Made by a program: the position numbers and the translations under genes. A stretch of DNA of 64,000 bases from a virus (taxonomy: Duplodnaviria; Caudoviricetes): IMG/VR virus record IMGVR_UViG_3300033121_001357, positions 30,494-94,493 of that record. One strand, written 5' to 3'. Each line of letters starts with the position of its first letter. Positions within the stretch are counted from its first letter, which is position 1. Below are positions 1 to 64,000 of this stretch, one piece after another. Below the pieces are notes generated by a model. The model had not been told where the DNA came from and searched no databases. It saw only the letters and a program-made list of their open reading frames with translations.

Positions 1-195
1 AACTATGCCAATTCCGGCGTCGTTGACTTCAAATGACTTCATTGCCGTAAAAATATCAATACCACGATAGATAACTGGTTGACCATCTGATTCAAATAAC
101 TTGAACCGATCACCAGCTCTAAGAACAGATACGGGTTCTGGGGGTCCCCAGATTCCATCTCTATTTACTAATACATAGCGTTTAGAGTTGTCCAT
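1..195 (-). CDS. Hypothetical protein (partial, runs off the window)
   Basis: ATG at 195 preceded by an AGGA RBS; frame open to the window edge (MDNSKRYVLVNRDG...). Confidence 0.55.
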   Translation of the reverse strand, partial: MDNSKRYVLVNRDGIWGPPEPVSVLRAGDRFKLFESDGQPVIYRGIDIFTAMKSFEVNDAGIGIV

Positions 196-207
196 ATTTA
201 GGTCCTT

Positions 208-1062
208 TTAGTCAATGTCGCGAGCTATAAAGCTATAGCTCTCCATGATTGGTTCACCATTGGATATAATCGTTTGGGACTGTCCTGTCAAGTAAACACT
301 TCTTAGTCTACGAACTGTATGGTCAACACTTGGATCATTATAATCTCCCATGATAAGGAAGATGTCGAATGGGGGCATTAGATCGAAGCGCTCTCTCTGT
401 GGTGTTTCTGGTCCACCCGGAGTTGCCTGCATCTGTTCTTGTTCTCTTGCATATTTTTTAAATTCTTTGTTGCCCAGATTCCGGACTTCATTAACAGTTT
501 GGAGCTCTCTAAAGGTCACGTTTGGATGTGGCATCTGACCATTGTAGTATTGCTCTTCAAATAAAAACTGATCTGAGTGATGTCGACCGATTCCCTGAGC
601 GCTTCCAAGATCTCGATTAACAATTGCCTTTCCAATGATATTTAGATAGTTGGCTTCAACATAGTTGATTGTAAAAGAGCCCTGAACAATAAGGTTTCCT
701 GTGGCTACTGTCCTAAAGAGTTTGTCAGCATACCCATACAGGGGAGTGCGGTTTGTTATCGTTGCAAACTGAATGGAGTTGATTTCATCGATGAAGACAT
801 CCCCAAAATAGATCTGAGCCTGTGAAGCGCTGTAGTAACTTACACGGTATCTTTCATCTGTTAGTGGTGGGGGTAAGGGGTTTGGGGCTGGTCCAAAAGG
901 TGTCTTATTGTTACGTATCGACGGATCGGGAGAAAGCTTTCCTTCTACTGATAGTGGATCCATAACGATGTCTGCATCGTATGGATTTCCGACTATCTCA
1001 AGTTGATCCATAAGAACATCTGCATTGTATGGTCTTTGTACGCGGCTATTGGGTGCTGCCAT
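208..1062 (-). CDS. Tail tube-like virion protein (paralogue 3)
   Basis: Shares motifs with the two upstream paralogues (YYSAS..IYFGD, RTPLYGY, VQGSF, PPFDI); lies downstream of the sheath. Confidence 0.65.
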   Translation of the reverse strand: MAAPNSRVQRPYNADVLMDQLEIVGNPYDADIVMDPLSVEGKLSPDPSIRNNKTPFGPAPNPLPPPLTDERYRVSYYSASQAQIYFGDVFIDEINSIQFATITNRTPLYGYADKLFRTVATGNLIVQGSFTINYVEANYLNIIGKAIVNRDLGSAQGIGRHHSDQFLFEEQYYNGQMPHPNVTFRELQTVNEVRNLGNKEFKKYAREQEQMQATPGGPETPQRERFDLMPPFDIFLIMGDYNDPSVDHTVRRLRSVYLTGQSQTIISNGEPIMESYSFIARDID

Positions 1063-1068
1063 GATTGC

Positions 1069-1710
1069 TTACCTAAATGGATTACGGCTCTGTCTCAGGA
1101 GCTGTTCTTGGATCTGACTTGGTGAAGACATGATGGATCTAAATGTTTTCTTACCGAATCCACCTCCCGCTAGATCCTTAGTTCCTGCTGTTGGTGTCAT
1201 TACGGCCATATGAGCTGCCGTATATTGTACAGTATTTTCTGTAATCAAGTCTTGAATAGACATAACCTGACCTTCAGCAGAGATGTCGATTCCAAAGATT
1301 ACAAGTTGAGATCGATGTCCGTATTCATTAGCGAAATTGATAACGACATCAAATGGCGGGAGTTGGTCGACCATTACGTATTCTAGATCTGAGTATTCAG
1401 AAACAACACTATTTGTATTTGTGTCTCCAGACTGTCGACGCAATACATCTAATAGAACATGCCTATCAAAGACGGTAAAGACCATTGAGCCTGCGATAGT
1501 CCTAGTCCCCCTGGTTCTGCCTTTCTCTCCTACATATCCCAAAGCTCTAACTGGTTGCTTGTCTCTGAAAATGCTGTATGAGATCGTCTGAAGCGTTGCC
1601 AGGACCTGTGTAGTTGGCTTTTGGTTTCCAGCTCGTGGGACCGATATGATTGCTCGAATATCTGTTCCTGAGTAGGAATTAAAAGCACCCGTATATGAGT
1701 TGTCTGCCAT
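1069..1710 (-). CDS. Tail tube-like virion protein (paralogue 2)
   Basis: NSYSGTDIRA..LQTISYS..RTIAGSMVFTVFDRH..DQLPPFD..ANEYG closely parallels 1782..2420; start moved to ATG 1710 (GGAG RBS, downstream of the terminator). Confidence 0.7.
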   Translation of the reverse strand: MADNSYTGAFNSYSGTDIRAIISVPRAGNQKPTTQVLATLQTISYSIFRDKQPVRALGYVGEKGRTRGTRTIAGSMVFTVFDRHVLLDVLRRQSGDTNTNSVVSEYSDLEYVMVDQLPPFDVVINFANEYGHRSQLVIFGIDISAEGQVMSIQDLITENTVQYTAAHMAVMTPTAGTKDLAGGGFGKKTFRSIMSSPSQIQEQLLRQSRNPFR

Positions 1711-1721
1711 GTAAGCTCCAG

Positions 1722-1755
1722 AAAATAAAAAGGGGAGAGCCGAAGCCCTCCCCTT
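1722..1755 (-). terminator. Intrinsic terminator after the major tail tube gene
   Basis: Minus strand AAGGGGAGGGC-TTCG-GCTCTCCCCTT followed by TTTATTTT. Confidence 0.85.
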
Positions 1756-1781
1756 CAATTACGCCTAAAACCTGAAGTGTT

Positions 1782-2420
1782 TTAAGTCGATGCACCGACT
1801 TCGTTGGCGTTAAGACCCGTGCCAGCATCTCGTACACGAACCCAGGGTGTCAAGCTACGACAGACATATGTTACCTGATGTTCGATAACGATGTCATCAA
1901 TTGAAACACCAGAACCCTCATTTAGGAATTCGATACCGAGTACTCTCATCTGAGCGGCAGCACCATACTCATTTGCGGCATGGAGCGTGACGTCAAATGG
2001 AGGAATCTGGTCAACATACCATGGAGTGGCAAGCTCCTGATCGCCAGTTGGATTCTCGAAGGGAGTTTCTGCGCCAAAAACATCTGTACCAGGACCGACT
2101 CCATTGCTGTTAGATACAATCTGACCATTCTCTAGTGGACGAAGGTCGTCTATGTCAGACCAGAATTTACTGGTATTCATCTGACCTAGAACAGCATGCT
2201 TGTCGAACTGGATAAATACCATTGAACCTGCGATACCACGCTTACCTCTTGAGAAGGAGCGAGGGTCAGCTGCACCCATTGTGTAGATGGGGGCCTTTTC
2301 GCGGGTTACGCTCCAGGAGATAGCCTGGAGCGTACCGATGACCTGGTTCTTAAAGACAGCTCTGATGTCTACACCGCTAAAGCTGTTGTATGAACGGGTG
2401 AACTCACTGCTCATTCCCAT
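1782..2420 (-). CDS. Major tail tube protein
   Basis: Immediately downstream of the sheath and followed by a terminator; SFSGVDI..LQAISWSVTREKAPIYTMG..RGIAGS motif. Confidence 0.75.
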   Translation of the reverse strand: MGMSSEFTRSYNSFSGVDIRAVFKNQVIGTLQAISWSVTREKAPIYTMGAADPRSFSRGKRGIAGSMVFIQFDKHAVLGQMNTSKFWSDIDDLRPLENGQIVSNSNGVGPGTDVFGAETPFENPTGDQELATPWYVDQIPPFDVTLHAANEYGAAAQMRVLGIEFLNEGSGVSIDDIVIEHQVTYVCRSLTPWVRVRDAGTGLNANEVGAST

Positions 2421-2435
2421 GATTGGTTAACTCCT

Positions 2436-4943
2436 TTACGCCTGAAGCGCGATATCAACGTTGATCTTGCGGAGTTCGTTGACGATTCTGAGACTTAGCT
2501 TGACCCTTGCTGTTCCGCGCACCTGGTCAATTCTGGACTGGCTTACAGTGGCGCTGAAAGAAAGAATTGCGCTGTTGGAAGCCTTCTGCATGTCGCTGAG
2601 CTCCTTGAGGAGACGAGTCTCAAGAGCACCCTTCCTGATTGGGGTAAGTGGCTCTCCAAGGAATTCTCTACCAACTTCTCTGACCTTGGTGATGACCTGG
2701 GACACGAGACGAATACTCATGTTCCTTGTGAAGTCGGAGTTTGGTAGTGCAGCAGACGGTGCATCTACTACAATTACGTCGGTTCCCTTCTGGTCGAATA
2801 CTGTATAACGAGCACCAGTCAAAGAATTCAAGTGACGCTTTGCAAGCTTCTGTGCCAGACGCACTCTGCTGGTATTGCCGATGCCAACCTTCTTCATTGT
2901 GGCAGCGGACCAAGGGGCGATGGCGGAGAGTAGACCTGCGTAGATTGAGGCACCTGAGTTGATGTATCCAAGACCTGTTGTATCGGCGTTGTTCTGGAAG
3001 ATCGGCCAAGTTGGAACGATACTTAGGAACTTACCGAGGTCGATTTCAAAGTTGTTGTTGTCAAGTACGAGAGTGGCGTCGTCGAGTTCACCGGACTCCG
3101 TAGCCTTAAAGCCAGGATCGAACTGAGCACCGTTGACGGAGTATTTCTTTCCAGCGATGAACTTAAAGCCAAGTAGGCCGCTTCCGTTTGTGATGACATC
3201 ACCAGTCTCGGTATCGTAAACAGGGGACTTGCCGATCCAACGAGCGATAGACGCTGGGTTGAAATGGTTTGTCGGCGGATTTACACCGATAACTGCGATC
3301 GTGGAGTTCTCGTTCTCAGTAGCCTCGTGGCAGAACCTTGCAATGCGGTAAGCGAAGTTCACCTCATTGTAAGTATAGCCATCTAGGTCGATCTTGGAGG
3401 TGTACCACTGATGGACCAAAGCACCATCAACCTCAACACTACGGTGATAGAAGAGAAGGTCAGTGTCGTATACCGCGAAGGCCGGAGTACGAGCAGCTAC
3501 GACTGTTCCACCAACACCGCTAAGAGAGAAGCTCACATTACGGTCAAAGTGGACAATCAGCTTAGTAGCAGCAGAACCATCTTCCCAGCTTAGAATACGA
3601 GCTGTACGAACAAGTTCGCCAGCAGTGTGGTTGTCGCCGAAAGCAGAACCCTGTGGGCTTCTGAATACGATCCAGCAGGCGCCTCTGCCAGCAGTTGCAA
3701 GAGCAGTCTTAGCAGTCGTTCTCTCATCGGCATCGTCGAAAGTAAGCTCAAAGCGATCTGCTCTACCAGCTAGAGTCGTTCCTACCACGTCCTGAATGGT
3801 ACCAGTCGCAGTGGAATCCATGAGCTGTGTCGGGAGCGCAGTAGCGCCTGTAGTCTCACCATCAAGAGCCGGGTCGTCTAGATAGACACCGGGCACAAGT
3901 AGTACGTCGATCGGAGAAGCCTCGAGAGCCATAAAGGCATCTTCAACAGCTTCGTACATATTCATCTTTGCGGGCTCGACCTCATCAACAGTCAGATCAG
4001 CGGTGCTGCCAAGGCTGTTCACTACCTTGTTCAAACCATTGAAGTCAGAACCAGGGGTGACTAGGAGCTTCTGAACGCCGGACGCTGCTGTGATGTAGAG
4101 TCTGTCCGTAAGAATATTGTCGATACGAATCGGACGAATCTTGGAGATGAAGCGGATCTTGTGGTTCGCACCTTCGGGGAAGCTGAGAGCCGTTAGATCA
4201 GAGTCTAGCGTAAGCGTCTTGGAGGCGATGTCGACCGCAGTGAGCGTGCGCTCCTGAAGGACAGAGCCATCACTCTTAAGGCACTGTACAAAGTACGGGT
4301 TTGTAGAAGCGTTGAACTGGAGGCGACCAAGGTTCAGTGTTCCGGCATCGTTCATGACGATGGTGTCCATTGCGGTATCGTCTGGAACGGTGAACGTCTG
4401 GTCGGTCTCGTCGTCCTCAACCTTTGTCTGCTCACCAATGGAGCCTACGAGGTTACCCACGGCCTTCTCGCCTGTGATCGTCACAGTGCCAAGGTCCACA
4501 GGGTTTGTGCTGTCGTTGCTGTATAGAAGCTCGCCAGTTGTGGCGTTGTATACCTTGAGGATGTCCTCAGCATTGTCGTAGAGGATGCTGTACCTCTCAA
4601 GGGCATTGGAGCCTTCTACAACAGTTGTAATGGTATATCCTGCGCTGCCAGCGCTGTCGCCAATATGCTCAATCTTGCCTCTAGTAGCAAGTACGCGGTA
4701 GGCGGATACGTTGTCAGCACCACCCTGGAATGCCTCGACGATAGCGCGAGCTAGGGTTCCCTCGGAACCAAAGCGAGAAAGGGCTGTGCTGCTTGAGTAG
4801 AGCTTAGACTCAAACTTAGAAGGCCCCTGCTTTGCTGTGCCAAGAACACCTACGACTGGGCCAACGGGAGCGATGTCAAGTAGGACATTGCCATCGTTGA
4901 TTGTCACGGAGGTGCCTGGAAGGTTTGGGTACTTGTCTGTCAT
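2436..4943 (-). CDS. Contractile tail sheath protein
   Basis: N-terminal LPGTSV..GVLGTAKQGP, C-terminal FLGEP..RLLKEL..ELRKINVDI sheath signatures; 835 aa. Confidence 0.85.
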   Translation of the reverse strand: MTDKYPNLPGTSVTINDGNVLLDIAPVGPVVGVLGTAKQGPSKFESKLYSSSTALSRFGSEGTLARAIVEAFQGGADNVSAYRVLATRGKIEHIGDSAGSAGYTITTVVEGSNALERYSILYDNAEDILKVYNATTGELLYSNDSTNPVDLGTVTITGEKAVGNLVGSIGEQTKVEDDETDQTFTVPDDTAMDTIVMNDAGTLNLGRLQFNASTNPYFVQCLKSDGSVLQERTLTAVDIASKTLTLDSDLTALSFPEGANHKIRFISKIRPIRIDNILTDRLYITAASGVQKLLVTPGSDFNGLNKVVNSLGSTADLTVDEVEPAKMNMYEAVEDAFMALEASPIDVLLVPGVYLDDPALDGETTGATALPTQLMDSTATGTIQDVVGTTLAGRADRFELTFDDADERTTAKTALATAGRGACWIVFRSPQGSAFGDNHTAGELVRTARILSWEDGSAATKLIVHFDRNVSFSLSGVGGTVVAARTPAFAVYDTDLLFYHRSVEVDGALVHQWYTSKIDLDGYTYNEVNFAYRIARFCHEATENENSTIAVIGVNPPTNHFNPASIARWIGKSPVYDTETGDVITNGSGLLGFKFIAGKKYSVNGAQFDPGFKATESGELDDATLVLDNNNFEIDLGKFLSIVPTWPIFQNNADTTGLGYINSGASIYAGLLSAIAPWSAATMKKVGIGNTSRVRLAQKLAKRHLNSLTGARYTVFDQKGTDVIVVDAPSAALPNSDFTRNMSIRLVSQVITKVREVGREFLGEPLTPIRKGALETRLLKELSDMQKASNSAILSFSATVSQSRIDQVRGTARVKLSLRIVNELRKINVDIALQA

Positions 4944-4955
4944 TAGAAGTGCTCC

Positions 4956-5645
4956 TTATTGTGGGGAACTTGTAGTAGTAATAATACTACGAAGTACGTG
5001 CTCCTTAATCACTCGTATCTTTTCTGTCCTTACGTAGTAGACCAAAGGTCTGACTACAATCTTGCGGTTATCGGGCGATAGGACAGCATCTGAACCGCGC
5101 CCCTCATAAGCAATCTGCTGAACCCCGCTAGCCTTGAAATACCACATCCAGTTTTCCATAAAGGACTCGAACCATAGGGCTCTCTGGTTTGCGGTTCTGT
5201 TATCTCTAGCGTAGATCTCGAAGGCGACCTTGTTATCAAACCACTGTCCTAGTGTGAAGATTTTGAAACCTGGATAATCAGGATCAATTATCGATTCACG
5301 AACAAGTGGTCTCATCTGACGAATGTTACCTTCACTCATTGCTCTATGAGCAGATGTCTTCTCAAAAGTGCCTGGCATTCTCTGTAGTAGACTATAGCTG
5401 ATGACCTCAGTCTTCAAGTTATCATCTACTTCGGGGAATTGCTCTGTGTATAGAAGCGGCACCTTTGTTCCATCAATCTCTTGCTGGTACTTAAGAGCTA
5501 ATCCAACAAGACCAAAGAACTCTGTAATGTCAACAGCAGGACGTGGTGTCCTTAGCTTTGGATCGATTCCAGAACTTCTGTACTCCTCAGCTAATGCTGC
5601 AAAATAGTCGTCAATCCAAGAGCCGATTACTTCATGCTGATCCAT
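4956..5645 (-). CDS. Putative tail completion/terminator protein
   Basis: Position directly upstream of the sheath; size typical. Confidence 0.45.
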   Translation of the reverse strand: MDQHEVIGSWIDDYFAALAEEYRSSGIDPKLRTPRPAVDITEFFGLVGLALKYQQEIDGTKVPLLYTEQFPEVDDNLKTEVISYSLLQRMPGTFEKTSAHRAMSEGNIRQMRPLVRESIIDPDYPGFKIFTLGQWFDNKVAFEIYARDNRTANQRALWFESFMENWMWYFKASGVQQIAYEGRGSDAVLSPDNRKIVVRPLVYYVRTEKIRVIKEHVLRSIITTTSSPQ

Positions 5646-5692
5646 TCTTTTCTACCAATAACATTTTGAGGTTATTTGCCAAGGGTTTTCGA

Positions 5693-6238
5693 TTATTCCG
5701 AATAGCAAGACAGTCGCCAGTATTCAGTACGGCCGTTATCGGACTTGAACTTCTCTGCCATATGAATGTTATGTGATAGGACTGCCTTGATTGGAGAAAC
5801 TAGCTTGCCCTCTCTATCTGTCAGTGGCTCGATGATCTTATCGTAACGCGTGATCATCTCTACTGGTTCGACATAGAAGAAAGACATGGCGATTGTGTTC
5901 TTTCCCCACTTCATATACTTCTCTACGTCTTGGTACTCGAATCTATCTGTCTTATAGGCTGTGATGATCTTGTCCGTAAAGAGGTAGCCTTCACCATCAC
6001 AGATGTTACAGCGATATGTCAGTTCGGGCTCATTGGATGGTCCGGTCTTACAGGCACATGGGATGAGGTCTTCTGCAGAGGTGGCCTCCACCACACCTTC
6101 CCTGGTATTCATACTTCTAAGGATATAGAAGGCCCCCTTTGCCACTTCGTCAGGAGCTCCGAATAGAAATCTATTCATTTCAACCCTTAGATCTAACTCT
6201 CTGGTCTTAGATGTATTGGGGAATGGATTCCATTTCAT
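5693..6238 (-). CDS. Putative neck/head-closure protein
   Basis: CxC..CxxCxGxG motif; position between head and tail genes. Confidence 0.5.
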   Translation of the reverse strand: MKWNPFPNTSKTRELDLRVEMNRFLFGAPDEVAKGAFYILRSMNTREGVVEATSAEDLIPCACKTGPSNEPELTYRCNICDGEGYLFTDKIITAYKTDRFEYQDVEKYMKWGKNTIAMSFFYVEPVEMITRYDKIIEPLTDREGKLVSPIKAVLSHNIHMAEKFKSDNGRTEYWRLSCYSE

Positions 6239-6930
6239 AGGTCTCTATAACCTTTCTTAGGACGTCTCTGGGCAGCGCCATCTGTCTTTCTAAAGTAATA
6301 ATCTTTAGCATTTGCTGCTGGGATGTTTGCTCCTTCATACTCTGGAGTAGAGGCCCATAGACGAGCGGGAACAGGGGTGTCTGGGTTGTTCAGCCCCTTG
6401 ACTGCAGATCTGATCGTACGCCCCCAGCGTCCGCCGTCTTCGAGGATTGCTGTCAGCGTTTTAAGCTGCTCCTGTGCGTCTCTAAGCAACTGTGCAGCAG
6501 CTCCCTCTCTCTTGATAGAGAGGTCGCCTAGACGCTTCTGCAGCTTGGCGGTCACGGAAGAGCCAGCTAGAAGGCCGACTAGGGTTGCGGCAGTAACCCA
6601 CCTGCTGCGATAGCTGGCGTACATCTCTGGATTGATACTGGCTGCGTCGGGGCAGAAGTTTAATAGGTCTGCCTGTCTGGAGTAATACTGTACTAGCTGA
6701 TTTATTGTCTCATCAGGGATTTCAACTAGGAACTCACCGGCCATGAGGCGGACTCTAGTGGCGTTTGAGTAGAAGGGATTAAGAGTAGTCGTATAGTGAG
6801 ATTCGTAAGTCCCACCCAGTGTGCTCCCGTCAGTTGCCCTTAACCCCCTGATCGTAATGAATATTAGTCTATTCTCTACAGGTCTACCGGGAGCAATTAT
6901 GGCTTGTAGTGAAACTGTAATCATTACCAT
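6235..6930 (-). CDS. Putative head-tail adaptor
   Basis: KRLGDLSI motif typical of adaptor proteins; position. Confidence 0.45.
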   Translation of the reverse strand: MVMITVSLQAIIAPGRPVENRLIFITIRGLRATDGSTLGGTYESHYTTTLNPFYSNATRVRLMAGEFLVEIPDETINQLVQYYSRQADLLNFCPDAASINPEMYASYRSRWVTAATLVGLLAGSSVTAKLQKRLGDLSIKREGAAAQLLRDAQEQLKTLTAILEDGGRWGRTIRSAVKGLNNPDTPVPARLWASTPEYEGANIPAANAKDYYFRKTDGAAQRRPKKGYRDL

Positions 6931-7322
6931 TCTCTCCTAGAGAAACGGGAGTCTGGAGTTAATACTGCTCCTGTAGGGAATGCAAAGCAGTACATATCAG
7001 TAACACCATCTAATAGGCGGTACTGGAAGGCAGGGATCGTCCTCTTGACTTGACGTCCGATATTAACCTCAACCCGTCTGAATACTCTGATCAGCTTCCC
7101 ACACCCAATCTCTGCTGAAGCTACGATAGACTCCAACTGCCTATCCTCATCATCAAATAATGAGAACTTTCTCAAATCAATGAGATTGGCATTGGTGAGT
7201 ACTAGGCTTGGATGAGATTTGAGGTAGGAGAGATCGGGATGGGTTTCTTCGATAGTCACTTCACTTAGAGAGCTTCCAGGAAGACTGAAAGTGAAGTGCC
7301 ACTGGAAAAAGAACTTGTCCAT
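6924..7322 (-). CDS. Hypothetical protein
   Basis: Co-oriented ORF tightly packed in the operon. Confidence 0.6.
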   Translation of the reverse strand: MDKFFFQWHFTFSLPGSSLSEVTIEETHPDLSYLKSHPSLVLTNANLIDLRKFSLFDDEDRQLESIVASAEIGCGKLIRVFRRVEVNIGRQVKRTIPAFQYRLLDGVTDMYCFAFPTGAVLTPDSRFSRREW

Positions 7323-7324
7323 AT

Positions 7325-7861
7325 TTATTCCTCATCGTATCTGAGGATTAGCTCGTAGCTGTCTGTATCGCCGGTTTCTACTGAGGGAAGAACTTCCATT
7401 TGAAGGACAAGGTATTTGCCGATTCCGGCATCTTCAATATCACCATCATCGACGTTCGCATCATAGGGACCCTCTCCCAAAGAGAGTGGCTCTGCTGATG
7501 TGTAGGTGAATAGATTTTGCTTAGGCGCGGCCATTGCGCCAGCAATACCATAGCCGCCAACCTTAGGCGTAGCAAAAGCGTCTACGGCCTTTGCCCAAAT
7601 AGAAATTCCAGTATTCGGTGTTCCCGACGTAAAGACCTCTAGGTTAGAGATATTTGCAGAATCCACAAGGTCATCGATGTATAACCTGAGGTACTTCTCA
7701 TAGGAACGGTAGACTCCAGCATTAGGGCGCACGAGCTTGTCATTCTCGTCAACGACGCTGTCGTCTGCGCTCTTGAATCGAACAATGCCACCACTCTTTG
7801 GAGTTGCAGCCTGCGTGCCGAGAGTACCATTCCATTCGTTTAGTTCAATTGTTGCTGCCAT
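7325..7861 (-). CDS. Putative virion structural protein
   Basis: Acidic, beta-rich ORF in the structural operon. Confidence 0.5.
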   Translation of the reverse strand: MAATIELNEWNGTLGTQAATPKSGGIVRFKSADDSVVDENDKLVRPNAGVYRSYEKYLRLYIDDLVDSANISNLEVFTSGTPNTGISIWAKAVDAFATPKVGGYGIAGAMAAPKQNLFTYTSAEPLSLGEGPYDANVDDGDIEDAGIGKYLVLQMEVLPSVETGDTDSYELILRYDEE

Positions 7862-7864
7862 GAC

Positions 7865-8866
7865 TTAACCTGAAAACCTTAGTGTAAGGACCTTTCCACT
7901 TACTGTTGGAGTAACCTTCAATGAGACAGACTCTGTAGTCGTTTCATCTAGCGGGAGACTTTCCATTAGAACTCGAATAAAGGCATCGGATACCGAGTCT
8001 GGATCGATATTCTTATTGAACTCAATCACAATACGATCAAGCCCAACCTTCACATTTGAATCGCCCCTTTCTGGCGTAATCGACACAACTGCAAACTCGG
8101 GGCCTTCTGCAGATACAACCCTGTCTACCCTTCTGAATCCATCTACAGTCTTGTCTGCGAGACGATAAGACGGGGAGTCTTCTGATACCTCTGTGTATGT
8201 CGAAGACCCCGTATAGAAGGTAAAGGCGTTAATATCCTCGAGAGGGACACCTTCAATAACGTCAAAGGTGAATGTGTCGCCAACGGCATATGCACCAGTC
8301 TTGAATACAGCGCTTAGGCCCTGCTCCAAGGCGATGAGCCTATCGGTAACAATAGTCTCTGAGTCGAGACCATTCGATGCCTTTCTGTAGACGAATCGGG
8401 CAGTGCCGAGTGCTCCTGCAGTTACAATCTCGATTGTGAAGGTATCATCTTCCCCAAGGTAGGGACCTTTGATGACCACTTCCCCTGTTCCGGTATTTCC
8501 TGGGTCAGGTATTACGTCATCAATTGTTCTAGTAAGGGCTTTCGTCCCAACGAGGACTTTATAGGTAGTGTTGGGGAGTAGAGGAGACTTCGGTGTAAAG
8601 ATAAATGTGCGGTTATCAGTAGTTGAAATCGTCCCCTCTACAACCCCAGAGAATGGACCTGACCTTAGATAGTCGGTGTCAGAATCAGGGCTAAGGTTTT
8701 CTAGACCTGGACCTTCTACTACTAGCTTCTTTGCTTCTGTAGCAACGACAAAGGCGCCATTAGAGATGCTATCAACATCTACATCCTCATCGAATGTAAT
8801 GGTAACAACGGTCTCAAGTGGCTGATTCAGTGCGTTGTTTGCAGGGCTAGTAGATAGGATTTCCAT
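7865..8866 (-). CDS. Ig-like (Big_5/SbsA-type) domain virion protein
   Basis: ILSTSPANNA..VTITFDEDVD..FTPKSPLLPNTTYKV plus a second C-terminal Ig repeat (VVSITP..IVIEFNKNIDP). Confidence 0.7.
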   Translation of the reverse strand: MEILSTSPANNALNQPLETVVTITFDEDVDVDSISNGAFVVATEAKKLVVEGPGLENLSPDSDTDYLRSGPFSGVVEGTISTTDNRTFIFTPKSPLLPNTTYKVLVGTKALTRTIDDVIPDPGNTGTGEVVIKGPYLGEDDTFTIEIVTAGALGTARFVYRKASNGLDSETIVTDRLIALEQGLSAVFKTGAYAVGDTFTFDVIEGVPLEDINAFTFYTGSSTYTEVSEDSPSYRLADKTVDGFRRVDRVVSAEGPEFAVVSITPERGDSNVKVGLDRIVIEFNKNIDPDSVSDAFIRVLMESLPLDETTTESVSLKVTPTVSGKVLTLRFSG

Positions 8867-8869
8867 TGG

Positions 8870-9166
8870 TTACTCTCCGGCTGATTCGCTGTTCTTTGAA
8901 CCAATTACAGAGACGAAGGTTCCAGTCTCAAGATCAAGGCGCCAATCCTTTAGCTCTTCACTAGAAATACCTTTAGCCTTTGCAAGGTCTTCGGCTAGCT
9001 TCCTCAGGTCGCTATGGACCTGGTTGGTAGACTGGATTAGTTGGCTCTCAATTTTGAGGAAGTTGGTCCTTAACTGAGAATGGGCTACAGCAAGCTCTGT
9101 GAGCTTGTCTTGCATCTTACGCATCATTGTAAGATCAGCAACTGAGATACTCTTATCGGACATTAG
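8870..9166 (-). CDS. Small coiled-coil protein
   Basis: ATG at 9166 overlaps the upstream stop. Confidence 0.55.
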   Translation of the reverse strand, partial: LMSDKSISVADLTMMRKMQDKLTELAVAHSQLRTNFLKIESQLIQSTNQVHSDLRKLAEDLAKAKGISSEELKDWRLDLETGTFVSVIGSKNSESAGE

Positions 9167-9759
9167 ACACCTAGAGTTAACTGGAAGGGCTTGCTCTGAA
9201 GCAAACGCTTTGTGTTCTGAACTACGACCCAGCATGAGCCGCGACCACTTTCTTTTAGATATGTATTGTCATTCACTGACACAGTAGCAACGATTTCAGT
9301 ATCGCCTACGTTCACGGAATTGATTGTGGCAACAATGGTGTGCCTTGTCTGTGGCGGAACCTGGCTCCTTGTTCGATCAGGGGATGTCATGAGGATGACC
9401 CTGAGGTCTGCATCCTCTGCTCCGAAGTTGGTCCCCGTGATGGTCAGCTCCGTAGTTCCAGTAAGACCAACAGTGGAATCATCAGACTGGTCGGTTACGA
9501 CGTCTGAGATGGTTGGAGCTGTTATGCATTCCCACTGGGTAATGCCAAGAACATCGCCATCAGCATTTCTCTCGATAGTCCTAGCGAAGACAACATCTGT
9601 GTCTTCGTCATCTCTGTCCCGCAGGAAGGTCTTAGACTCAACGATAGTCTCATCAGTAACCTCGTCGTTAAAGCCTGTTGCGGTAAAGGAGGGTTCTTTC
9701 ATTAGAGCGATCATGTCATTATCAAATGACATGAAAATCTTCACTGTCTGTGGGTCCAT
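9163..9759 (-). CDS. IPT/TIG-like domain virion protein
   Basis: APTISDV..GTTELTITGTNFG..EIVATV motif. Confidence 0.6.
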   Translation of the reverse strand: MDPQTVKIFMSFDNDMIALMKEPSFTATGFNDEVTDETIVESKTFLRDRDDEDTDVVFARTIERNADGDVLGITQWECITAPTISDVVTDQSDDSTVGLTGTTELTITGTNFGAEDADLRVILMTSPDRTRSQVPPQTRHTIVATINSVNVGDTEIVATVSVNDNTYLKESGRGSCWVVVQNTKRLLQSKPFQLTLGV

Positions 9760-9762
9760 AGA

Positions 9763-10284
9763 TTAGTCTTCCTCTTCTAGGACAGTTCGCCTAGTGCTCT
9801 TTACTACTGGCTCTTTGGCAGGACTGTCGATTACGAGGTCTTCAATTACCTCTTCAGACTCTGTGATTTCGCCATAGAACTGTTCAGAGAGATCCGCATT
9901 AAAGATCCCCGTCAAAGATGCCTGGATGATATTCAGAACACTCTGACGCGGAGACTCCTTTGCCTTTTCAAGCTTGAGTAGTTCCTGAAGGCTCTTAACA
10001 TCTTTGGTTAATGCCATTCTTGAGACATAGCGTCTCTGAATGTCCGTTGCTGGCAAGGACAGAATCTGCTCAAAGGTAGCACTCTTTGAGGACATCGCAA
10101 ACTGCTCGGAAACTAGAGTGATAGTGTTGTTGTTCAGTGCACTCTGGAGAATCTGTCGATTCTCTTCAGTCATTTCCTTAAGCTCTTCGTCAGTGACCAA
10201 GCGTACTGGATTTGCCCTGGAAAGAACAATGTCAGTTCCAGACAAGGACCAGAAGGGTCTTAGTGGGCTTAGATAGATATACAT
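9763..10284 (-). CDS. Hypothetical protein
   Basis: ORF with AAGGA RBS. Confidence 0.6.
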   Translation of the reverse strand: MYIYLSPLRPFWSLSGTDIVLSRANPVRLVTDEELKEMTEENRQILQSALNNNTITLVSEQFAMSSKSATFEQILSLPATDIQRRYVSRMALTKDVKSLQELLKLEKAKESPRQSVLNIIQASLTGIFNADLSEQFYGEITESEEVIEDLVIDSPAKEPVVKSTRRTVLEEED

Positions 10285-10358
10285 ATTCCTTACTCCATTT
10301 AGTGGAGAACCAATGGAGGCAAGTATATGAGAGATTCTTCTATTGTGTCTAGGATTTT

Positions 10359-10532
10359 TTAGGAGGAAGCTTTCTTCTTACGTGAAGACTTCTTCTCAGG
10401 TGGGGTTTCGGCGGGCTCTTCTGGAAGGATTTCTGCGGGAACTGGATCTGCAACTGTTTCCTCTAGAACAGGCTCGAGAATCTTTGCTGCCTTCTTACGT
10501 TCTAGAATTTTTCCGTTATGACTCCAAAGCAT
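10359..10532 (-). CDS. Small Pro/Glu/Lys-rich protein (57 aa, not in the ORF track)
   Basis: MLWSHNGKILERKKAAKILEPVLEE...KKKASS*; GAGG RBS. Confidence 0.55.
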   Translation of the reverse strand: MLWSHNGKILERKKAAKILEPVLEETVADPVPAEILPEEPAETPPEKKSSRKKKASS

Positions 10533-10563
10533 GTTTGCCTCTTAAAAGCTGAGATAGATTACG

Positions 10564-11109
10564 TTAGGTCGCTAAGGTCTTCTGTTCAACCCATAGTGTA
10601 ATCTTTATGGTTCCATCTTCCCCACCAGTCTTATTCTCGACTGTTAGATAGATGTTGTTATCTTCGCTCCGATGGGGTGCGACGACCGTCAGGACCATGC
10701 CACCCATACCTCGATAGCGAGGTAAAATGTCTGTAGTTCCTGCTCCAAAGTAAGCATCACCTGTCAGAATGCCAATAAGTTTGCTGCGAGCGCTATCTGC
10801 ATACTGCTTGATAATTGCTGAAGTTACGGATGCATTCGATACCGGCTCCCATGTGACCTTGGGAATATAGCCATCCGGGAATCCAATATCAATTGTCAAG
10901 TTTCCGGAACCACCACCGCTGATACTTTCAGTGGTTCCTTCGAACTTGGCGACCGATCCTCCGCCTCCGCCCGCACTCTCAACAGCACTGGCCAACTCGT
11001 CGATTGCTTCCTTAACAGTTCTGGCTGCAAGGCCAGAAACTGTTGGATCATAGTCGACTCCTAAGCTTTCTGTCTTAATCGAACCATCAGAGTTCCATAG
11101 TCTAGCCAT
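10564..11109 (-). CDS. Putative head fibre/decoration protein
   Basis: YDPTVSGLAARTVKEAIDELA motif followed by a GGGGGS linker; downstream of the capsid gene. Confidence 0.5.
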   Translation of the reverse strand: MARLWNSDGSIKTESLGVDYDPTVSGLAARTVKEAIDELASAVESAGGGGGSVAKFEGTTESISGGGSGNLTIDIGFPDGYIPKVTWEPVSNASVTSAIIKQYADSARSKLIGILTGDAYFGAGTTDILPRYRGMGGMVLTVVAPHRSEDNNIYLTVENKTGGEDGTIKITLWVEQKTLAT

Positions 11110-11125
11110 GGTTCACCCCCTGATA

Positions 11126-11566
11126 TTACTCATTAGGTGTGAAGTAAACGATACCTACGGTTACGGATCCAGCGGTAGTTCCACTGAGGTTTACGTCGGA
11201 GGTTAGCGTAAGCGTAATAGCTCCGTCAGCAGGTCTCATGATAGCACCAGCAGCGACTGCACCAGCAGTAGCGCTACCTGCCATAATGTCCCAGTCATCA
11301 TCCGGAGTGATTTCTACATCGCCCACTGTAAGAGACTCAAGGACGTAGCTTGTATCTCCAACAACTGCAAATGCAGTGTTGAGGGTCGTGTAGCAACCAA
11401 GAATTACGGCGCCGTCAGGAATGTCACCTAGACCAGAAAGATCTCCTAGGTCAAAGTCACCCGTGACAGCATCGGTATCAGCAAGATCTGCGAAGGTGAG
11501 AGTGGCTTCAAAGCACTTTACAGCCCTCTGGAAGATCCCCCAATTTGAAAGGTCCTGAACTGCCAT
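11126..11566 (-). CDS. Putative capsid cement/decoration protein
   Basis: Beta-rich, TAGSVTVGIVY C-terminus; directly after the major capsid gene. Confidence 0.5.
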   Translation of the reverse strand: MAVQDLSNWGIFQRAVKCFEATLTFADLADTDAVTGDFDLGDLSGLGDIPDGAVILGCYTTLNTAFAVVGDTSYVLESLTVGDVEITPDDDWDIMAGSATAGAVAAGAIMRPADGAITLTLTSDVNLSGTTAGSVTVGIVYFTPNE

Positions 11567-11580
11567 TTGATTTTCTCCTT

Positions 11581-11613
11581 AAAGAAAAATGGGGCCCACG
11601 AAGGAGCCCCATT
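11581..11613 (-). terminator. Intrinsic terminator after the major capsid gene
   Basis: Minus strand AATGGGGCTCC-TTCG-TGGGCCCCATT followed by TTTCTTT. Confidence 0.8.
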
Positions 11614-11643
11614 AAAGTTAGCTAGCTCCCGTTACCCTATTAG

Positions 11644-12942
11644 TTAGGGAACCGCTACGTCACGAGTTGTAGGCTGAATGCTACCTGCCATGTTGATTGT
11701 TGCCTGGGCCGGGAGAACGATCTTGTTGCTATCAACTACGACGTTCTTTGCGATTGCGAGGCCAAGACCACGATTCTTCGGACGAATCATGTACTTCTCA
11801 GTCAGGTTGATCTTCAGGATGTCTGTCTCCGGGTCGGTCCACTCGCTTGTGCTGAGTGCCATTTCCTCGAAGTAGAAACCAAGCTCGTTGCTATCGGCCA
11901 TGAGGATGCTTGTGGTGTTTGTGCTGGCGTTGTACGGAACGAACGGAGACACGACCACTGTCATCGGGAGACCGAAGTAGTTCGGAAGTACCGGAGCAGA
12001 AGTCAGATTCTGGCTGAAGTCTGCTGGGGTGTTCGGAAGGGCAGCACCATCGCTGTTGTTGCCGATCGGAGCACTTGGCCAAGTACGATACTGACCACCG
12101 GAGTAACCCTCACCACCGAAGGAGCCCGGGAAGTCCTGAACAGCCGGATTGCCAGTCCACTGGGAACCGAAGAACGGGCTGCGGGCCATCTGAGCGAATA
12201 CGCGGAGCTGAGCGTCCTGAACGAACATGAGCCAGGTCAGCGGGTGAACAAGGATCATATTCGGGGTCCAGCCATGGGCTAGAACCTGGGCGTACATCTC
12301 GAAGACGTCGTCCATCGTAATGGTGCCATTCAGAGCACCGCTGAGGTCGCGACCAGTAGTAGTGCCGAAAGCAGAGTTGCTCGGGCTCAGGTTATCATGG
12401 GTGACCTTTGCGAGGTGATACCACATGTTGAAAGCCTTCTCTTCCTTGTTACGGACGAGGGCCTTTGTAGCCTGACGGAGAACCATGGAGACCACGTCGA
12501 AGGAGCTGTACTTGAGAACCTCATCAGTGAACTTCACTGAGAGACCGTACTTGCCCATCTTAGCGATCTGGCTTCCACCTGCGAACGTCACTCTAAGCTC
12601 CGGCCTACTTTCAAGCTCACCGATCTCGAAGTCGCCGTCTAGGGCGCCGAAAACGAGAGGCATATCTACGTGGGCACCAGGGCCGTTGTAAGGCATCCTC
12701 TGTAGGAGCTTGGTGGCAATGAGCATCGGCTCGACTGCTTCCTGAATGGAGTTGTTGATTACCTTAGGAATGAAGAGTGGGGCTTCCCACATTGCGAGGG
12801 CGTCCTTAAGAGTCAGCTTCTTACCATCGGGTAGAAGGTGCTCTGGGTCGCGCATGGCCTTCTCAAAGTCCTTGAACTTGATAGAAGCCTGCTCGTCGAC
12901 CTCGCGGAAGTTTGCGAACTTCAACTGGGCTCTCTTGCTCAT
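11644..12942 (-). CDS. Major capsid protein (HK97 fold)
   Basis: KYGLSVKFTDEVL..ALVRNKEEKAF..PNMILVHP..VVVSPFVP; strong codon bias; followed by a terminator. Confidence 0.85.
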   Translation of the reverse strand: MSKRAQLKFANFREVDEQASIKFKDFEKAMRDPEHLLPDGKKLTLKDALAMWEAPLFIPKVINNSIQEAVEPMLIATKLLQRMPYNGPGAHVDMPLVFGALDGDFEIGELESRPELRVTFAGGSQIAKMGKYGLSVKFTDEVLKYSSFDVVSMVLRQATKALVRNKEEKAFNMWYHLAKVTHDNLSPSNSAFGTTTGRDLSGALNGTITMDDVFEMYAQVLAHGWTPNMILVHPLTWLMFVQDAQLRVFAQMARSPFFGSQWTGNPAVQDFPGSFGGEGYSGGQYRTWPSAPIGNNSDGAALPNTPADFSQNLTSAPVLPNYFGLPMTVVVSPFVPYNASTNTTSILMADSNELGFYFEEMALSTSEWTDPETDILKINLTEKYMIRPKNRGLGLAIAKNVVVDSNKIVLPAQATINMAGSIQPTTRDVAVP

Positions 12943-12955
12943 TGTTTATAACTCC

Positions 12956-14095
12956 TTACTTATGGGCCTGGGAGATTACGATCGTGCCCAGTGTTGCGCC
13001 TGCTGTGTGCATATTCCAAGGATAGCCGCTTGTAGCAGAGCCAGGCATCTTCTCGATTGCATCGAAGCCAGGGATTGTAGAATCCCAACGGGTCTTGACC
13101 TTGTCGAGTAGGGACCTTGGATGACGGACGTCCTTCTTGATTACCTGACCGACGATGCGCTTGTGGTACTTCTGAACGCTTGTAAGAACAGCGGCCAGGG
13201 CAGTGTTTACAGCGGCTCTGTCTGCTGCGTCGTCACCAGTGAGAACTCCACAAGTTACGCTTGCAGGAGTGGCTGGAACGATATTGGAGTCGCGGTTGAA
13301 TGTCACACGATCGCCGTAGGAGAAAGAGGACATAGCACCTGCGATAGCAACAGCCTGACCAGGGATGAGTAGACCACTTGTGTCTGCGACAACTGGGTAC
13401 TCGAGGCAGTAGTTCGTACGAACCGTCTTGGGCTCAAGCTGAAGCTGCCAAGCGTCGTGACGAAGCTGGGTGCCATCATCGACAGCCTTGCGGGCCTCCA
13501 TGCCTGTAGCGGAACCGGTGTTGAACATGTGCTCATTTGCACCGCGGCTCATTACGTCAGAGCTTGTGCGAATCCAGGAGTACGGAGCGACACCGATGTG
13601 ATCACCGATGGTAACTGCCCATGTCATGACACCGTTGCAATCAACAGCAGAAGAGCTGCCAGCAAAACCGCTGTTGAAGTTCGGTAGAGCAACGCCACCC
13701 TTGCGAAGCATAGAGTAAACGACAGGCTCGCCGACAGCTACCGTGACACCACGAGAGTTAACAACACCGTTGTCAACGTCAGTCTGGTCATACTTGATTA
13801 GATCAGCAGTTACGAAGTTAACGTTGCCAGTACCGAAGTTGGTAAGGGCCTCAGTAGACTCCTGCTCGATCTTGTAACCTGCGGGGACCAGGAAGCCTAG
13901 GCTGTCATGAGCAATGACCTTACCAGTCATTACTACATAGTAGTCAGAGTGCTTCTCGATAAAGCCCTGCAGTGGGAGGTAAGGGGCCGGATGTGCGTGC
14001 AGACGAGGAAACTCTGTTGGGCAGAATTCCACGTTGGGCACCATTGTGCCCACGTCCCTGTTGTACCTCTTAACCGTTGGGTTGTACTGTGACAT
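12956..14095 (-). CDS. Capsid-associated (decoration) protein
   Basis: Lies between the protease/scaffold and capsid genes; codon bias similar to the capsid gene. Confidence 0.55.
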   Translation of the reverse strand: MSQYNPTVKRYNRDVGTMVPNVEFCPTEFPRLHAHPAPYLPLQGFIEKHSDYYVVMTGKVIAHDSLGFLVPAGYKIEQESTEALTNFGTGNVNFVTADLIKYDQTDVDNGVVNSRGVTVAVGEPVVYSMLRKGGVALPNFNSGFAGSSSAVDCNGVMTWAVTIGDHIGVAPYSWIRTSSDVMSRGANEHMFNTGSATGMEARKAVDDGTQLRHDAWQLQLEPKTVRTNYCLEYPVVADTSGLLIPGQAVAIAGAMSSFSYGDRVTFNRDSNIVPATPASVTCGVLTGDDAADRAAVNTALAAVLTSVQKYHKRIVGQVIKKDVRHPRSLLDKVKTRWDSTIPGFDAIEKMPGSATSGYPWNMHTAGATLGTIVISQAHK

Positions 14096-14110
14096 TAGTA
14101 TTCCTCCAAA

Positions 14111-15982
14111 TTATGGGGTCATGTCTCGCGGGACGAGCCCCTTATTCTGTGCATCCATCCAAAACGACTTAGCCCTACCAGAACCGTCGGGTCCATAGAA
14201 GAGATCCCAATACTGCTTGGTGTAACCAGCGTACCTCTCAGCATCCTTCTCTCTCTGCTCAGGCTCTGGAGCCCTTGGATCTGCAACCTGCTTGCCACTG
14301 GCAACCCTATCAGAGCCGGTGACATTCTTGTTGCGGATGTCCTTGATGGAATCCTTGAGAGAGTCCATAGAGCGAGAAGAGTATTCCTTGAGGGCTTCGA
14401 CCCTGTCCTCAATCTTAAAACCACGATTGAGCTGAGCGTCGACAAGGCTCTCAGCAAGAACCAACTTGTGATCCTTGATGAGTTCCTTATTGGCAGCCTC
14501 AAGCTGAGACACCTCAGCGGTCAACCTGGAAGCCTTATGCTTCCATACGCTAAGGTCAGCATTTAGAGCCTCGAGCTTTGCTTCTGCGTCAGTAAGCTTT
14601 GCGCAAGTCTCATCATATAGCTGCTTTAGAACTGTTTCCGGTGCAGGCTCTGAACTATCCTGAACAGGCTCAGACTCAGTAGTGACCGACTCTGTCTGTG
14701 TGGCATCCTGCACACCAGTCTCGGACTCAGAGGCCTGAGATGAAGACTTGGCGAGAACATCCTTTACAGACTGGAGAAGAGAGTCACGAGTCTCAGAAGT
14801 CTCTAGCTCATTTAGAAGAGCCTCGATAGCCTGGGCGTGAGCTGCGTCCTTGACAGGGAAAGTCCTGTTAGGGCCAATGAAGACAGAGTCATCTAGACCG
14901 CTGAGTAGGTCGCCAGTTAGACGAGGTGCGTCAGCAGCAAGATGCTTTGCAATGGCCTCATAGTTAGAGGCTGTATCCTTGATTAGATCAGATAGCTTCA
15001 TGCTTTGTCCTTGGTGTTGTTCCTGACCCTGTTCTTTGTTTCCAATTACTGAGGAGGTTTTTACAGTAGGGGCATTTGAATTGGAAAGCTGCAGAGTTTC
15101 GGGCATGTCTACAACACAACTGTCCTTTAGACGGAATGTCTGATTGTTGATAGAAATGTGGAAGTCAGAGAAGATCTCCACTGGCTTGCTGTAAGTAAGA
15201 TCCTGCGTGGCATCTGCAAAGGATAGGTTCTCTCCGACCTGAATGATCTGAGATAGTGGAGCAGCAGGATTATTGACTGGAGAAACCTCATCAAACCCGT
15301 ATTCAGATGGGACGATTACGCACTCGAATCCGTCAATAATCTCACCACGCTCGTGCCCACAGTCCGTACGCCAGTCAATTAACTCCCCCTTCCTTGCACA
15401 ACTAGAGCAGTATACGTGCTTCGGAGTTCCCATGCCAGTAGATACGGTTAGGTATCTGCCATCGAGAATCTTCCTAATAGCATCCTGATCTGTGATGTCC
15501 CAGAGGCCAAGAATGTAGCCAACACCCTTATACTCGTCTCTCTTTGAGAGATCAAGGAACGTGGAGACTGTCTGCAATCTTGAGAGTGGCTTAGATGTCT
15601 TATCCTTGAAGGTTCTCATCACATTATAAATGGATGAGTCGAGACCAATAGCCTCATTTGTGGTATCGACATATCTAGCGTCGATAACACGACCAATGGG
15701 GTCTACTAGCTCCTGATGATGGATTTGAACTGGCTTTGGAAATGGGTGGGTAAAGCTGCGGGTAGCCTTGAAATGTTCATCTGGTAGATATATTGCCTTG
15801 TTCTTCGTACGAAGACCAGCAAATGTCATTCTCACCTTTGCACGAAGACGATAGCCCGTTTCGGAAGTGCTGTCTTTTGTCTCAAACAGCAGCTTCTTGT
15901 ATGGCTCTACTGCCACCGGCTCTGCAATGAGAGAGGTGTAGTCCATAAGCGGAATCGGTCTTACGAAGTTATTCGTGCTCAT
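14111..15982 (-). CDS. Prohead protease fused to a scaffold-like coiled coil
   Basis: PVQIHH..PIGRV..ILDGRYLTVSTG..C..C..EVSPVNNPA protease motifs; acidic coiled-coil C-terminal half. Confidence 0.8.
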   Translation of the reverse strand: MSTNNFVRPIPLMDYTSLIAEPVAVEPYKKLLFETKDSTSETGYRLRAKVRMTFAGLRTKNKAIYLPDEHFKATRSFTHPFPKPVQIHHQELVDPIGRVIDARYVDTTNEAIGLDSSIYNVMRTFKDKTSKPLSRLQTVSTFLDLSKRDEYKGVGYILGLWDITDQDAIRKILDGRYLTVSTGMGTPKHVYCSSCARKGELIDWRTDCGHERGEIIDGFECVIVPSEYGFDEVSPVNNPAAPLSQIIQVGENLSFADATQDLTYSKPVEIFSDFHISINNQTFRLKDSCVVDMPETLQLSNSNAPTVKTSSVIGNKEQGQEQHQGQSMKLSDLIKDTASNYEAIAKHLAADAPRLTGDLLSGLDDSVFIGPNRTFPVKDAAHAQAIEALLNELETSETRDSLLQSVKDVLAKSSSQASESETGVQDATQTESVTTESEPVQDSSEPAPETVLKQLYDETCAKLTDAEAKLEALNADLSVWKHKASRLTAEVSQLEAANKELIKDHKLVLAESLVDAQLNRGFKIEDRVEALKEYSSRSMDSLKDSIKDIRNKNVTGSDRVASGKQVADPRAPEPEQREKDAERYAGYTKQYWDLFYGPDGSGRAKSFWMDAQNKGLVPRDMTP

Positions 15983-18051
15983 CTATCTGTCTCCGCAACA
16001 AGGTCACATGTGCAGTTTGGGTGGAAAGGAGGCAAGGATTCAGGACTTGCGTCACTGAGTTCAATAACGACTCCATGCCAGGTTTCATGGTCTTCACCAT
16101 CTGGATCACATTGGATTGTTGCGAAGCGGACTCCATTAGCCCTCATAGCAGCAACCTTTGCTAGCACATAAGCCTTATGCGTTAGTGTTGATTCAATAAA
16201 TCGAATTCTATACTTTAGAGCATCAATTGCAAGCTCATCTCGCTCCCCAGCCATTAGTTGTCCAGAAGTTTTGTTAGATGCTTCTCCGAAGAGTCTTTCG
16301 ATATCGTCTCCAGCGTCCTTCATCACTCTATCTCTAATTGCGGAAAGCTGAATCCTTAGCTTCTCTGTTAGGGGATACTCTCGAGCTCCCCTTACAATTG
16401 CTCTATCTAAGATGTTACGAAACTCGGTCTTGATTCTCTCAGAGGTCATCATAAAGAGCTGTCGCACAAAGGAGAGGTTCGTATGAGACTTGTTCATGGC
16501 CTTTAGGTCATCGGCAAGTCTTGTGTAAAACTCTTCGGCAACGAAATCTTTTGAAGTGGATGACTTTCTCTTTGAAGGACCACTCTTCTTTCCATGCTGG
16601 TTGGTTGGCTGCTGACGGTTCTTAGCCTGAGCCTGAACCTTTTCTAGGTCTGCCTGTGCCTGCCATTCTGCCTTCTGCTTCTCTACGCGATGTAGATGGG
16701 TGTCTTCTCTCGTACCGTCATCCAAGGGGTCCTTGCCCATGTGCTTACGCATCTCGGTCTCTGTAACCGTATTCCCCTGGTACATGAGCATGTAGTGGTT
16801 CTGCAGCTTGATCTGGGACTCTACGTCGATTTCGTTGAACTGAAGTTCTACGCGTACCTCTTCATCCGAGTGGTCATAGTTGAGAGTGCTTTCTAGCATG
16901 AGCTCTCTAATGATCTCAAAGTTGATGGTATTGGCCATGTTAGCTTGATAGAACTTTACGTTATCGATAGCGAGCTTTGACATGCTGTCGGCAGTAGATC
17001 TGTTTGCGGTATTTCCATAACCGAAGTCTAGTTCTGAAAGACCTGAGCCTGCGATTACTCTCTTCTTGAAGTACTCTAGGTAGGTCTCAGCTCTTAGGGC
17101 TCTAGATTCAGAACCTAGACCAGTAATCTCATGTCTCCATGGAGTGATGAGCATACCGTCTGTTGGCATGTCTTGGATTTCTGCTCTGACGACATCCATT
17201 TCGGTAAGACCGTCTTCGAAACGGAGCTCTGGGAACTTCTCAGTACCTACCTTGTACTGGTACAGGGGGTAGATGTGCTGGTAGACGAGGTTCTCTACAT
17301 GCTCTTCGATTCTTCGTAGAGCTAGGATATCTTCAAGGACCGGTGCCCATGCTGGTGTGCCGGCAAGCATGTGTGGCTTCTTGTAGATATGGAAGTGGAT
17401 TACATCCTCGGCTGGATATACCTTAAAGCGTCCGTCGGGCATGATGTGCTTATAGGACTTGATATGGTTATCCTTACCGATCTTGAACTGGATTGTATCG
17501 GGCGATGCGACGAAGTAGCCGGCAACCGGTTCCAGCTTCTGTCCATCAATATTTCGAATCTTTCCAGAAGATGCCTCAAAGTCCCTTGCCTTGATTACAA
17601 AGCAGTTGTGGTATCTAATGAGGTTGGAGAAGATCTCTACAAGAAGTGCCCACCAAGTCTGTCCCTGAGCTACCTCAATCTCGGCAATCCTTCTCCGAAT
17701 GTAGTTCAGACAATTCTGGTCCCTTGAGACGATTGTCCACCCACCCTTAATGGCCAGAGCGAGCTTCTTGAAGTTAGCCTGATAGACGAAGGCGTCAGTG
17801 TCTTCGGCCATGCCGATATCAATGAAGTTATACTCGCCAGGATAGAACTGGTCATCTGCTGTCTTCTTGTTGTTTGTGGCGGGTAGCCTATAAGTAAAGG
17901 TCGGGCGCTTAAGAGCAGGAGGGATCTGCTTTAGGATATTGACCTTTGGCTTCTCACTGGGATCAGCGAGATCAAGTCTTGGAACCCTTGGCTTTACGAC
18001 GGAGTCCATCTCTAGAATCTTCTCTTCCATTAGGAAAGCTCCTGCATCCAT
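15979..18051 (-). CDS. Portal protein with a C-terminal MuF (gpF)-like head morphogenesis domain
   Basis: EDVIHF..FGYGNTANRSTAD..TETEMRKHMGKDP portal motifs; C-terminal LPPFHPNCTC. Confidence 0.8.
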   Translation of the reverse strand: MDAGAFLMEEKILEMDSVVKPRVPRLDLADPSEKPKVNILKQIPPALKRPTFTYRLPATNNKKTADDQFYPGEYNFIDIGMAEDTDAFVYQANFKKLALAIKGGWTIVSRDQNCLNYIRRRIAEIEVAQGQTWWALLVEIFSNLIRYHNCFVIKARDFEASSGKIRNIDGQKLEPVAGYFVASPDTIQFKIGKDNHIKSYKHIMPDGRFKVYPAEDVIHFHIYKKPHMLAGTPAWAPVLEDILALRRIEEHVENLVYQHIYPLYQYKVGTEKFPELRFEDGLTEMDVVRAEIQDMPTDGMLITPWRHEITGLGSESRALRAETYLEYFKKRVIAGSGLSELDFGYGNTANRSTADSMSKLAIDNVKFYQANMANTINFEIIRELMLESTLNYDHSDEEVRVELQFNEIDVESQIKLQNHYMLMYQGNTVTETEMRKHMGKDPLDDGTREDTHLHRVEKQKAEWQAQADLEKVQAQAKNRQQPTNQHGKKSGPSKRKSSTSKDFVAEEFYTRLADDLKAMNKSHTNLSFVRQLFMMTSERIKTEFRNILDRAIVRGAREYPLTEKLRIQLSAIRDRVMKDAGDDIERLFGEASNKTSGQLMAGERDELAIDALKYRIRFIESTLTHKAYVLAKVAAMRANGVRFATIQCDPDGEDHETWHGVVIELSDASPESLPPFHPNCTCDLVAETDR

Positions 18052-19385
18052 CTATCTAGATGGTCACTATTCCCAGTTCTCTTAATGCAGTCCCTTAGAA
18101 CGAATGCAAAGCGCTTACTCGATGTAGGGGTTGTATTGTTATCCCTTGTATTTGTCGGGAAAGCGGCTGGTGAACCAGTTGAATTCGTTTCTTGGCCCGG
18201 CTCTGTGATGTTGACTTGGTTTGGGCTTCTCCTGTTGATTTTATCAACGATCAGCTTCACGTTGTCTTCTGTACAGAGCTCCTTGATTTCTCCAAGACTA
18301 GCAATTACCTCACAAATGTCGATGATGGTGGCGACTGCCTTTACTTGGTCAAGAAAGCTAATGTTCTGTTGAGTGATTAGCCATTCGCCGCCCAACAAAT
18401 CGATTACCGTATCTTGCGCCTTAATTAGATTCTTCTCTACCCAATCAATACCACCCTGTACGAATTCACGGATGATGGCAGCAACATCTGTAGGAGTGGC
18501 TGCCGTCTCTGCAGCAAGGTCATTCAAGAAGAGTCTTGAGCGACTAGAGTAATCAGCGATATCTGTTAGTACCTCATCTGTCTTCTTGCCTGTTGGATCA
18601 TATTCAAACTGAATGGCCTTAGGACCGTGCGTATTGGAAATCTTGAAGTCTCTAATGGAGACTGCGGATGCCTCAATCTCATTAAGGATACAGTTGATCT
18701 GCTGGAGCAACATCTGCAGATAGGCACCTAGGAAGTCCTCTAGGCCAACGATGTATGGCCTAAGTAATGTGTCCAGGATGTCATTCAAAGCAGATTCCAA
18801 GTTAAAGGAGATTGACTCCAGTAGCCTAGAAATATAAGCCATCAAGATTCCAGCAAGAACGAGGAGGTCCTGTGGACACAGATTCTTAAAGGCATGTAGG
18901 AAGTCACAGAGCCAATCTAAGATTGGATTTCCATCGAAGAGGTCTTCTAAGTCTAGAAGGAATCTATAGCGGGCCTTTAGGTCCATTGTCAGGATTTCTT
19001 TCAGCCTCTTCCAGTCGAAGTCATCAATGTCCCACTTAGAGTTACAGGGAATACAGTCCTTTAGCTTCCTAAATAGATTTGAATGAGTGGAGTAGCCTTC
19101 GTCTAGAACCACTACCCCCTGAATCTCTTCAGAAGCATTCTCTGCTGGAGTCCCTGTATTTGTAGGTTGTGGTGCTGGGGCTTGGGCTGAACCGGTAATC
19201 CTATCTACTCTGTTCTTGGAGACCTGACTCATCGTCTGAGTTCTGACGATATCTCTAGCAGCCATAGCCTCTGCAGCACGGATTCTATTCATTCCAGATA
19301 GAGCTTGGGCTCTCAAGAAGCTCTCATAAGCCTTGATAATTACCTGGAGGTCTTTTCTCTTTGAGAGGGCATGTTCTACATTCAT
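18030..19385 (-). CDS. Hypothetical helical virion/morphogenesis protein
   Basis: 451-aa ORF in the operon; no recognised motif. Confidence 0.6.
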   Translation of the reverse strand: MNVEHALSKRKDLQVIIKAYESFLRAQALSGMNRIRAAEAMAARDIVRTQTMSQVSKNRVDRITGSAQAPAPQPTNTGTPAENASEEIQGVVVLDEGYSTHSNLFRKLKDCIPCNSKWDIDDFDWKRLKEILTMDLKARYRFLLDLEDLFDGNPILDWLCDFLHAFKNLCPQDLLVLAGILMAYISRLLESISFNLESALNDILDTLLRPYIVGLEDFLGAYLQMLLQQINCILNEIEASAVSIRDFKISNTHGPKAIQFEYDPTGKKTDEVLTDIADYSSRSRLFLNDLAAETAATPTDVAAIIREFVQGGIDWVEKNLIKAQDTVIDLLGGEWLITQQNISFLDQVKAVATIIDICEVIASLGEIKELCTEDNVKLIVDKINRRSPNQVNITEPGQETNSTGSPAAFPTNTRDNNTTPTSSKRFAFVLRDCIKRTGNSDHLDRWMQELS

Positions 19386-19807
19386 TAGAGAAGATCCGTA
19401 GGACTGAGTGGCGGTAGGGCGATAACCTCATCTGGGCTACCTACCTTTGATGGAACCAGAGCAATACCTTCTCCAGTTGGCTGAGGAAGACCTGCAGGAA
19501 GAACTAGGGCAAGACCTACACTCTGTGCTGGGATTACAGGGGTGGTGGCGCTGGGAACCCCGATTGCTGGTGATGTAGGAGTCCCTTCTGCATTATGCGT
19601 ATGGGAAGCCAGTGCGGCCTGTAGAGACGCTATCTGAGCATTCAACTCAGCGATGGCAATTCTAAGGTCCCCATAGTGAACGAAGTCCTGGACTATATGA
19701 GGGTATAGCCTCATATAGAGCTTCTTTAGTTGTTCTATGACTACATCTGCCGGACTTCTATTGAGAAGCTTATTGGCATATTCAGACAGTGCCATGAGAC
19801 TGCTCAC
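19385..19807 (-). CDS. Hypothetical protein with a spike-like HxH motif
   Basis: ASHTHNAEGTPTSP resembles the metal-binding tip of phage spike proteins. Confidence 0.45.
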   Translation of the reverse strand: MSSLMALSEYANKLLNRSPADVVIEQLKKLYMRLYPHIVQDFVHYGDLRIAIAELNAQIASLQAALASHTHNAEGTPTSPAIGVPSATTPVIPAQSVGLALVLPAGLPQPTGEGIALVPSKVGSPDEVIALPPLSPTDLL

Positions 19808-20222
19808 CTATCTCGATTGCGATATCTCTGTCTAGTTTTAGGGCTTGGAGATACATAGAGAATGTCACCCTTCTGTGCTCGCCCTGAAACATCTCGATTA
19901 CTGCCTGTGCTAGTTCTGGATTCTTCTGTGGGTCAAATTCTAGAGTAAGCTCTCCAACCTTTTCACGCAGCTTTGCAAGTAACTTGTCCCCTGTTTCAAT
20001 CAATTCTTGATAGCCCTGAGAAAGTTCATCAAGAGCAAGTGGCTCTTCTTGGGTGGAAGTCGTAGTCTCCGCTTCTGCTCTAGCAACTGAGCCTGCCTGC
20101 TTTGGCTTTCTGACATCTACTTCTGGTTTCCTAAATAGACTGTCAGTCTCACTGAATGTTAGGCCCTTAGCATCTGAAACAGTGGATACCCTGATCCTTA
20201 AGTCGTTAAGTCTAGTTGCCAT
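19782..20222 (-). CDS. Hypothetical protein
   Basis: Packed ORF in the operon. Confidence 0.6.
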   Translation of the reverse strand: MATRLNDLRIRVSTVSDAKGLTFSETDSLFRKPEVDVRKPKQAGSVARAEAETTTSTQEEPLALDELSQGYQELIETGDKLLAKLREKVGELTLEFDPQKNPELAQAVIEMFQGEHRRVTFSMYLQALKLDRDIAIEIGEQSHGTV

Positions 20223-20737
20223 TAGACGAGATGCTCCGTGTATTCGATCTCAAGGGCAAAGTTTAAGTCGCCTTGTGGGCACCCTCGAGTACAGGAGACT
20301 CTTACCCAAAATGGATAGTACTTTGTATCCGCATGTCCCGCGGAGCCAAGTTCTGGCAGTCGCGTGTCAATTGCACCACCCACCAAGGGTGACTGTAGAA
20401 CAGCACAGTCGTTGGGATCTAGAGGATCGTCTCCCGAACCCGGACCGTTAGGGGCAACAGAAGCCCAGCGATTCTCAGCAGGCTCCTTGTCTCCAGACAG
20501 AAGCTTAATGCTTACAGCAGTACTCGTAATCGCAGCTCCGATAGTCGACGTAGGTCGGAGACGGATATCTGTGTAGTACTTCGTTGCATCTGTATTGCGG
20601 ATATACACCTTCTTCGTAACTGGAGAGCCACCGGGACTTGTTGCCAAAAGAACTGGAGCAGCAAATGTCACGGAGGAAATCTCGTCGAATGTTGCGGTGC
20701 TTTCATTGAGGATATAAAGCTTAATCATTCGGTTCAC
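20222..20737 (-). CDS. Hypothetical protein (possibly structural)
   Basis: Packed ORF in the operon. Confidence 0.6.
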   Translation of the reverse strand: MNRMIKLYILNESTATFDEISSVTFAAPVLLATSPGGSPVTKKVYIRNTDATKYYTDIRLRPTSTIGAAITSTAVSIKLLSGDKEPAENRWASVAPNGPGSGDDPLDPNDCAVLQSPLVGGAIDTRLPELGSAGHADTKYYPFWVRVSCTRGCPQGDLNFALEIEYTEHLV

Positions 20738-22719
20738 CTGAATGCAGAGCGTTTGATTGGGGCTCTTGAATTTCTCTTCTTATAGTCGATATGTCTGGAT
20801 CTGCTTTGGTCCGGAATGTGTGTAACACGTGTGACCTGCTGACCAGCAATCGTGTCCGATTCTACTACAACTCTTGTGGGTATGAAATTCAGTTCTCTTT
20901 CTTTATATGCCTCAATCTGTGTCTGTATATCTTTTTTCTCCCCCGTCCTGGATACCGGCCTATTACTCCGATCTGTAGGGATAGAGATATTCTTAGAAAT
21001 ATCTACTGCAATCTCACCAGGCATGCCAGTGAATCTAATTGCCATTAGAGGAGCTGGAGTACCTAGCTTTGAGAACTCCATCGTAAAAGCAAAAAGACCT
21101 AGCATGAATGCATCGAGTCGGTGGTCCTCGATATCATCATTAATCATTGCATAGGTAGGTTGGGCGCCTGCCTTAGAGATCTTCTCGATAATGTAACCAC
21201 GTAGAGCTCTAATTAGGTTGCCGTCATACTTTGACAGACCGATTTGTCCAGACTCAAAGATACGTACAGCATTCTCAACCACAGCAGGCTTTGCATACTG
21301 CTTAATGATTGAGCCGTTTGTTGGGTGGCGCATCTCTATCTTGCTACCAAAGTCGATGGCCTTGATGATGGACTGTAGTCTCTTGTCTGCGGTATTAGGA
21401 GCAGACTTAGTGCCGAAGTCCTGAAGCATCTCAATCTGTACCGAACCCGCTCCCCTGTCCACATAGATCCAAGCAGGGTTCCACTTCCTATTAAGTCTAA
21501 TGATTTCGTTGATAGCCTGGATCTGCGTGTTACCTTCACGATAGACCTGACCTACATCGTAAACCTTATACACAGGATGCGGCTGAGTGGGATCTGCTCC
21601 GATAACGACAACTTCGGTACCGTGAACCGGATTCCAGTCTACTCCAAAACAGTAGATGAAACTGGGGTCAGGCTCACTATCCTCATATTTATAAGTGCCA
21701 TCAGCAAGTGCAGCATCAATGTGTGTATGCTGGAATACACCTTCTTCAATTTCACCATACTCTGCAAGGATCTCGTGCAGGTACTTAACGCCTGGATTTA
21801 GCATGCGCTGTTCGAACTCCATATCCTCGTCCCAGTTAGGACGACACATTGATGGATAGTGGAATGATCTGAAGCAAGGGTCGTGATCCCACTTGTAGAA
21901 CTGTTCATGAGCACCGCTTGGTGTAGAAGCTGCAAGTAGAATGGTATCTTTGTGTTCAGAAAGGATTGCTACGATAGCAGAAAGATCATTGGAAGTAAGA
22001 TAGTCTGCCTCATCGATGATGATCATATCTGCGGCCTGACCGCGGATAGACTCATTTCCAGAAACGAATCCAACCATATAGGATCCGTTTGTAAGTTCAA
22101 TCCGTCTCTGTGGGCTTTTTACGTATCTGGAGCAGCACTCCTTTAGTGAAGGTGAGTGTTCAATAAAGTCGTTGATCTGATCGAATAAAAGATCCAGCTG
22201 TGAGATATTCGGAGTGATAACAAGAACTCTATAGTTCTTGTTTGTAATCATCTTATGTAGGACTTTTGCACCAATGGTCCAGGACTTTCCAGAACGACGA
22301 CCTAGTCTGTATAGCTGCCTATTCGCCGTACACTTTACCATTAGCTCCTGATAGAAGTTTGCCGTCTCGTCAAGATTGTATCTCTCAATATTTACAGGAT
22401 TGGCCCTCTGTGGAATCCAAGGACCTCTCTCACTGCTCTCTTTATTAAAGACAGTGATATTCTTTTTGGCCCATAGAACCGGATCTGCAACGGAGGCAAA
22501 GAGCTCTGCATCAGCAGCAAGCTGAGGGAGATTTGCCTCCTCAAGCATTTCGCGGACACTGGCCACAGAATCCGCCGGGATTCCCTTACACTTAATAGCA
22601 AAGTCTCCCTTCCTCGCTACTATTCTTCCTGTCTCTGGATCGATTACATCCTGTGGAGCCCTATTACGAAGCTTACAATCAATACAACCAGGATGTAGAT
22701 TCGACTCTGCTATTTCCAT
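20734..22719 (-). CDS. terL: Terminase large subunit
   Basis: Walker A GRRSGKS, Walker B IIIDEAD, ASTP coupling motif, RNase H-like GVDWN..YVDRG..DHRLDA. Confidence 0.92.
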   Translation of the reverse strand: MEIAESNLHPGCIDCKLRNRAPQDVIDPETGRIVARKGDFAIKCKGIPADSVASVREMLEEANLPQLAADAELFASVADPVLWAKKNITVFNKESSERGPWIPQRANPVNIERYNLDETANFYQELMVKCTANRQLYRLGRRSGKSWTIGAKVLHKMITNKNYRVLVITPNISQLDLLFDQINDFIEHSPSLKECCSRYVKSPQRRIELTNGSYMVGFVSGNESIRGQAADMIIIDEADYLTSNDLSAIVAILSEHKDTILLAASTPSGAHEQFYKWDHDPCFRSFHYPSMCRPNWDEDMEFEQRMLNPGVKYLHEILAEYGEIEEGVFQHTHIDAALADGTYKYEDSEPDPSFIYCFGVDWNPVHGTEVVVIGADPTQPHPVYKVYDVGQVYREGNTQIQAINEIIRLNRKWNPAWIYVDRGAGSVQIEMLQDFGTKSAPNTADKRLQSIIKAIDFGSKIEMRHPTNGSIIKQYAKPAVVENAVRIFESGQIGLSKYDGNLIRALRGYIIEKISKAGAQPTYAMINDDIEDHRLDAFMLGLFAFTMEFSKLGTPAPLMAIRFTGMPGEIAVDISKNISIPTDRSNRPVSRTGEKKDIQTQIEAYKERELNFIPTRVVVESDTIAGQQVTRVTHIPDQSRSRHIDYKKRNSRAPIKRSAFR

Positions 22720-22727
22720 AAATCACC

Positions 22728-23456
22728 TTAATCGCTAAACGGATTCAAGAAGCTTACTGCGGCAAGACCTGCCTTTAGGGCAAGACCACCTGCAGCAAAA
22801 CGGGCAGCACCAACACCGAGTCTCTTCATGCCTGCATTCTTTGCACCAGCGAAGTCAGAAGCACCAAGCCAGCCTAGAAGACCGTAGCCCGCATTACCCA
22901 TCTTGCGCATTAAGGGGTTCGAACTATCTAGTCTTTTTGCAAGGAAGCCTGAGATTCCATTTCCAATCTTCTTGGGATCTGCAGCCCTTGCTGCAAGACT
23001 TTTCTGCAGAGAGGCTCGCCATGAATTAACTTCTGCACCCCACTCAGGATAGTCTATTTTGCCTAGTGCCCGGAATCTTGAAGCAGTAGGACCTAGACTA
23101 GATCCAGAGGGTAGGCCTAAGATGTTTCTTGCTTCCATCCAACCACCCCTCCAAGCATTCCCTCCGCCACTTGCTTCTAGACTACTCTTAGCCTGATTAT
23201 AGTATTTCCTGGCTTGAACCTTAGCCCAAGGTAGCCCCGTATTCTTTCCATAGTTATAGCCTGCCTTAGCCTGGTCTCTGCTCCAGCGGGCAAGAGCTCT
23301 AGTGTCGGAACCAAGCTCTGTCTTGTTGTACTTAATGGCACCCGCTCTGATTACACCATAACCAAGAGCCGCACCACCAGCATACAGGCCAACACGTCCC
23401 CAGTTAACGCCGGGACGCTCATTGTATCCATCATTTAGTCGGTTGTAACCCGCCAT
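22728..23456 (-). CDS. Gly/Ala-rich basic protein with hydrophobic segments (possible internal virion/ejection protein)
   Basis: Composition; N- and C-terminal hydrophobic stretches. Confidence 0.45.
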   Translation of the reverse strand: MAGYNRLNDGYNERPGVNWGRVGLYAGGAALGYGVIRAGAIKYNKTELGSDTRALARWSRDQAKAGYNYGKNTGLPWAKVQARKYYNQAKSSLEASGGGNAWRGGWMEARNILGLPSGSSLGPTASRFRALGKIDYPEWGAEVNSWRASLQKSLAARAADPKKIGNGISGFLAKRLDSSNPLMRKMGNAGYGLLGWLGASDFAGAKNAGMKRLGVGAARFAAGGLALKAGLAAVSFLNPFSD

Positions 23457-23847
23457 TTATCATAACCTCCGGTTTTGTCGTCATCCTTCTAGTATTCAAG
23501 ATAACGATCCTACTGAATATATAACTGAAGAAGTGCTCTTTCCCGGTGACTATATTCTGATGACACTCCTTACAAAGTGTAATTCCATTCTCTTCTACAA
23601 GGGTCAATTCTGGGAATCTCTTCTTTGGTCTAATATGGTGAGCCTCCAGTGCTCCTCCCTTCTGACCACACATCTGACATTGATATAAGTCTCTCTTGAG
23701 TACGAAGTCTCTCCACGCCTTATAGGCAGGAGTTCCGTATAGAGCCTTAGCTACTTCATATGTTAGAGGGACAAGGCCCTGAAGGCCTGTCCTCCTTGGT
23801 CTAGATACGAGCTTCTTAGAACGCTTCTTCTTACTTGGCTTTCTCAT
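23431..23847 (-). CDS. HNH endonuclease
   Basis: RDLYQCQMCG..LEAHHIRP..NGITLCKECH. Confidence 0.88.
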   Translation of the reverse strand: MRKPSKKKRSKKLVSRPRRTGLQGLVPLTYEVAKALYGTPAYKAWRDFVLKRDLYQCQMCGQKGGALEAHHIRPKKRFPELTLVEENGITLCKECHQNIVTGKEHFFSYIFSRIVILNTRRMTTKPEVMINGGLQPTK

Positions 23848-24418
23848 AGTGAACCAACTTCAAAGAAGGCGTAGCTACTGCATAGGCAACTAACCTCCCC
23901 TGACCGAGTCTTGTGATGTGAGCAACTACCTGGCCTATAGAGAAGTATCCTCTAAAGTGTCCCCAGTTGCCAATGTGTCCATATAGGAATCTACCATTAT
24001 TTGTTCTGTACTTATAGACAGCAACGTTGTGTCCTTCTCGGACTCCATTACGTCTCAGCCATCTTACTGTAAGAACGTTGGATTCATAGACTCCTTCAAT
24101 TCTCTCAAGAGCCTTGGATGCATAGGTCGCATATTCATCACAGTCTGTTTGGGTCTTTGTATGTGTCAACCCGTACTGAATGATCTGAGCATCCTTCATC
24201 CATGGATGAGGAAGTTTGAACATAGAGGTTGTTAGGATATCGGGAGCCCAAACGAAGATTTCAAGTGTTCTTTCAAGCTCCTTCAAAGAAAGGAACTTGG
24301 GCAGCTTACTATGTTTATTCGTGAGTAACTTGAATAAGAAGTTCAGTACTCTACTGAATAGGTAGACGCCGATGAAGCCAAGCTTGCTTCGATGAAGATA
24401 ATTCTTGATTGAGCTCAT
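23831..24418 (-). CDS. Putative transglutaminase-like cysteine peptidase
   Basis: TDCDEYA..GHNVAVY, a Cys/His pattern. Confidence 0.45.
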   Translation of the reverse strand: MSSIKNYLHRSKLGFIGVYLFSRVLNFLFKLLTNKHSKLPKFLSLKELERTLEIFVWAPDILTTSMFKLPHPWMKDAQIIQYGLTHTKTQTDCDEYATYASKALERIEGVYESNVLTVRWLRRNGVREGHNVAVYKYRTNNGRFLYGHIGNWGHFRGYFSIGQVVAHITRLGQGRLVAYAVATPSLKLVHYEKAK

Positions 24419-24447
24419 GATTCTCTCCTTTATTGGTCAAAATCTAC

Positions 24448-25053
24448 TTAGTTCTCGATAGCTTCATCCTCTTTCCAAATAATCCCATCCAATATACGAC
24501 CGATTGTAGATCTGGATACGCCGTATAGCTCTGCTAACCTTGTCCTTTCACCGCGCTCTCCAGTGCCAGATGCTCTTATCTCTCTTACAATCTTCCATGT
24601 AAGTTTGGCAAGATTATGCATTTCACCTCGTCTCTTTTTGCTCATTTTCTGCTTTGACTCTTCTCTATGTTTATAACCTAGAAGTCCATTTGGCTTGCCC
24701 TTTCTCGTGAGACTCTGTCTTATTCTTGCTTCTGTGGACTTCTTCGAGCCTAAAGAGCTTCCTGCTTTCGGACAAATATTGTATCCAAATTTTGGATCTG
24801 CACTCTTGAATAGGTCAATGAAATATTGCTCTCTTTCTATCAGGAACTCTTTGTTTTCAACAAATTCAAGAACTCCAAAATGGAAGTTCTCTATTCCTCG
24901 AATATTTACCGCTCTTTGTAGGTAGAGATTATGGTGTTACTGTTTATTGAGTGAGCTTTTATGTGTTCTCCACCTACCCATAAGGTTAATGGCAGACCCA
25001 ATGTACACCTTATCTGTATTTAGATCTAAAATGTAATAAATACCACTAGCCAT
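24448..25053 (-). pseudogene. GIY-YIG homing endonuclease with NUMOD3-like and HTH tail, interrupted by one in-frame TAA
   Basis: MASGIYYILDLNTDKVYIGSA..RWRTH..KQ*HHNLYLQRA..EREQYFID..GYNICPKAG..KHREESKQKMS..HTH; stop at 24937-24939. Confidence 0.88.
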
Positions 25054-25981
25054 GGTATGCAAGAGCCTCTGAACCGAAAGCAGATCGACAATTCATTTGC
25101 GAGCGATAAATAGACTGTACTGCTCTCTGCCTCATTGTTGCTGCTTGTTCTGAATCCAAGAATGTAGACCTAAATGGCTTTGAGTGGCGTCCATATTTAA
25201 GGCCCCAGTCTGATAGGGCATGGACTCCTTCAATGGCTTTAGTGGCCAAAATTGCTCCACCAAATGCCATACCCAAGAACCCTACACCAGCAGCAACTGT
25301 ACCAATGGCAGTACCAGGGGCGAGTGAGGAGCCTATCGCGGCACCTACGGCACCACCACCCACGAAGCCAATTTCAGAAGCTACTGACTGTGCAAGCATC
25401 GGAGCAAGGCCGGTCTTTGGATCCATTAAGTTATCGCCACTTGTTAGGGCTGCGAAACCGGCATGAAGACCCCACGCTAGAGGTGAGAGTACAGAGAACT
25501 TAGCGAAGTTGCTAGCACCCTTACGCAGATGCTGTGCTGGAGTTCTCATCCCAAACTTACGAGCACCAAGATTGCCAAATTCATCAATCTGACGGCCGTA
25601 CTTATTGGCGATACGTCCAGCAGTATCTCTCTCTGCAATCGGGACCCCTTCTCTGTAGTATTTGTCCGCAAGTCGCTGATTCTTTCTTAGTTCTGTGGCG
25701 AGATTCCCTCTCCAATTTAGATACCCATCTGTTAGATGTAGGGGAGCCATAGCGGCCCCTCTCAAGATACTCCTAGAATTCACAGCGGCATTGGCCATGC
25801 CACTTAGAGCAAGTGCAGTCACCTGTCTGGTACCTTGAAGGGCATGGAAGATAGTCTGGCCAGCCATTGTATCGGGCGCCTGTCCATACCCAAATAGACC
25901 TCTACTAAGACCCTGCCAGATTCCTCTTTGGGTCTGACTATGCTTTGCCCACCTATCTCTAAGTCTTTCGTAAGGAGTCAT
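25046..25981 (-). CDS. Glycine-zipper membrane-type protein (possible ejection protein)
   Basis: GGGAVGAAIGSSLAPGTAIGTVAAGVGFLGMAFGGAILA. Confidence 0.5.
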   Translation of the reverse strand: MTPYERLRDRWAKHSQTQRGIWQGLSRGLFGYGQAPDTMAGQTIFHALQGTRQVTALALSGMANAAVNSRSILRGAAMAPLHLTDGYLNWRGNLATELRKNQRLADKYYREGVPIAERDTAGRIANKYGRQIDEFGNLGARKFGMRTPAQHLRKGASNFAKFSVLSPLAWGLHAGFAALTSGDNLMDPKTGLAPMLAQSVASEIGFVGGGAVGAAIGSSLAPGTAIGTVAAGVGFLGMAFGGAILATKAIEGVHALSDWGLKYGRHSKPFRSTFLDSEQAATMRQRAVQSIYRSQMNCRSAFGSEALAYHG

Positions 25982-25984
25982 GCC

Positions 25985-28900
25985 TTAACCTCTATGGTGT
26001 CCTATTACATTGTATCTATTCATATTTCTACGCATCTGACTAACTGCCGCTCTATGTCCTGACATTAAGGAAGACTTGGCATTTAGGTTTGTGGGCGTAC
26101 GCGGAATCTTGTTCCTATCAATGACATATCCGGAACCAAAATCCTTGATATTGGCTTCACGACTAGCGCCAATCCAACCATGTTTCATGCCCTCAATTGT
26201 ATTGAAGTCGTCTTTTCCACCAGCAGCTTGCATATCAGAGAATTCTGCATCTGGATTCCTCATTCTATTTAGGATTGCAGCGGTTTTGAAGTCTCTGAAC
26301 AAGCGTCCTAGATCTGTATAGCTAGTATTAGTAATACGACGCTTGCTGTTCATCTGCATCTCTCTAGAGATCTGCCAGGCTTCTTCGTTCCACATACCAC
26401 GTTGAGCGGCAAGAGCTTCTTGCTCTGCTCTATTAAAATCTGTGGCGTTTACGATCTGGTCCTTTCTCTTACCAAAGGGCAGAGAGGCTGCTGCACCTGC
26501 TTCAACTAACTGAAGGTTGATGTTGGTGTTGTTGTCACCCAAAAGGACACCGGCTGTACGACCATAAGAGGAGCTGCCATCTGGATTATAGGCTAGACGT
26601 AGCTGCTCCTGCCTTGCAAGGATCTGCTCTAGCTTTGCCTTGGCCTCTTGACCGTAGGGCTGATTTGGCCAGATTCTTCCAGGCTGATTCTCGTGTTCAA
26701 TTTCAGGGGCGTCAATGCCAGCAAGACGGACAGTCATCTCTCGTCCACCTCGCAGAGTCACGTTTACGGTGTCAGCGTCTTCTACAGAGTAATCTGTAAT
26801 CGTTGAATCCTGGATGTCGCTACCCTGGAAGCCCATATTGAGTCCTTCAAATGGATCCTTCAAGGTATGTGAGCGGGCGATGTGTCTGGAGTACTGCTCA
26901 AGACCTTCCTGGAGGATGTCTTCAGCGAAAATCCTCATACCCTGCCATGGAGAGCCGAAGCCATAGTGCTTACGCATTCGGGCCCCAATACCCTTACGTC
27001 CAGTCAGAGGAGACTCCTCCTGCATACCCATAATGCTGTTTCCATGGATGTTTGTTGGGATGCGGAACCCACTTCGACGACTGCTTCGTCTAATCCCGTT
27101 ATCACCCCCTTGATCCATGGATGTGATTCTAGCGAACTGCTCAAGACCTTCCTGAGAGATATCTTCAAAGAAAGGACGGAGTCCCTGGATGTCCTGAGAC
27201 GACATGCCTTGCCATGGAGAACCGAAGCCGAAAAACTTTCTAAGCTTCGCACCTATACCCTTCTTACCAGAGATAGGCGATTCCTCTTGCATACCAGGAA
27301 TGACGTTAGCTTCTACGTTGGATTGGATTCGATTTTGAGCTTCAGCGGCCTGCTTTCGCAGGATTGCTGCTTGCGCTCGCTGTTCTATTGCGATCTTTCT
27401 AGCTCGTGCTGGAGTTATACCTAGCTCACCACGGGCATCCATGCTCCTGAGTAACTGGCCAATTGAATCATTGGCCAAGGACTCTGGATAATGTTCATAC
27501 TGGGTCTTGTGAGCGCTAAATTCTTCGAACCATTGATGAGACCTTTCTGAGTATCCACTTTTTGCAAATGCTTCCTTTGCCTCTTCACTTAAAGACCCAG
27601 TCCTACCACTAAGCGAGTTGCCGGCATGTTTCTGGTGATCTCTCTCATGCTTGATTGCTCCTCTAAGTACCTGTCCTGGATCTAGGTTATGCTCTTTAGC
27701 ATAGTCCTTTGCCGCCCTTGAGTTAATAAAGACAGGCCTTAAGCCCTTAGATTCTGCATCTGCAACTTGCTTAAGAAATGCCTCTTTCTCGCTAGCGAGC
27801 CCTTCGATATCCTTTGCATATTCAAGCCACTCTCCCTCTTCGCCTTCAGCACTCCATCTCTTATACCGATCTATTTTTGATTCCTGTTCCGCAAAGAATT
27901 GTTCCCAGCCCTTCACGGTATTGAAATCGGGGGCCCTCTCATGCATGAACTTTATTTCATTGGCTAGGGCATCAGACCATGGCACACCCCGTGCTTCGCA
28001 CGCCTTTTCGGCAACCGAGGCCACCTCTTCCAGACTGTTTTTTACATACACGAATCCAACTGCTCCAGTTTCACGACCCATGACTTTAGAAAGAGCCCCT
28101 TCGCCAAAACTGATTATGCCCCTCCAACCTGAACCGAAGTCAGTATTGTACTTACGCGAAGCTCCCGAGATACCTGCGTGCTTCATACCTTCGATATAGT
28201 TGTAGTCATCATCATTAGAACTAATGAGATTTGCGGCAAAGAGGGCACCAGCGCCCACTAAACCAATCTTCCAGTTCTCTCTGAGGAAGTTCTTAAACTT
28301 AGACCCCATTGAGGCTTCAGCAACTTCAGGAGCTGCACCAGAAGGAACAAGCCGAGGACTAAGCTCCTGTGCTAGAGATTCCATCTTAGGAGCATGCGTA
28401 CTAAGCGCATGTTCTAGAGCCTCTGCCCGAGTTGCCCCTCCTGCTACCTTGGCCTTTACAGACTCCTCAAAGGCATCGATGTAGCGGGTCCTAGCTTCTG
28501 CGAGGGCAGCATCATAGTCAACCTTGACTCCAATACCGCTACGAGCCTCTCGGGCAGCCCTGGCCCTAACCACCTTCTCGATATCCGTAGAGAACTCATG
28601 CGGATTCATTCTGGGATCTGCCTTTGTTCTAAGGAAGAACTGTAGCTTCCTACGGCTATACGTTCCGGTGTTATCGTCTAGGACTTCTACTGGAAGGCTT
28701 AAGGTTCTATTAGAATGTCTTACACGAGCCCCCTTTAATAGCTCATAATCAGGCTTGCCCTGTGCCTTGGAGAGAAGGAATTTCTGCTGATTCGTATATG
28801 TATCAATGATGTTCTTTACAGTATTCCTTCTCTTAATCTCCGGAAGGTCCTTACCAAGATCCCCAAAGAATCTCTGCATATGCTCTGGCAGAGCTTCTCC

Positions 28901-29824
28901 CTTCTGCATCGCATAACCAGCTCCGGCTAGATCTCTAACCATCTGCCCCTGGAGAACGTTGTCAGCAAGTGCTGTATGCAACTCATTCTCGCCATACATC
29001 AAGTTGGCATAGGTATTTACGCTGGTTCCTGTAAAGATTTCTCCTGTCTTAGGCATATACCCACGGTTCTGAGCCATGGCAAATACAGACTTTGACAAGT
29101 CCATAATGTCAAATACTCGAGTACCGTTGAAGGACCTTTCAAGCTCTGGAGCGAATCCCTTGGTAAAGACTTCTTCCCAGGCATTAAGGTGCGTATCTAA
29201 TGTCCCCAGTGCTGTAGCTCTAGATGCCCTACCAAGAGTCTGCTTGAGTTCCAGGGGAGTGGTGTAGAGGCCACCTCCAGGAGTTGGAGATCCTCTCGTG
29301 AAACTCTGTAGTCGATTCTTGACGCCCCAGTTCTCAAAGTGCTGTGCGCCTATACGCTCATTAATAAATGAGCGTTCGTGTTGCAGGTTCTGCACCCAGA
29401 CATCGCGATTCCCGAGCTGTGAGAGGGCCTTATAGCCTGCTTGCTTCTGGGTGGTACTGGCGTTATGGAGCACGTCCATAAATGGCCCAGAAAGGTCCCC
29501 AGAGGCCTGCAATGCGGCCTCTCTCTTTGCGATTAGGTCACGGGTAAATGGAGAGATCTCACCAGTTCGCTTTCCGCCGATGACAGTTGGCTTTACGAAT
29601 TCGTGAGTGAAGGTAGACTTGGGCCCGATGCCATGCATGAAGCCCATTTCGTAGATAGGAGAGGAGGGATGAAGGCCACCAGTCTCAATATCAAAGATGG
29701 TTGCTCTAGAAGCAATCTTTGACAGTTGCTCTTCAACTCCTGTAGAGAATGATTGAGTGCCATTAAGAAGTCTGTCTCTATACTCCTTAGCTAATTCAAT
29801 TTCTCTCCAGGAGCCGTATGACAT
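25985..29824 (-). CDS. Polyvalent protein: DEDDh exonuclease-like, HExxH peptidase-like and SNase/thermonuclease domains separated by repeats
   Basis: FDIETGGL..HTALAD; KHERDH..EEFSA; DADTV..VRLAGIDAPE..QPYGQEA..YGRT. Confidence 0.75.
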   Translation of the reverse strand: MSYGSWREIELAKEYRDRLLNGTQSFSTGVEEQLSKIASRATIFDIETGGLHPSSPIYEMGFMHGIGPKSTFTHEFVKPTVIGGKRTGEISPFTRDLIAKREAALQASGDLSGPFMDVLHNASTTQKQAGYKALSQLGNRDVWVQNLQHERSFINERIGAQHFENWGVKNRLQSFTRGSPTPGGGLYTTPLELKQTLGRASRATALGTLDTHLNAWEEVFTKGFAPELERSFNGTRVFDIMDLSKSVFAMAQNRGYMPKTGEIFTGTSVNTYANLMYGENELHTALADNVLQGQMVRDLAGAGYAMQKGEALPEHMQRFFGDLGKDLPEIKRRNTVKNIIDTYTNQQKFLLSKAQGKPDYELLKGARVRHSNRTLSLPVEVLDDNTGTYSRRKLQFFLRTKADPRMNPHEFSTDIEKVVRARAAREARSGIGVKVDYDAALAEARTRYIDAFEESVKAKVAGGATRAEALEHALSTHAPKMESLAQELSPRLVPSGAAPEVAEASMGSKFKNFLRENWKIGLVGAGALFAANLISSNDDDYNYIEGMKHAGISGASRKYNTDFGSGWRGIISFGEGALSKVMGRETGAVGFVYVKNSLEEVASVAEKACEARGVPWSDALANEIKFMHERAPDFNTVKGWEQFFAEQESKIDRYKRWSAEGEEGEWLEYAKDIEGLASEKEAFLKQVADAESKGLRPVFINSRAAKDYAKEHNLDPGQVLRGAIKHERDHQKHAGNSLSGRTGSLSEEAKEAFAKSGYSERSHQWFEEFSAHKTQYEHYPESLANDSIGQLLRSMDARGELGITPARARKIAIEQRAQAAILRKQAAEAQNRIQSNVEANVIPGMQEESPISGKKGIGAKLRKFFGFGSPWQGMSSQDIQGLRPFFEDISQEGLEQFARITSMDQGGDNGIRRSSRRSGFRIPTNIHGNSIMGMQEESPLTGRKGIGARMRKHYGFGSPWQGMRIFAEDILQEGLEQYSRHIARSHTLKDPFEGLNMGFQGSDIQDSTITDYSVEDADTVNVTLRGGREMTVRLAGIDAPEIEHENQPGRIWPNQPYGQEAKAKLEQILARQEQLRLAYNPDGSSSYGRTAGVLLGDNNTNINLQLVEAGAAASLPFGKRKDQIVNATDFNRAEQEALAAQRGMWNEEAWQISREMQMNSKRRITNTSYTDLGRLFRDFKTAAILNRMRNPDAEFSDMQAAGGKDDFNTIEGMKHGWIGASREANIKDFGSGYVIDRNKIPRTPTNLNAKSSLMSGHRAAVSQMRRNMNRYNVIGHHRG

Positions 29825-29827
29825 AGC

Positions 29828-30661
29828 TTACTTCCCCGCAATCTTTGCTTCGATTTGCTGTAGCTTCTGACGTAGATCCGCTTGTAGATTCGCAGCATCT
29901 ACCTTGTTTGTCTCGTTAAGAGCAGCCTCTCTCTTGTACTGGTCGTATCTTGTAGCTACGAGGTTCTTACGAAGTCTTTCCTTTCTAGTGTAGATCTTCT
30001 CCTTAACCTTCATAGCATCAGCAACATCCTTTACATGTTGCTCTCTTTCACCATTCTCATCATATACGACAGCAACAATCTTATCCTCAGTAAGGTCCTG
30101 ATACTTTGCTGCCAATACTGCGTTCATTCGGTGCTCTAGTACCTCACACTCAGCAAGCTCTAAGATCACTCTTTGATCTGTATAGTTACCGGGATCGTCT
30201 GTAACACCAAACTCTTCCGCATATCTAGCTACCCATTCAAATAGTAACTCTGTCTCTACAGGACAAGTTCTACCAATTGGGACCACGTTCCTCTGTTCAC
30301 CTTCAGCATCTAGTTGCTTTTGTAGTTGTACAAAGGGGCAAGAGGCTGCCATAGGACAGACACTCCCTCCATAACAGATCAGGGGAGTAGAGGAGGTGGC
30401 TCCAATCTTCATTCTGTTCTGTGCTGCGTGAATCTGGCGGGCCTCTTCAGGAGTAAGAAGAATATCGGCATACTTGGCAGGATTGAGATTCAATCCCTTA
30501 AACCAATTATGCCTTACAAGCTTCCCTTCTGTAGTGATAGCAGTTCCATCAAACTTAACCAGAGCAATCTTCTCACCATGGTTCTTATCAATCTTCGCTA
30601 TCTGCTGTGTTGCCGGAGTTCCATCCTCATCAACAGCAACTATAAAGTCTTCTCTTTGCAT
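29828..30661 (-). CDS. Cys-motif hypothetical protein (weak candidate for small terminase)
   Basis: C..CP..CP..CP motif and C-terminal coiled coil; start after AAGGAG. Confidence 0.45.
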   Translation of the reverse strand: MQREDFIVAVDEDGTPATQQIAKIDKNHGEKIALVKFDGTAITTEGKLVRHNWFKGLNLNPAKYADILLTPEEARQIHAAQNRMKIGATSSTPLICYGGSVCPMAASCPFVQLQKQLDAEGEQRNVVPIGRTCPVETELLFEWVARYAEEFGVTDDPGNYTDQRVILELAECEVLEHRMNAVLAAKYQDLTEDKIVAVVYDENGEREQHVKDVADAMKVKEKIYTRKERLRKNLVATRYDQYKREAALNETNKVDAANLQADLRQKLQQIEAKIAGK

Positions 30662-30969
30662 AGCTCCTTCTCTACCTCTTGGACAAGCTCCTTCACCGCA
30701 TCCCAACGATCACCCCTGTTCGTAAGAGAATCCAATAAGGCTCTCTGTACATACTTACAGTCCATAACGTCTTGATGCTCAGTAGCATTAGCCAATCCAA
30801 AGATCCTTTGTACGTATACTCCATTCTCTCCAAGAGCTGTTCTTAACATCTCCAGTAGAGCAATTACCTTAAGAGTCGTATCCAAAGAAACTCCAAGCTT
30901 CTCTTGGCAGAGCTTGTCAAACTCTCTTCTAACTTCTGTCATATTTGTCGTCTCCAGAAAGGACATCAA
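30640..30969 (-). CDS. Hypothetical protein
   Basis: Co-oriented ORF. Confidence 0.55.
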   Translation of the reverse strand: MMSFLETTNMTEVRREFDKLCQEKLGVSLDTTLKVIALLEMLRTALGENGVYVQRIFGLANATEHQDVMDCKYVQRALLDSLTNRGDRWDAVKELVQEVEKELCKEKTL

Positions 30970-30985
30970 AGGAGACTAGAGTATA

Positions 30986-31453
30986 TCACTGTTGTGGCTG
31001 TGAGGATGCAGTAATGGCTGGCTTTTCTGGAAGAGTGGCGGCATGTGGTTTAGCGAGGTTGAATAGAAACGAAACAATAGCAGCTAATATAATGGTGCTA
31101 ACAGCACCAATAATGGTCCACTTGCCCAGAAAGGTGCTCTGAGCAATCTCAATATCTCTGATCCTTTTCTCCTTATCCTTATTTTCAGCCTTCAGATTTT
31201 CTACATCTACGCTAAGTGTGATCACCTTGTTAGGTTCAATGGAGGCAATCTTTGTTTGAATTGCAGAGATTTCTGCCTTAATTGATCCAAGTGCTTCATT
31301 TAACTTGGTGTCTATGTCTGATCTCAATTCAAGGATTTCGTTTCTGAAATCAACAAGATTGGAGAATGACTTCTCTTGTGCGGCGCCCTGTCTTTTCAGT
31401 TCCTCTAGAACATACTTAGACCACTCTGGCCACCCGTTCTGGTTTTCGCTCAT
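30986..31453 (-). CDS. Coiled-coil protein with a C-terminal TM helix (XhlA/holin-like)
   Basis: EKRIRDIE..KWTIIGAVSTIILAAIVSFLF. Confidence 0.55.
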   Translation of the reverse strand: MSENQNGWPEWSKYVLEELKRQGAAQEKSFSNLVDFRNEILELRSDIDTKLNEALGSIKAEISAIQTKIASIEPNKVITLSVDVENLKAENKDKEKRIRDIEIAQSTFLGKWTIIGAVSTIILAAIVSFLFNLAKPHAATLPEKPAITASSQPQQ

Positions 31454-31676
31454 TTTTCGTTCTCCAACTTAAAAGGTAGTACCCGTTTCCCTCCGAATAA
31501 GGTCAATAACCAATAAGACCTTAGGTTAAAACCTATTGTAAGTAGAAGGGTGCTGGAAATAAAGGGGAATAGAATTCCTCGTGTGAGAGACCCGTTCGTG
31601 AACTCACACGTTCATTCTTCGTTAAAACTTGAATGAACCTGAAAATAAATACCGAATTTTACATCTGCTAAGTCTT

Positions 31677-31869
31677 CCCGCGTGAGGACCTGAAATTGCT
31701 GAAAAAATATGGAGCTACCTAGCTTCATATGAGCATTAGCGAAATATGAAGGTGTGAGCTTTTGCGAACAGTGAGTTCCTAAAAAGTAAGAGCGAATACA
31801 TCAAGTTGCAGTTCTCGCATCCTCTCGCGTAAGACCTCGAAATTGCTAAAAAAATATGGAGCTACCTAG
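31677..31869. repeat. Two imperfect direct repeats of about 46 bp in the divergent intergenic region
   Basis: CCCGCGTGAGGACCTGAAATTGCTGAAAAAATATGGAGCTACCTAG (31677-31722) versus CTCGCGTAAGACCTCGAAATTGCTAAAAAAATATGGAGCTACCTAG (31824-31869). Confidence 0.9.
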
Positions 31870-31937
31870 TGAGTTCTGTCGACACTCAAGGGACCCGTAG
31901 TTGCGAGCCCCCGGGGGTCGGATATAGGACTCATGGT

Positions 31938-31971
31938 GTGGTGGTCAGGCGCCACGTTAAACAAACCTGAC
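31938..31971 (+). ncRNA. Leader H-type pseudoknot (first of a recurring family)
   Basis: S1 GTGGTG/CGCCAC, S2 GTCAGG/CCTGAC, linker GTTAAACAAA. Confidence 0.65.
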
Positions 31972-32027
31972 TGGTGCATTCAGTCCACTGGCCAATAATT
32001 AGTGGACATTGAAGCAAGGAGATAGCC

Positions 32028-32339
32028 ATGCTGTCCAACGATTTCTTCCGTTTCATCTTCATCGAGCGTAGTACTCACTCCCGCACGGCAATGCTGGAGA
32101 TGCTGGACGCGCTGTACAACTACTACCCCGAGGGCCGGGAGGAGAACGCGGCCATTCTCACTCTCAGTCTCGACTGCATCAACGCGTGCGAGGGCGAGAG
32201 TGAGAATGAGAAGGACCTCCTCCGCCGCAGGGCCGAGGCCCGGGCCGCGAAGTTCGATCAGAACTTCTTGCAGGATGAGATGCGGGAGCTGGCTGACCTC
32301 CGAATCGCCAAGGAGGCAGAGGAGGCTCAGGACTGGTAA
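32028..32339 (+). CDS. Hypothetical early protein
   Basis: AAGGAG RBS; GC3-rich codons. Confidence 0.7.
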   Translation: MLSNDFFRFIFIERSTHSRTAMLEMLDALYNYYPEGREENAAILTLSLDCINACEGESENEKDLLRRRAEARAAKFDQNFLQDEMRELADLRIAKEAEEAQDW

Positions 32340-32557
32340 GATCCGAGCTTCTTCGCTTCTCTTCCTACAGCCCTCTAGCAGAACGGGCATCACAATAGTT
32401 CTGCTCTCCACTTATACCTATCAGCATCACAACTAAAGTGGTGTTGGTAGATATAAGGGTGCAAGGAAGCCCACTGTGGATGGTCCATAGTGGGTACGGT
32501 TACCTGTCCACTGGGTAGTGGACACGGGCCCTATTGTATAGGGCATGGGGCAGGTAG

Positions 32558-32770
32558 ATGCTGTTCTTGATCTCGTGGCTGCTGAAGGCGAAGTTGCAGT
32601 TCTGGATGCGGTGGGGGAAGTGGACGGCCCGGGGTCTCCTGGGCGCGTACGCGTATATGTACTGCACCAGGTCGGGGGCGATGTTCGTCCCCGTGATCCT
32701 GGCGGCCGTCCTCGTCCTCGCTGTCCGGGAGCGGCGTACGCCGCTCCCCAAGCGGCGACGATTGAACTAG
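32558..32770 (+). CDS. Small membrane protein
   Basis: Hydrophobic MFVPVILAAVLVLAV segment; GC3 bias. Confidence 0.55.
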   Translation: MLFLISWLLKAKLQFWMRWGKWTARGLLGAYAYMYCTRSGAMFVPVILAAVLVLAVRERRTPLPKRRRLN

Positions 32771-32934
32771 GTGATGGGTGTCGAGGACTTCGGTCCTCGA
32801 CATTAAACCACAGCCCCCGTCCAAAGTCGTGGGGCACAGGTGTGCAGAAGCCATCGTCACATAGTGTGGTCGGTGGCACATTCATCGTCTGGCTACGGTC
32901 AGACAATCGCCCTTAGGGGCAGAAAGGCAGCATC

Positions 32935-33552
32935 ATGCTGCGCATCATCTCTCTCTCCCTCGTCCTGTTCGGCGTGTTCGGCGCGTGGCTCGGGATGCTG
33001 ATGGACACGGCGGCCATCGCGACCGCCACCACCAGCAGCATCGCCACCCACCCCTCGTTCGCCGGCATCTCCTGGATCGGCATCGCGGTCATGATCGTCG
33101 GCATGCTCCTCGGGCGCCTGTCCGGCCTCGTCGCCCACCGCGGCAACGTCTCCGCCATCGTCGTGTCCGAGGAGCTCTTCAACCAGGTCGCGGACTTCTG
33201 CGACGTGGAGGTCCGTGACCTCGAGGAGAGCCCGGTGCGGTCCCTGGATGCCGAGGGCATCGAGCAGATCGCGAGCCTCCAGATGAACATTCGGGAGGTG
33301 ATCGCTCGCCTCCCGAAGCCGGCCGATCTGGCCGGTGCCGAGGCCTTCCGCGCCTACAACAAGGCGCAGCGTGAGATGGCGAGCCCGATCGCCACGATCG
33401 CCCGCATCGCTCGCCGTGAGGCGTTCGATGCCCACATCCAGTACCGGCGGGCGCTCCGGGGGACGGTCGGCTTCCCGATGCTCCAGTGCACCCCGTCCTG
33501 CCGGGACATGGCGCAGGTGATTTCTCTGCGGCACAACGGCCTCACTCACTGA
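32935..33552 (+). CDS. Membrane protein (two N-terminal TM helices)
   Basis: Two hydrophobic helices; AAAGG RBS; GC3 bias. Confidence 0.7.
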   Translation: MLRIISLSLVLFGVFGAWLGMLMDTAAIATATTSSIATHPSFAGISWIGIAVMIVGMLLGRLSGLVAHRGNVSAIVVSEELFNQVADFCDVEVRDLEESPVRSLDAEGIEQIASLQMNIREVIARLPKPADLAGAEAFRAYNKAQREMASPIATIARIARREAFDAHIQYRRALRGTVGFPMLQCTPSCRDMAQVISLRHNGLTH

Positions 33553-33649
33553 ACTACTGACTGTCGCCCGTCCTATCCGGGCAACTCTACTACACCCCTG
33601 GTGATAGGGTATCAGGGGAGAAAGGTGTTTAACCCCCATGGGGCATGCC

Positions 33650-34246
33650 ATGGAACGACTGCTCGAGCGGTGTGAAGATAGCGCGACCAAGGGTCGCTTC
33701 GAGAAGCTCATTATTCTGCTGACGCAGGACAAGGAGCTTCGTCTCGAGCTTTTTCCGACGACTCGCGACTTCTTGGTCGCGAGTCCGTTCGGTGGGCTCA
33801 AGATCAGCAACCTCGGCCCGATCACATTCTTGCCTGCGGACCACGTGGTTCATGACGAGAGTGTGATCACTTACCTCGATGTGATCGAGGCGCGCGTCGA
33901 GAGGATCATCAATCGGCGTTACCAGGAGCAGCTTGCTCTGATGACGCATCGCCCCGATGGTCGCATCGATGCTGGCAAGCGTCGGGCCCGGACGTCCCGG
34001 GCACAGCGTGAGGCGGAGGATAGCATCCGTTTCACGCAGCTTCGTTCGCTTTGGGATCTGGGTGCGGTCCAGGTCTCCTTCGCGGATATCGTCACCTTCG
34101 CCGAGAAGCGCGGGTGGCGTGAGGCGGGTGAGGCGCTGGACAACGTGGCTGACTGGCTCGAGACCTGGGTGTCTCAGGGTCGGTTGATTGAGATCGGCGG
34201 TGAGGGCCAGGAGGTCTGGGCCTTCAAGCTGGGAAAGGAGAAGTAA
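33650..34246 (+). CDS. Hypothetical protein (possible C-terminal winged helix)
   Basis: GC3-biased ORF. Confidence 0.65.
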   Translation: MERLLERCEDSATKGRFEKLIILLTQDKELRLELFPTTRDFLVASPFGGLKISNLGPITFLPADHVVHDESVITYLDVIEARVERIINRRYQEQLALMTHRPDGRIDAGKRRARTSRAQREAEDSIRFTQLRSLWDLGAVQVSFADIVTFAEKRGWREAGEALDNVADWLETWVSQGRLIEIGGEGQEVWAFKLGKEK

Positions 34247-34251
34247 GACAG

Positions 34252-35001
34252 ATGGGTGGGTTCCTCATTCTCGTGGCGCTGAACATGGAGAGGGTCCTCA
34301 AGGACCTTCTCTGGTTCGGCCAGGAGAAGGCTAATGAGCGGATGGTTCCGCTCATTAGCCTTCTTGGCACCCTCTCGCCGGTTCTTCGGAACCGGTACTT
34401 CCTCTACCCACATGATGCCCGGTGGGTGGACAACGGCGTCCAGGGCGACGTAATTACGGCGTTGCGTAGCCCGGCCTCGATAACTGAGTGGGCAATTGGA
34501 GTGTGGAAGGCACTTGAGATGGTGCCAGATGCACTTCAGAGCCTTCAGATGCTGGCGACGATGGGTGATGAGGGCATCTGTCTCATGCTTGACTTCTTGG
34601 AAGGCATGGGACTAGTGCCCTGTACGTCACCGGGGCAGGCCTGCACTCATCAGGGGTGCGGGAATCCTGCTCTCATGCCGACCTCGAACGGTGCCCTCTG
34701 CGCGGCCCACTACAAGGTGTGGGTCCGTGGCGGTTTCGAAAGTGAAGCCGAGAAGACGGTCGACTTGCCCGATGTGACCCTAGAGCTGCCTAGTGAGCCG
34801 ACTGGTTGGGATATCGCTCGGCGGGCAGCCGAAGAGCTTGTGCGTGCCTCGGACTATGGTCCGATCGTTCAGGTTAAGGGCCTGGATCGCGCTACGGTCC
34901 TTGTTTCGGTCCTCGAGCGTAGTGGAAAGTCCTCGAGTGTCACGTTGCCCCATGAGAGATGGGTGGAGTTTCTCGCCAGTGTGATCCGCAGTATCAGCTA
35001 A
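34252..35001 (+). CDS. Hypothetical protein with a CxxxxC..CxxH zinc motif
   Basis: CTHQGC..LCAAHY. Confidence 0.6.
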   Translation: MGGFLILVALNMERVLKDLLWFGQEKANERMVPLISLLGTLSPVLRNRYFLYPHDARWVDNGVQGDVITALRSPASITEWAIGVWKALEMVPDALQSLQMLATMGDEGICLMLDFLEGMGLVPCTSPGQACTHQGCGNPALMPTSNGALCAAHYKVWVRGGFESEAEKTVDLPDVTLELPSEPTGWDIARRAAEELVRASDYGPIVQVKGLDRATVLVSVLERSGKSSSVTLPHERWVEFLASVIRSIS

Positions 35002-35055
35002 TCCCTACCTGTCGAGCCCACAACCAGAGTTGTGGGCTTCCAAGTGTGGATTAGT

Positions 35056-35092
35056 GTGGGATGTTGGCACCCACGTTAAATAAGTGCCGACA
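35056..35092 (+). ncRNA. Leader H-type pseudoknot
   Basis: S1 GTGGG/CCCAC, S2 TGTTGGCA/TGCCGACA, linker GTTAAATAAG. Confidence 0.65.
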
Positions 35093-35146
35093 ACAACGGC
35101 CATAGTGGCCATTCTATCGCCTCTGCGGAGGCAAAGGGAGAGCATC

Positions 35147-35602
35147 ATGCTCGGCTCCTTCATGGTGTCCATTCAGTACCTCGTCCACCTGATCAACAAG
35201 ATCAGCAGAAGCTACCACGCGGAGGTGGTGGACCCCCGCGTGGAGTGGGTCCGCGTCAAGAGTGTGAAGAACGACCACGGCTTTGACCTCGGTCCTGTCA
35301 GCTTCCGCAGCTGGGTGCCGCGGCGTGACATCGAGGCCCGGATGATCTGGGCCATCTTCGTCCTGCTCCACGACAAGAGTCTGTTCGAGGAGCGTCAGAG
35401 GGCGTTGGATTTCGTGATGGACGAGATGGCCCGAGAGGGGGATCTGGATCGCTTGGAGGTCTGGCGGGATTTCCTGTATCTGCTGATCCATCCCATTGAG
35501 GACCAGCTCTACAAGGGTGTGATGACCGATGTCGTCGCCGAGCTGGATTTCCACGTCCAGCGGATTCATCGACACCTGGAGATCTCGGCGAACTTGAACT
35601 GA
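35147..35602 (+). CDS. Hypothetical early protein
   Basis: GGGAG RBS before ATG 35147; GC3 bias. Confidence 0.7.
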   Translation: MLGSFMVSIQYLVHLINKISRSYHAEVVDPRVEWVRVKSVKNDHGFDLGPVSFRSWVPRRDIEARMIWAIFVLLHDKSLFEERQRALDFVMDEMAREGDLDRLEVWRDFLYLLIHPIEDQLYKGVMTDVVAELDFHVQRIHRHLEISANLN

Positions 35603-35714
35603 TGCGGTGAGGCCAGTGGGAATTGTTCCAGTTCCCACTGTAAACCCCAGTCCCCGTTGCCAAGGCGTGGGACACTTACCGTGCTAGCAATAGCACAACT
35701 ACAAAGGAGCTATC

Positions 35715-36050
35715 GTGGAATACCTCTTTGGTGTCTGGGGAAATGCTTTCGAGACCAGGGGTCAGGGGCAGACGGAGTTTGGATCTTTCTTCGACTTTCG
35801 TCGGTGCCACATTTGTGGCCGCGAGGAGCGAAAGCCGGCGAACAACCGGTGCTGGGAGCCGTCTCATTGCTCCTGCATCAATGGGTTTGCGTCCATCACG
35901 GAGTGGGATGGCGAAAAGGACCTGGTCGCGTACCGTAACTGCGGCAAGGACGTTCACATCATCTACAGGTCGGGGAAGATCGCCGAGCCCTTCGTGATCC
36001 ACGTTGTTCCACGAGACTACTTCAACTCGCTGGTCAAGCAGCGGTTCTAA
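35715..36050 (+). CDS. Hypothetical Cys-rich protein
   Basis: AAGGAG RBS; GTG start. Confidence 0.65.
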   Translation: MEYLFGVWGNAFETRGQGQTEFGSFFDFRRCHICGREERKPANNRCWEPSHCSCINGFASITEWDGEKDLVAYRNCGKDVHIIYRSGKIAEPFVIHVVPRDYFNSLVKQRF

Positions 36051-36112
36051 TAGTCTGATCAGCCCTATCTGAGTGCGACAGATGGGGCGAATGAGGCTAT
36101 TAGAATTCCTGT

Positions 36113-36147
36113 GTGGTGGCCGGGAGCCACGAAAAATAAACCCGGCT
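36113..36147 (+). ncRNA. Leader H-type pseudoknot
   Basis: S1 GTGGT/GCCAC, S2 GGCCGGG/CCCGGCT, linker GAAAAATAAA. Confidence 0.65.
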
Positions 36148-36202
36148 AGCGCATCCTACCCCTGGCCAACAATTAGGGGTTTCTACGTTCTAGGAGCCAA
36201 CC

Positions 36203-36622
36203 ATGGCGATCATCTCGATGAAGAAGTCCTCGTTCATCCACTACGTCAACATGTTCCTCATGGTGAAGGATTACTCCCAGTTCGAGGACGCCCTGCTGGT
36301 GTTCCTCACCAAGAACTGGCAGGACATTCAGAAGATGCGTTCGTGCTGGGAGGATATGGAGGAGGACGAGACGTCGGGCTTGCCGGCGGCGCTGGTCATC
36401 TTCAGCACGCTGTTCGCCAGCGACTTCCTCTACGATGCTCGAGCCGACCGCCTGATGCGCTTCCTGCGCATCTTGCGGGTTAGCGGGGCGGGCAAGGTGG
36501 TGTTCGATGAGATCATCGCCGACGCGAGGCGAGAGATGAACCTCGAGGAGATGTGGGAGGAGGCGAAGACGGGGCTTTCGGAGAACCCGTTCCAGATCAC
36601 CTTCGAGTTCACTGAGGACTGA
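36203..36622 (+). CDS. Hypothetical early protein
   Basis: AGGAGCCAACCATG start context. Confidence 0.75.
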   Translation: MAIISMKKSSFIHYVNMFLMVKDYSQFEDALLVFLTKNWQDIQKMRSCWEDMEEDETSGLPAALVIFSTLFASDFLYDARADRLMRFLRILRVSGAGKVVFDEIIADARREMNLEEMWEEAKTGLSENPFQITFEFTED

Positions 36623-36681
36623 CGTCGTCTGATCAGGAGGGTGTGGTGCGACACATTCTCCGAATGAGGCTATATCAGTGT

Positions 36682-36714
36682 GCGGTAGCCGAGGCCGCGT
36701 TATAAAAGCCCGGC
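36682..36714 (+). ncRNA. Leader H-type pseudoknot
   Basis: S1 GCGGT/GCCGC, S2 GCCG/CGGC, linker GTTATAAAAG. Confidence 0.6.
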
Positions 36715-36770
36715 AAACAACAACCCGCCCCTGACTGCAAAAATATAGGGGCACATAGAAGGAGCCAACC

Positions 36771-37283
36771 ATGGCCCGTCATTCGATCGTCGTCACCCTC
36801 GCCTCCCTGTCGTACCGGATCCAGGAGATCTCCGGCCTGGAGGGGATGATTCGTCGGTTCATCGGCTACACCCCCAAGACGTACGAGTTGGCGAAGAAGG
36901 AGGCCCTGGCGCTTTGTGCAGAGCACGGTCTCCTCAGTGGTCTCCAGATCATCATGGCGATGGATCCGAAGGAGGCCTCCCCCGTCCAGCAGATCATGGG
37001 TGCCCGCTTCGGCGTCCAGATCGTCAAGTGCACGGATGTGGCGGCGAAGATCCTCCCGATCAAGCATCGGGTCAAGGTCACCGGGTTCACGAAGGAGGTG
37101 ATGGACGAGCTGGAGCGTGAGCTGGAGAGTCTGATCCACCAGAACGCGACCAAGCAGATGGAGGCCTACGGCCTCCTCGAGAAGTTCGGCTTTCGTTCGT
37201 TCAGGTTCGACAACGACGGGAACCTCGTCGCTGTCACTCATCACCCGGTCTGGGGCGAGTCCTGGACCGAGGCCGTCAACTGA
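36771..37283 (+). CDS. Hypothetical early protein
   Basis: Same AGGAGCCAACCATG start context as 36203. Confidence 0.75.
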   Translation: MARHSIVVTLASLSYRIQEISGLEGMIRRFIGYTPKTYELAKKEALALCAEHGLLSGLQIIMAMDPKEASPVQQIMGARFGVQIVKCTDVAAKILPIKHRVKVTGFTKEVMDELERELESLIHQNATKQMEAYGLLEKFGFRSFRFDNDGNLVAVTHHPVWGESWTEAVN

Positions 37284-37512
37284 TCCTGTTCACTGACTGA
37301 GCGGTCGAGGGCTTAGACTCTCGGCCGCTTCCCAGTGCACAGGAGTGCATAGACCTGGCTAAGTCTTAAAACTAGCCTACGGGGGAGGGGGTGCCCTAGA
37401 CACATCCCCTATGCCACACCTGGGCTATCTAATTCAGGTAGCTGACATATACTGCTGCCATGCCATGGGTTGGTATGGGTGTCAGCCAGCAAAACTCCAA
37501 TAGGAGAAACCC

Positions 37513-40500
37513 ATGACCCGTCACGCCGCCGTCATCGCCGCCCTGGTCGCCCACATCAGCGAGCTCGGCGCCCAGGCCCCGACCCACCAGAACAGCCGCA
37601 AGAGCCTGGACGAGATCGCCGAGGCCTTGGGCGTCAAGGTGAAGGGCGCGAAGAAGGGGCCGGACCGGATCGCCACCGAGGCCTGCAACCGGGCCCGGAA
37701 GCTGTCCGAGCTCGACGCCGAGCAGATCGTCGACCACTTCGGCCTCGAGGAGCTGGTCGAGCCGTCCGACGAGAGCCTCGGCAGCGAGGAAGACGTCATC
37801 GACGCGAACACCCACATGGCGGCCAGCCTGGCCGCGAAGGAGGAGGCGATGCGGGAGAAGCAGGTCGCGGAGCAGATCGCGGAGAACGTGATGAGCGCCG
37901 TCGAGAAGACCGACGAGCCCATCACGGAGGAGAAGCGCGAGGAGCACGAGGAGGTGAGTGTGGAGCCGCAGAAGGTGGAGGAGAAGAAGGTGGACGAGCA
38001 GCCCAAGGTCGACAACCCCGAGCCCAAGGTGGAGGAGAAGGTCGAGGAGAAGAAGCCGACCAAGGAGGAGCTCCTCCAGGCCGCCAAGGACTTCGAGCAG
38101 GTCGCGCAGGGCCAGGTGCCCGCCACCGTGCTGAACAGCACGCGGCGCATCGGGCAGTGGACGCTGGAGCTGTTGCCCAAGAACGCGGGCTTCACCATCG
38201 TCAGCTCGAGCCACCAGAAGCGGAACATCTCCGCGACGATGGTCGCGGCCTTCGCCTCGAAGGTCCGGACGATCCCCGTGAATCTGACGGTCGAGAAGTT
38301 CGTCGGTCGGGCGAACGACAAGATCCTCAGCGAGCTGTACAAGTTCAGCATCGACGAGGAGAAGAACATCAAGGCCCGCGGGGAGTTCCTCGCCCGTCTC
38401 GTGAGCATCGAGACCGCGTCCGCGAAGGTCCTGGCCAAGGCCTCGGGCTGGAAGGCCTCGCACCTGCAGGGCGAGCGCCAAAAGATGATGCGGCTCTACG
38501 GCACCGCCAAGGACCGGATCGGAAACTTCAAGGTGGCGCTGGACACGGCGACCACCGGCGATCAGCACGCGGCGAACTTCTACGCCGCGGCCAAGGCGTT
38601 CGGGCTCCTGGAGGAGGGCGCGGACCTCTTCGGGCTGGACATCACCAGCTCGAGCGTCAAGGCGACGATCCCGCAGCCCCCGACGTCGCAGAGCGAGCAG
38701 AAGAAGCCCATCGAGGAGAAGCAGGTCGACAGCAAGTCGACCCCCACCGCGGCCACCGAGCCGCAGCAGGAGAAGCCCGTGACCGAGCGCAAGGCCGGTA
38801 TCATCAGCAGCAAGCTCTACAACGACCGCGTCGAGGTGCTCCGCAAGGAGCACTCGGCCTTCGTCGAGCACAATGAGGAGCGCGAGAAGAAGTTCTGGGC
38901 GGGCTTCGCCGGCCACGTCCAGAAGTTGAACGACCTGCTGTCCCAGCAGGCCACCAAGCACAACGTCCAGGCCGTCAGCAAGCTGATGGCCTCCATCGAG
39001 GACTCCTGTGCGGCCCGCATGGTGCGGATCCAGAAGCAGCAGGAGCAGCAGCAGGACGCGCCCGAGGGCGCCAACCAGCCGACCGATGAGTCGGTGAAGG
39101 AGACCGTCGTGAGCGAGCAGCAGCAGACCACCGAGGCCCCGATCAACACCCAGGATCAGGGGGGCGCGGGCGCGGTCGTCGAGACCAAGACCGAGACGGT
39201 GGTGGAGACCAAGGCCGACGTCAAGACCGAGCAGGCCCCCGAGGCCACGGTCGAGGTCGTGACGGAGGAGACCCCGAAGGAGACCTCGGAGCCCGACGCC
39301 GAGCTGGCGACCGAGGACAAGAAGGACGAGAAGAAGGAGGAGAAGGTGAGCAAGAAGGAGAAGTCCAGCAAGGGCAACTGGACGGTGTGGGGCAAGATCG
39401 TCGCCGCCGCCCTGGCCATGGACAACCGGATCGTCATGTGGGGCGCGCCGCGCAAGGCGCACCGGGACGACTACCAGAAGGCGCTGAGCGCCGTCAAGGC
39501 CTCGATGGAGGGCGCCGAGGACAAGCCGTCCAACGGCAAGAACGTCGGGGCGGTGAAGGCCCTGAACACGTTGCTGTTGGAGACGAACGGTTTGGTGACC
39601 GGCGTGGCCCGCGAGATCGTGGGGGCCCAGACCGTCACCATCGACGGCAAGACGAAGACCATCGCGGAGTGGGAGGGCGGGCAGCTCGAGGCCGTCTTCA
39701 AGAACGGCCACTTGCTGAAGGCGCGCGGCTTCCTGAACCGCAGCAAGCAGGAGATCCTGGCGAAGCCCGAGGCCAAGCAGGCCATCGCCACGAACCTCGC
39801 GGTGAAGCTCACCGAGATGTTGCAGGGGAAGCAGGACCTGCTGCTCCCGGTCCTCGCCCTGGCCTCGTTCTGGATCGGCCGCAGCGTGCCGACCACCGAG
39901 AAGTTCGGTCGGTGGATCAGCCAGCAGGTCGGTGAGATCAAGTCGGACAAGGACTTCGAGTCCTTCGTCTACGACCTGAACAGCCGGCGGAGCCTCGTCG
40001 AGCGCCTCGAGAAGACGGTGCCGAACGAAACCTCCTCGCTCATCGCGGCCAAGGAGAAGCTGGCCGAGATGGAGAAGAAGGCGAACGAGCTGGACGGGGA
40101 TCGCTGCGCCATCGAGCTGAAGATCGACGGGCAGTGGAACCCGGCCCTCTTCAACGAGAAGGACATGGGCCTCTCGTTCGAGGGCCTGCTCAACACCCAC
40201 ATGCAGAAGCTCCTGAACTTCTGCCACAGCGTCCGCACCATCGACGAGAAGGACCCGAAGGTCCTCAACGCCCTGCATATGTGCGGGGTCAGTGGGAAGA
40301 AGGACGAGACCGTCGACATCACCACGATCCAGCACCTGGCCCTGCAGGTGTTCTGGCTGGTGATGGACATGTGCAGCAACAGCCTCGACCAGAGCTGGTT
40401 CGAGGTGCAGTGCGCCCTCCGCAACATGGAGGCGCTCGAGGTCCAGTCCAAGACCCCGAACAAGCGTGGGGTCATCAAGGCCACGGCGTGGTTCATCTAC

Positions 40501-49428: not shown

Positions 49429-50115
49429 ATGAAGCTTCATGCTTTAAGTTTTGACAAATCAGTGTTTAGTTCCGTTGGGTATTACCAGAGAAATCCACCA
49501 ACAGGAGCTCATTGCTGTTTGAACTTTACTCTTAAGGGGAAGAGAGGTGAGGTCTTCTTTGTTGGCAATGGTGGGGCTTTTCTGGGATGTGATCATTGTG
49601 GGGGAGATGCTGTTCTCTTCTACGATGCTCGGAGAAGTGTTGTAGCGTCGGAGTATAGGTACTGTCCTGGGTGTTTCTTCTCTCTCTTTGAGGAGGAGGC
49701 TCTGAGGATTTATCAGTGGTTGATGTCTGAGAACTCTGATGACTGGAGATTCCCTCCTGGTGGTCATAAGGTAGAGGAGAGGACTGTACAACTCTTTATG
49801 GTCTTTGTACATGAAGAGTATCCTGTACTGTTTGACTTGTTCTATGATCTTTCTAGGGAAGATGCAGAAGATGTCTCTTTGGAAGAGATGAGAGAGGCAC
49901 TTCATTCAAAGAATCAGGGGGATGATGGTGATTCCCTTGATGAGTTGGAGGAGTCTGAGGATCTTCCAGAAGAACCTGTTAAGGCCAAAGATGGTATTGG
50001 GCGGGATTTGCTAATGTACAGGCCTGCCCTGTCTATCTCCGATTACTCAGGTGATGGTCAGCAGCGCTCGTTTGATGAAGCGCTGGAGCGGATCCTTAGG
50101 CGAGGGCCGAGGTAA
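49429..50115 (+). CDS. Hypothetical protein (lower GC)
   Basis: AGGAG RBS; CxxC..CxxC. Confidence 0.6.
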   Translation: MKLHALSFDKSVFSSVGYYQRNPPTGAHCCLNFTLKGKRGEVFFVGNGGAFLGCDHCGGDAVLFYDARRSVVASEYRYCPGCFFSLFEEEALRIYQWLMSENSDDWRFPPGGHKVEERTVQLFMVFVHEEYPVLFDLFYDLSREDAEDVSLEEMREALHSKNQGDDGDSLDELEESEDLPEEPVKAKDGIGRDLLMYRPALSISDYSGDGQQRSFDEALERILRRGPR

Positions 50116-50386
50116 ACAATGCCTACTATCCCTGAATGTAAGGCTCAGATTCGTAGGCTTAAGGGCCTACTGAATAGTGGATGTCTTAAGGACTTTGAAG
50201 TACTTGCTAAGCAAGAGCTACTCCGTCAGTGGTCCTTGGCTTTGGCCAAGGCCACTACTGAAGCAACTTGTAGGAGTGTCAAATGAAGCTTGGGTATAAG
50301 CGGTGCTTTAAGCATTACTGTTGGTACAAAGTTAATCAGGGGTGTGAGTGGTGCGCTGAGGATCTTTTGATCATTCGGAGGCCAAA

Positions 50387-50785
50387 ATGAGTTGTGGATG
50401 TCGTATTCGTTTCTCTGGAAATCGGTGGACAACCTGTCAAGCGCCTAGTCCGTGCAAGTATCACGTTTGTGTTAGTTGCGGGGCGCCTGCTACTTCCTTC
50501 TGGAAGGATGCTTCGGATGTCGATCGGGGGCCGTACTGTGGCCCCTGTCGTGACCGTATGGAGGCACTGCATCAGGCAGTCTGGGATGCTTACGATGCCC
50601 AGATTGCTGCTCAAGAAGAGGAGCTTCTTGAGGAGCTGGAAGAGCTTGATCGGGTACAAGCACTTCGGAGCATTAAGCCTCGGAATCCTCGATTCCGTAA
50701 TCTTTGCTTCGATGACCTGGATGGCAAGGCCCCGAAGACCCCTGTCTCGAAGCGCTTTGCCTCAATCCGACGAGACGTCAAGTGA
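50387..50785 (+). CDS. Cys-rich hypothetical protein
   Basis: GGAGG RBS. Confidence 0.6.
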   Translation: MSCGCRIRFSGNRWTTCQAPSPCKYHVCVSCGAPATSFWKDASDVDRGPYCGPCRDRMEALHQAVWDAYDAQIAAQEEELLEELEELDRVQALRSIKPRNPRFRNLCFDDLDGKAPKTPVSKRFASIRRDVK

Positions 50786-51028
50786 GCCGCTCAAAGTATC
50801 ACTACGGCATTGAGCGGCATGGATACTTGTTCGTACTTGGTACTATCAAAGCCGACTCTAAGAAGAGTGCTTGGAAGAAGTTGATGAGGACTTCTGGAAG
50901 TGTTCTGGTCAAGAGTTTCTATGTGATGAGGAGGGTCCGATGACTCGATTCCTGCTGCCGTTGTTTGGTTGGATGATGGTTGGCGCTGCTGTTGGTGGCA
51001 CCATCACTTACTGGGTGTTGGGGTTCTA

Positions 51029-51568
51029 ATGGCTACTTATCAGAAGATTGACCTTTGGTCCCTCATTGGCAAGGTTGATGCTATCTGCGTCACTACCAAT
51101 GGGGTTGTGAAGTCGAATGGCGATGCAGTGATGGGAAGGGGATGTGCCCTTGAGGCACTTCGCTATGCCCCCAATGCTGCTACCCATCTTGGCGCCTTGC
51201 TCTCGACCCATGGCAATGTGCCCTTCATTCTGGACATGATTGGTGGCGGGACTACCGCCCTGGTCTCCTTCCCGACGAAGCCTGGTGTAGTCCATATCAG
51301 TAATCTGATGGAGCTTGCCCTTCGGGTTCTTCCTCAGTACCGTACGGGTCAGAGAGCTCCTGCTCTGATTCCTGGCTGGAAGTGCTACAGCGAAGAGCCT
51401 CTCGTCGAGAAGTCCGCTCGGCTACTCGTTGAGCTTGCGGATGCTCATGGCTGGAAGACTGTTGCTCTTCCAATGCCAGGGGTTGGAAACGGTGGCCTGA
51501 GTTCTTCTCGGGTTCGTGAGATTCTCGATGAGATTCTCGATGATAGGTTCATGGTGACGTATGCTTAG
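51029..51568 (+). CDS. Macro domain protein (ADP-ribose processing)
   Basis: DAICVTTN..VMGRGCA..SFPTK..VALPMPGVGNGGL. Confidence 0.85.
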   Translation: MATYQKIDLWSLIGKVDAICVTTNGVVKSNGDAVMGRGCALEALRYAPNAATHLGALLSTHGNVPFILDMIGGGTTALVSFPTKPGVVHISNLMELALRVLPQYRTGQRAPALIPGWKCYSEEPLVEKSARLLVELADAHGWKTVALPMPGVGNGGLSSSRVREILDEILDDRFMVTYA

Positions 51569-51797
51569 GGCTCGTTTTTACATTGAGGATGAAGATCCTC
51601 GTCCAGTAGTTCCGCCCATCCATCCTTATTGGATTTCTGGAACTTCTGGAGAAGCGAGCATCTTAGTCGCTTACGTCAAGGATCTGGAGGAGCTAAACCA
51701 GCTTTGGCCGGATGCTCGGGACGTTGATGTGCTTCAGGAGAACGCTACGATCCAATTTAATGGGCGGTTTCCGAAGCCGGAGTGGTTCAATGGATAA
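51561..51797 (+). CDS. Hypothetical phage protein
   Basis: DPRPV..HPYWISG..LWPDA..FPKPEW. Confidence 0.6.
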   Translation: MLRARFYIEDEDPRPVVPPIHPYWISGTSGEASILVAYVKDLEELNQLWPDARDVDVLQENATIQFNGRFPKPEWFNG

Positions 51798-51969
51798 TCT
51801 CAGTGTGACCTTCTACTGCCCCGACTGCGAGACCAATGCTCGTCGTCGGGATGGCTCTACGCCTCGCTGTCCTCAGTGTCGGAAAGACATGGTCCGGGTG
51901 GACCGTGAGGATCGCTTGCAGCCCAAGAAGAAGCGGAAGGGTGGTAAGAACCCCTTCAAGGATCGATGA
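51790..51969 (+). CDS. Small zinc-ribbon protein
   Basis: CPDC..CPQC. Confidence 0.55.
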   Translation: MDNLSVTFYCPDCETNARRRDGSTPRCPQCRKDMVRVDREDRLQPKKKRKGGKNPFKDR

Positions 51970-52507
51970 ACGTGCAGATTAGCCTGGTCATCTGTACTGC
52001 GGGGCATCGGCCCGATAAGCTTGGTGGCTATACAAAAGAGGTGGCTATCAAGTTGATGGCTACTGCCAGGCATGCAATCAAGACACTCCGTCCAAAGCAG
52101 GTGATCTCTGGGATGGCACTTGGATGGGATCAGGCTCTTGCTATTGCCGCAAATGAGGCTGGTATCCCATTCATTGCAGCAGTTCCACTGCGGAGTTTCT
52201 CTTCAAAGTGGAATCCGGAATCACAGAAGCGATACGAGAGCCTCCTTGGGAAGGCTGTCAAGGTCGTCTATGTGGACGAGCTCACCGATGGTAAGTATCA
52301 GGAGGCGAATAACTTTCTTCCCCTGGTAGATACCATCCAGTGAAGATGCAGACCAGAAATATGTGGATGGTAGACCATAGCAACGTTGTTGCTGCTCTCT
52401 GGGACGGAAGTTCAGGGGGTACTGGTAACTGTCTCGAATACGCTGGTGAGGTCAATCGACCCATCCAGAACTTCTGGGATCATTTCAAGACTGCGTCGCA
52501 GCCTTAG
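51966..52507 (+). pseudogene. YspA/DUF1273-like SLOG protein split by a -1 frameshift
   Basis: TAGHRPDKL..SGMALGWDQ; continues in the -1 frame after CTTCCCC (about 52320) as YHPVKMQTRNMWMVDHS..ALWDGSSGGTGNC. Confidence 0.85.
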
Positions 52508-52510
52508 GAA

Positions 52511-52723
52511 ATGGAGTTTCCCATGAACCATGCAAGTTGTCGCGCTTCTGCTCCTTGTAAGGAGCATGGGTGTACTGCGGAAGTCTGCTACTGCGATCCT
52601 CTCGGAGTCCGTATCCGAGATTGTCGTAGAGGGCTCTGCACTCCGGCTTATCCTTGTGATAGGCATCTCTGCACTTACGATGTCTGCAACTGCGACAAAG
52701 AAGAAGAGGCTTCGAAGAAGTGA
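52511..52723 (+). CDS. Small Cys-rich protein
   Basis: About 10 Cys in 70 aa. Confidence 0.45.
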   Translation: MEFPMNHASCRASAPCKEHGCTAEVCYCDPLGVRIRDCRRGLCTPAYPCDRHLCTYDVCNCDKEEEASKK

Positions 52724-52967
52724 GAGGTGAATTGGAGGTCTGGATCTTTGGAATTGTTCTAGACCTCTGGAAGAAATTCATCTCTGGAAGTTCTTCTTCA
52801 GGAGTTTCTTGTGTTCCGAGGAAGATTCATTCTCCATTTTCCTCGGGATGGAGTGAGGGAAGAGTGGAAAGTGGCTATTTCTGTGACTACTTCCAATCCT
52901 TTTCTTGCTTCTATAAAAGGAGATTATGTGTGTGGATAACGGTATCCACACATGAAAGGACAAATCG

Positions 52968-53285
52968 ATGAGCATGCGTGCCTTCTCCGGCGTCCAGTTC
53001 GACCGCCGCCTCACGACCTCCCTCCGCTCCCAGGGCATGATGATGCCCGATGGGCGCCTGATGTTCCACCGGGATGAAGAAAGTACCTCCCCGGGGCGCA
53101 TCCTGGAGGTCCTCGACAAGGAGGTGGTCAAGGATGGCAAGGTCGTGGACAACATCCACCTCCGCATCATCGACGGCGGCTTCCTGGGCAAGATGGAGCT
53201 CATCTCCAGCGACAAGAAGCCGCAGCTCCGTCTCCGCAGGCACCGGACGACCAAGAACGTCCGTGGCAAGAAGTCCAAGCAGTAG
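52968..53285 (+). CDS. Hypothetical protein
   Basis: AAAGGA RBS; GC3 bias. Confidence 0.65.
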   Translation: MSMRAFSGVQFDRRLTTSLRSQGMMMPDGRLMFHRDEESTSPGRILEVLDKEVVKDGKVVDNIHLRIIDGGFLGKMELISSDKKPQLRLRRHRTTKNVRGKKSKQ

Positions 53286-53373
53286 TTCGTTTCAAGGGGA
53301 GACGAAGGTCGTTCTCCCCTGTTTCATGAACCTTGCCAGGAGGTTATCCTGGCCAAATGAAAGGTAGAAGAAG

Positions 53374-54225
53374 ATGGACATCATTTCCCGTATTGAGAAG
53401 GTCGAGACGGTCGCAGAGCTGGTGAAGCTCTCGGCCGAGATTCAGGACTCGGCCGCCCAGGCTCGGTTCCTCAGCCGTCTGGTGGAGCTCCAGCGCAACG
53501 TCGGCGGCAGTCCGCTGTTCGCTCGCGAGGTCGAGGCCGATGGCGAGAGGCTGTACGCCCTCGGTTCCTTCTCGACCCACATCCGCGACAACGGGGAGGC
53601 CTTTGTCGTGTGCGAGCCGAACCACGCCGAGCGCGTGGGGCAGCTCGTGGTGGTCGTGGGGCATCAGTTCCTGCGGCGCGACAAGAGCTTCCAGGTCGTG
53701 CCCCTTGACCGTATCGTCAAGGGTGTCAACGGCCGACCCGACGCCGAGACCAACCTGAAGTGGGCGGTCGGCGGCTGGGCGATGCTGCTCGAGAGCAACG
53801 TCGGGACCCGCAAGTACACCGAGGTGTACTCCGGTCTCATCGGCGAGAACTCGGAGAACGGGCGCAACCTGAACGTGACGGTCGAGCCGACCGCCGTGTT
53901 CAACGGTGACTTCATTCGTGGCATCGTGAGCGACGTCATGCGGCAGACCTGGGGCGCCAGCTCGCTCCCGATGGTCGCCGATGGCGCTAGCCTCACGCAG
54001 ACCCTGGAGACCGTCCGCAAGCTCAACCGCTTCGGCGTCCAGGTCGCCGGCGGGACGAGCAAGCGACGGGTCCTCCACGGGAATACCGTGGTGGCGCTGA
54101 AGATGGAGGGCGGCGACGCCGCGGCCGCTGAGGGCGGCACCGCCAGTCGGGTGCAGCAGTTGCGCAACCAGCGCACCTCGGCGATGGCGGCCGCGGCGGC
54201 AGCGGCCGCGAACCGTGGCCGCTGA
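53374..54225 (+). CDS. Hypothetical protein
   Basis: GC3 bias. Confidence 0.7.
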   Translation: MDIISRIEKVETVAELVKLSAEIQDSAAQARFLSRLVELQRNVGGSPLFAREVEADGERLYALGSFSTHIRDNGEAFVVCEPNHAERVGQLVVVVGHQFLRRDKSFQVVPLDRIVKGVNGRPDAETNLKWAVGGWAMLLESNVGTRKYTEVYSGLIGENSENGRNLNVTVEPTAVFNGDFIRGIVSDVMRQTWGASSLPMVADGASLTQTLETVRKLNRFGVQVAGGTSKRRVLHGNTVVALKMEGGDAAAAEGGTASRVQQLRNQRTSAMAAAAAAAANRGR

Positions 54226-54601
54226 ACCTCAGCGGGTGCTCTTCCTGATTCGGGGCTGGCCCGGCTCGGGTAAGAGCACGATCGGAGAGCGACTCGCTGG
54301 TCAGCACTGTTACAGTGCTGACCAGTTCTTCGAACAGGGTGGGGCTTACCGCTTCGACCCTACGAAGCTTCAGGAGGCTCACCAGTACTGTAGAGATCGA
54401 GTACTGGAGGCCCTTACTGATGGAGTCCCTGTCGTGGCGGTGGCGAACACTTTTGTTCGCCAGTGGGAGATGAAGTGGTACAAAGATGCTGCTGCCCAGT
54501 GTGGGTACAGTGTCTTTGTCCTTCGGTGTGAGAACGACTTCTCAAATGTTCACGGAGTGCCTCAGGCAACTGTGGACAAAATGAAAGGGAGGATGGAATG
54601 A
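54215..54601 (+). CDS. P-loop polynucleotide kinase-like protein (AAA_33/N4BP2-like)
   Basis: IRGWPGSGKST..SADQFF..AH..VANTF..WEM..NVHGVP. Confidence 0.85.
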   Translation: MAAEPQRVLFLIRGWPGSGKSTIGERLAGQHCYSADQFFEQGGAYRFDPTKLQEAHQYCRDRVLEALTDGVPVVAVANTFVRQWEMKWYKDAAAQCGYSVFVLRCENDFSNVHGVPQATVDKMKGRME

Positions 54602-54831
54602 GCTTGATGATCGTCGCTCCGGAGACCCCGGAGGAGAAGGTGGAGCGTCAGAAGAAGGCCGAGGCGGAGGCGGAGGCCTTCAAGAAGGCGTGGCCCGCGC
54701 GAGCGTCGCTCAAGGCGGGTCCGAACAGCGTCCTCTCGAAGGCGCCGGCGACCGAGCCGCACAACTGGGCCGACTTGCTCGAGAAGGGGCTGCTCCTGAA
54801 GCACCCCTCGGGCCGGTTCGTCGCCCCCTAA
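54598..54831 (+). CDS. Small hypothetical protein
   Basis: GC3 bias; coupled overlap. Confidence 0.55.
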   Translation: MSLMIVAPETPEEKVERQKKAEAEAEAFKKAWPARASLKAGPNSVLSKAPATEPHNWADLLEKGLLLKHPSGRFVAP

Positions 54832-54850
54832 ACAGGCGAGGGGGTCGACC

Positions 54851-56023
54851 ATGTGGGTAGACCTCGACAACATCTCCCGTTCTCGATTCTGGGTCGATGA
54901 GCGGGAGATTCCTGGTGTGGGGACGCTCGTTCTCGTGCGTCCTCAAAAGATTCACTTCAAGTGGGAGGAAGATGAAGTCCATCTCCGCTCACTTCTCTGC
55001 CGACCAGATGGTACTGTGGTCTCTTCCGGCTTCCCGAAGTTCTTTAACTTCGGCGAAAAGCCTGAGCGGGACCAGAAGCTGTCGATGGAGATCGCATCGG
55101 AATGGGTGTTGTTCACCGAGAAGGTGGATGGATCCCTGATTATCCGCGATGTCATCGATGGCGTGGTGGTATGGCGTACCCGAGGAAGTCATGAGCTCGG
55201 AAGCTTCCACGATGGCGTAATGGCCGTTGTGGAGTCGAAGTATCCGAAGCTTCTCGACCCCGAAGTTGGCCTTGGTGGCTCGTACCTCTTTGAGTTCATC
55301 TCCCCTGAACACAAGGTCTGTTTGCTCTATGAGGAGGCTGACCTTCGATTCTTGGCGATGGTGAATCATGGAAGTCAACGGCTGAAGGTCTTCCCCGGCT
55401 TCGAGGAGGATGGCCTTCCTCGTCGACCGCGTTTTTACAACCTCAACGTGAAGAACTCCCATGAACTGGCCACCATGGTGGCTAAGATGCAGGGGGAGGA
55501 AGGCATCGTCGCCTGGACGCTTGGTGAGCAGCCTGGCTGGGAACTGACGAAGTTCAAGAGTCGTCAGTACCTGGCGCTGCACGCCATGAGAAGCACGCTG
55601 AACGAGCCCATGGCTCGTCTGTATTTTTCAGTGCTTCACATCCGGGATGAGGAGACTCTCATCGCTCGCCTGTCTGAGGATGGTGTCGACTGGGAGCTGG
55701 GTCAGATGTGTCTGCCTTGGTTCCAGACGTACCTCGCAGATCGGAAGACGCTCGAGGCCACCTTGCCGAGCATCTATGCTTGCGCTAGCGAGCATGCTAC
55801 CCGGAAGGACCGTGCGCTGGCTCTTCAGAGCTATGCGGCAGCCAACAAGGACAAAGCAGCGTTGCAACTCGGTATGGCATTGGCAGACAACAACACCGGG
55901 CTTGTTCACGAGATTATCTCGGCTAAGCTCTGTGGTAAGCCGCTGTCAGCGTACCGAGAAGCAGCTCAAGGCATTCGTCAGCTCCTTCGTGAGATGACGA
56001 GTAAAATGGGTGATGAGGAGTAG
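54851..56023 (+). CDS. T4 Rnl1-like RNA ligase
   Basis: GFPKFFNFGE, motif I EKVDGSLI, YLFEF, EEGIVA, KFKS..YL. Confidence 0.85.
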   Translation: MWVDLDNISRSRFWVDEREIPGVGTLVLVRPQKIHFKWEEDEVHLRSLLCRPDGTVVSSGFPKFFNFGEKPERDQKLSMEIASEWVLFTEKVDGSLIIRDVIDGVVVWRTRGSHELGSFHDGVMAVVESKYPKLLDPEVGLGGSYLFEFISPEHKVCLLYEEADLRFLAMVNHGSQRLKVFPGFEEDGLPRRPRFYNLNVKNSHELATMVAKMQGEEGIVAWTLGEQPGWELTKFKSRQYLALHAMRSTLNEPMARLYFSVLHIRDEETLIARLSEDGVDWELGQMCLPWFQTYLADRKTLEATLPSIYACASEHATRKDRALALQSYAAANKDKAALQLGMALADNNTGLVHEIISAKLCGKPLSAYREAAQGIRQLLREMTSKMGDEE

Positions 56024-56027
56024 GTCG

Positions 56028-56714
56028 ATGGGAGACGAAAGCGATATCGAACAGCGGTTTGAGAACCGTTGCAAGGAGGCCATCCAGGAGTGGCTCGATG
56101 AACATGGAGTCACAGATGACTTCAAGCTCTGGGCCGATGGATTCATCGAGGCCAAGGGCGTCGGCAACTCCTTTCTCTGGGAGTCCGAGGTCAGGATCCG
56201 CGATGCCAAATACGACCTGAATGAACTTCGGGAGAGGCATCAGCGGGCAGGTCACAAGCTCAATGTGCTGGAGAGCGAGTGCGCTCGTCTGAAGGCGACC
56301 AACGAGAACCTCCAGCAACAGATTCGAGAGCTGCATTTCAAGCAAGGGGTCCTTCCCTTTGTTCCGCTCATCCAGGGGTTCGTTCGAGAGATGCAGGAGA
56401 CCAATCCCTTGGTGGGCAAGATCCAGCTCATCAAGTCTGCTCGAAGCATCTCGGGCCTCGGTCTCAGGGAGACCAAGGAGGCGGTCGATGGGGTCTGGAA
56501 GCAGGAGGTTTTCGACAACGCGCTTGCTCTCGACAACCAGAAGCGGAAGGATGCGGAGGAGGTTCAGCAAAACTTCGTCCACATCAAGACCTTTGTGCGC
56601 TGCCTCCAGGAGGCTGGCATGACGAAGGGTCGAGTCAAGAACTTCCTCACCACGACACACCGGATGTCGGATGAGCGGGCGAATGCTTTGCTCTCTGAGT
56701 TCAGCTGGAACTGA
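56028..56714 (+). CDS. Coiled-coil protein with a ribosomal L7/L12 CTD-like motif
   Basis: KIQLIKSARSISGLGLRETKEAVD. Confidence 0.6.
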   Translation: MGDESDIEQRFENRCKEAIQEWLDEHGVTDDFKLWADGFIEAKGVGNSFLWESEVRIRDAKYDLNELRERHQRAGHKLNVLESECARLKATNENLQQQIRELHFKQGVLPFVPLIQGFVREMQETNPLVGKIQLIKSARSISGLGLRETKEAVDGVWKQEVFDNALALDNQKRKDAEEVQQNFVHIKTFVRCLQEAGMTKGRVKNFLTTTHRMSDERANALLSEFSWN

Positions 56715-56864
56715 TGCGACCTACGCCCCTGAGGATGTCAGGGGAGTCGAGAGAGTGCCCGGCGCGTTCGTGTCCGCCTCTCGGCGTTGCACTTTGTGCA
56801 CAAGACCGGGCGAAACAAAAACCTCCTCGAGCGCCATATGTTGCGCAATGAAGGGAGAACACGC

Positions 56865-59800
56865 ATGAAGCCCATCAGTGGTTTCGGCAGTCACGACAGA
56901 GATGTCGTGACCCTCGACGGTGATGTGGATATCACCATCGCCAGCGGGCAGCACCCGCACACCGCCAACATTCTGTGGCGAGAGGCCGACGTGCAGGGCA
57001 CGCAGCTCCTCGCCTACCGGCCCAGCCATCGGCACAATCTGAGCCGACTGCAGCTGGGCATCAGCACCACGCCCCGCGGGAAGACCTGGCGGCTGGTGCC
57101 CCAGCCCGCTGCCCTCATCATCAACTCCGATGGCAATGTCCTCGTGAGCAGCGAAGCCTATCGGCAGTACGACATGCTCATGAAGAAGGGCGATGTGGTG
57201 GGAGCGGAGCGGCTCTTCAAGAAGGAGCTCCTCCCGACCAAGCTCGAGCTGCTGCGGCAGGAGGCCATCCAGGCCCTTCAGGCCGGCGGCTACGACATCG
57301 CCGAGGCGACCGTGCAGGACACGGTCGCCTTCATGATGAACGACCCCACCGAGTCCGACCGCCTGATGGTCCAGGACCGCGGGCCCGTCATCCTCGACCA
57401 GGACCTCGTCGAGCTCTCGTCCCTCAAGGGCGTCAGTTCGGAGGCCCTGCGGTCGTTCGTGAGCATCATGAAGTACCGGGACCAGAGCGAGGCGGCCGAG
57501 AGGCTCGCTTCGAATCTCGAAGTAGAGTTCCCGGGCATCGACATCGATGCCATCGAAGAGACCCTGGCGCTGCGGTACGTCCGTGACGCCAATCTCGGTG
57601 GGCTCGTCGAGGAGGTTCCGGAGCCCATGCGGAAGACCTTCTGGGGCTTGCCCAAGATCGTCTTCGAGGCCCAGCAGAAGGGAAAGCGTTTCTTCAACTC
57701 CTTGGTGGAGAGGATGGCGCTGACCACCCAAGGGTGCTACATGCTCGCGGTCAACGAGCATGGCGAAGGCAACGACTTCCTTCGCGACCTGGGGTGCCAG
57801 GTCGCGATGTCCTACGACCTCTGCGTCATGGCCATTCGGAAGGAGGAGGAGAACTTCCAGGAGCTCCACGAGAAGTGGCAGCTCCGAGCCGATGCGATGG
57901 GCTCGGCCATCAACCTCGGCGATCTGGTCGGGAGCATCGAGGAGGTCGGTCTGGACGCACGTCCCCGGCCGACCATCAGCCACGATGAGCCCGGTGGTCT
58001 GGCGGACCACGCGACCGAGATGCTGGAGCGGGACCTGCTCCGTCGGGTCACGCCCCGTGATGAGTCGGTCTGGCTCGGCGACACGGAGATGTTCACCGAG
58101 AGCATCCCCTACGTTCGCCACCGCCGGGGCGATGAGCAGACGCTGGCGGGACATCCCGTCGCGTACCTCATCGAACAGGCCATCCAGGCCATGGGGCAGG
58201 ACGCGAATCCGGCCTTCATGACCTTCTTCGACAGCGAGGGGAACGAACACCCCCTGATGGAGTCGGATATCGAGGTGCTTCGGATGAAGCTCCACGAGTC
58301 CTACTTCTTCGACGAGCACGGCGAGCGGATGGTTCGGACCATCACCATGCCGGACGGCCTGACTCATCAGGTCCAGGTGGTGACCATCGATGGCTGCTTG
58401 GCGGACGTCGTCGAGCAGCTCAGTCCGATGGTCAATGGCTGGGCCGACTACCGGGTGATGGTGCATCACGAGCTGCCGTCGTTCGGCTACGTGAAGTGCT
58501 TGGATGCGGGAGACCGCACCATCGTCGGACAGGCATGGGTGCCTCCCTTCATCCCGGCTCGGACGCTCGACCAGGAGCCGGTGTACAAGGCGGGGGATAC
58601 CCTGACCTTCGACACCTTCTTCCAGTACCTGGTGTTCGTGACGCAGCTCACGCGGGTCCCGACCATCAGCCTCGAACAGGGGATGGTGGGCGACAAGGAC
58701 GCCGTGCCGGTCATCAGCGAGATGGGTGAGATGCTCACGATGGGCTACACCTATCGACCGCTGACCGAGGTCTTCCCGATGGTGGCCAACTTCATCTACT
58801 GGGTGGAGGAGGGCGTGCGGCGCGGGCGCGGCTTGGTGCTGCCCGGACTCGATGAGGGTCAGGCCTGCACCGACAAGCACTGGGGTCTCCCGGTCACCCG
58901 CGAGGGTGGCGAGGTGTTTCACACCGCCGGTTCGTTCCGTGACAAGGAGCTGACCGGGGAGCTGGATGACGTGGCGTCGTGGCTGGAGGCCATCACCCAG
59001 GAGCTCCACTCCTACCAGGAGTGGGCGCTGGAGATGGTCCAGAAGGCCAATGCCTGGCGAACGGAGGACTTCTTCAACCTCCTGGACCAGGCATACATGG
59101 AGGTCGCCGCGGACCCGACGGTCGTGGACCGCCGAGACATCGTCGGCGAGTCGGGACAGCGCATGAGCTGGTACTCGGCGCTGTCGATGGCGGCCTGGCA
59201 GGCCGTCATCGGCTTTAGCCTCGACAATGCCGTCCTCCCGTCGCCCGTCCGCAAGACGCGCGGCGCCTGGAACGCCGAAGAGCGGAGGTACGAGAACCAG
59301 TGGGCGGAGAACAACTCCGCTCTCTGGCGCATCATGGGTTACAACCTGAACCCGGACTTCTACCGGGGACCGCAGAGGCTCGTCCAGATGGTCGGGGAAC
59401 GGTGGATGCACCACCACCCCCTGGAAAACACCCTCAGGACGGTCTACGAAGGCACCAGCACCAAGAAGGTGCAGAAGCAGCTCATCACCTACACGGACCG
59501 TGGGAACTTCTCCACGGGCATCGTCGGTGATGCACTGGCCTCCTGGTGGGGCATCTGCATCGGGATGCGCCTCCCCGCGGTGCAGCGAAACATCCTGGGG
59601 ATGACGCTCCCGGAGCTCATCCACGCCTTCCGAAGCGAGACCTGGTCCCGGCACCTGCCGCATCAGCTCTACGCAGCCGCACAGCAGTACCCGCGCCTGA
59701 AGGCGAATCGTCAGTTCCCGAACCTCGAGAGGTTCCTGAACCTGGCATTCCCCGAAAGCCCGCAGTACGAGTCGTTCTGCACGCCGAAGGCGGTGGAAGC

Positions 59801-60014
59801 GAACGGTCACCCGATTCGCTTCTTCAGCGAGGCCAGGACCTTCGAGTACCTGGCGATGCTGAGCACGGTCCCCGAGCTGGCCTTCACGGTCCAGCAGCGG
59901 CTGTGCAGCCCCGAGTCGCTGAACGACACCGACCGGCAGTTCCTCCTGACGCTCGCTGAGCAGAAGGGCAAGGAGCTGGGTCGGGACCTCGTCGACCTCA
60001 TCCTGAGCATCTGA
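56865..60014 (+). CDS. Large hypothetical protein (about 1050 aa)
   Basis: AAGGGAG RBS before ATG 56865; strong GC3 bias; no motif recognised. Confidence 0.75.
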   Translation: MKPISGFGSHDRDVVTLDGDVDITIASGQHPHTANILWREADVQGTQLLAYRPSHRHNLSRLQLGISTTPRGKTWRLVPQPAALIINSDGNVLVSSEAYRQYDMLMKKGDVVGAERLFKKELLPTKLELLRQEAIQALQAGGYDIAEATVQDTVAFMMNDPTESDRLMVQDRGPVILDQDLVELSSLKGVSSEALRSFVSIMKYRDQSEAAERLASNLEVEFPGIDIDAIEETLALRYVRDANLGGLVEEVPEPMRKTFWGLPKIVFEAQQKGKRFFNSLVERMALTTQGCYMLAVNEHGEGNDFLRDLGCQVAMSYDLCVMAIRKEEENFQELHEKWQLRADAMGSAINLGDLVGSIEEVGLDARPRPTISHDEPGGLADHATEMLERDLLRRVTPRDESVWLGDTEMFTESIPYVRHRRGDEQTLAGHPVAYLIEQAIQAMGQDANPAFMTFFDSEGNEHPLMESDIEVLRMKLHESYFFDEHGERMVRTITMPDGLTHQVQVVTIDGCLADVVEQLSPMVNGWADYRVMVHHELPSFGYVKCLDAGDRTIVGQAWVPPFIPARTLDQEPVYKAGDTLTFDTFFQYLVFVTQLTRVPTISLEQGMVGDKDAVPVISEMGEMLTMGYTYRPLTEVFPMVANFIYWVEEGVRRGRGLVLPGLDEGQACTDKHWGLPVTREGGEVFHTAGSFRDKELTGELDDVASWLEAITQELHSYQEWALEMVQKANAWRTEDFFNLLDQAYMEVAADPTVVDRRDIVGESGQRMSWYSALSMAAWQAVIGFSLDNAVLPSPVRKTRGAWNAEERRYENQWAENNSALWRIMGYNLNPDFYRGPQRLVQMVGERWMHHHPLENTLRTVYEGTSTKKVQKQLITYTDRGNFSTGIVGDALASWWGICIGMRLPAVQRNILGMTLPELIHAFRSETWSRHLPHQLYAAAQQYPRLKANRQFPNLERFLNLAFPESPQYESFCTPKAVEANGHPIRFFSEARTFEYLAMLSTVPELAFTVQQRLCSPESLNDTDRQFLLTLAEQKGKELGRDLVDLILSI

Positions 60015-60018
60015 GTCC

Positions 60019-60047
60019 AAGAGAGGAGCCTTAGGGCTCCTCTCTTC
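60019..60047 (+). terminator. Stem-loop after the large ORF (terminator-like)
   Basis: AAGAGAGGAGCC-TTAG-GGCTCCTCTCTT; weak U tract. Confidence 0.5.
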
Positions 60048-60125
60048 CCCTTCAAATAAAAATCCACCCCGGCTGAGAACGGGGATTTATAAGCCAGAGT
60101 ATTTTTGGCTTTGAGGAAAGTTTAA

Positions 60126-60446
60126 ATGCAGTACATCGTTCCCGGTCGCAAGTCCTCCCGCAACATCCACGAGCAGCGTGAGTACCGGCGTCAGATCGCG
60201 AATGAGAACAAGGTCAAGCGTGGTCAGCGTACCAATGCGGACCAGCTCGATCGGCTCAACCTCGTCGGGGGCTATGCGGTCTCCGAGAGTGTCCGCCTCC
60301 TGGTCCTCGATGGCGACATCGAAGATGCCAAGAGGTTCCTGGAGCTCGTGACCAAGCAGGCCATGGAGCTCAGCCCCAATAAGGGCAAGCGTCTCCGTCA
60401 GGTGATCGCTCAGGTCAGGGCGAAGTACGAGATCCTGGCTGCTTGA
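60126..60446 (+). CDS. Hypothetical basic protein
   Basis: GAGG RBS; GC3 bias. Confidence 0.65.
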   Translation: MQYIVPGRKSSRNIHEQREYRRQIANENKVKRGQRTNADQLDRLNLVGGYAVSESVRLLVLDGDIEDAKRFLELVTKQAMELSPNKGKRLRQVIAQVRAKYEILAA

Positions 60447-60449
60447 GCC

Positions 60450-61212
60450 GCCGTTTCAGACGGCTCTCCTGGTACATCTTCAACGGTGTGGTTTGGATCC
60501 TCTACATACTTAGTTGTGTAGAGAGATTGGTTCTGGGCCAAGGACAGGGGAGAAAGAAAAAGAAACTACCCCTGACCAAGACCCGACGGTTTGTCTTAAT
60601 CCGGAAAAAGGCAAAGGGTTCGAGGAAGCTAGTGCAACCTCGACGTCGAGAAAAGAGATAGTCTCCGAGGGACCTGGGTGATACTAGGTCAAAGGGTATA
60701 CGGCTTTCTTGGATAAATTTCTAGGAAAGCTGGAGGGTTGGAACCAATTTGGTTCGTGTAGGAGACACAATTTAAGCTAGAACGTGAGATAGCAGGCGTT
60801 CAGCTTCGCCTTGCGTGCGGGCTGCGAGCACGAGAGTCTGGTCTCTAATTGACAAAAACCCAAATAGTCTAGTGAGGCGTTAGCCTATGGCACGAGCACC
60901 GCCCCAGCTAATTGGCTAATTAAAGTCAGCCCAAGCTGACTTTTTCTCGGATTTATATAGATTTGCTCGAGATGTGCGATTCCCCGCGATAGAGGGACTA
61001 AGCTAAGACGTGTCTTGACGATTAAGCTAATCCGTGGAGGTCGGCATGCCACCGGGCTGATAAAGCGCCAGATGGAATCCTGGGCTATGTAGAAATAGCA
61101 GTTGGAAAGTCCTGGGATCACCCTATCTGGCGCGGTAGAAATCCAAGTCTCTTGGAAAAGAATTAGATTTTGCTCTAGAGGCAAGCAGTGGTTCGACCCT
61201 ACTTCGACCTCG
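60450..61212 (+). ncRNA. Candidate large structured non-coding RNA region
   Basis: No credible ORF; dense nested hairpins; ends in an acceptor/T-arm-like domain. Confidence 0.5.
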
Positions 61213-61319
61213 AAGTCCTTGCTACGGGACTATAAAACGTAGTCTTAAAATTTATTGATTATTTGTTTATGTCCTGTCGAGGAACCCTGAGACGTTAACC
61301 ATGGGTTCAGTTTATCCAT

Positions 61320-61407
61320 GGGGATGTGGCGAAATAGGCAAACGCGGTGGTCTCAAACACCACTTGGTCTTAACTGGCCCCTGAGAGTTCGAGTCTCTCC
61401 ATCCCTA
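61320..61407 (+). tRNA. trnL: tRNA-Leu(CAA)
   Basis: Acceptor GGGGATG/CATCCCT, anticodon arm GTGGT-CTCAAAC-ACCAC, long variable arm, T arm GAGAG-TTCGAGT-CTCTC; CCA not encoded. Confidence 0.92.
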
Positions 61408-61544
61408 CTTGGGTCTTTTCTTGCATAGACATGAAAGAATGCAAGTGGTGGAGGTGCCGAGAGGTGCCCTAAATTTCTCCAAATAAGAGGCAGGTGTTCC
61501 TCACTTAAAGTAGCCTGCGCCTACTGGAGAGAAGCGCAGTTTAT

Positions 61545-61630
61545 GCCTTAGCTGACAGTGGCTATGTCAACAGCCTAAGGTGGCTGTGTCTTGACGAAGA
61601 TGTGAATGGTTCGAATCCATTCCTAAGGCA
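61545..61630 (+). tRNA. Non-canonical tRNA-like gene (8-nt anticodon loop)
   Basis: GCCTTAG/CTAAGGC, D stem GACA/TGTC, ACAGC-CTAAGGTG-GCTGT, variable arm, GAATGG-TTCGAAT-CCATTC. Confidence 0.7.
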
Positions 61631-61645
61631 CACCTGGAGAAATAA

Positions 61646-61897
61646 ATGTTCAACTTTGACAAGTTCAATCCATCTCTTTTCCCAAAAGAGAACCGCGCAG
61701 CTCTGCGTCTTGCCAGCTACAAGTTCGGCAAGAACCTTCCTGAGACCTCGGCAGAATGGTTTCTCTTCTATGAAGCAAATGGCCCGATGATCAATTTCAT
61801 TGCGGTAAGCGATAAACTGCACAAAGGGTTTTTGCGCCTGAGGACCCACAGTCGGGTGAAAAAGCTAGTCCCGACAAATTGCTCTTTGAAATACTGA
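61646..61897 (+). CDS. Hypothetical protein
   Basis: GGAG RBS. Confidence 0.5.
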   Translation: MFNFDKFNPSLFPKENRAALRLASYKFGKNLPETSAEWFLFYEANGPMINFIAVSDKLHKGFLRLRTHSRVKKLVPTNCSLKY

Positions 61898-61979
61898 ATG
61901 AATCCTCTGCTATCGCAGAGGTGGCTGCTGGAATAGACAGCACATCTATAAAGACAAAGTAAAACAAAGGAGAAGGAAG

Positions 61980-62405
61980 ATGAATCTCAATGGGAAGATC
62001 CTTGCGGCTCTTGCCGCTCTGGTCACTGAGGGCAAGTCTGAGGAACTGGCGCTCGAGAACGATGACGATGCGGCCCGGACCAACGGCAATAGCAATAGCA
62101 ACATGGTGGCCGTGGCCCGTCGGCGAGCGGCGCAGCTCCGTCGCGATGAGGGCCTCGAAGCCCTCACCATGGTGGTGGCCGATCTGGATGACTTCAAGGC
62201 TCAGCGTCGTGCAGAGCTGAAGCGTACCATCAGGTCCTATCAGGAGAGCATCGAGCACTGCAAGACGGCGCTGGATCAGCTCGCTGCGGCAGAGGCCGCG
62301 CTAGAGCAGCGGAACAATCCGTTCCCCCTGCTCCAGCTGCATGCGGGCTGGTTCAGCATTCCTGGCCTGACTCGCGAGGAGATCCAGGCCCTCTGCAAGC
62401 TCTAA
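61980..62405 (+). CDS. Coiled-coil hypothetical protein
   Basis: AAGGAG RBS; GC3 bias. Confidence 0.65.
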   Translation: MNLNGKILAALAALVTEGKSEELALENDDDAARTNGNSNSNMVAVARRRAAQLRRDEGLEALTMVVADLDDFKAQRRAELKRTIRSYQESIEHCKTALDQLAAAEAALEQRNNPFPLLQLHAGWFSIPGLTREEIQALCKL

Positions 62406-62763
62406 AAGCTTGCATCTCTGAGAGACTGCCATGTAGCTAATTTAATTTGGCTTCTTTAGCAAATAATAATTGGCTAAGGTAGGAAAAGTGTCCTGACTGA
62501 CCAATGGGTCGGCAGTCTCTTTGTCTTGACTAGGGCTCCGTAATGTCAAGACGTTAAGCAAATGGGCGTAATCGCCTTACACTAAGGACAGCAATGGCTG
62601 TTTTGTGTACGACTGGGGCATTATTTTAATAATGCTTATGATGCCGCCATGAAACAAATTTAATCTGTTTCATGGCATGCTCCATGAAACCAGGGGGTTC
62701 GTGGCTGAATAGCGGCTGCACCCATGGAGCGGGTAACGCTAACACTGGAAGTAGGAGAGAGAT

Positions 62764-63210
62764 ATGAAAAGAACTCTTTGGGCGTCATATGGATATACTT
62801 GTCAGATTGTAGAGAAGTATCTACAGGGTTTGACTCCCACTGATAGGAATGGAAACCAGATTCCCTACCCTCAAAAAGAGGATGGGTTTTGGTTTTCATG
62901 CGCTCCTGAGTGTCTTGGTGGCTCTCCGAGATCCAGAAATGCTGTGAACGATTCTCCCGACCCACATTCCTCTCTTGAGGCTTGGGTAGAAGTTAAGCGA
63001 ATCTTCGAGGAGGCTAAAGTCCTCCACGGGTTTGCGAGCTTTACGCGACTTTGGGGACAACCCCACTCCCCTGGCCAAACCGACAAGCTCTTTGAGCTTG
63101 CGGGACTGGCTGAAAAGTGGGCCAGCGAACACACCGTTCCCCCTCCGCTGTTCTACTATGATGCCATGAGGTATCTTCAGGAGAACGGCTGGATTATCTA
63201 TGGGATCTAA
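62764..63210 (+). CDS. Hypothetical protein
   Basis: AGGAG RBS. Confidence 0.55.
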   Translation: MKRTLWASYGYTCQIVEKYLQGLTPTDRNGNQIPYPQKEDGFWFSCAPECLGGSPRSRNAVNDSPDPHSSLEAWVEVKRIFEEAKVLHGFASFTRLWGQPHSPGQTDKLFELAGLAEKWASEHTVPPPLFYYDAMRYLQENGWIIYGI

Positions 63211-63372
63211 TCCGTACCTCGTGCAGACCTACGTGGAGAAGCACTAGAGCTAAAAGCTTTAAGGTAAGGTGGCTCTTCTCTAATGAGAATCCGGGTAGTC
63301 TAGGTTTTATACCGGCGGACTATCACAGCAAAAGCTGACCTCCTGCGGATACGGTACTCAATCTTGGGAGTA

Positions 63373-63705
63373 ATGATGAAGATCTACGTTGACGACATTC
63401 GAAACGCTCCTGACGAGTCCTGGACTGTAATCCGGGATCCACTCATGGCAATCTGGGTGATCCAGAGCTACGGTGAGGAGATTGAGCATCTCTCCCTAGA
63501 TCATGACCTTGCATTCAAGGACGTGTTCGGCACAGAAATCGATGGCCTAGATATTGTTAAGGCTATGCAGAAACTTGCCGCCGAAAGAAGTTTCTACAAC
63601 ATGGGTCTCCCTCGAAAGGTTACTGTTCATTCGCAAAACCCCGTTGGGGCAAAAGCTATGAACGATCGCCTCGACATCCTTCGTCGAGAAGGATACATCG
63701 AATGA
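63373..63705 (+). CDS. Cyclic-phosphate processing receiver-domain protein
   Basis: KIYVDDIR..LSLDHDL..DGLD..VHSQNPVGA..M. Confidence 0.75.
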   Translation: MMKIYVDDIRNAPDESWTVIRDPLMAIWVIQSYGEEIEHLSLDHDLAFKDVFGTEIDGLDIVKAMQKLAAERSFYNMGLPRKVTVHSQNPVGAKAMNDRLDILRREGYIE

Positions 63706-63846
63706 CCTTTCGAGTTGCTTGTGGGGTGGGCTTCTTTCTGGAAAAGGGAGCCGAAAAGCTTCGGAAGCTAGCTCATCATATGGACTATGGTGCAGCTCTG
63801 CTCGTCGGAGTGGCATTCTACTACGAGTTCATTCGACGAGCATAAT

Positions 63847-63880
63847 GTCCGGGTGGTGGAATGGCAGACACCGGGGACTT
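63847..63880 (+). tRNA. trnL: 5' exon of tRNA-Leu(UAA)
   Basis: GTCCGGG-TG-GTGGAATGGCAGACAC-C-GGGGA-CTT, interrupted in the anticodon loop. Confidence 0.8.
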
Positions 63881-64000
63881 AAGTAAATTTGAGCACCTGA
63901 AGTGAAAGCTTCAGTGTGAATGGAGTCAAATTCGGCGAACGGCCTGCGAAAGTGACCCAACGCCGAGCTAAGTCTTGCGCTTGTTCTTTCCACGATATGT
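63881..64000 (+). mobile_element. Group I intron in tRNA-Leu(UAA) (5' part; continues beyond the window)
   Basis: ..TTTGAGC-[P2 hairpin CTGAAG..CTTCAG]-TGTGAATGGAGTCAAATTCGGCGAA..AACGCCGAGCTAAG parallels the P and Q elements of the trnL(UAA) intron. Confidence 0.8.

Follow-up and report, generated by a model that had tools for sequence, protein, structure and literature searches.

A conserved 38-residue linker bounds the enzyme cassettes of a modular protein family from uncultured phages

The analyzed window, a stretch of 64,000 nucleotides, belongs to a 94-kb record from an uncultured jumbo phage, a myophage of about 200 kb. The open reading frame at 25985-29824, on the minus strand, is translated without stops into 1279 residues and is a genuine gene; its product is here called P0001. 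The features of the locus are listed below, from the upstream to the downstream side of the gene; bit scores of linker copies refer to a 141-copy HMM.

29828-30706, minus strand: upstream syntenic gene, 292 aa, kept in 56 of 75 related loci; its product has a Cys cluster and ends in a coiled coil
25985-29824, minus strand: P0001, modular multi-enzyme protein, 1279 aa (whole gene)
28892-29719, minus strand: predicted DEDDh (DnaQ-like) 3'-5' exonuclease domain, aa ~36-311, from invariant residues and an AlphaFold2 (AF2) model
28340-28891, minus strand: helical/beta extension of the N-terminal cassette, aa ~312-495, confidently modelled by AF2, fold unassigned
28220-28282, minus strand: Gly/Ala-rich hydrophobic helix, aa 515-535, continuous into linker copy 1 (from sequence)
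28115-28228, minus strand: linker copy 1, aa 533-570, canonical, 68 bits
27335-28114, minus strand: cassette 2, aa 571-830, helical, with HERDH at aa 726-730 (window 27635-27649) and a conserved EE downstream (from motif)
27203-27334, minus strand: linker copy 2, aa 831-874, FGSPW type carrying 7 inserted residues, 15 bits
27068-27202, minus strand: 45-aa remnant, a duplicate of the first part of the SNase cassette (from self-comparison)
26936-27067, minus strand: linker copy 3, aa 920-963, FGSPW type, 8 bits
26231-26935, minus strand: SNase cassette, aa 964-1198; Pfam SNase (PF00565) at aa 1031-1147 (window 26384-26734), pLDDT 83-96
26117-26230, minus strand: linker copy 4, aa 1199-1236, HGW/FGSGY type, 55 bits
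25988-26116, minus strand: 43-aa basic C-terminal tail ending in HHRG, conserved in 36 family members
25046-25981, minus strand: downstream gene of 311 aa, whose product has hydrophobic glycine-zipper segments; kept in 20 related loci
23431-23847: HNH homing endonuclease gene, near the P0001 gene
20734-22719, minus strand: large terminase (TerL), syntenic in 68 of 75 related loci

P0001 is thus composed, in order, of a DEDDh exonuclease with hydrophobic helix, a linker, an HExxH..EE cassette, a linker, the 45-aa duplication remnant, a linker, the SNase domain, a linker and the 43-aa basic tail. Three bases separate the gene from the conserved 292-aa upstream gene, whose product gives weak YonG and Terminase_4 leads. 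On its downstream side, the large terminase gene is about 3 kb away, and the portal and major capsid protein genes also lie downstream; the TerL, portal and P0001 genes are found in conserved synteny on one strand, and the P0001 gene is tightly packed with its neighbours. Related loci were retrieved by using family alignment A2 as the query, while P0001 as the sole query gave none. The label "virion region", attached to the protein by the original prediction, is positional only. A candidate C-terminal signal, common to the 43-aa tail and to the downstream 311-aa protein, was rejected (hhalign probability 0.4%).

The four linkers share the 38-residue consensus KFSGKDDDYNTIEGLRHGGIAGALRKENTDFGSGWQGL. 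Four related motifs had been predicted from the sequence: they are present in the P0001 translation, at aa 542-567, 840-871, 929-960 and 1208-1233, running downwards on the window from 28201, 27307, 27040 and 26203. Copy 3 escaped the six-frame scan of open reading frames. The predicted DNA similarity of the two middle copies also holds: copies 2 and 3 are about 70-77% identical over roughly 210 nt, and read as a diverged partial tandem duplication, comprising the linker and the start of the SNase cassette. No other open reading frame of at least 100 aa in the window contains the full motif, or core patterns of the FGS[GPA][WYF] type. A weak third linker match, at window positions 52774-52854, is a chance match in a Ser-rich stretch.

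The first cassette is assigned to the DEDDh (DnaQ-like) exonucleases by its predicted fold and by its ExoI, ExoII and ExoIII residues. When P0001 is compared with its homologues, D45 and E47 of ExoI, together with H283 and D288 of ExoIII, are invariant, and D141 of ExoII is invariant or nearly so. The AF2 model of the domain (pLDDT ~93) superimposes on Pol III epsilon with a Z score of 12.2 and an rmsd of 2.9 A over 163 of 174 residues; the best Foldseek matches are RNase T, DnaQ and TREX1. Pfam PF00929 finds no match in P0001 itself, while it is annotated on several other linker-bearing members of the family. Of the 194 family members, 127 have a DEDDh-type exonuclease, or a homologue of it, as first cassette. 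A hydrophobic helix closes many of these cassettes; such a helix immediately precedes 42% of first linkers, as compared to 1.7% of random windows.

Cassette 2 features an HExxH motif which, together with an EE about 40 aa downstream, is conserved in six homologous cassettes. Its sequence matches neither Pfam nor PDB entries, and the fold model has a pLDDT mostly below 60: for these reasons the cassette may be called zincin-like by motif only. LPD23, an Atlas lead for its identity (score 0.86), shares few features with it and was left aside as unsupported. The SNase cassette, in turn, matches PF00565 with E = 3e-18 (66.6 bits, cut-off 21) and PDB SNase profiles at 1e-12; the catalytic and Ca-binding residues D1016/D1018, R1033, D1038, E1041 and R1089 are invariant or nearly so. 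Across the family, SNase cassettes occupy first, middle and last positions. The original domain reading therefore stands for the DEDDh exonuclease-like N-terminus, the hydrophobic segment and the SNase; of the predicted HExxH..E domain, the motif with its conserved EE stands, while support from Pfam, PDB or a confident fold does not follow. The architecture is of the polyvalent type, as had been suggested: a DEDDh exonuclease, an SNase and an HExxH cassette are found in one phage open reading frame.

The four copies of the motif in P0001 are not due to chance: in a search of 1.84e9 proteins, the linker profile hits P0001 with E = 8e-35. The linker matches 523 of the 1.84 billion representative proteins (E <= 1e-3); among the best 150 matches listed, each protein contains 2 to 7 copies and the longest is 2,454 aa. 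P0001 belongs to a large family, from uncultured phages, of multi-enzyme proteins built in modules. The linker was not found in the 50,697 GenBank phages and 185,579 species genomes searched: tblastn of P0001 and the linker consensus against the GenBank phages gave one unrelated SNase match and one chance match, while a scan of genome contigs with two linker patterns gave 157 pattern matches, none of which was confirmed. Nothing relevant was found in the literature on the linker motif, or on SNase-bearing polyvalent proteins.

The linker is kept in homologues, 83 of 86 in an initial set and then 191 of 194, and the domains between linkers vary; in the original prediction, loss of the repeat or invariant domains would have spoken against its reading. 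The 191 proteins contain 553 copies, at a median spacing of 236 aa; some are in tandem, only 3-50 aa apart. After the N-terminal cassette come between one and seven further cassettes, each a single domain of about 150-300 aa, and all are bounded by linkers. In the 194 proteins, 671 inter-linker cassettes fall into 174 families, 130 of which are singletons, and their order is shuffled; most families are without a known domain, those named being SNase and truncated kinases. In distant single-linker relatives the linker is the best-conserved stretch, with TDFGSPYQGP placed directly before SNase. A minimal form, in locus L017, carries the linker at its extreme N-terminus, with SNase right after. 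The three linker-bearing complete relatives (161.8-204 kb) have one linker-containing open reading frame each. Neither in them nor in the flanks of related loci are linkers found outside this frame, except for an orphan tail copy in locus L004, displaced, which follows a GIY-YIG-like homing endonuclease frame.

Near-identical phage pairs differ by exactly one cassette. Breakpoints were mapped, on protein sequences, in four mosaic pairs (P0010/P0011, P0017/P0021, P0105/P0108 and P0142/P0173), two of which are 96-99% identical in the flanks: all 6 breakpoints fall at the FGSGW/FGSPW end of the linker. As judged from these alignments, the FGSGW end is the point of cassette exchange between related phages. 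The idea of a recombination joint, put forward in the original prediction, is thus upheld for exchange at the linker; conservation as DNA is not found, the repeat being conserved as protein only. Invariant residues are encoded by all synonymous codons, both Ser codon families included, and 61 of 67 linker 18-mers are distinct; as far as codons can tell, selection on the linker is at the protein, not at the DNA level. Residues N10, E13, H17, R25, D30, G32 and S33 are invariant or nearly so, and the linker consists of two conserved blocks with an intervening, insertion-tolerant loop. AF2 models every linker as unstructured (pLDDT 25-48, no consistent secondary structure), while neighbouring domains score 83-98 in the same models.

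The account given here the best chances, although somewhat short of even, is that the linker is a peptide recognised in processing or loading, and that it doubles as the joint at which cassettes are swapped. It would work as a linear tag with a single conserved phage factor as its reader, most likely a maturation protease or a binding site in the head interior. The enzymes would be expressed late, alongside the head and packaging genes. Packed into the capsid and released from one another at the tags, they would become active in the next host, where the two nucleases would act on DNA, the kinases and the HExxH module on proteins. Because every cassette must keep the tag, any two genes would share a short in-frame joint at cassette borders, and co-infecting phages could therefore recombine whole cassettes, leaving the protein unbroken. 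Since linker codons vary freely, it is more probable that recombination follows from the conservation of the peptide than that the peptide exists for recombination. Several observations tell against a tag: 38 conserved residues far exceed what a protease site typically needs; the frequent hydrophobic helix before the linker could equally mean a membrane role in the infected cell; a possible in-cis cutter, the HExxH cassette, is present in only about 8 of the 194 proteins. No prohead protease (Pfam S77, S78, ClpP) was matched in the 94-kb record and, since no other frame of at least 100 aa in the window has the motif or its core, a protease that also matures other head proteins would need to recognise those differently.

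The modelled disorder of the linker and its strong conservation over 38 residues, in two blocks with an insertion-tolerant loop, are more in keeping with a binding peptide than with a simple cut site. They favour an uncleaved tether, in which linkers would be flexible docking peptides for a common partner (capsid inner wall, packaged DNA, membrane or host factor) and the enzymes would stay in one chain, as beads on a string. The tandem copies are also expected if avidity matters, and the N4 vRNAP is a precedent for a packaged polyvalent protein that is not processed (PMC5512222). A tether of this kind is nevertheless unlikely, as it leaves unexplained the N-terminal peptide of the minimal one-cassette protein, and its candidate partner remains hypothetical. 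The hydrophobic helix, so much more frequent before first linkers than in random windows, may instead suggest a role outside the virion: P0001 would be anchored in the inner membrane by its helix, together with the downstream protein, which is rich in glycine-zipper segments and encoded by a syntenic gene, and would serve, as a nuclease/kinase complex, to take over the host or to keep competing DNA out, the function of the linker being a separate matter. The absence from P0001 of MuF or other packaging-associated domains, in Pfam scans, agrees with such a role. It is made rather improbable by the tight packing of the gene on the strand of the terminase, portal and capsid genes, with synteny across 68 loci, and by the fact that ejected internal proteins typically have hydrophobic segments too.

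Self-cleavage would dispense with a separate protease, which was not found in the 94-kb record, and would fit both the confinement of the motif to one gene and its near-invariant residues: the linker could cut itself with the Asn, Glu, His, Asp and Ser that it contains, through reactions such as Asn cyclisation or an N-to-O shift at Gly-Ser. Such chemistry is hard to expect from 38 residues with no predicted fold and no similarity to the autoproteolytic families known in Pfam; nor can flanking cassettes provide a conserved catalytic scaffold, because they vary. Little probability is accordingly given to it. Finally, the repeat might merely supply DNA homology for shuffling, with no role for the peptide: every mapped breakpoint is at the linker, and homing endonuclease genes lie nearby, namely the HNH gene of the window and the GIY-YIG-like frame of L004. 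A pure recombination joint is disfavoured, and very improbable, in view of the scrambled codons of invariant residues and the diversity of 18-mers; moreover, the peptide persists in distant proteins that have one linker only, and also at the N-terminal end of the one-cassette protein, which offers nothing to exchange.

Returning to the linker as recognition peptide and joint, a bolder version may be proposed more tentatively, with the odds clearly against it: the linker would be a portable "load, release and swap" module, cut at each copy by a dedicated phage factor or by itself, so that a single late gene would serve as a magazine of exchangeable enzymes to be shot into the next host; phages would then have their own equivalent of MARTX and polymorphic toxins. 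If this were true, the more than 170 largely unknown cargo families would form a catalogue of candidate enzymes for host takeover or counter-defence. The cassettes have clear borders and may be cloned and assayed for such activities, and the 38-aa profile would be a simple handle to retrieve from metagenomes a class of phage-delivered enzymes. The near-identical phage pairs document whole-domain exchange at a joint constrained by its peptide, a concrete route to rapid effector turnover in jumbo phages, and the processing of polyvalent phage proteins becomes testable at a defined site.

Among known systems, polyvalent proteins are similar in joining unrelated enzymes, directed to nucleic acids or proteins, within one phage polypeptide, in the extreme mosaicism of homologues, in the truncated protein-kinase cassettes and in the location of the gene near head and packaging genes (PMC5512222). 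Cassette-like recombination has already been proposed for them (Iyer, Burroughs, Anand, de Souza, Aravind 2017; PMC5512222), in a text where "linker" and "SNase" are both absent. The P0001 family differs in having one conserved 38-aa peptide that bounds each cassette, cassettes being swapped between copies. A further difference is the predominance of DEDDh-type first cassettes. MuF, MPTase-PolyVal, LPD, ART and PBECR domains are not found in P0001, where Pfam at E <= 1 reports SNase only.

MARTX toxins carry serial effector domains joined by unstructured linkers, and swap effectors between strains; they also contain a cysteine protease domain of their own, long repeat regions at the termini and minimal cut sites. 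The P0001 family shares arrayed domains, unstructured linkers and swapping, and by analogy the phage protein may work in MARTX style. In contrast to MARTX, the conserved element is here the linker itself: Pfam scans of P0001 and six relatives reveal no in-cis autoprocessing protease domain, and the only repeats found in P0001 are the linkers and the partial duplication, with no terminal repeat regions.

In T4, a short N-terminal peptide brings the internal proteins and Alt, which are enzymes, into the head, and the prohead protease cuts it off at maturation; this tag is about 10 aa long, is found on separate small proteins and has a cut-site motif common to other head proteins. The minimal form in L017, with its linker at the N-terminus of SNase, is reminiscent of this arrangement, while in the P0001 family the putative tag is longer, internal, repeated and unique to one gene.

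In polymorphic toxins, short peptides such as VENN in CdiA and DPxGL in Rhs border the hypervariable domain and coincide with recombination breakpoints; a single motif precedes a single variable domain at the C-terminus, accompanied by a linked immunity gene and by orphan arrays. The linker resembles these demarcation motifs in its position at the border of variable domains and in the 6 of 6 breakpoints at FGSGW. The P0001 family differs in its up to seven serial motifs and, in the complete relatives searched, in having neither immunity genes nor orphan cassettes. A further likeness is the orphan tail in L004, where one displaced 3' end is found.

A word-indexed search retrieved 86 large metagenomic proteins related to P0001, the modular multi-enzyme protein under study. 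The repeat originally noticed to punctuate its enzyme domains is real: a 38-residue linker (consensus from a 141-copy profile, KFSGKDDDYNTIEGLRHGGIAGALRKENTDFGSGWQGL) occurs four times in P0001, and the same profile finds 234 copies in 83 of the 86 proteins. In an exhaustive search of 1.84 billion representative proteins, where P0001 scores E = 8e-35, 523 proteins pass E <= 1e-3, of which 336 also pass E <= 1e-10; each of the 150 top-scoring proteins among the 523 carries 2–7 copies. A second linker search yielded 340 proteins, encoded on contigs as long as 208 kb. Across 194 collected proteins, 553 copies are present; successive copies typically lie one domain apart (median 236 aa). The linker was not found in 50,697 GenBank phage records nor, with two patterns tested, in 185,579 species genomes. 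At 75 related IMG/VR loci, no flanking ORF besides the P0001 homologue contains it, and none of the five relatives scanned over their whole length, of which four are complete, has a second linker-bearing ORF.

Segments of P0001 (window coordinates for the gene, residues for its parts)
25985-29824, (-): P0001 gene, translating to 1279 aa
aa 1-495: N-terminal cassette (model pLDDT about 93, pTM 0.81)
aa 515-535: hydrophobic helix, Gly/Ala-rich, running directly into linker 1
aa 571-830: cassette 2, helical, containing HERDH
aa 831-963: two FGSPW-type linkers flanking a 45-aa piece
aa 964-1198: SNase cassette (Pfam E = 3e-18; model pLDDT 83-96; catalytic residues invariant)
aa 1199-1279: linker 4, then the basic C-terminal tail (43 aa, last residues HHRG)

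The N-terminal DEDDh exonuclease, anticipated from sequence, is well supported: residues 36-311 match Pol III epsilon best (Z 12.2; 163 residues superposed at rmsd 2.9 A), the next structures being ExoI, TREX1, ISG20 and RNase T, with Foldseek in agreement. Relatives all keep its D45, E47, H283 and D288, and D141 is at least nearly invariant. The hydrophobic segment and the SNase nuclease are likewise where they were expected. For the proposed HExxH..E domain, the motif stands, with HExxH and an EE further downstream conserved across six homologous cassette-2 sequences, but a zincin assignment finds no support in library matching (Pfam, PDB) or fold matching. The two middle repeats, described as similar also at the DNA level, belong to a diverged tandem duplication (identity about 70-77% over roughly 210 nt), in which the 45-aa piece is a second copy of how the SNase cassette begins. 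The 43-aa tail is common to 36 family members.

The family is modular in architecture. When the 194 proteins are split at the linkers, 671 cassettes are obtained (174 sequence families, 130 singletons): the repeat persists among homologues, while the intervening domains vary. A kinase-like family (84 members) matches the Pkinase and ABC1 profiles over their N-terminal half only; the SNase family (82 members) occurs first, in the middle or last; two N-terminal families (58 and 69 members) are nearly always first. By hhalign, these last two share homology with one another and with a cassette annotated as RNase T (96.6% and 95.9%), so that 127 of the 194 members begin with a DEDDh-type exonuclease. 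The main interest of the family lies here: one short profile marks off hundreds of swappable, mostly unknown phage enzymes.

Exchange sites were mapped from four mosaic pairs of metagenomic relatives. P0010 and P0011 are 99.3% identical up to ...TDFGSGWQGL and 96.8% identical again from TDFGSGWNAL... on; between these flanks lie mutually unrelated cassettes, of 201 and 315 aa, each with its own linker. The same pattern is seen in P0017/P0021 (flank identity 99.4% and 95.8%), P0105/P0108 and P0142/P0173. All six breakpoints fall within 2 residues of FGSGW or FGSPW: cassettes are exchanged at the C-terminal end of the linker, each exchange taking in a cassette and the linker after it. In one IMG/VR relative (L004:1583-2461) a GIY-YIG-like homing endonuclease ORF directly follows the stop of the P0001 homologue, and beyond it the 43-aa tail occurs a second time, as an orphan. 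The orphan is a displaced 3' end such as homing events leave behind.

Simpler forms also exist. A remoter, more numerous IMG/VR group has the same N-terminal domain and one linker, EGMxExGxAxxLRKxxTDFGSPYQGP, immediately before SNase, and is probably the basic form. At another related locus (L017:8920-11149) the syntenic gene, immediately downstream of a homologue of the 292-aa gene that precedes P0001, encodes a 459-aa protein, which begins 16 residues before a linker and runs into SNase, so the peptide persists even with nothing to join.

These observations bear on the original interpretation, a packaging or cleavage tag or a recombination joint, which is partly supported, the observation behind it being confirmed. 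The breakpoints favor a joint. A pure DNA joint, however, is scarcely credible: it is disfavored by the L017 minimal form and by free synonymous codon use, the invariant F-G-S residues being encoded with every one of the four Gly codons and with Ser codons from both families. Of 67 linker 18-mers, 61 are distinct. Conservation is at the protein level, and the constraint acts on the peptide. This peptide is predicted to be unstructured: in AlphaFold2 runs, with linker columns well populated in the input alignments, all four P0001 linkers score pLDDT 25-48 and show no consistent secondary structure, versus 83-98 for adjoining domains.

Genes around P0001 (window coordinates)
29828-30706, (-): 292-aa protein, upstream of P0001; kept in 56 of 75 loci
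25046-25981, (-): 311-aa protein, 3 nt after P0001; kept in 20 related loci
24448-24645, (-): small HTH ORF, weak HNH-family match, between P0001 and terminase
23431-23847, (-): HNH endonuclease, between P0001 and terminase

In the favored reading, the linker may be a linear recognition tag, read by one conserved partner; this partner would be part of head maturation or loading, and the enzymes would travel to the next host, separated at the tags. Such a reading fits the late-operon placement beside terminase and portal, the N-terminal tag of the L017 minimal form and, by analogy, the polyvalent-protein precedent (PMC5512222); the virion location of P0001 is putative. Against it, no protease of the prohead families S77, S78 or ClpP was recognized in the 94-kb record, the motif is in no other window ORF of at least 100 aa, and 38 conserved residues exceed the need of a cut site. 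That the linkers act as an uncleaved docking tether is unlikely, and that they are a self-cleavage module is very unlikely. Hydrophobic helices with (L)FSG at their end directly precede 42% of the first linkers and 12% of the others, versus 1.7% of random windows; a membrane-anchored intracellular complex is a rather improbable reading of P0001. The mechanism is open to direct testing.

P0001 resembles polyvalent proteins in its likely working and has the architecture that marks them (Iyer et al. 2017, PMC5512222), but a Pfam scan finds none of their signature domains in it; the text of that work mentions neither linker nor SNase. In function, P0001 can be compared with MARTX toxins, and the linker with the polymorphic-toxin motifs VENN and DPxGL; these are analogies, and P0001 belongs to neither family.

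The record carrying the window is linear, 94,493 bp long, with a CheckV completeness of 46%; complete relatives measure 161.8-204 kb. The closest cultured terminases are those of jumbo myoviruses (Moorella MTATph1, Bacillus WH1, Bacillus 0305phi8-36, Acinetobacter ME3; 25-33% identity). The minus-strand structural block (window bases 1-32,000) reads, in transcription order: 292-aa gene, P0001, 311-aa gene, small HTH gene, 195-aa gene, HNH endonuclease, 242-aa gene, large terminase, portal, major capsid protein, tail sheath. Homing-type endonucleases seem common between P0001 and terminase. The 292-aa protein combines a cluster of cysteines (CYGGSVCP..SCP...GRTCP) with a C-terminal coiled coil, its sole leads being weak YonG and small-terminase similarities; the 311-aa protein contains long hydrophobic stretches of the glycine-zipper type and a C-terminus conserved in relatives (ATMRQR..RSQMNARSA.G.EA..YH).

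Within this single phage contig, GC rises from about 0.47 in the structural block to about 0.60 at 32000-60000, mostly plus strand. The high-GC half contains two ORFs of >1000 aa open on both strands, without family match (37429-41196 and 56721-60020), and a T4-type RNA ligase (54851-56023). A tRNA-Leu(CAA) lies at 61320-61408, and 137 nt beyond it comes a tRNA-like gene with, according to ARAGORN, a four-base anticodon (aagg; span 61320-61631).

Follow-up and report, generated by a model that had tools for sequence, protein, structure and literature searches.

Hairpin-pseudoknot and twister-type leaders in an early operon of an uncultured large phage: structures, conservation and a possible cut-and-protect role

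The window (64,000 nt) belongs to an uncultured large phage whose record spans 94.5 kb. We infer that its plus-strand early genes, from about 31870 to about 41190, are carried by one long RNA. The untranslated gaps between these genes (150-230 nt) mostly hold either a long hairpin followed by a pseudoknot or a twister ribozyme; leaders 2 and 4 deviate. Structure fills the leaders almost without interruption between the stop codon and the RBS. Two direct repeats are found upstream, each with a hairpin directly 3′ of it; they are guessed to be candidate early promoters of unknown type, and no sigma-70 match was found on the + strand at 31673-31869. The position of the first long hairpin likely corresponds to the 5′ end of the operon transcript. 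Neither a sigma-70-type promoter nor an intergenic intrinsic terminator was found on the + strand inside the operon, the single + strand terminator-like match (34884-34900) lying within the 34252-35001 gene. No RNA-binding domain was found among the ten early proteins.

Table 1. RNA features and repeats of the window. The features are sorted according to their type, then their position. HP-A, long irregular hairpin; HP-B, downstream hairpin; S1 and S2, stems 1 and 2; L3, loop 3; z, folding compared with shuffles.
Feature	Position	Strand	Characteristics
Two 50-nt direct repeats (repeat family D1)	31673-31722; 31820-31869	+	84% identity
HP-A1	31870-31934	+	-27.8 kcal/mol, z -2.9
HP-A4	34998-35054	+	-29.9 kcal/mol, z -6.4
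HP-A6	36047-36103	+	-32.0 kcal/mol, z -7.2; overlaps stop codon
HP-A7	36619-36678	+	z -4.2
HP-A8	37284-37344	+	-38.3 kcal/mol, z -6.9; directly 3′ of stop codon
Pseudoknot 1	31936-31970	+	S1 31941-44 with 31952-55; S2 31945-49 with 31966-70
Leader 2 pseudoknot	32370-32404	+	S1 4 bp, S2 7 bp, L3 9 nt
Pseudoknot 4	35056-35091	+	S1 5 bp; S2 7 bp including one G-U; L3 10 nt
Pseudoknot 6	36111-36145	+	S1 36116-19 with 36127-30; S2 36120-24 with 36141-45
Pseudoknot 7	36682-36714	+	S1 GCGG/CCGC; S2 6 bp, one-base bulge
Pseudoknot 8	37351-37377	+	S1 AGAC/GUCU; S2 5 bp; L3 6 nt
Tandem pseudoknot pair	41201-41283	+	10 nt past the stop codon of a 1225-aa gene
Three pseudoknots around a tRNA (61320-61407)	61214-42; 61276-308; 61413-45	+	
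HP-B1 hairpin; RBS AAGGAG	31979-32013; 32016-21	+	precedes ATG 32028
HP-B6 hairpin	36159-36179	+	precedes RBS and ATG 36203
Type-P5 twister	32770-32835	+	RF02684, 37.9 bits (32770-32831); gathering score 37.6
Twister-like ribozyme 2	35606-35673	+	best family Twister-P5, 19.3 bits, sub-threshold

The five long hairpins described in the first-pass annotation all fold as it proposed. Their minimum free energies range from -26.9 to -38.3 kcal/mol (z -2.9 to -7.2), and none of 200 shuffles folds as well. Each is 57-65 nt long, contains about 22-24 bp with internal loops and is not followed by a U tract. Four begin 1-3 nt from the upstream stop codon, in agreement with that annotation (HP-A4 overlaps the stop codon 34999-35001). 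The upper stem of HP-A7 is swapped relative to copy 6, and changes in a variant strain convert its G-U pairs to G-C pairs. In the early mRNA of T7 and in the Bacillus phages SP82 and SPO1, RNase III sites are found between cistrons of the long early transcript. These sites are irregular hairpins of about two helical turns, and after cleavage the hairpin stabilises the 3′ end of the upstream product. The hairpins of the window share the size and the irregular shape of these sites: all five have the structure of an intercistronic RNase III site (irregular hairpin of at least about 20 bp between cistrons). Unlike the T7, SP82 and SPO1 sites, each is followed by a pseudoknot, some gaps hold a ribozyme instead, and cleavage is here putative.

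The reported order of elements (irregular hairpin, H-type pseudoknot with an A-rich loop, hairpin and RBS) is correct, and all five pseudoknots are present. Their stems are fully canonical except for a one-base bulge in copy 7. A strict pseudoknot descriptor finds five matches in 1,412 nt of leaders; 0.14 +/- 0.36 are expected from 300 dinucleotide shuffles, none of which reaches five (enrichment of about 35-fold). The opposite leader strand gives no match, and the operon coding sequence has two in 7,905 nt. The window has at least 11 such pseudoknots, each of them on the sense strand and located in a gene gap: a sixth in the operon (leader 2) and at least five more in the 41201-41283 and 61214-61445 regions. 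In the tandem pair, the first pseudoknot has a hairpin inserted in L3. The last of the three pseudoknots around the tRNA begins 6 nt past the tRNA end.

Stem sequences had been said to differ while pairing is kept, and this extends to the larger set: both stems covary over the 11 copies. S1 has 3-5 bp in all 11 and exists in seven versions; the S2 strands are all different. L3 of pseudoknot 1 has 10 nt and starts with GUUAAAC. Four copies and one from an unrelated phage contig (L006) have near-identical stem 1 and loop 3 and a variable stem 2; the remaining seven differ in stem 1 and loop 3. No invariant unpaired nucleotides were found across the 11 copies apart from the A-rich loop. Both variant-strain changes in the S2 3′ strand of pseudoknot 7 preserve pairing. 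Pairing is attributed to RNA rather than DNA because the G-U pairs and the C-to-U changes of the variant strain fit RNA. The leaders are 93.4% identical in this strain and the genes 83.0% (Fisher p 3e-16). Identity reaches 100% in one leader and in pseudoknot 4, and one gene between conserved leaders is just 53.5% identical. Downstream of the pseudoknot, the HP-B1 stem covaries with that of copy 6 (repeat family D20). Four copies place the start codon 55-57 nt past the pseudoknot and leave the RBS single-stranded.

Twister-type ribozymes, absent from the first-pass annotation, are found in two leaders of the same operon. Both leaders are devoid of pseudoknot, and the twister takes the position of the long hairpin, likewise starting at the upstream stop codon. 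The type-P5 twister (RF02684) was reportedly described by Roth et al. in 2014. The element at 32770 begins at the final base of the upstream stop codon and has a predicted cut at 32804/32805; the one at 35606, with a predicted cut at 35641/35642, does not belong to RF02684 by its score. By inspection, P1 followed by the U-A cleavage dinucleotide, P2, P4, T1 and T2 are present in both copies and in a third one (L042, 35.7 bits with the RF02684 model). P1 is entirely different among these three copies. P1, T1 and T2 of the 35606 element covary with those of the 32770 copy: T1 occurs as AC/GU and as CC/GG, and the third T2 pair as G-U and as C-G, one version per copy. The 35606 core is identical in L040 and L041, and a leader of an unrelated phage contig carries the same twister core with a fully swapped P1, directly before an RBS. 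The 32770 element shares with Twister-P5 the UAA context of the cleavage site and the intergenic placement in phages (PMC6765202). The elements found here differ from the RF02684 model by a longer P4 and by T1 (A-U/C-G or C-G/C-G here, G-C/C-G in the model).

The pseudoknot matches no family in the proposed Rfam scan, which was run. Among the closest known systems is coremin (xrRNA_C and its Watson-Crick variant), which occurs in BNYVV RNA3 and in numerous other RNA viruses and brings both Xrn1 and ribosomes to a halt; knots of this type are an obstacle to ribosomes during scanning and favour frameshifting (PMC6546385, PMC10520033, PMC10321173). Both have a module made of the S1 3′ strand plus GUUAAAC, a short first hairpin (3-5 bp in all 11 copies) whose loop meets the sequence past an A-rich stretch to give an H-type pseudoknot, and a further downstream hairpin. 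The coremin stem GUC/GAC is present in copy 61276-61308. The task of coremin, halting a 5′-to-3′ enzyme, would by analogy be the task of the pseudoknot. The coremin loop YGAD/YGNNAD (PMC6546385, PMC10520033) is not found; loops are 7-12 nt long, variable and mostly made of the S2 strand. Nor is the ten-nucleotide coremin spacer GUUAAACUAC with its essential residues A16 to A20: copy 1 keeps GUUAAAC, then has AAA, and the other copies diverge further. The CUA at positions 18-20, which coremin cannot do without, is not conserved here, and none of the four sequence-similar copies has U at position 19. The second coremin hairpin (at least 4 bp) directly follows the spacer, whereas here the S2 3′ strand comes next and the next hairpin starts 8-13 nt past S2 (except at 41251/41252, where the second pseudoknot abuts the first). 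Coremin stem 2 has about 3 pairs within the 10-nt spacer; here 5-7 Watson-Crick pairs lie past a loop 3 of 6-10 nt. Coremin acts on Xrn1, whereas the host here is a bacterium, which lacks Xrn1.

Other known RNAs were rejected. The SAM-II riboswitch (RF00521; 13.6 bits, gathering score 36) is also an H-type pseudoknot, and its Rfam consensus has the stem 1 and loop 3 wording of copy 1. In SAM-II, stem 2 builds the SAM pocket and belongs to a conserved triplex with loop 1; here it differs in every copy, and the loop is much shorter. A metabolite sensor does not fit, because at least six copies precede unrelated orphan genes. Run over all 94.5 kb of the record with E-values up to 10, the pistol model (RF02679) gives no match. 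Like the pseudoknot, pistol has a short first-hairpin loop that pairs with downstream sequence, then a hairpin; by inspection, its topology (P2 enclosing both the pseudoknot strand and P3) and its two-base junction with the cleavage site are absent here (PMC4604425). GP20-b (RF03003) is weakly matched by copy 8 only (22 bits, E 0.29; gathering score 36.2).

The best reading, with position and analogy as its basis, is "cut and protect"; it is possible, although it falls somewhat short of probable. Hairpin cleavage and nuclease resistance of the pseudoknot would be its two halves. The process half gains indirect support: twisters hold the place of the long hairpin in two leaders, no sigma-70-type promoter or intergenic intrinsic terminator is found inside the operon, and the hairpins match T7/SP82-type RNase III sites in size and irregular shape. 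For the protect half there is only a resemblance, the S1 3′ strand plus GUUAAAC shared with coremin. The enrichment and strand-specificity of the pseudoknots, their rarity in coding sequence, the covariation of both stems, the pairing changes that fit RNA, the lack of U tracts in the hairpins, the stronger conservation of leaders and the recurrence of the twister core, with another P1, in a leader of an unrelated phage are also counted in favour, as is the published proposal that self-cleaving ribozymes process polycistronic RNAs of phages and bacteria (PMC6765202). The departures from the coremin loop, spacer positions 18-20 and adjacent hairpin are counted against it, as are leader 2, which has a pseudoknot without long hairpin, and leader 4 (33553-33637), which has neither pseudoknot nor twister.

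Leaders could instead be translational insulators or organisers that act without cleavage, so that the RBS of each cistron folds alike whatever lies upstream. The pseudoknot would keep ribosomes or upstream unfolding off the next initiation region, and the small hairpin would present the RBS. This is somewhat unlikely. The fixed spacing to the start codon, the single-stranded RBS and the ribosome-blocking and frameshifting of coremin-type knots agree with it, and genes that vary strongly between conserved leaders fit a reusable expression module. RNA-cutting twisters in the equivalent place argue against it, as do copies that flank a tRNA or sit in tandem 260-290 nt before the next start codon, where no translation is organised. 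The stronger constraint on leaders than on genes also agrees with an operator, in which an RNA-binding protein of the phage or its host (a translational repressor, as in T4 gene 32 regulation, or an antitermination or anti-Rho factor) would control the early genes jointly via stem 1 and loop 3. The four copies and the L006 copy that keep these elements while stem 2 varies favour it. The seven others do not keep them, the ten early proteins provide no candidate domain and, in a sample of 105 viral-contig matches, the sequence pattern is not enriched for pseudoknot pairing; an operator is unlikely.

Two other explanations are less probable still. Dense structure could only keep Rho or other single-strand loaders off the gaps, the pseudoknot being one interchangeable option. 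Leaders folded nearly from stop codon to RBS and the lack of terminators inside the operon are consistent with such burial. It leaves unexplained why one particular pseudoknot architecture, with an A-rich loop 3, keeps recurring, why a pseudoknot lies beside a tRNA and why catalytic twisters are present, and it is improbable. The hairpin-pseudoknot cassette could also be an undescribed self-cleaving ribozyme, by the same logic as for pistol, hatchet and twister-sister: a structured RNA that neighbours twisters in phage DNA. It shares the twister slot in one operon, and its stem 1, loop pairing and loop 3 start presumably resemble pistol in its 5′ part. The cassette is matched by none of the Rfam ribozyme models, the pistol P2/P3 topology is absent, and the dearth of invariant unpaired nucleotides is unlike any known self-cleaving class. 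Moreover, assays of several structured RNAs from the vicinity of ribozymes showed no cleavage (PMC6765202). A new ribozyme is very improbable.

Under cut and protect, the gene gaps would be processing and expression modules of two interchangeable designs. In the first (five gaps), the irregular hairpin would be cut by a double-strand-specific endonuclease, most simply the host RNase III, and what is left of it would stabilise the 3′ end of the upstream piece. The new 5′-monophosphate end would then carry the H-type pseudoknot, which lies 0-7 nt past the hairpin. The A-rich loop 3 of the pseudoknot, lying along stem 1, could form a roadblock to 5′-to-3′ enzymes (candidates: RNase J-type exonuclease or end-dependent RNase E), and the small hairpin downstream would keep the RBS exposed. 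In the second design (two gaps), the twister would cut itself, and the upstream piece would end in the long P1 hairpin. No pseudoknot would be needed there, because the downstream piece would start with a 5′-OH and the P4 hairpin. The same pseudoknot also recurs past stop codons and flanks a tRNA, itself a further processing point. The coremin-like H-type pseudoknot may even be a bacterial counterpart of the eukaryotic viral xrRNA, a small, sequence-flexible 5′ armour at cut sites of a long early RNA (RNase III hairpin, tRNA processing, after a stop codon), functionally interchangeable with a twister, whose 5′-OH product would do without armour; this wider proposal is rather doubtful. If true, the window would hold a natural side-by-side comparison of two solutions in one operon.

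The hairpin-pseudoknot feature found in the leaders (gene gaps) of the early operon is genuine, has statistical support and is conserved. The anatomy given by the first-pass annotation (long irregular hairpin, H-type pseudoknot, small hairpin, RBS) is right: its five long hairpins fold as it described, and its five pseudoknots are all found, with canonical stems. The long hairpins (-26.9 to -38.3 kcal/mol; z-scores -2.9 to -7.2) are not equalled by any of their shuffles (0/200 fold as well). Each contains about 22-24 bp broken by internal loops and is devoid of a U tract; the upstream stop codon is included in or abuts four of the five. Pseudoknots were counted with a strict descriptor (stem 1, S1, 4-5 bp without G-U; stem 2, S2, 5-7 bp; loop 3, L3, 6-12 nt, at least half A). 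In the leaders (1,412 nt) it detects 5 pseudoknots versus 0.14 +/- 0.36 expected (300 dinucleotide shuffles), so that the motif is much rarer in shuffled leaders. The opposite strand of the leaders gives 0 matches, the operon coding sequence (7,905 nt) gives 2 and the other + strand gaps give 5, versus 0.47 expected. When copies missed by the strict descriptor (a bulge, a 3-bp S1 or an inserted hairpin) are added, the total reaches at least 11, all on the sense strand and in gene gaps. Both stems covary, since the S2 strands are all different and S1 exists in seven versions. As judged from its G-U pairs, the structure belongs to the + strand RNA.

Features of the window and of two other viral contigs. 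Coordinates are those of the window unless a contig is named.
Feature	Position	Strand	Details
1279-aa protein	25985-29824	-	staphylococcal-nuclease domain (PF00565, E 3e-18); divergent from early operon
Direct repeats (candidate promoters)	31673-31722, 31820-31869		50 nt, 84% identical; upstream of operon; hairpin directly after each
Early operon	about 31870-41190	+	ten genes, G+C 57-67%
Sixth operon pseudoknot	32370-32404	+	
Element treated as twister	32770-32831		Rfam Twister-P5 match
Terminator-like match	34884-34900	+	within a gene
Leader with element treated as sub-threshold twister	35603-35714		leader
Weaker third repeat copy	36735-36758		inside leader 7; 75% over 24 nt
Tandem pseudoknot pair	41201-41283	+	right after 1225-aa gene
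Three pseudoknots around a tRNA			one starting 6 nt past tRNA end
390-aa protein	54851-56023		matches T4 Rnl1-type RNA ligase family (PF09511, E 8.7e-10)
Two-hairpin element	62523-62579		8-bp hairpin, GUUAAG, 4-bp hairpin; no loop-to-flank pairing
Weak group I intron model match	63871-64000		25 bits, E 0.011; clipped by window end
Hammerhead-like core	L042 2729-2800		CUGAUGA ... GAAA, possible stem III; just before RBS
Knot-like element	L031 about 4267-4316	-	similar stem, GUUAAA, 5-bp loop pairing; immediately precedes a tRNA gene run

Two leaders contain twister-type elements that the first-pass annotation overlooked; the pseudoknot is absent from both. The first element scores 37.9 bits with Twister-P5 (gathering score 37.6), has the final base of the upstream stop codon as its first nucleotide and is treated, on its sequence, as a twister. 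The second has the same build. Its best family is also Twister-P5, with just 19.3 bits because its P4 helix exceeds the length of the model, and it is treated as a sub-threshold, structurally consistent twister. P1 is wholly different between the two, the tertiary pairing T1 is AC/GU in one and CC/GG in the other, and the third pair of T2 is G-U in one and C-G in the other. A pattern search with the shared core detected one further copy (35.7 bits), in the unrelated viral contig L042; this copy shares the core exactly, has a completely exchanged P1 and is directly followed by an RBS. The leader of another gene of L042 carries a hammerhead-like core, for which no Rfam match was found at E up to 0.1. 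An alternative outer helix enclosing the second twister was rejected, as a variant strain does not keep it.

This variant strain is represented by two metagenome contigs (L040, L041). Its leaders are 93.4% identical to those of the window and its genes 83.0% (Fisher p 3e-16); leader 35002-35146 is 100% identical, its neighbouring genes 85-91%. The gene at 35715-36050 is just 53.5% identical to its counterpart (L040 2301-2639) and its flanking leaders 84-93%, which suggests a gene replacement between conserved leaders. Pairing is kept or improved by nine of the eleven stem changes listed: hairpin 7 (hairpins and copies are numbered by leader) has two G-U pairs of its upper stem turned into G-C, hairpin 8 has a G-U turned into A-U and an A-U turned into G-U, and the second twister has a U-G of P1 turned into C-G. 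In pseudoknot 7, two C-to-U changes on the 3' side of S2 lead to wobble pairs or to pairing of a bulged A. Hairpin 6 has four changes, two giving U-G wobbles and two (U to C opposite A) giving C-A mismatches; the latter are the only ones that break pairing. No change affects the twister core or pseudoknots 4 and 6. The internal and apical loops common to hairpins 6 and 7 do differ between strains; their likeness is probably due to a recent duplication and not to a protein-recognition code. An RNA-library contig joins 36769 directly to 37512, skipping the 170-aa gene and the following leader; this junction, known from that contig, looks like a strain variant lacking one gene-plus-leader module. 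Parts of the region are found in four sequencing runs, three of them of wastewater RNA libraries, as assembled contigs for which DNA carry-over is possible.

The covariance model R1 recovers no copies beyond the four that are similar in sequence, the strain variants of these four and a copy in viral contig L006. Stem 2 of two copies is mis-registered by both MAFFT and the covariance model, and the MAFFT alignment of the twisters is also faulty; base pairs were therefore tabulated by coordinate in a script, in place of pair counting on alignments. Matches to the wording of stem 1 and loop 3 were found in viral contigs (105 unique matches), with loop-flank complementarity not above that of permuted flanks (at least 5 bp in 19, versus about 15 with permuted flanks). 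Most of these matches are therefore chance ones, and wide spread of the exact pseudoknot variant cannot be claimed from this set. The L006 copy (7 bp of loop pairing, behind a long hairpin, before an RBS) is convincing, and a few others look real too. A knot-like element is also present in L031, an AT-rich viral contig.

Permissive Rfam scans of the cassettes detected no family, whether hammerhead, pistol, hatchet, HDV, preQ1 or another; the best scores of the pseudoknot (SAM-II, 13.6 bits; GP20-b, 22 bits) are far below threshold. Riboswitch readings were rejected because stem 2 differs in each copy. A further comparison is with coremin (xrRNA_C), an Xrn1-resistant RNA of plant viruses. Its first hairpin has 3-5 bp and a YGAD or YGNNAD loop (PMC6546385, PMC10520033). 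A16 to A20 are essential positions of its 10-nt spacer, GUUAAACUAC; the 3' part of the spacer interacts with the loop, and the second hairpin directly adjoins the spacer (PMC6546385, PMC10520033, PMC10321173). The phage knots likewise have a short first stem, loop-to-downstream pairing and a later hairpin; the spacer start GUUAAAC is exact in copy 1 and close in three other copies and in L006. However, they lack the loop consensus, do not keep spacer positions 18-20, have a non-adjacent second hairpin and form, after loop 3, a longer Watson-Crick helix (stem 2). On paper, the phage knot would work like a Watson-Crick variant of coremin; since the loop, spacer 18-20 and adjacent-hairpin features fail, it is, by sequence, not a member of the family. 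The two-hairpin element of the table resembles classical coremin in layout more than the pseudoknots do.

The IMG/VR record has 94,493 bp, of which the right-hand 64 kb form the window; with a CheckV completeness of ~46%, it represents a fragment of a large phage. The gaps between the ten early genes have 85-229 nt and a G+C of about 50-55%. Pfam and PHROGs searches gave nothing usable for any of the ten proteins, megablast found nothing matching the region among 50,697 phage records, the 249-aa protein has no relative in the viral-contig search, and the sole homologue found for the 139-aa protein is that of the variant strain. Within the operon, neither a sigma-70-type promoter nor an intergenic intrinsic terminator was found on the + strand, the sole terminator-like match being that of the table. 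The two direct repeats upstream are its only candidate promoters, possibly for a non-sigma-70 polymerase.

The most economical reading, plausible but tentative and unproven, is that one long early RNA would be punctuated by cutting and protection, with two types of modules. In one, a hairpin and a pseudoknot, an endonuclease would cut and leave a 5'-monophosphate needing a shield; in the other, the twister would cut itself, giving a 5'-OH and the P4 hairpin. This reading is proposed because twisters and hairpins share the stop-codon position, twister and pseudoknot are mutually exclusive, the long hairpins are RNase III-like in size, the knot is also placed beside a tRNA and loop 3 is coremin-like. 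In H-type knots, loop 3 runs along stem 1 and resists enzymes coming from the 5' side. Against cut-and-protect, one leader has a knot without long hairpin and another has neither.

Translational insulation without cleavage is a rather unlikely alternative to this punctuation by cleavage. That the pseudoknot is a protein operator is less probable still. A structure serving Rho avoidance is quite improbable. A new ribozyme is very unlikely and the least credible of these explanations. The RNA ligase encoded elsewhere in the window may be of interest, given the presumed ribozyme-cut RNA ends and the tRNAs of this phage.

What twister ribozymes do in the biology of bacteria and phages is still debated as an open question (PMC6765202). 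The most useful new finding is that twisters and hairpin-pseudoknot cassettes occur together in a single operon: their equivalent slots offer a direct, cheap test of what each element does. To our knowledge, exonuclease-resistant RNAs have so far been described in eukaryotic viruses. If the pseudoknot does not stall decay, the cassettes remain conserved, modular expression leaders. If it does stall 5'-to-3' decay, the xrRNA principle would be extended to DNA phages of bacteria, the recurrence of such knots at gene boundaries would be explained, and compact parts for operon engineering would become available.

Follow-up and report, generated by a model that had tools for sequence, protein, structure and literature searches.

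Two adjacent intergenic regions in the early gene block of this uncultivated giant phage each begin with a two-storey RNA hairpin that starts at the upstream stop codon, folds on the plus strand, differs between the two copies by compensated base changes, and is conserved in other strains. The RNA-level structure of both hairpins is well supported by G-U pairs that are available on the plus strand only, by pairing that exceeds that of slid controls, by changes on both sides of the same base pairs, and by strain substitutions that keep pairing. The reading that we favor, while stopping somewhat short of calling it probable, is that of a T7-type processing hairpin for a double-stranded RNA nuclease such as RNase III, which would also protect the new 3′-end. 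The hairpins are most likely a real but fairly ordinary kind of signal, and as it stands the pair opens no new question. It contributes a well-documented example to the growing number of large phages in which two-storey RNA hairpins punctuate the early operons, and the covariation is seen from copy to copy as well as among natural strains.

Genomic setting and architecture

The window, by which we mean the entire stretch of 64,000 nucleotides that was analyzed, corresponds to bases 30494-94493 of a 94.5-kb IMG/VR viral contig with a CheckV completeness of ~46%. The minus strand to ~31450 carries the structural genes for the tail sheath, the major head protein, the portal, and the large terminase. 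The large terminase is 25-33% identical to those of jumbo myoviruses, among them Moorella phage MTATph1, Bacillus phage 0305phi8-36, and Acinetobacter phage ME3. From ~32030, the plus strand is occupied by small orphan genes with a G+C content of 58-66% and GC3 values of up to 0.98, and these genes are separated by intergenic regions of 80-230 nt, all of which are densely folded. The composition of the window is split sharply between positions 1-32000 and 32000-60000, with the structural genes at 44-51% G+C and the plus-strand early block at 58-66%; the GC3 value of 0.98 is that of the 1225-aa gene at 37513-41190. Two 50-nt direct repeats that are 84% identical to one another (31673-31722 and 31820-31869) occupy the divergent stretch that separates the structural block from the early block, and these are candidates for early promoters or regulatory sites.

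None of the neighboring proteins has a match in Pfam, and all of them are orphans. Paralogy among the flanking proteins was looked for and none was found, which argues that the leaders were not copied along with the genes. A distant blastn search against GenBank phages gave no match, scans of IMG/VR with the 139-aa protein and with the terminase found no relatives, and a search with the 111-aa protein returned only the query itself. A HMMER search of 1.84 billion representatives gave the sister-strain protein as the sole match. When the protein encoded between the two hairpins was used as a query, two contigs from ENA (L007 and L008) were recovered that are ~90% identical to and syntenic with positions 33415-39854. 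A contig from JGI (L027) carries hairpin 2 and leader C. The strain variants in which the hairpins are present, two in number, come from other metagenomes.

Each hairpin is placed between genes on the same strand and is the first module of its intergenic region, designated leader B (36051-36202) or leader C (36623-36770). The two leaders can be aligned over their full length with an identity of 61%. Both hairpins are irregular helices of ~28 steps with 25 pairs, and their parts are listed in Table 1. The constant middle of the helix is composed of 4 bp (GUCU/AGGC), a G·G mismatch, two A-U pairs, a 2 × 2 CA/GA loop, and a closing G-C pair, with the internal region forming a nearly symmetric 5 × 5 module that holds the two A-U pairs. 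This central module is located 10 bp below the apical loop, and the 10-bp upper stem and the 2 × 2 loop are found in 5/5 sequences. The conserved 5′ half is identical in the two hairpins, and the segment of hairpin 1 has two transitions in L007. The 3′ strand of the module can also be given as CGAAUGAGG. A sequence-only reading had previously described hairpins at 36053-36097 and 36627-36670. Both are present exactly as quoted, but the elements are longer than had been recognized (36044-36106 and 36618-36679) and possess a covarying outer stem that includes the stop codon.

Table 1. Coordinates and parts of the two hairpins and of the leaders that follow them
Feature	Position	Strand	Description
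Hairpin 1, full element	36044-36106	+	63 nt, 28-nt arms; RNAfold -36.9 kcal/mol; covariance-model match 76 bits
Hairpin 1, outer stem		+	13 bp; encloses stop UAA (36048-36050) of gene 35715-36050
Hairpin 1, central module, conserved 5′ half	36053-36062	+	GUCU stem, G mismatch, AU, CA, closing G
Hairpin 1, upper stem interior and apical loop	36063-36087	+	7-nt loop at 36072-36078
Hairpin 1, central module, conserved 3′ half	36088-36100	+	CGAAUGAGGCUAU
Rest of leader B	36107-36202	+	Pseudoknot-like hairpin, third hairpin, SD-ATG block 36192-36206; before gene 36203-36622
Hairpin 2, full element	36618-36679	+	62 nt, 28-nt arms; RNAfold -29.8 kcal/mol; covariance-model match 75 bits
Hairpin 2, outer stem		+	Encloses stop UGA (36620-36622) of gene 36203-36622
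Hairpin 2, central module, conserved 5′ half	36627-36636	+	Identical to 36053-36062
Hairpin 2, upper stem interior and apical loop	36637-36660	+	6-nt loop at 36646-36651; two G-U pairs
Hairpin 2, central module, conserved 3′ half	36661-36673	+	
Rest of leader C	36680-36770	+	Module order as in leader B, SD-ATG block 36760-36774; before gene 36771-37283

Folding, covariation, and strain variants

The genome-wide motif search that the earlier reading had suggested was carried out, and with a free spacer the flank pattern was found to match exactly 2 times, whether the window or the whole 94.5-kb contig is searched, compared with 0.02 matches expected by chance. No third copy was found with a covariance model in the window (with filters off) or in the whole contig. 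Exact-pattern scans of IMG/VR for relatives returned either nothing or chance matches that do not fold, and a scan of JGI metagenomes gave 13 pattern matches, all of which are weak against the model (12-26 bits compared with 70-76 bits).

The plus-strand RNAs of copies 1 and 2 were determined to fold at -33.1 and -24.4 kcal/mol, with z-scores of -7.9 and -3.4, respectively. The reverse strand of copy 2, taken as RNA, folds no better than shuffled sequences because the stem holds two G-U pairs, and these pairs make the fold specific to the plus strand. As DNA, hairpin 2 is not better than the shuffles on either strand. These values, together with the covariation and the pairing-keeping strain substitutions, uphold the proposal that the leaders act as RNA structure.

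Between the two copies, the flank and loop positions are identical at 29/29 and the interior of the upper stem at 8/20 (Fisher p = 1.4e-6). Every pair of the upper stem is kept; 6/10 have been swapped on both sides and 4/10 are identical, and thus the stems had been described too strongly as completely covarying. For the two copies and five sequences available, all of which belong to one phage lineage, 95.2% of the cells of the 25-pair structure are paired compared with 36-52% for slid partners, and 11/25 pairs have changed on both sides, in the outer and upper stems alike. The stem interiors drift freely provided that pairing is kept. Their divergence, in copies that are 574 nt apart, may serve to limit mispairing and deletion by recombination.

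The same comparison bears on whether the hairpins might be passive structural elements that function without cleavage, as a block to 3′-exonucleases, as a pause site or weak terminator, or as an insulator that keeps upstream translation from disturbing the folding of the next leader. The identical flanks would then reflect the common descent of leaders B and C rather than recognition. This explanation, to which we give some weight but which we consider somewhat unlikely, draws on the dense folding of all intergenic regions in the block, on other post-stop hairpins that have the same size without any common sequence, on the alignment of the two leaders throughout, and on the flank and loop positions that do vary in L007. 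However, at an overall identity of 61%, the contrast between 29/29 flank and loop positions and 8/20 stem positions is unlike neutral drift. An intrinsic terminator was rejected as an identity for the hairpins; a T-run (U-tract in the RNA) is absent after both of them, and a plus-strand scan reports no terminator-like site there.

The strain variants provide further substitutions. Hairpin 1 of L007 contains two changes of C-G to U·G, one double change of G·U to U-A at the base, and two breaks. The break that falls within the 2-bp A-U segment abolishes the CTGATCAG palindrome together with its GATC, and the 5′ strand of the internal loop in this copy reads GUUUGACCAG. In hairpin 2 of the same strain, the loop is changed from GUGCGA to GUACAA and two G-U pairs have become G-C pairs. 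A C·A mismatch in the outer stem of hairpin 2 (36623:36674) is repaired to C-G in L007 and to U-A in L027. Over five post-stop hairpins in L007, L008, and L027, paired bases have undergone 9 substitutions after which the pair can still form and 2 after which it cannot (P about 9e-4, with the chance of keeping a pair set at 0.317). All of the counted hairpin substitutions are transitions, compared with a background transition share of 0.56. This pattern of substitution indicates that the structure is under selection at the RNA level.

The nucleotides of the central module are held to different degrees. The first eleven bases of CGAAUGAGGCUAU (columns 45-55, CGAAUGAGGCU) are invariant in 5/5 sequences, and the AU that follows is altered only in L027, by one A to G change in hairpin 2. 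Neither the apical loop nor the module's 5′ strand is strictly fixed across the strains. The GATCA/GAATG internal loop and the apical GTGCGA, which the sequence-only reading had called conserved, are identical within this genome, but in L007 the loop of copy 2 reads GUACAA and the 5′ loop strand of copy 1 reads GUUUGACCAG. Over the 62 positions of its central module and loop, L007 has 4 changes, which is about the background rate, and the constraint on sequence is thus possibly weak. The earlier proposal of a recognition element for a protein or nuclease is compatible with a conserved module set between variable helices, but a sequence-specific reading of the loop is doubtful since transitions are found in a sister strain in both the apical loop and the 5′ loop strand.

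These observations also weigh on a more specific alternative, in which the hairpins are operators for a phage RNA-binding protein or a sequence-specific endoribonuclease that reads the central module and coordinates the two adjacent genes. A conserved module between two freely covarying helices is what such an operator might look like, there are only two copies and they are at neighboring genes, and the orphan status of all of the neighboring proteins leaves room for a novel partner. We nevertheless find this unlikely, as no candidate partner was identified, the next start codon is ~100 nt downstream of the hairpin, which leaves the ribosome-binding site uncovered, and the loop and module 5′ strand vary between strains. 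It is quite improbable, in our estimation, that a phage-encoded sequence-specific RNA-binding protein or endoribonuclease of no detectable known family forms, together with the pseudoknot-hairpin-RBS leaders and the twister candidate described below, a phage-autonomous system for cutting and individually tuning the early messages.

Candidate roles in a presumed early transcript

In the favored reading, the phage, a large one with a contractile tail, would make a polycistronic early transcript in which the hairpins serve as cis-acting RNA elements. The two-turn helix would be bound by an endonuclease specific for double strands, for which the RNase III of the host is the simplest candidate. Since the helix is expected to be distorted at the central module, a nick would be made on one strand only, probably the invariant 3′ strand (36088-36100 in hairpin 1). 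The upstream mRNA would then end in the 10-bp upper hairpin, which would block 3′-exonucleases, and the downstream mRNA would start a few nucleotides before its own pseudoknot, hairpin, and ribosome-binding site, with the pseudoknot possibly acting as a 5′ stabilizer. The separation of the mRNA ends would make the neighboring genes independent of one another in stability and translation. A gene for RNase III or for a dsRBD protein was looked for on the 94.5-kb fragment and none was found, which is neutral if the enzyme is that of the host.

Substrates of RNase III are about two helical turns long, ~11 bp are required between the cut and the loop, and where the helix has internal loops or mismatches, only one phosphodiester is cut and the 3′ hairpin that remains gives protection from exonucleases (PMC1540722, PMC3867540). 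As judged by geometry alone, the two hairpins fit substrates of this type, with a two-turn imperfect helix and an internal loop below the 10-bp upper stem. Contigs from RNA libraries cover the region, but assembled contigs of this kind cannot prove an RNA origin; one of them spans hairpin 2 without a break, which counts against the processing reading. The shares in river, sludge, and wastewater runs are 0.05-0.33, with four runs covered, and these are Logan assembled contigs that are uninformative on RNA ends.

The RNase III signals of the T7 early polycistronic mRNA (R0.3, R0.5, R1, R1.1, and R1.3) resemble the hairpins in being placed between early genes and in having a two-tier hairpin in which an internal loop underlies an upper stem of ~10 bp. 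The two systems also agree in that the flanks and loop region are conserved and the stem interiors vary with compensation. When the early intergenic regions of T7 were folded with the same tool, upper stems of 9-13 bp were obtained between CUCAAGG and CCUUUAUGAU. Features for RNase III sites are absent from the annotations of the SPO1 records and of the T7 RefSeq table. The functional logic in T7 is one nick together with a protective 3′ hairpin (PMC1540722).

There are also clear differences from the T7 signals. The flanks have no sequence similarity to the T7 sites, and the loop of T7 is replaced here by a 5 × 5 module with two A-U pairs. At 28 steps, the helix exceeds that of T7 in length, and the stop codon lies within its base. 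Next comes a compact leader composed of a pseudoknot, a hairpin, and a ribosome-binding site. Compliance with the proximal- and distal-box rules of E. coli was not seen either; these rules are host-specific and may not be those of this host. With a likeness to the T7 signals that would be one of function and no sequence in common, the hairpins cannot be filed as proven members of that group. If cleavage does occur, the 62-nt element could be used as a portable processing and insulating part, and T7-style cutting of messages would be widespread in uncultivated jumbo-type phages.

A match to Twister-P5 (RF02684) was found at 32770-32831 on the plus strand with a score of 37.9 bits, compared with a gathering score of 37.6, and an E-value of 2.5e-4 for the window. 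It sits in a 595-nt slot (32340-32934) of the same block, and this slot is probably noncoding since the ORF at 32545-32916 has a GC3 of 0.52 compared with 0.83-0.93 for its neighbors. The location of this match in another intercistronic slot suggests that the transcript is processed.

The twister match in a neighboring slot raises the question of whether the two hairpins could themselves be small self-cleaving ribozymes of an undescribed class, with a role like that of the twister candidate. Internal loop and apical loop nucleotides are conserved, and the CUGAUCA...GAA arrangement superficially resembles the core of a hammerhead. However, neither hairpin was matched by any Rfam covariance model, those for ribozymes included, whether the gathering score was applied or E-values of up to 10 were allowed. 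By inspection, the base that corresponds to the essential G8 of the hammerhead is a C, and the equivalents of C3 and U4 are paired in the lower stem. Moreover, known ribozymes have a tertiary architecture that one hairpin with no branches does not provide, and we assign this explanation an extremely small probability. Two further identities were rejected by inspection: a k-turn or box C/D motif (there are no tandem G·A pairs beside a 3-nt bulge) and an integron attC site (there are no GTTRRRY boxes).

Cassette exchange at the leaders and other post-stop hairpins

In L027, the gene at 36771-37283 is missing and leader C runs directly into the ATG of gene 37513 (1225 aa), as seen in L027 positions 1-932. 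This joint (36769>37512) is also found in RNA-library contigs, and a second joint (36146>35641) links the pseudoknot of leader B back to 35641. Entire gene cassettes, exchanged at the leaders, distinguish strains of this phage. An allele of gene 35715 that is 50% identical is found beside a leader that is 90% identical, and the exchange points are at the SD-ATG block and inside the coding ends, outside of the hairpin.

The 111-aa Cys-rich protein encoded at 35715-36050, upstream of hairpin 1, is only 50% identical to its counterpart in L007 (2301-2639), and the neighboring genes and leaders of the same strains are ~88-93% identical. Either the allele has been swapped or this protein evolves very fast. 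The SD-ATG block AGGAGCCAACCATGG is identical in leaders B and C, and both copies in L007 read AGGAGCCAATCATGG. The two copies have thus changed in concert, by either gene conversion or a shared constraint.

The PeSL (promoter-early stem-loop) motifs of T4-type phages have been reported as composite intergenic elements that are conserved, border small orphan genes in plastic regions, and are tied to indels and gene replacement between close relatives (PMC4122927). Cassettes of small orphan genes differ between strains at the leaders here as well. However, PeSL are defined by a near-consensus sigma-70 early promoter beside a terminator-like stem-loop, and no such promoter is detectable here; the stems described here are also much longer and irregular.

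An element that acts at the DNA level could be such a PeSL-like recombination site for the shuffling of cassettes, a promoter (either of a sigma-70-like type or one used by a phage RNA polymerase), or a protein-binding palindrome (CTGATCAG). The differences in gene cassettes at the leaders (the join of leader C to 37513 in L027 and the further joints) are in keeping with this possibility, and a weak pair of -35/-10-like elements can be drawn by eye. We consider it very improbable, given that the G-U pairs are on the plus strand only, that hairpin 2 as DNA folds no better than shuffles, that the palindrome and its GATC are lost in hairpin 1 of L007, and that the exchange points are not at the hairpin. 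A promoter scan finds no sigma-70-like site on the plus strand in 31400-37600, the -35/-10-like bases change in L007 (the -35-like bases in hairpin 2) while the would-be spacer is invariant, and the template-strand hairpin is unstable. The idea that the conserved bases are promoter elements, which had been named as an outcome that would overturn the RNA interpretation, is therefore disfavored.

A promoter of the N4 type consists of a stable short hairpin on the template strand with a stem of 5-7 bp and a loop of 3 nt. This identity was rejected for the hairpins; the sizes of the stem and loop differ, and on the minus strand hairpin 2 does not outperform shuffled sequences as either RNA or DNA.

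Hairpins that follow the stop codon are not restricted to the two described above. Three further genes of the block end in hairpins that are unrelated in sequence (34997-35055, 37284-37344, and the less regular 31870-31932). They have the same build, with arms of 27-28 nt, and are followed by a pseudoknot-like hairpin, another hairpin, and a ribosome-binding site. The hairpin at 34997-35055 is the same at 59/59 positions in strains with differences of 8-15% in their genes. The four post-stop hairpins at 34997-35055, 36044-36106, 36618-36679, and 37284-37344 have unrelated stems with arms of 27-28 nt and a similar spacing of mismatches, and the common arm length suggests a length constraint or a molecular ruler.

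Elsewhere in the window, ARAGORN makes a tRNA-like call with a four-base anticodon (aagg) at 61545-61631 on the plus strand, which adjoins a tRNA-Leu(CAA) at 61320-61408.
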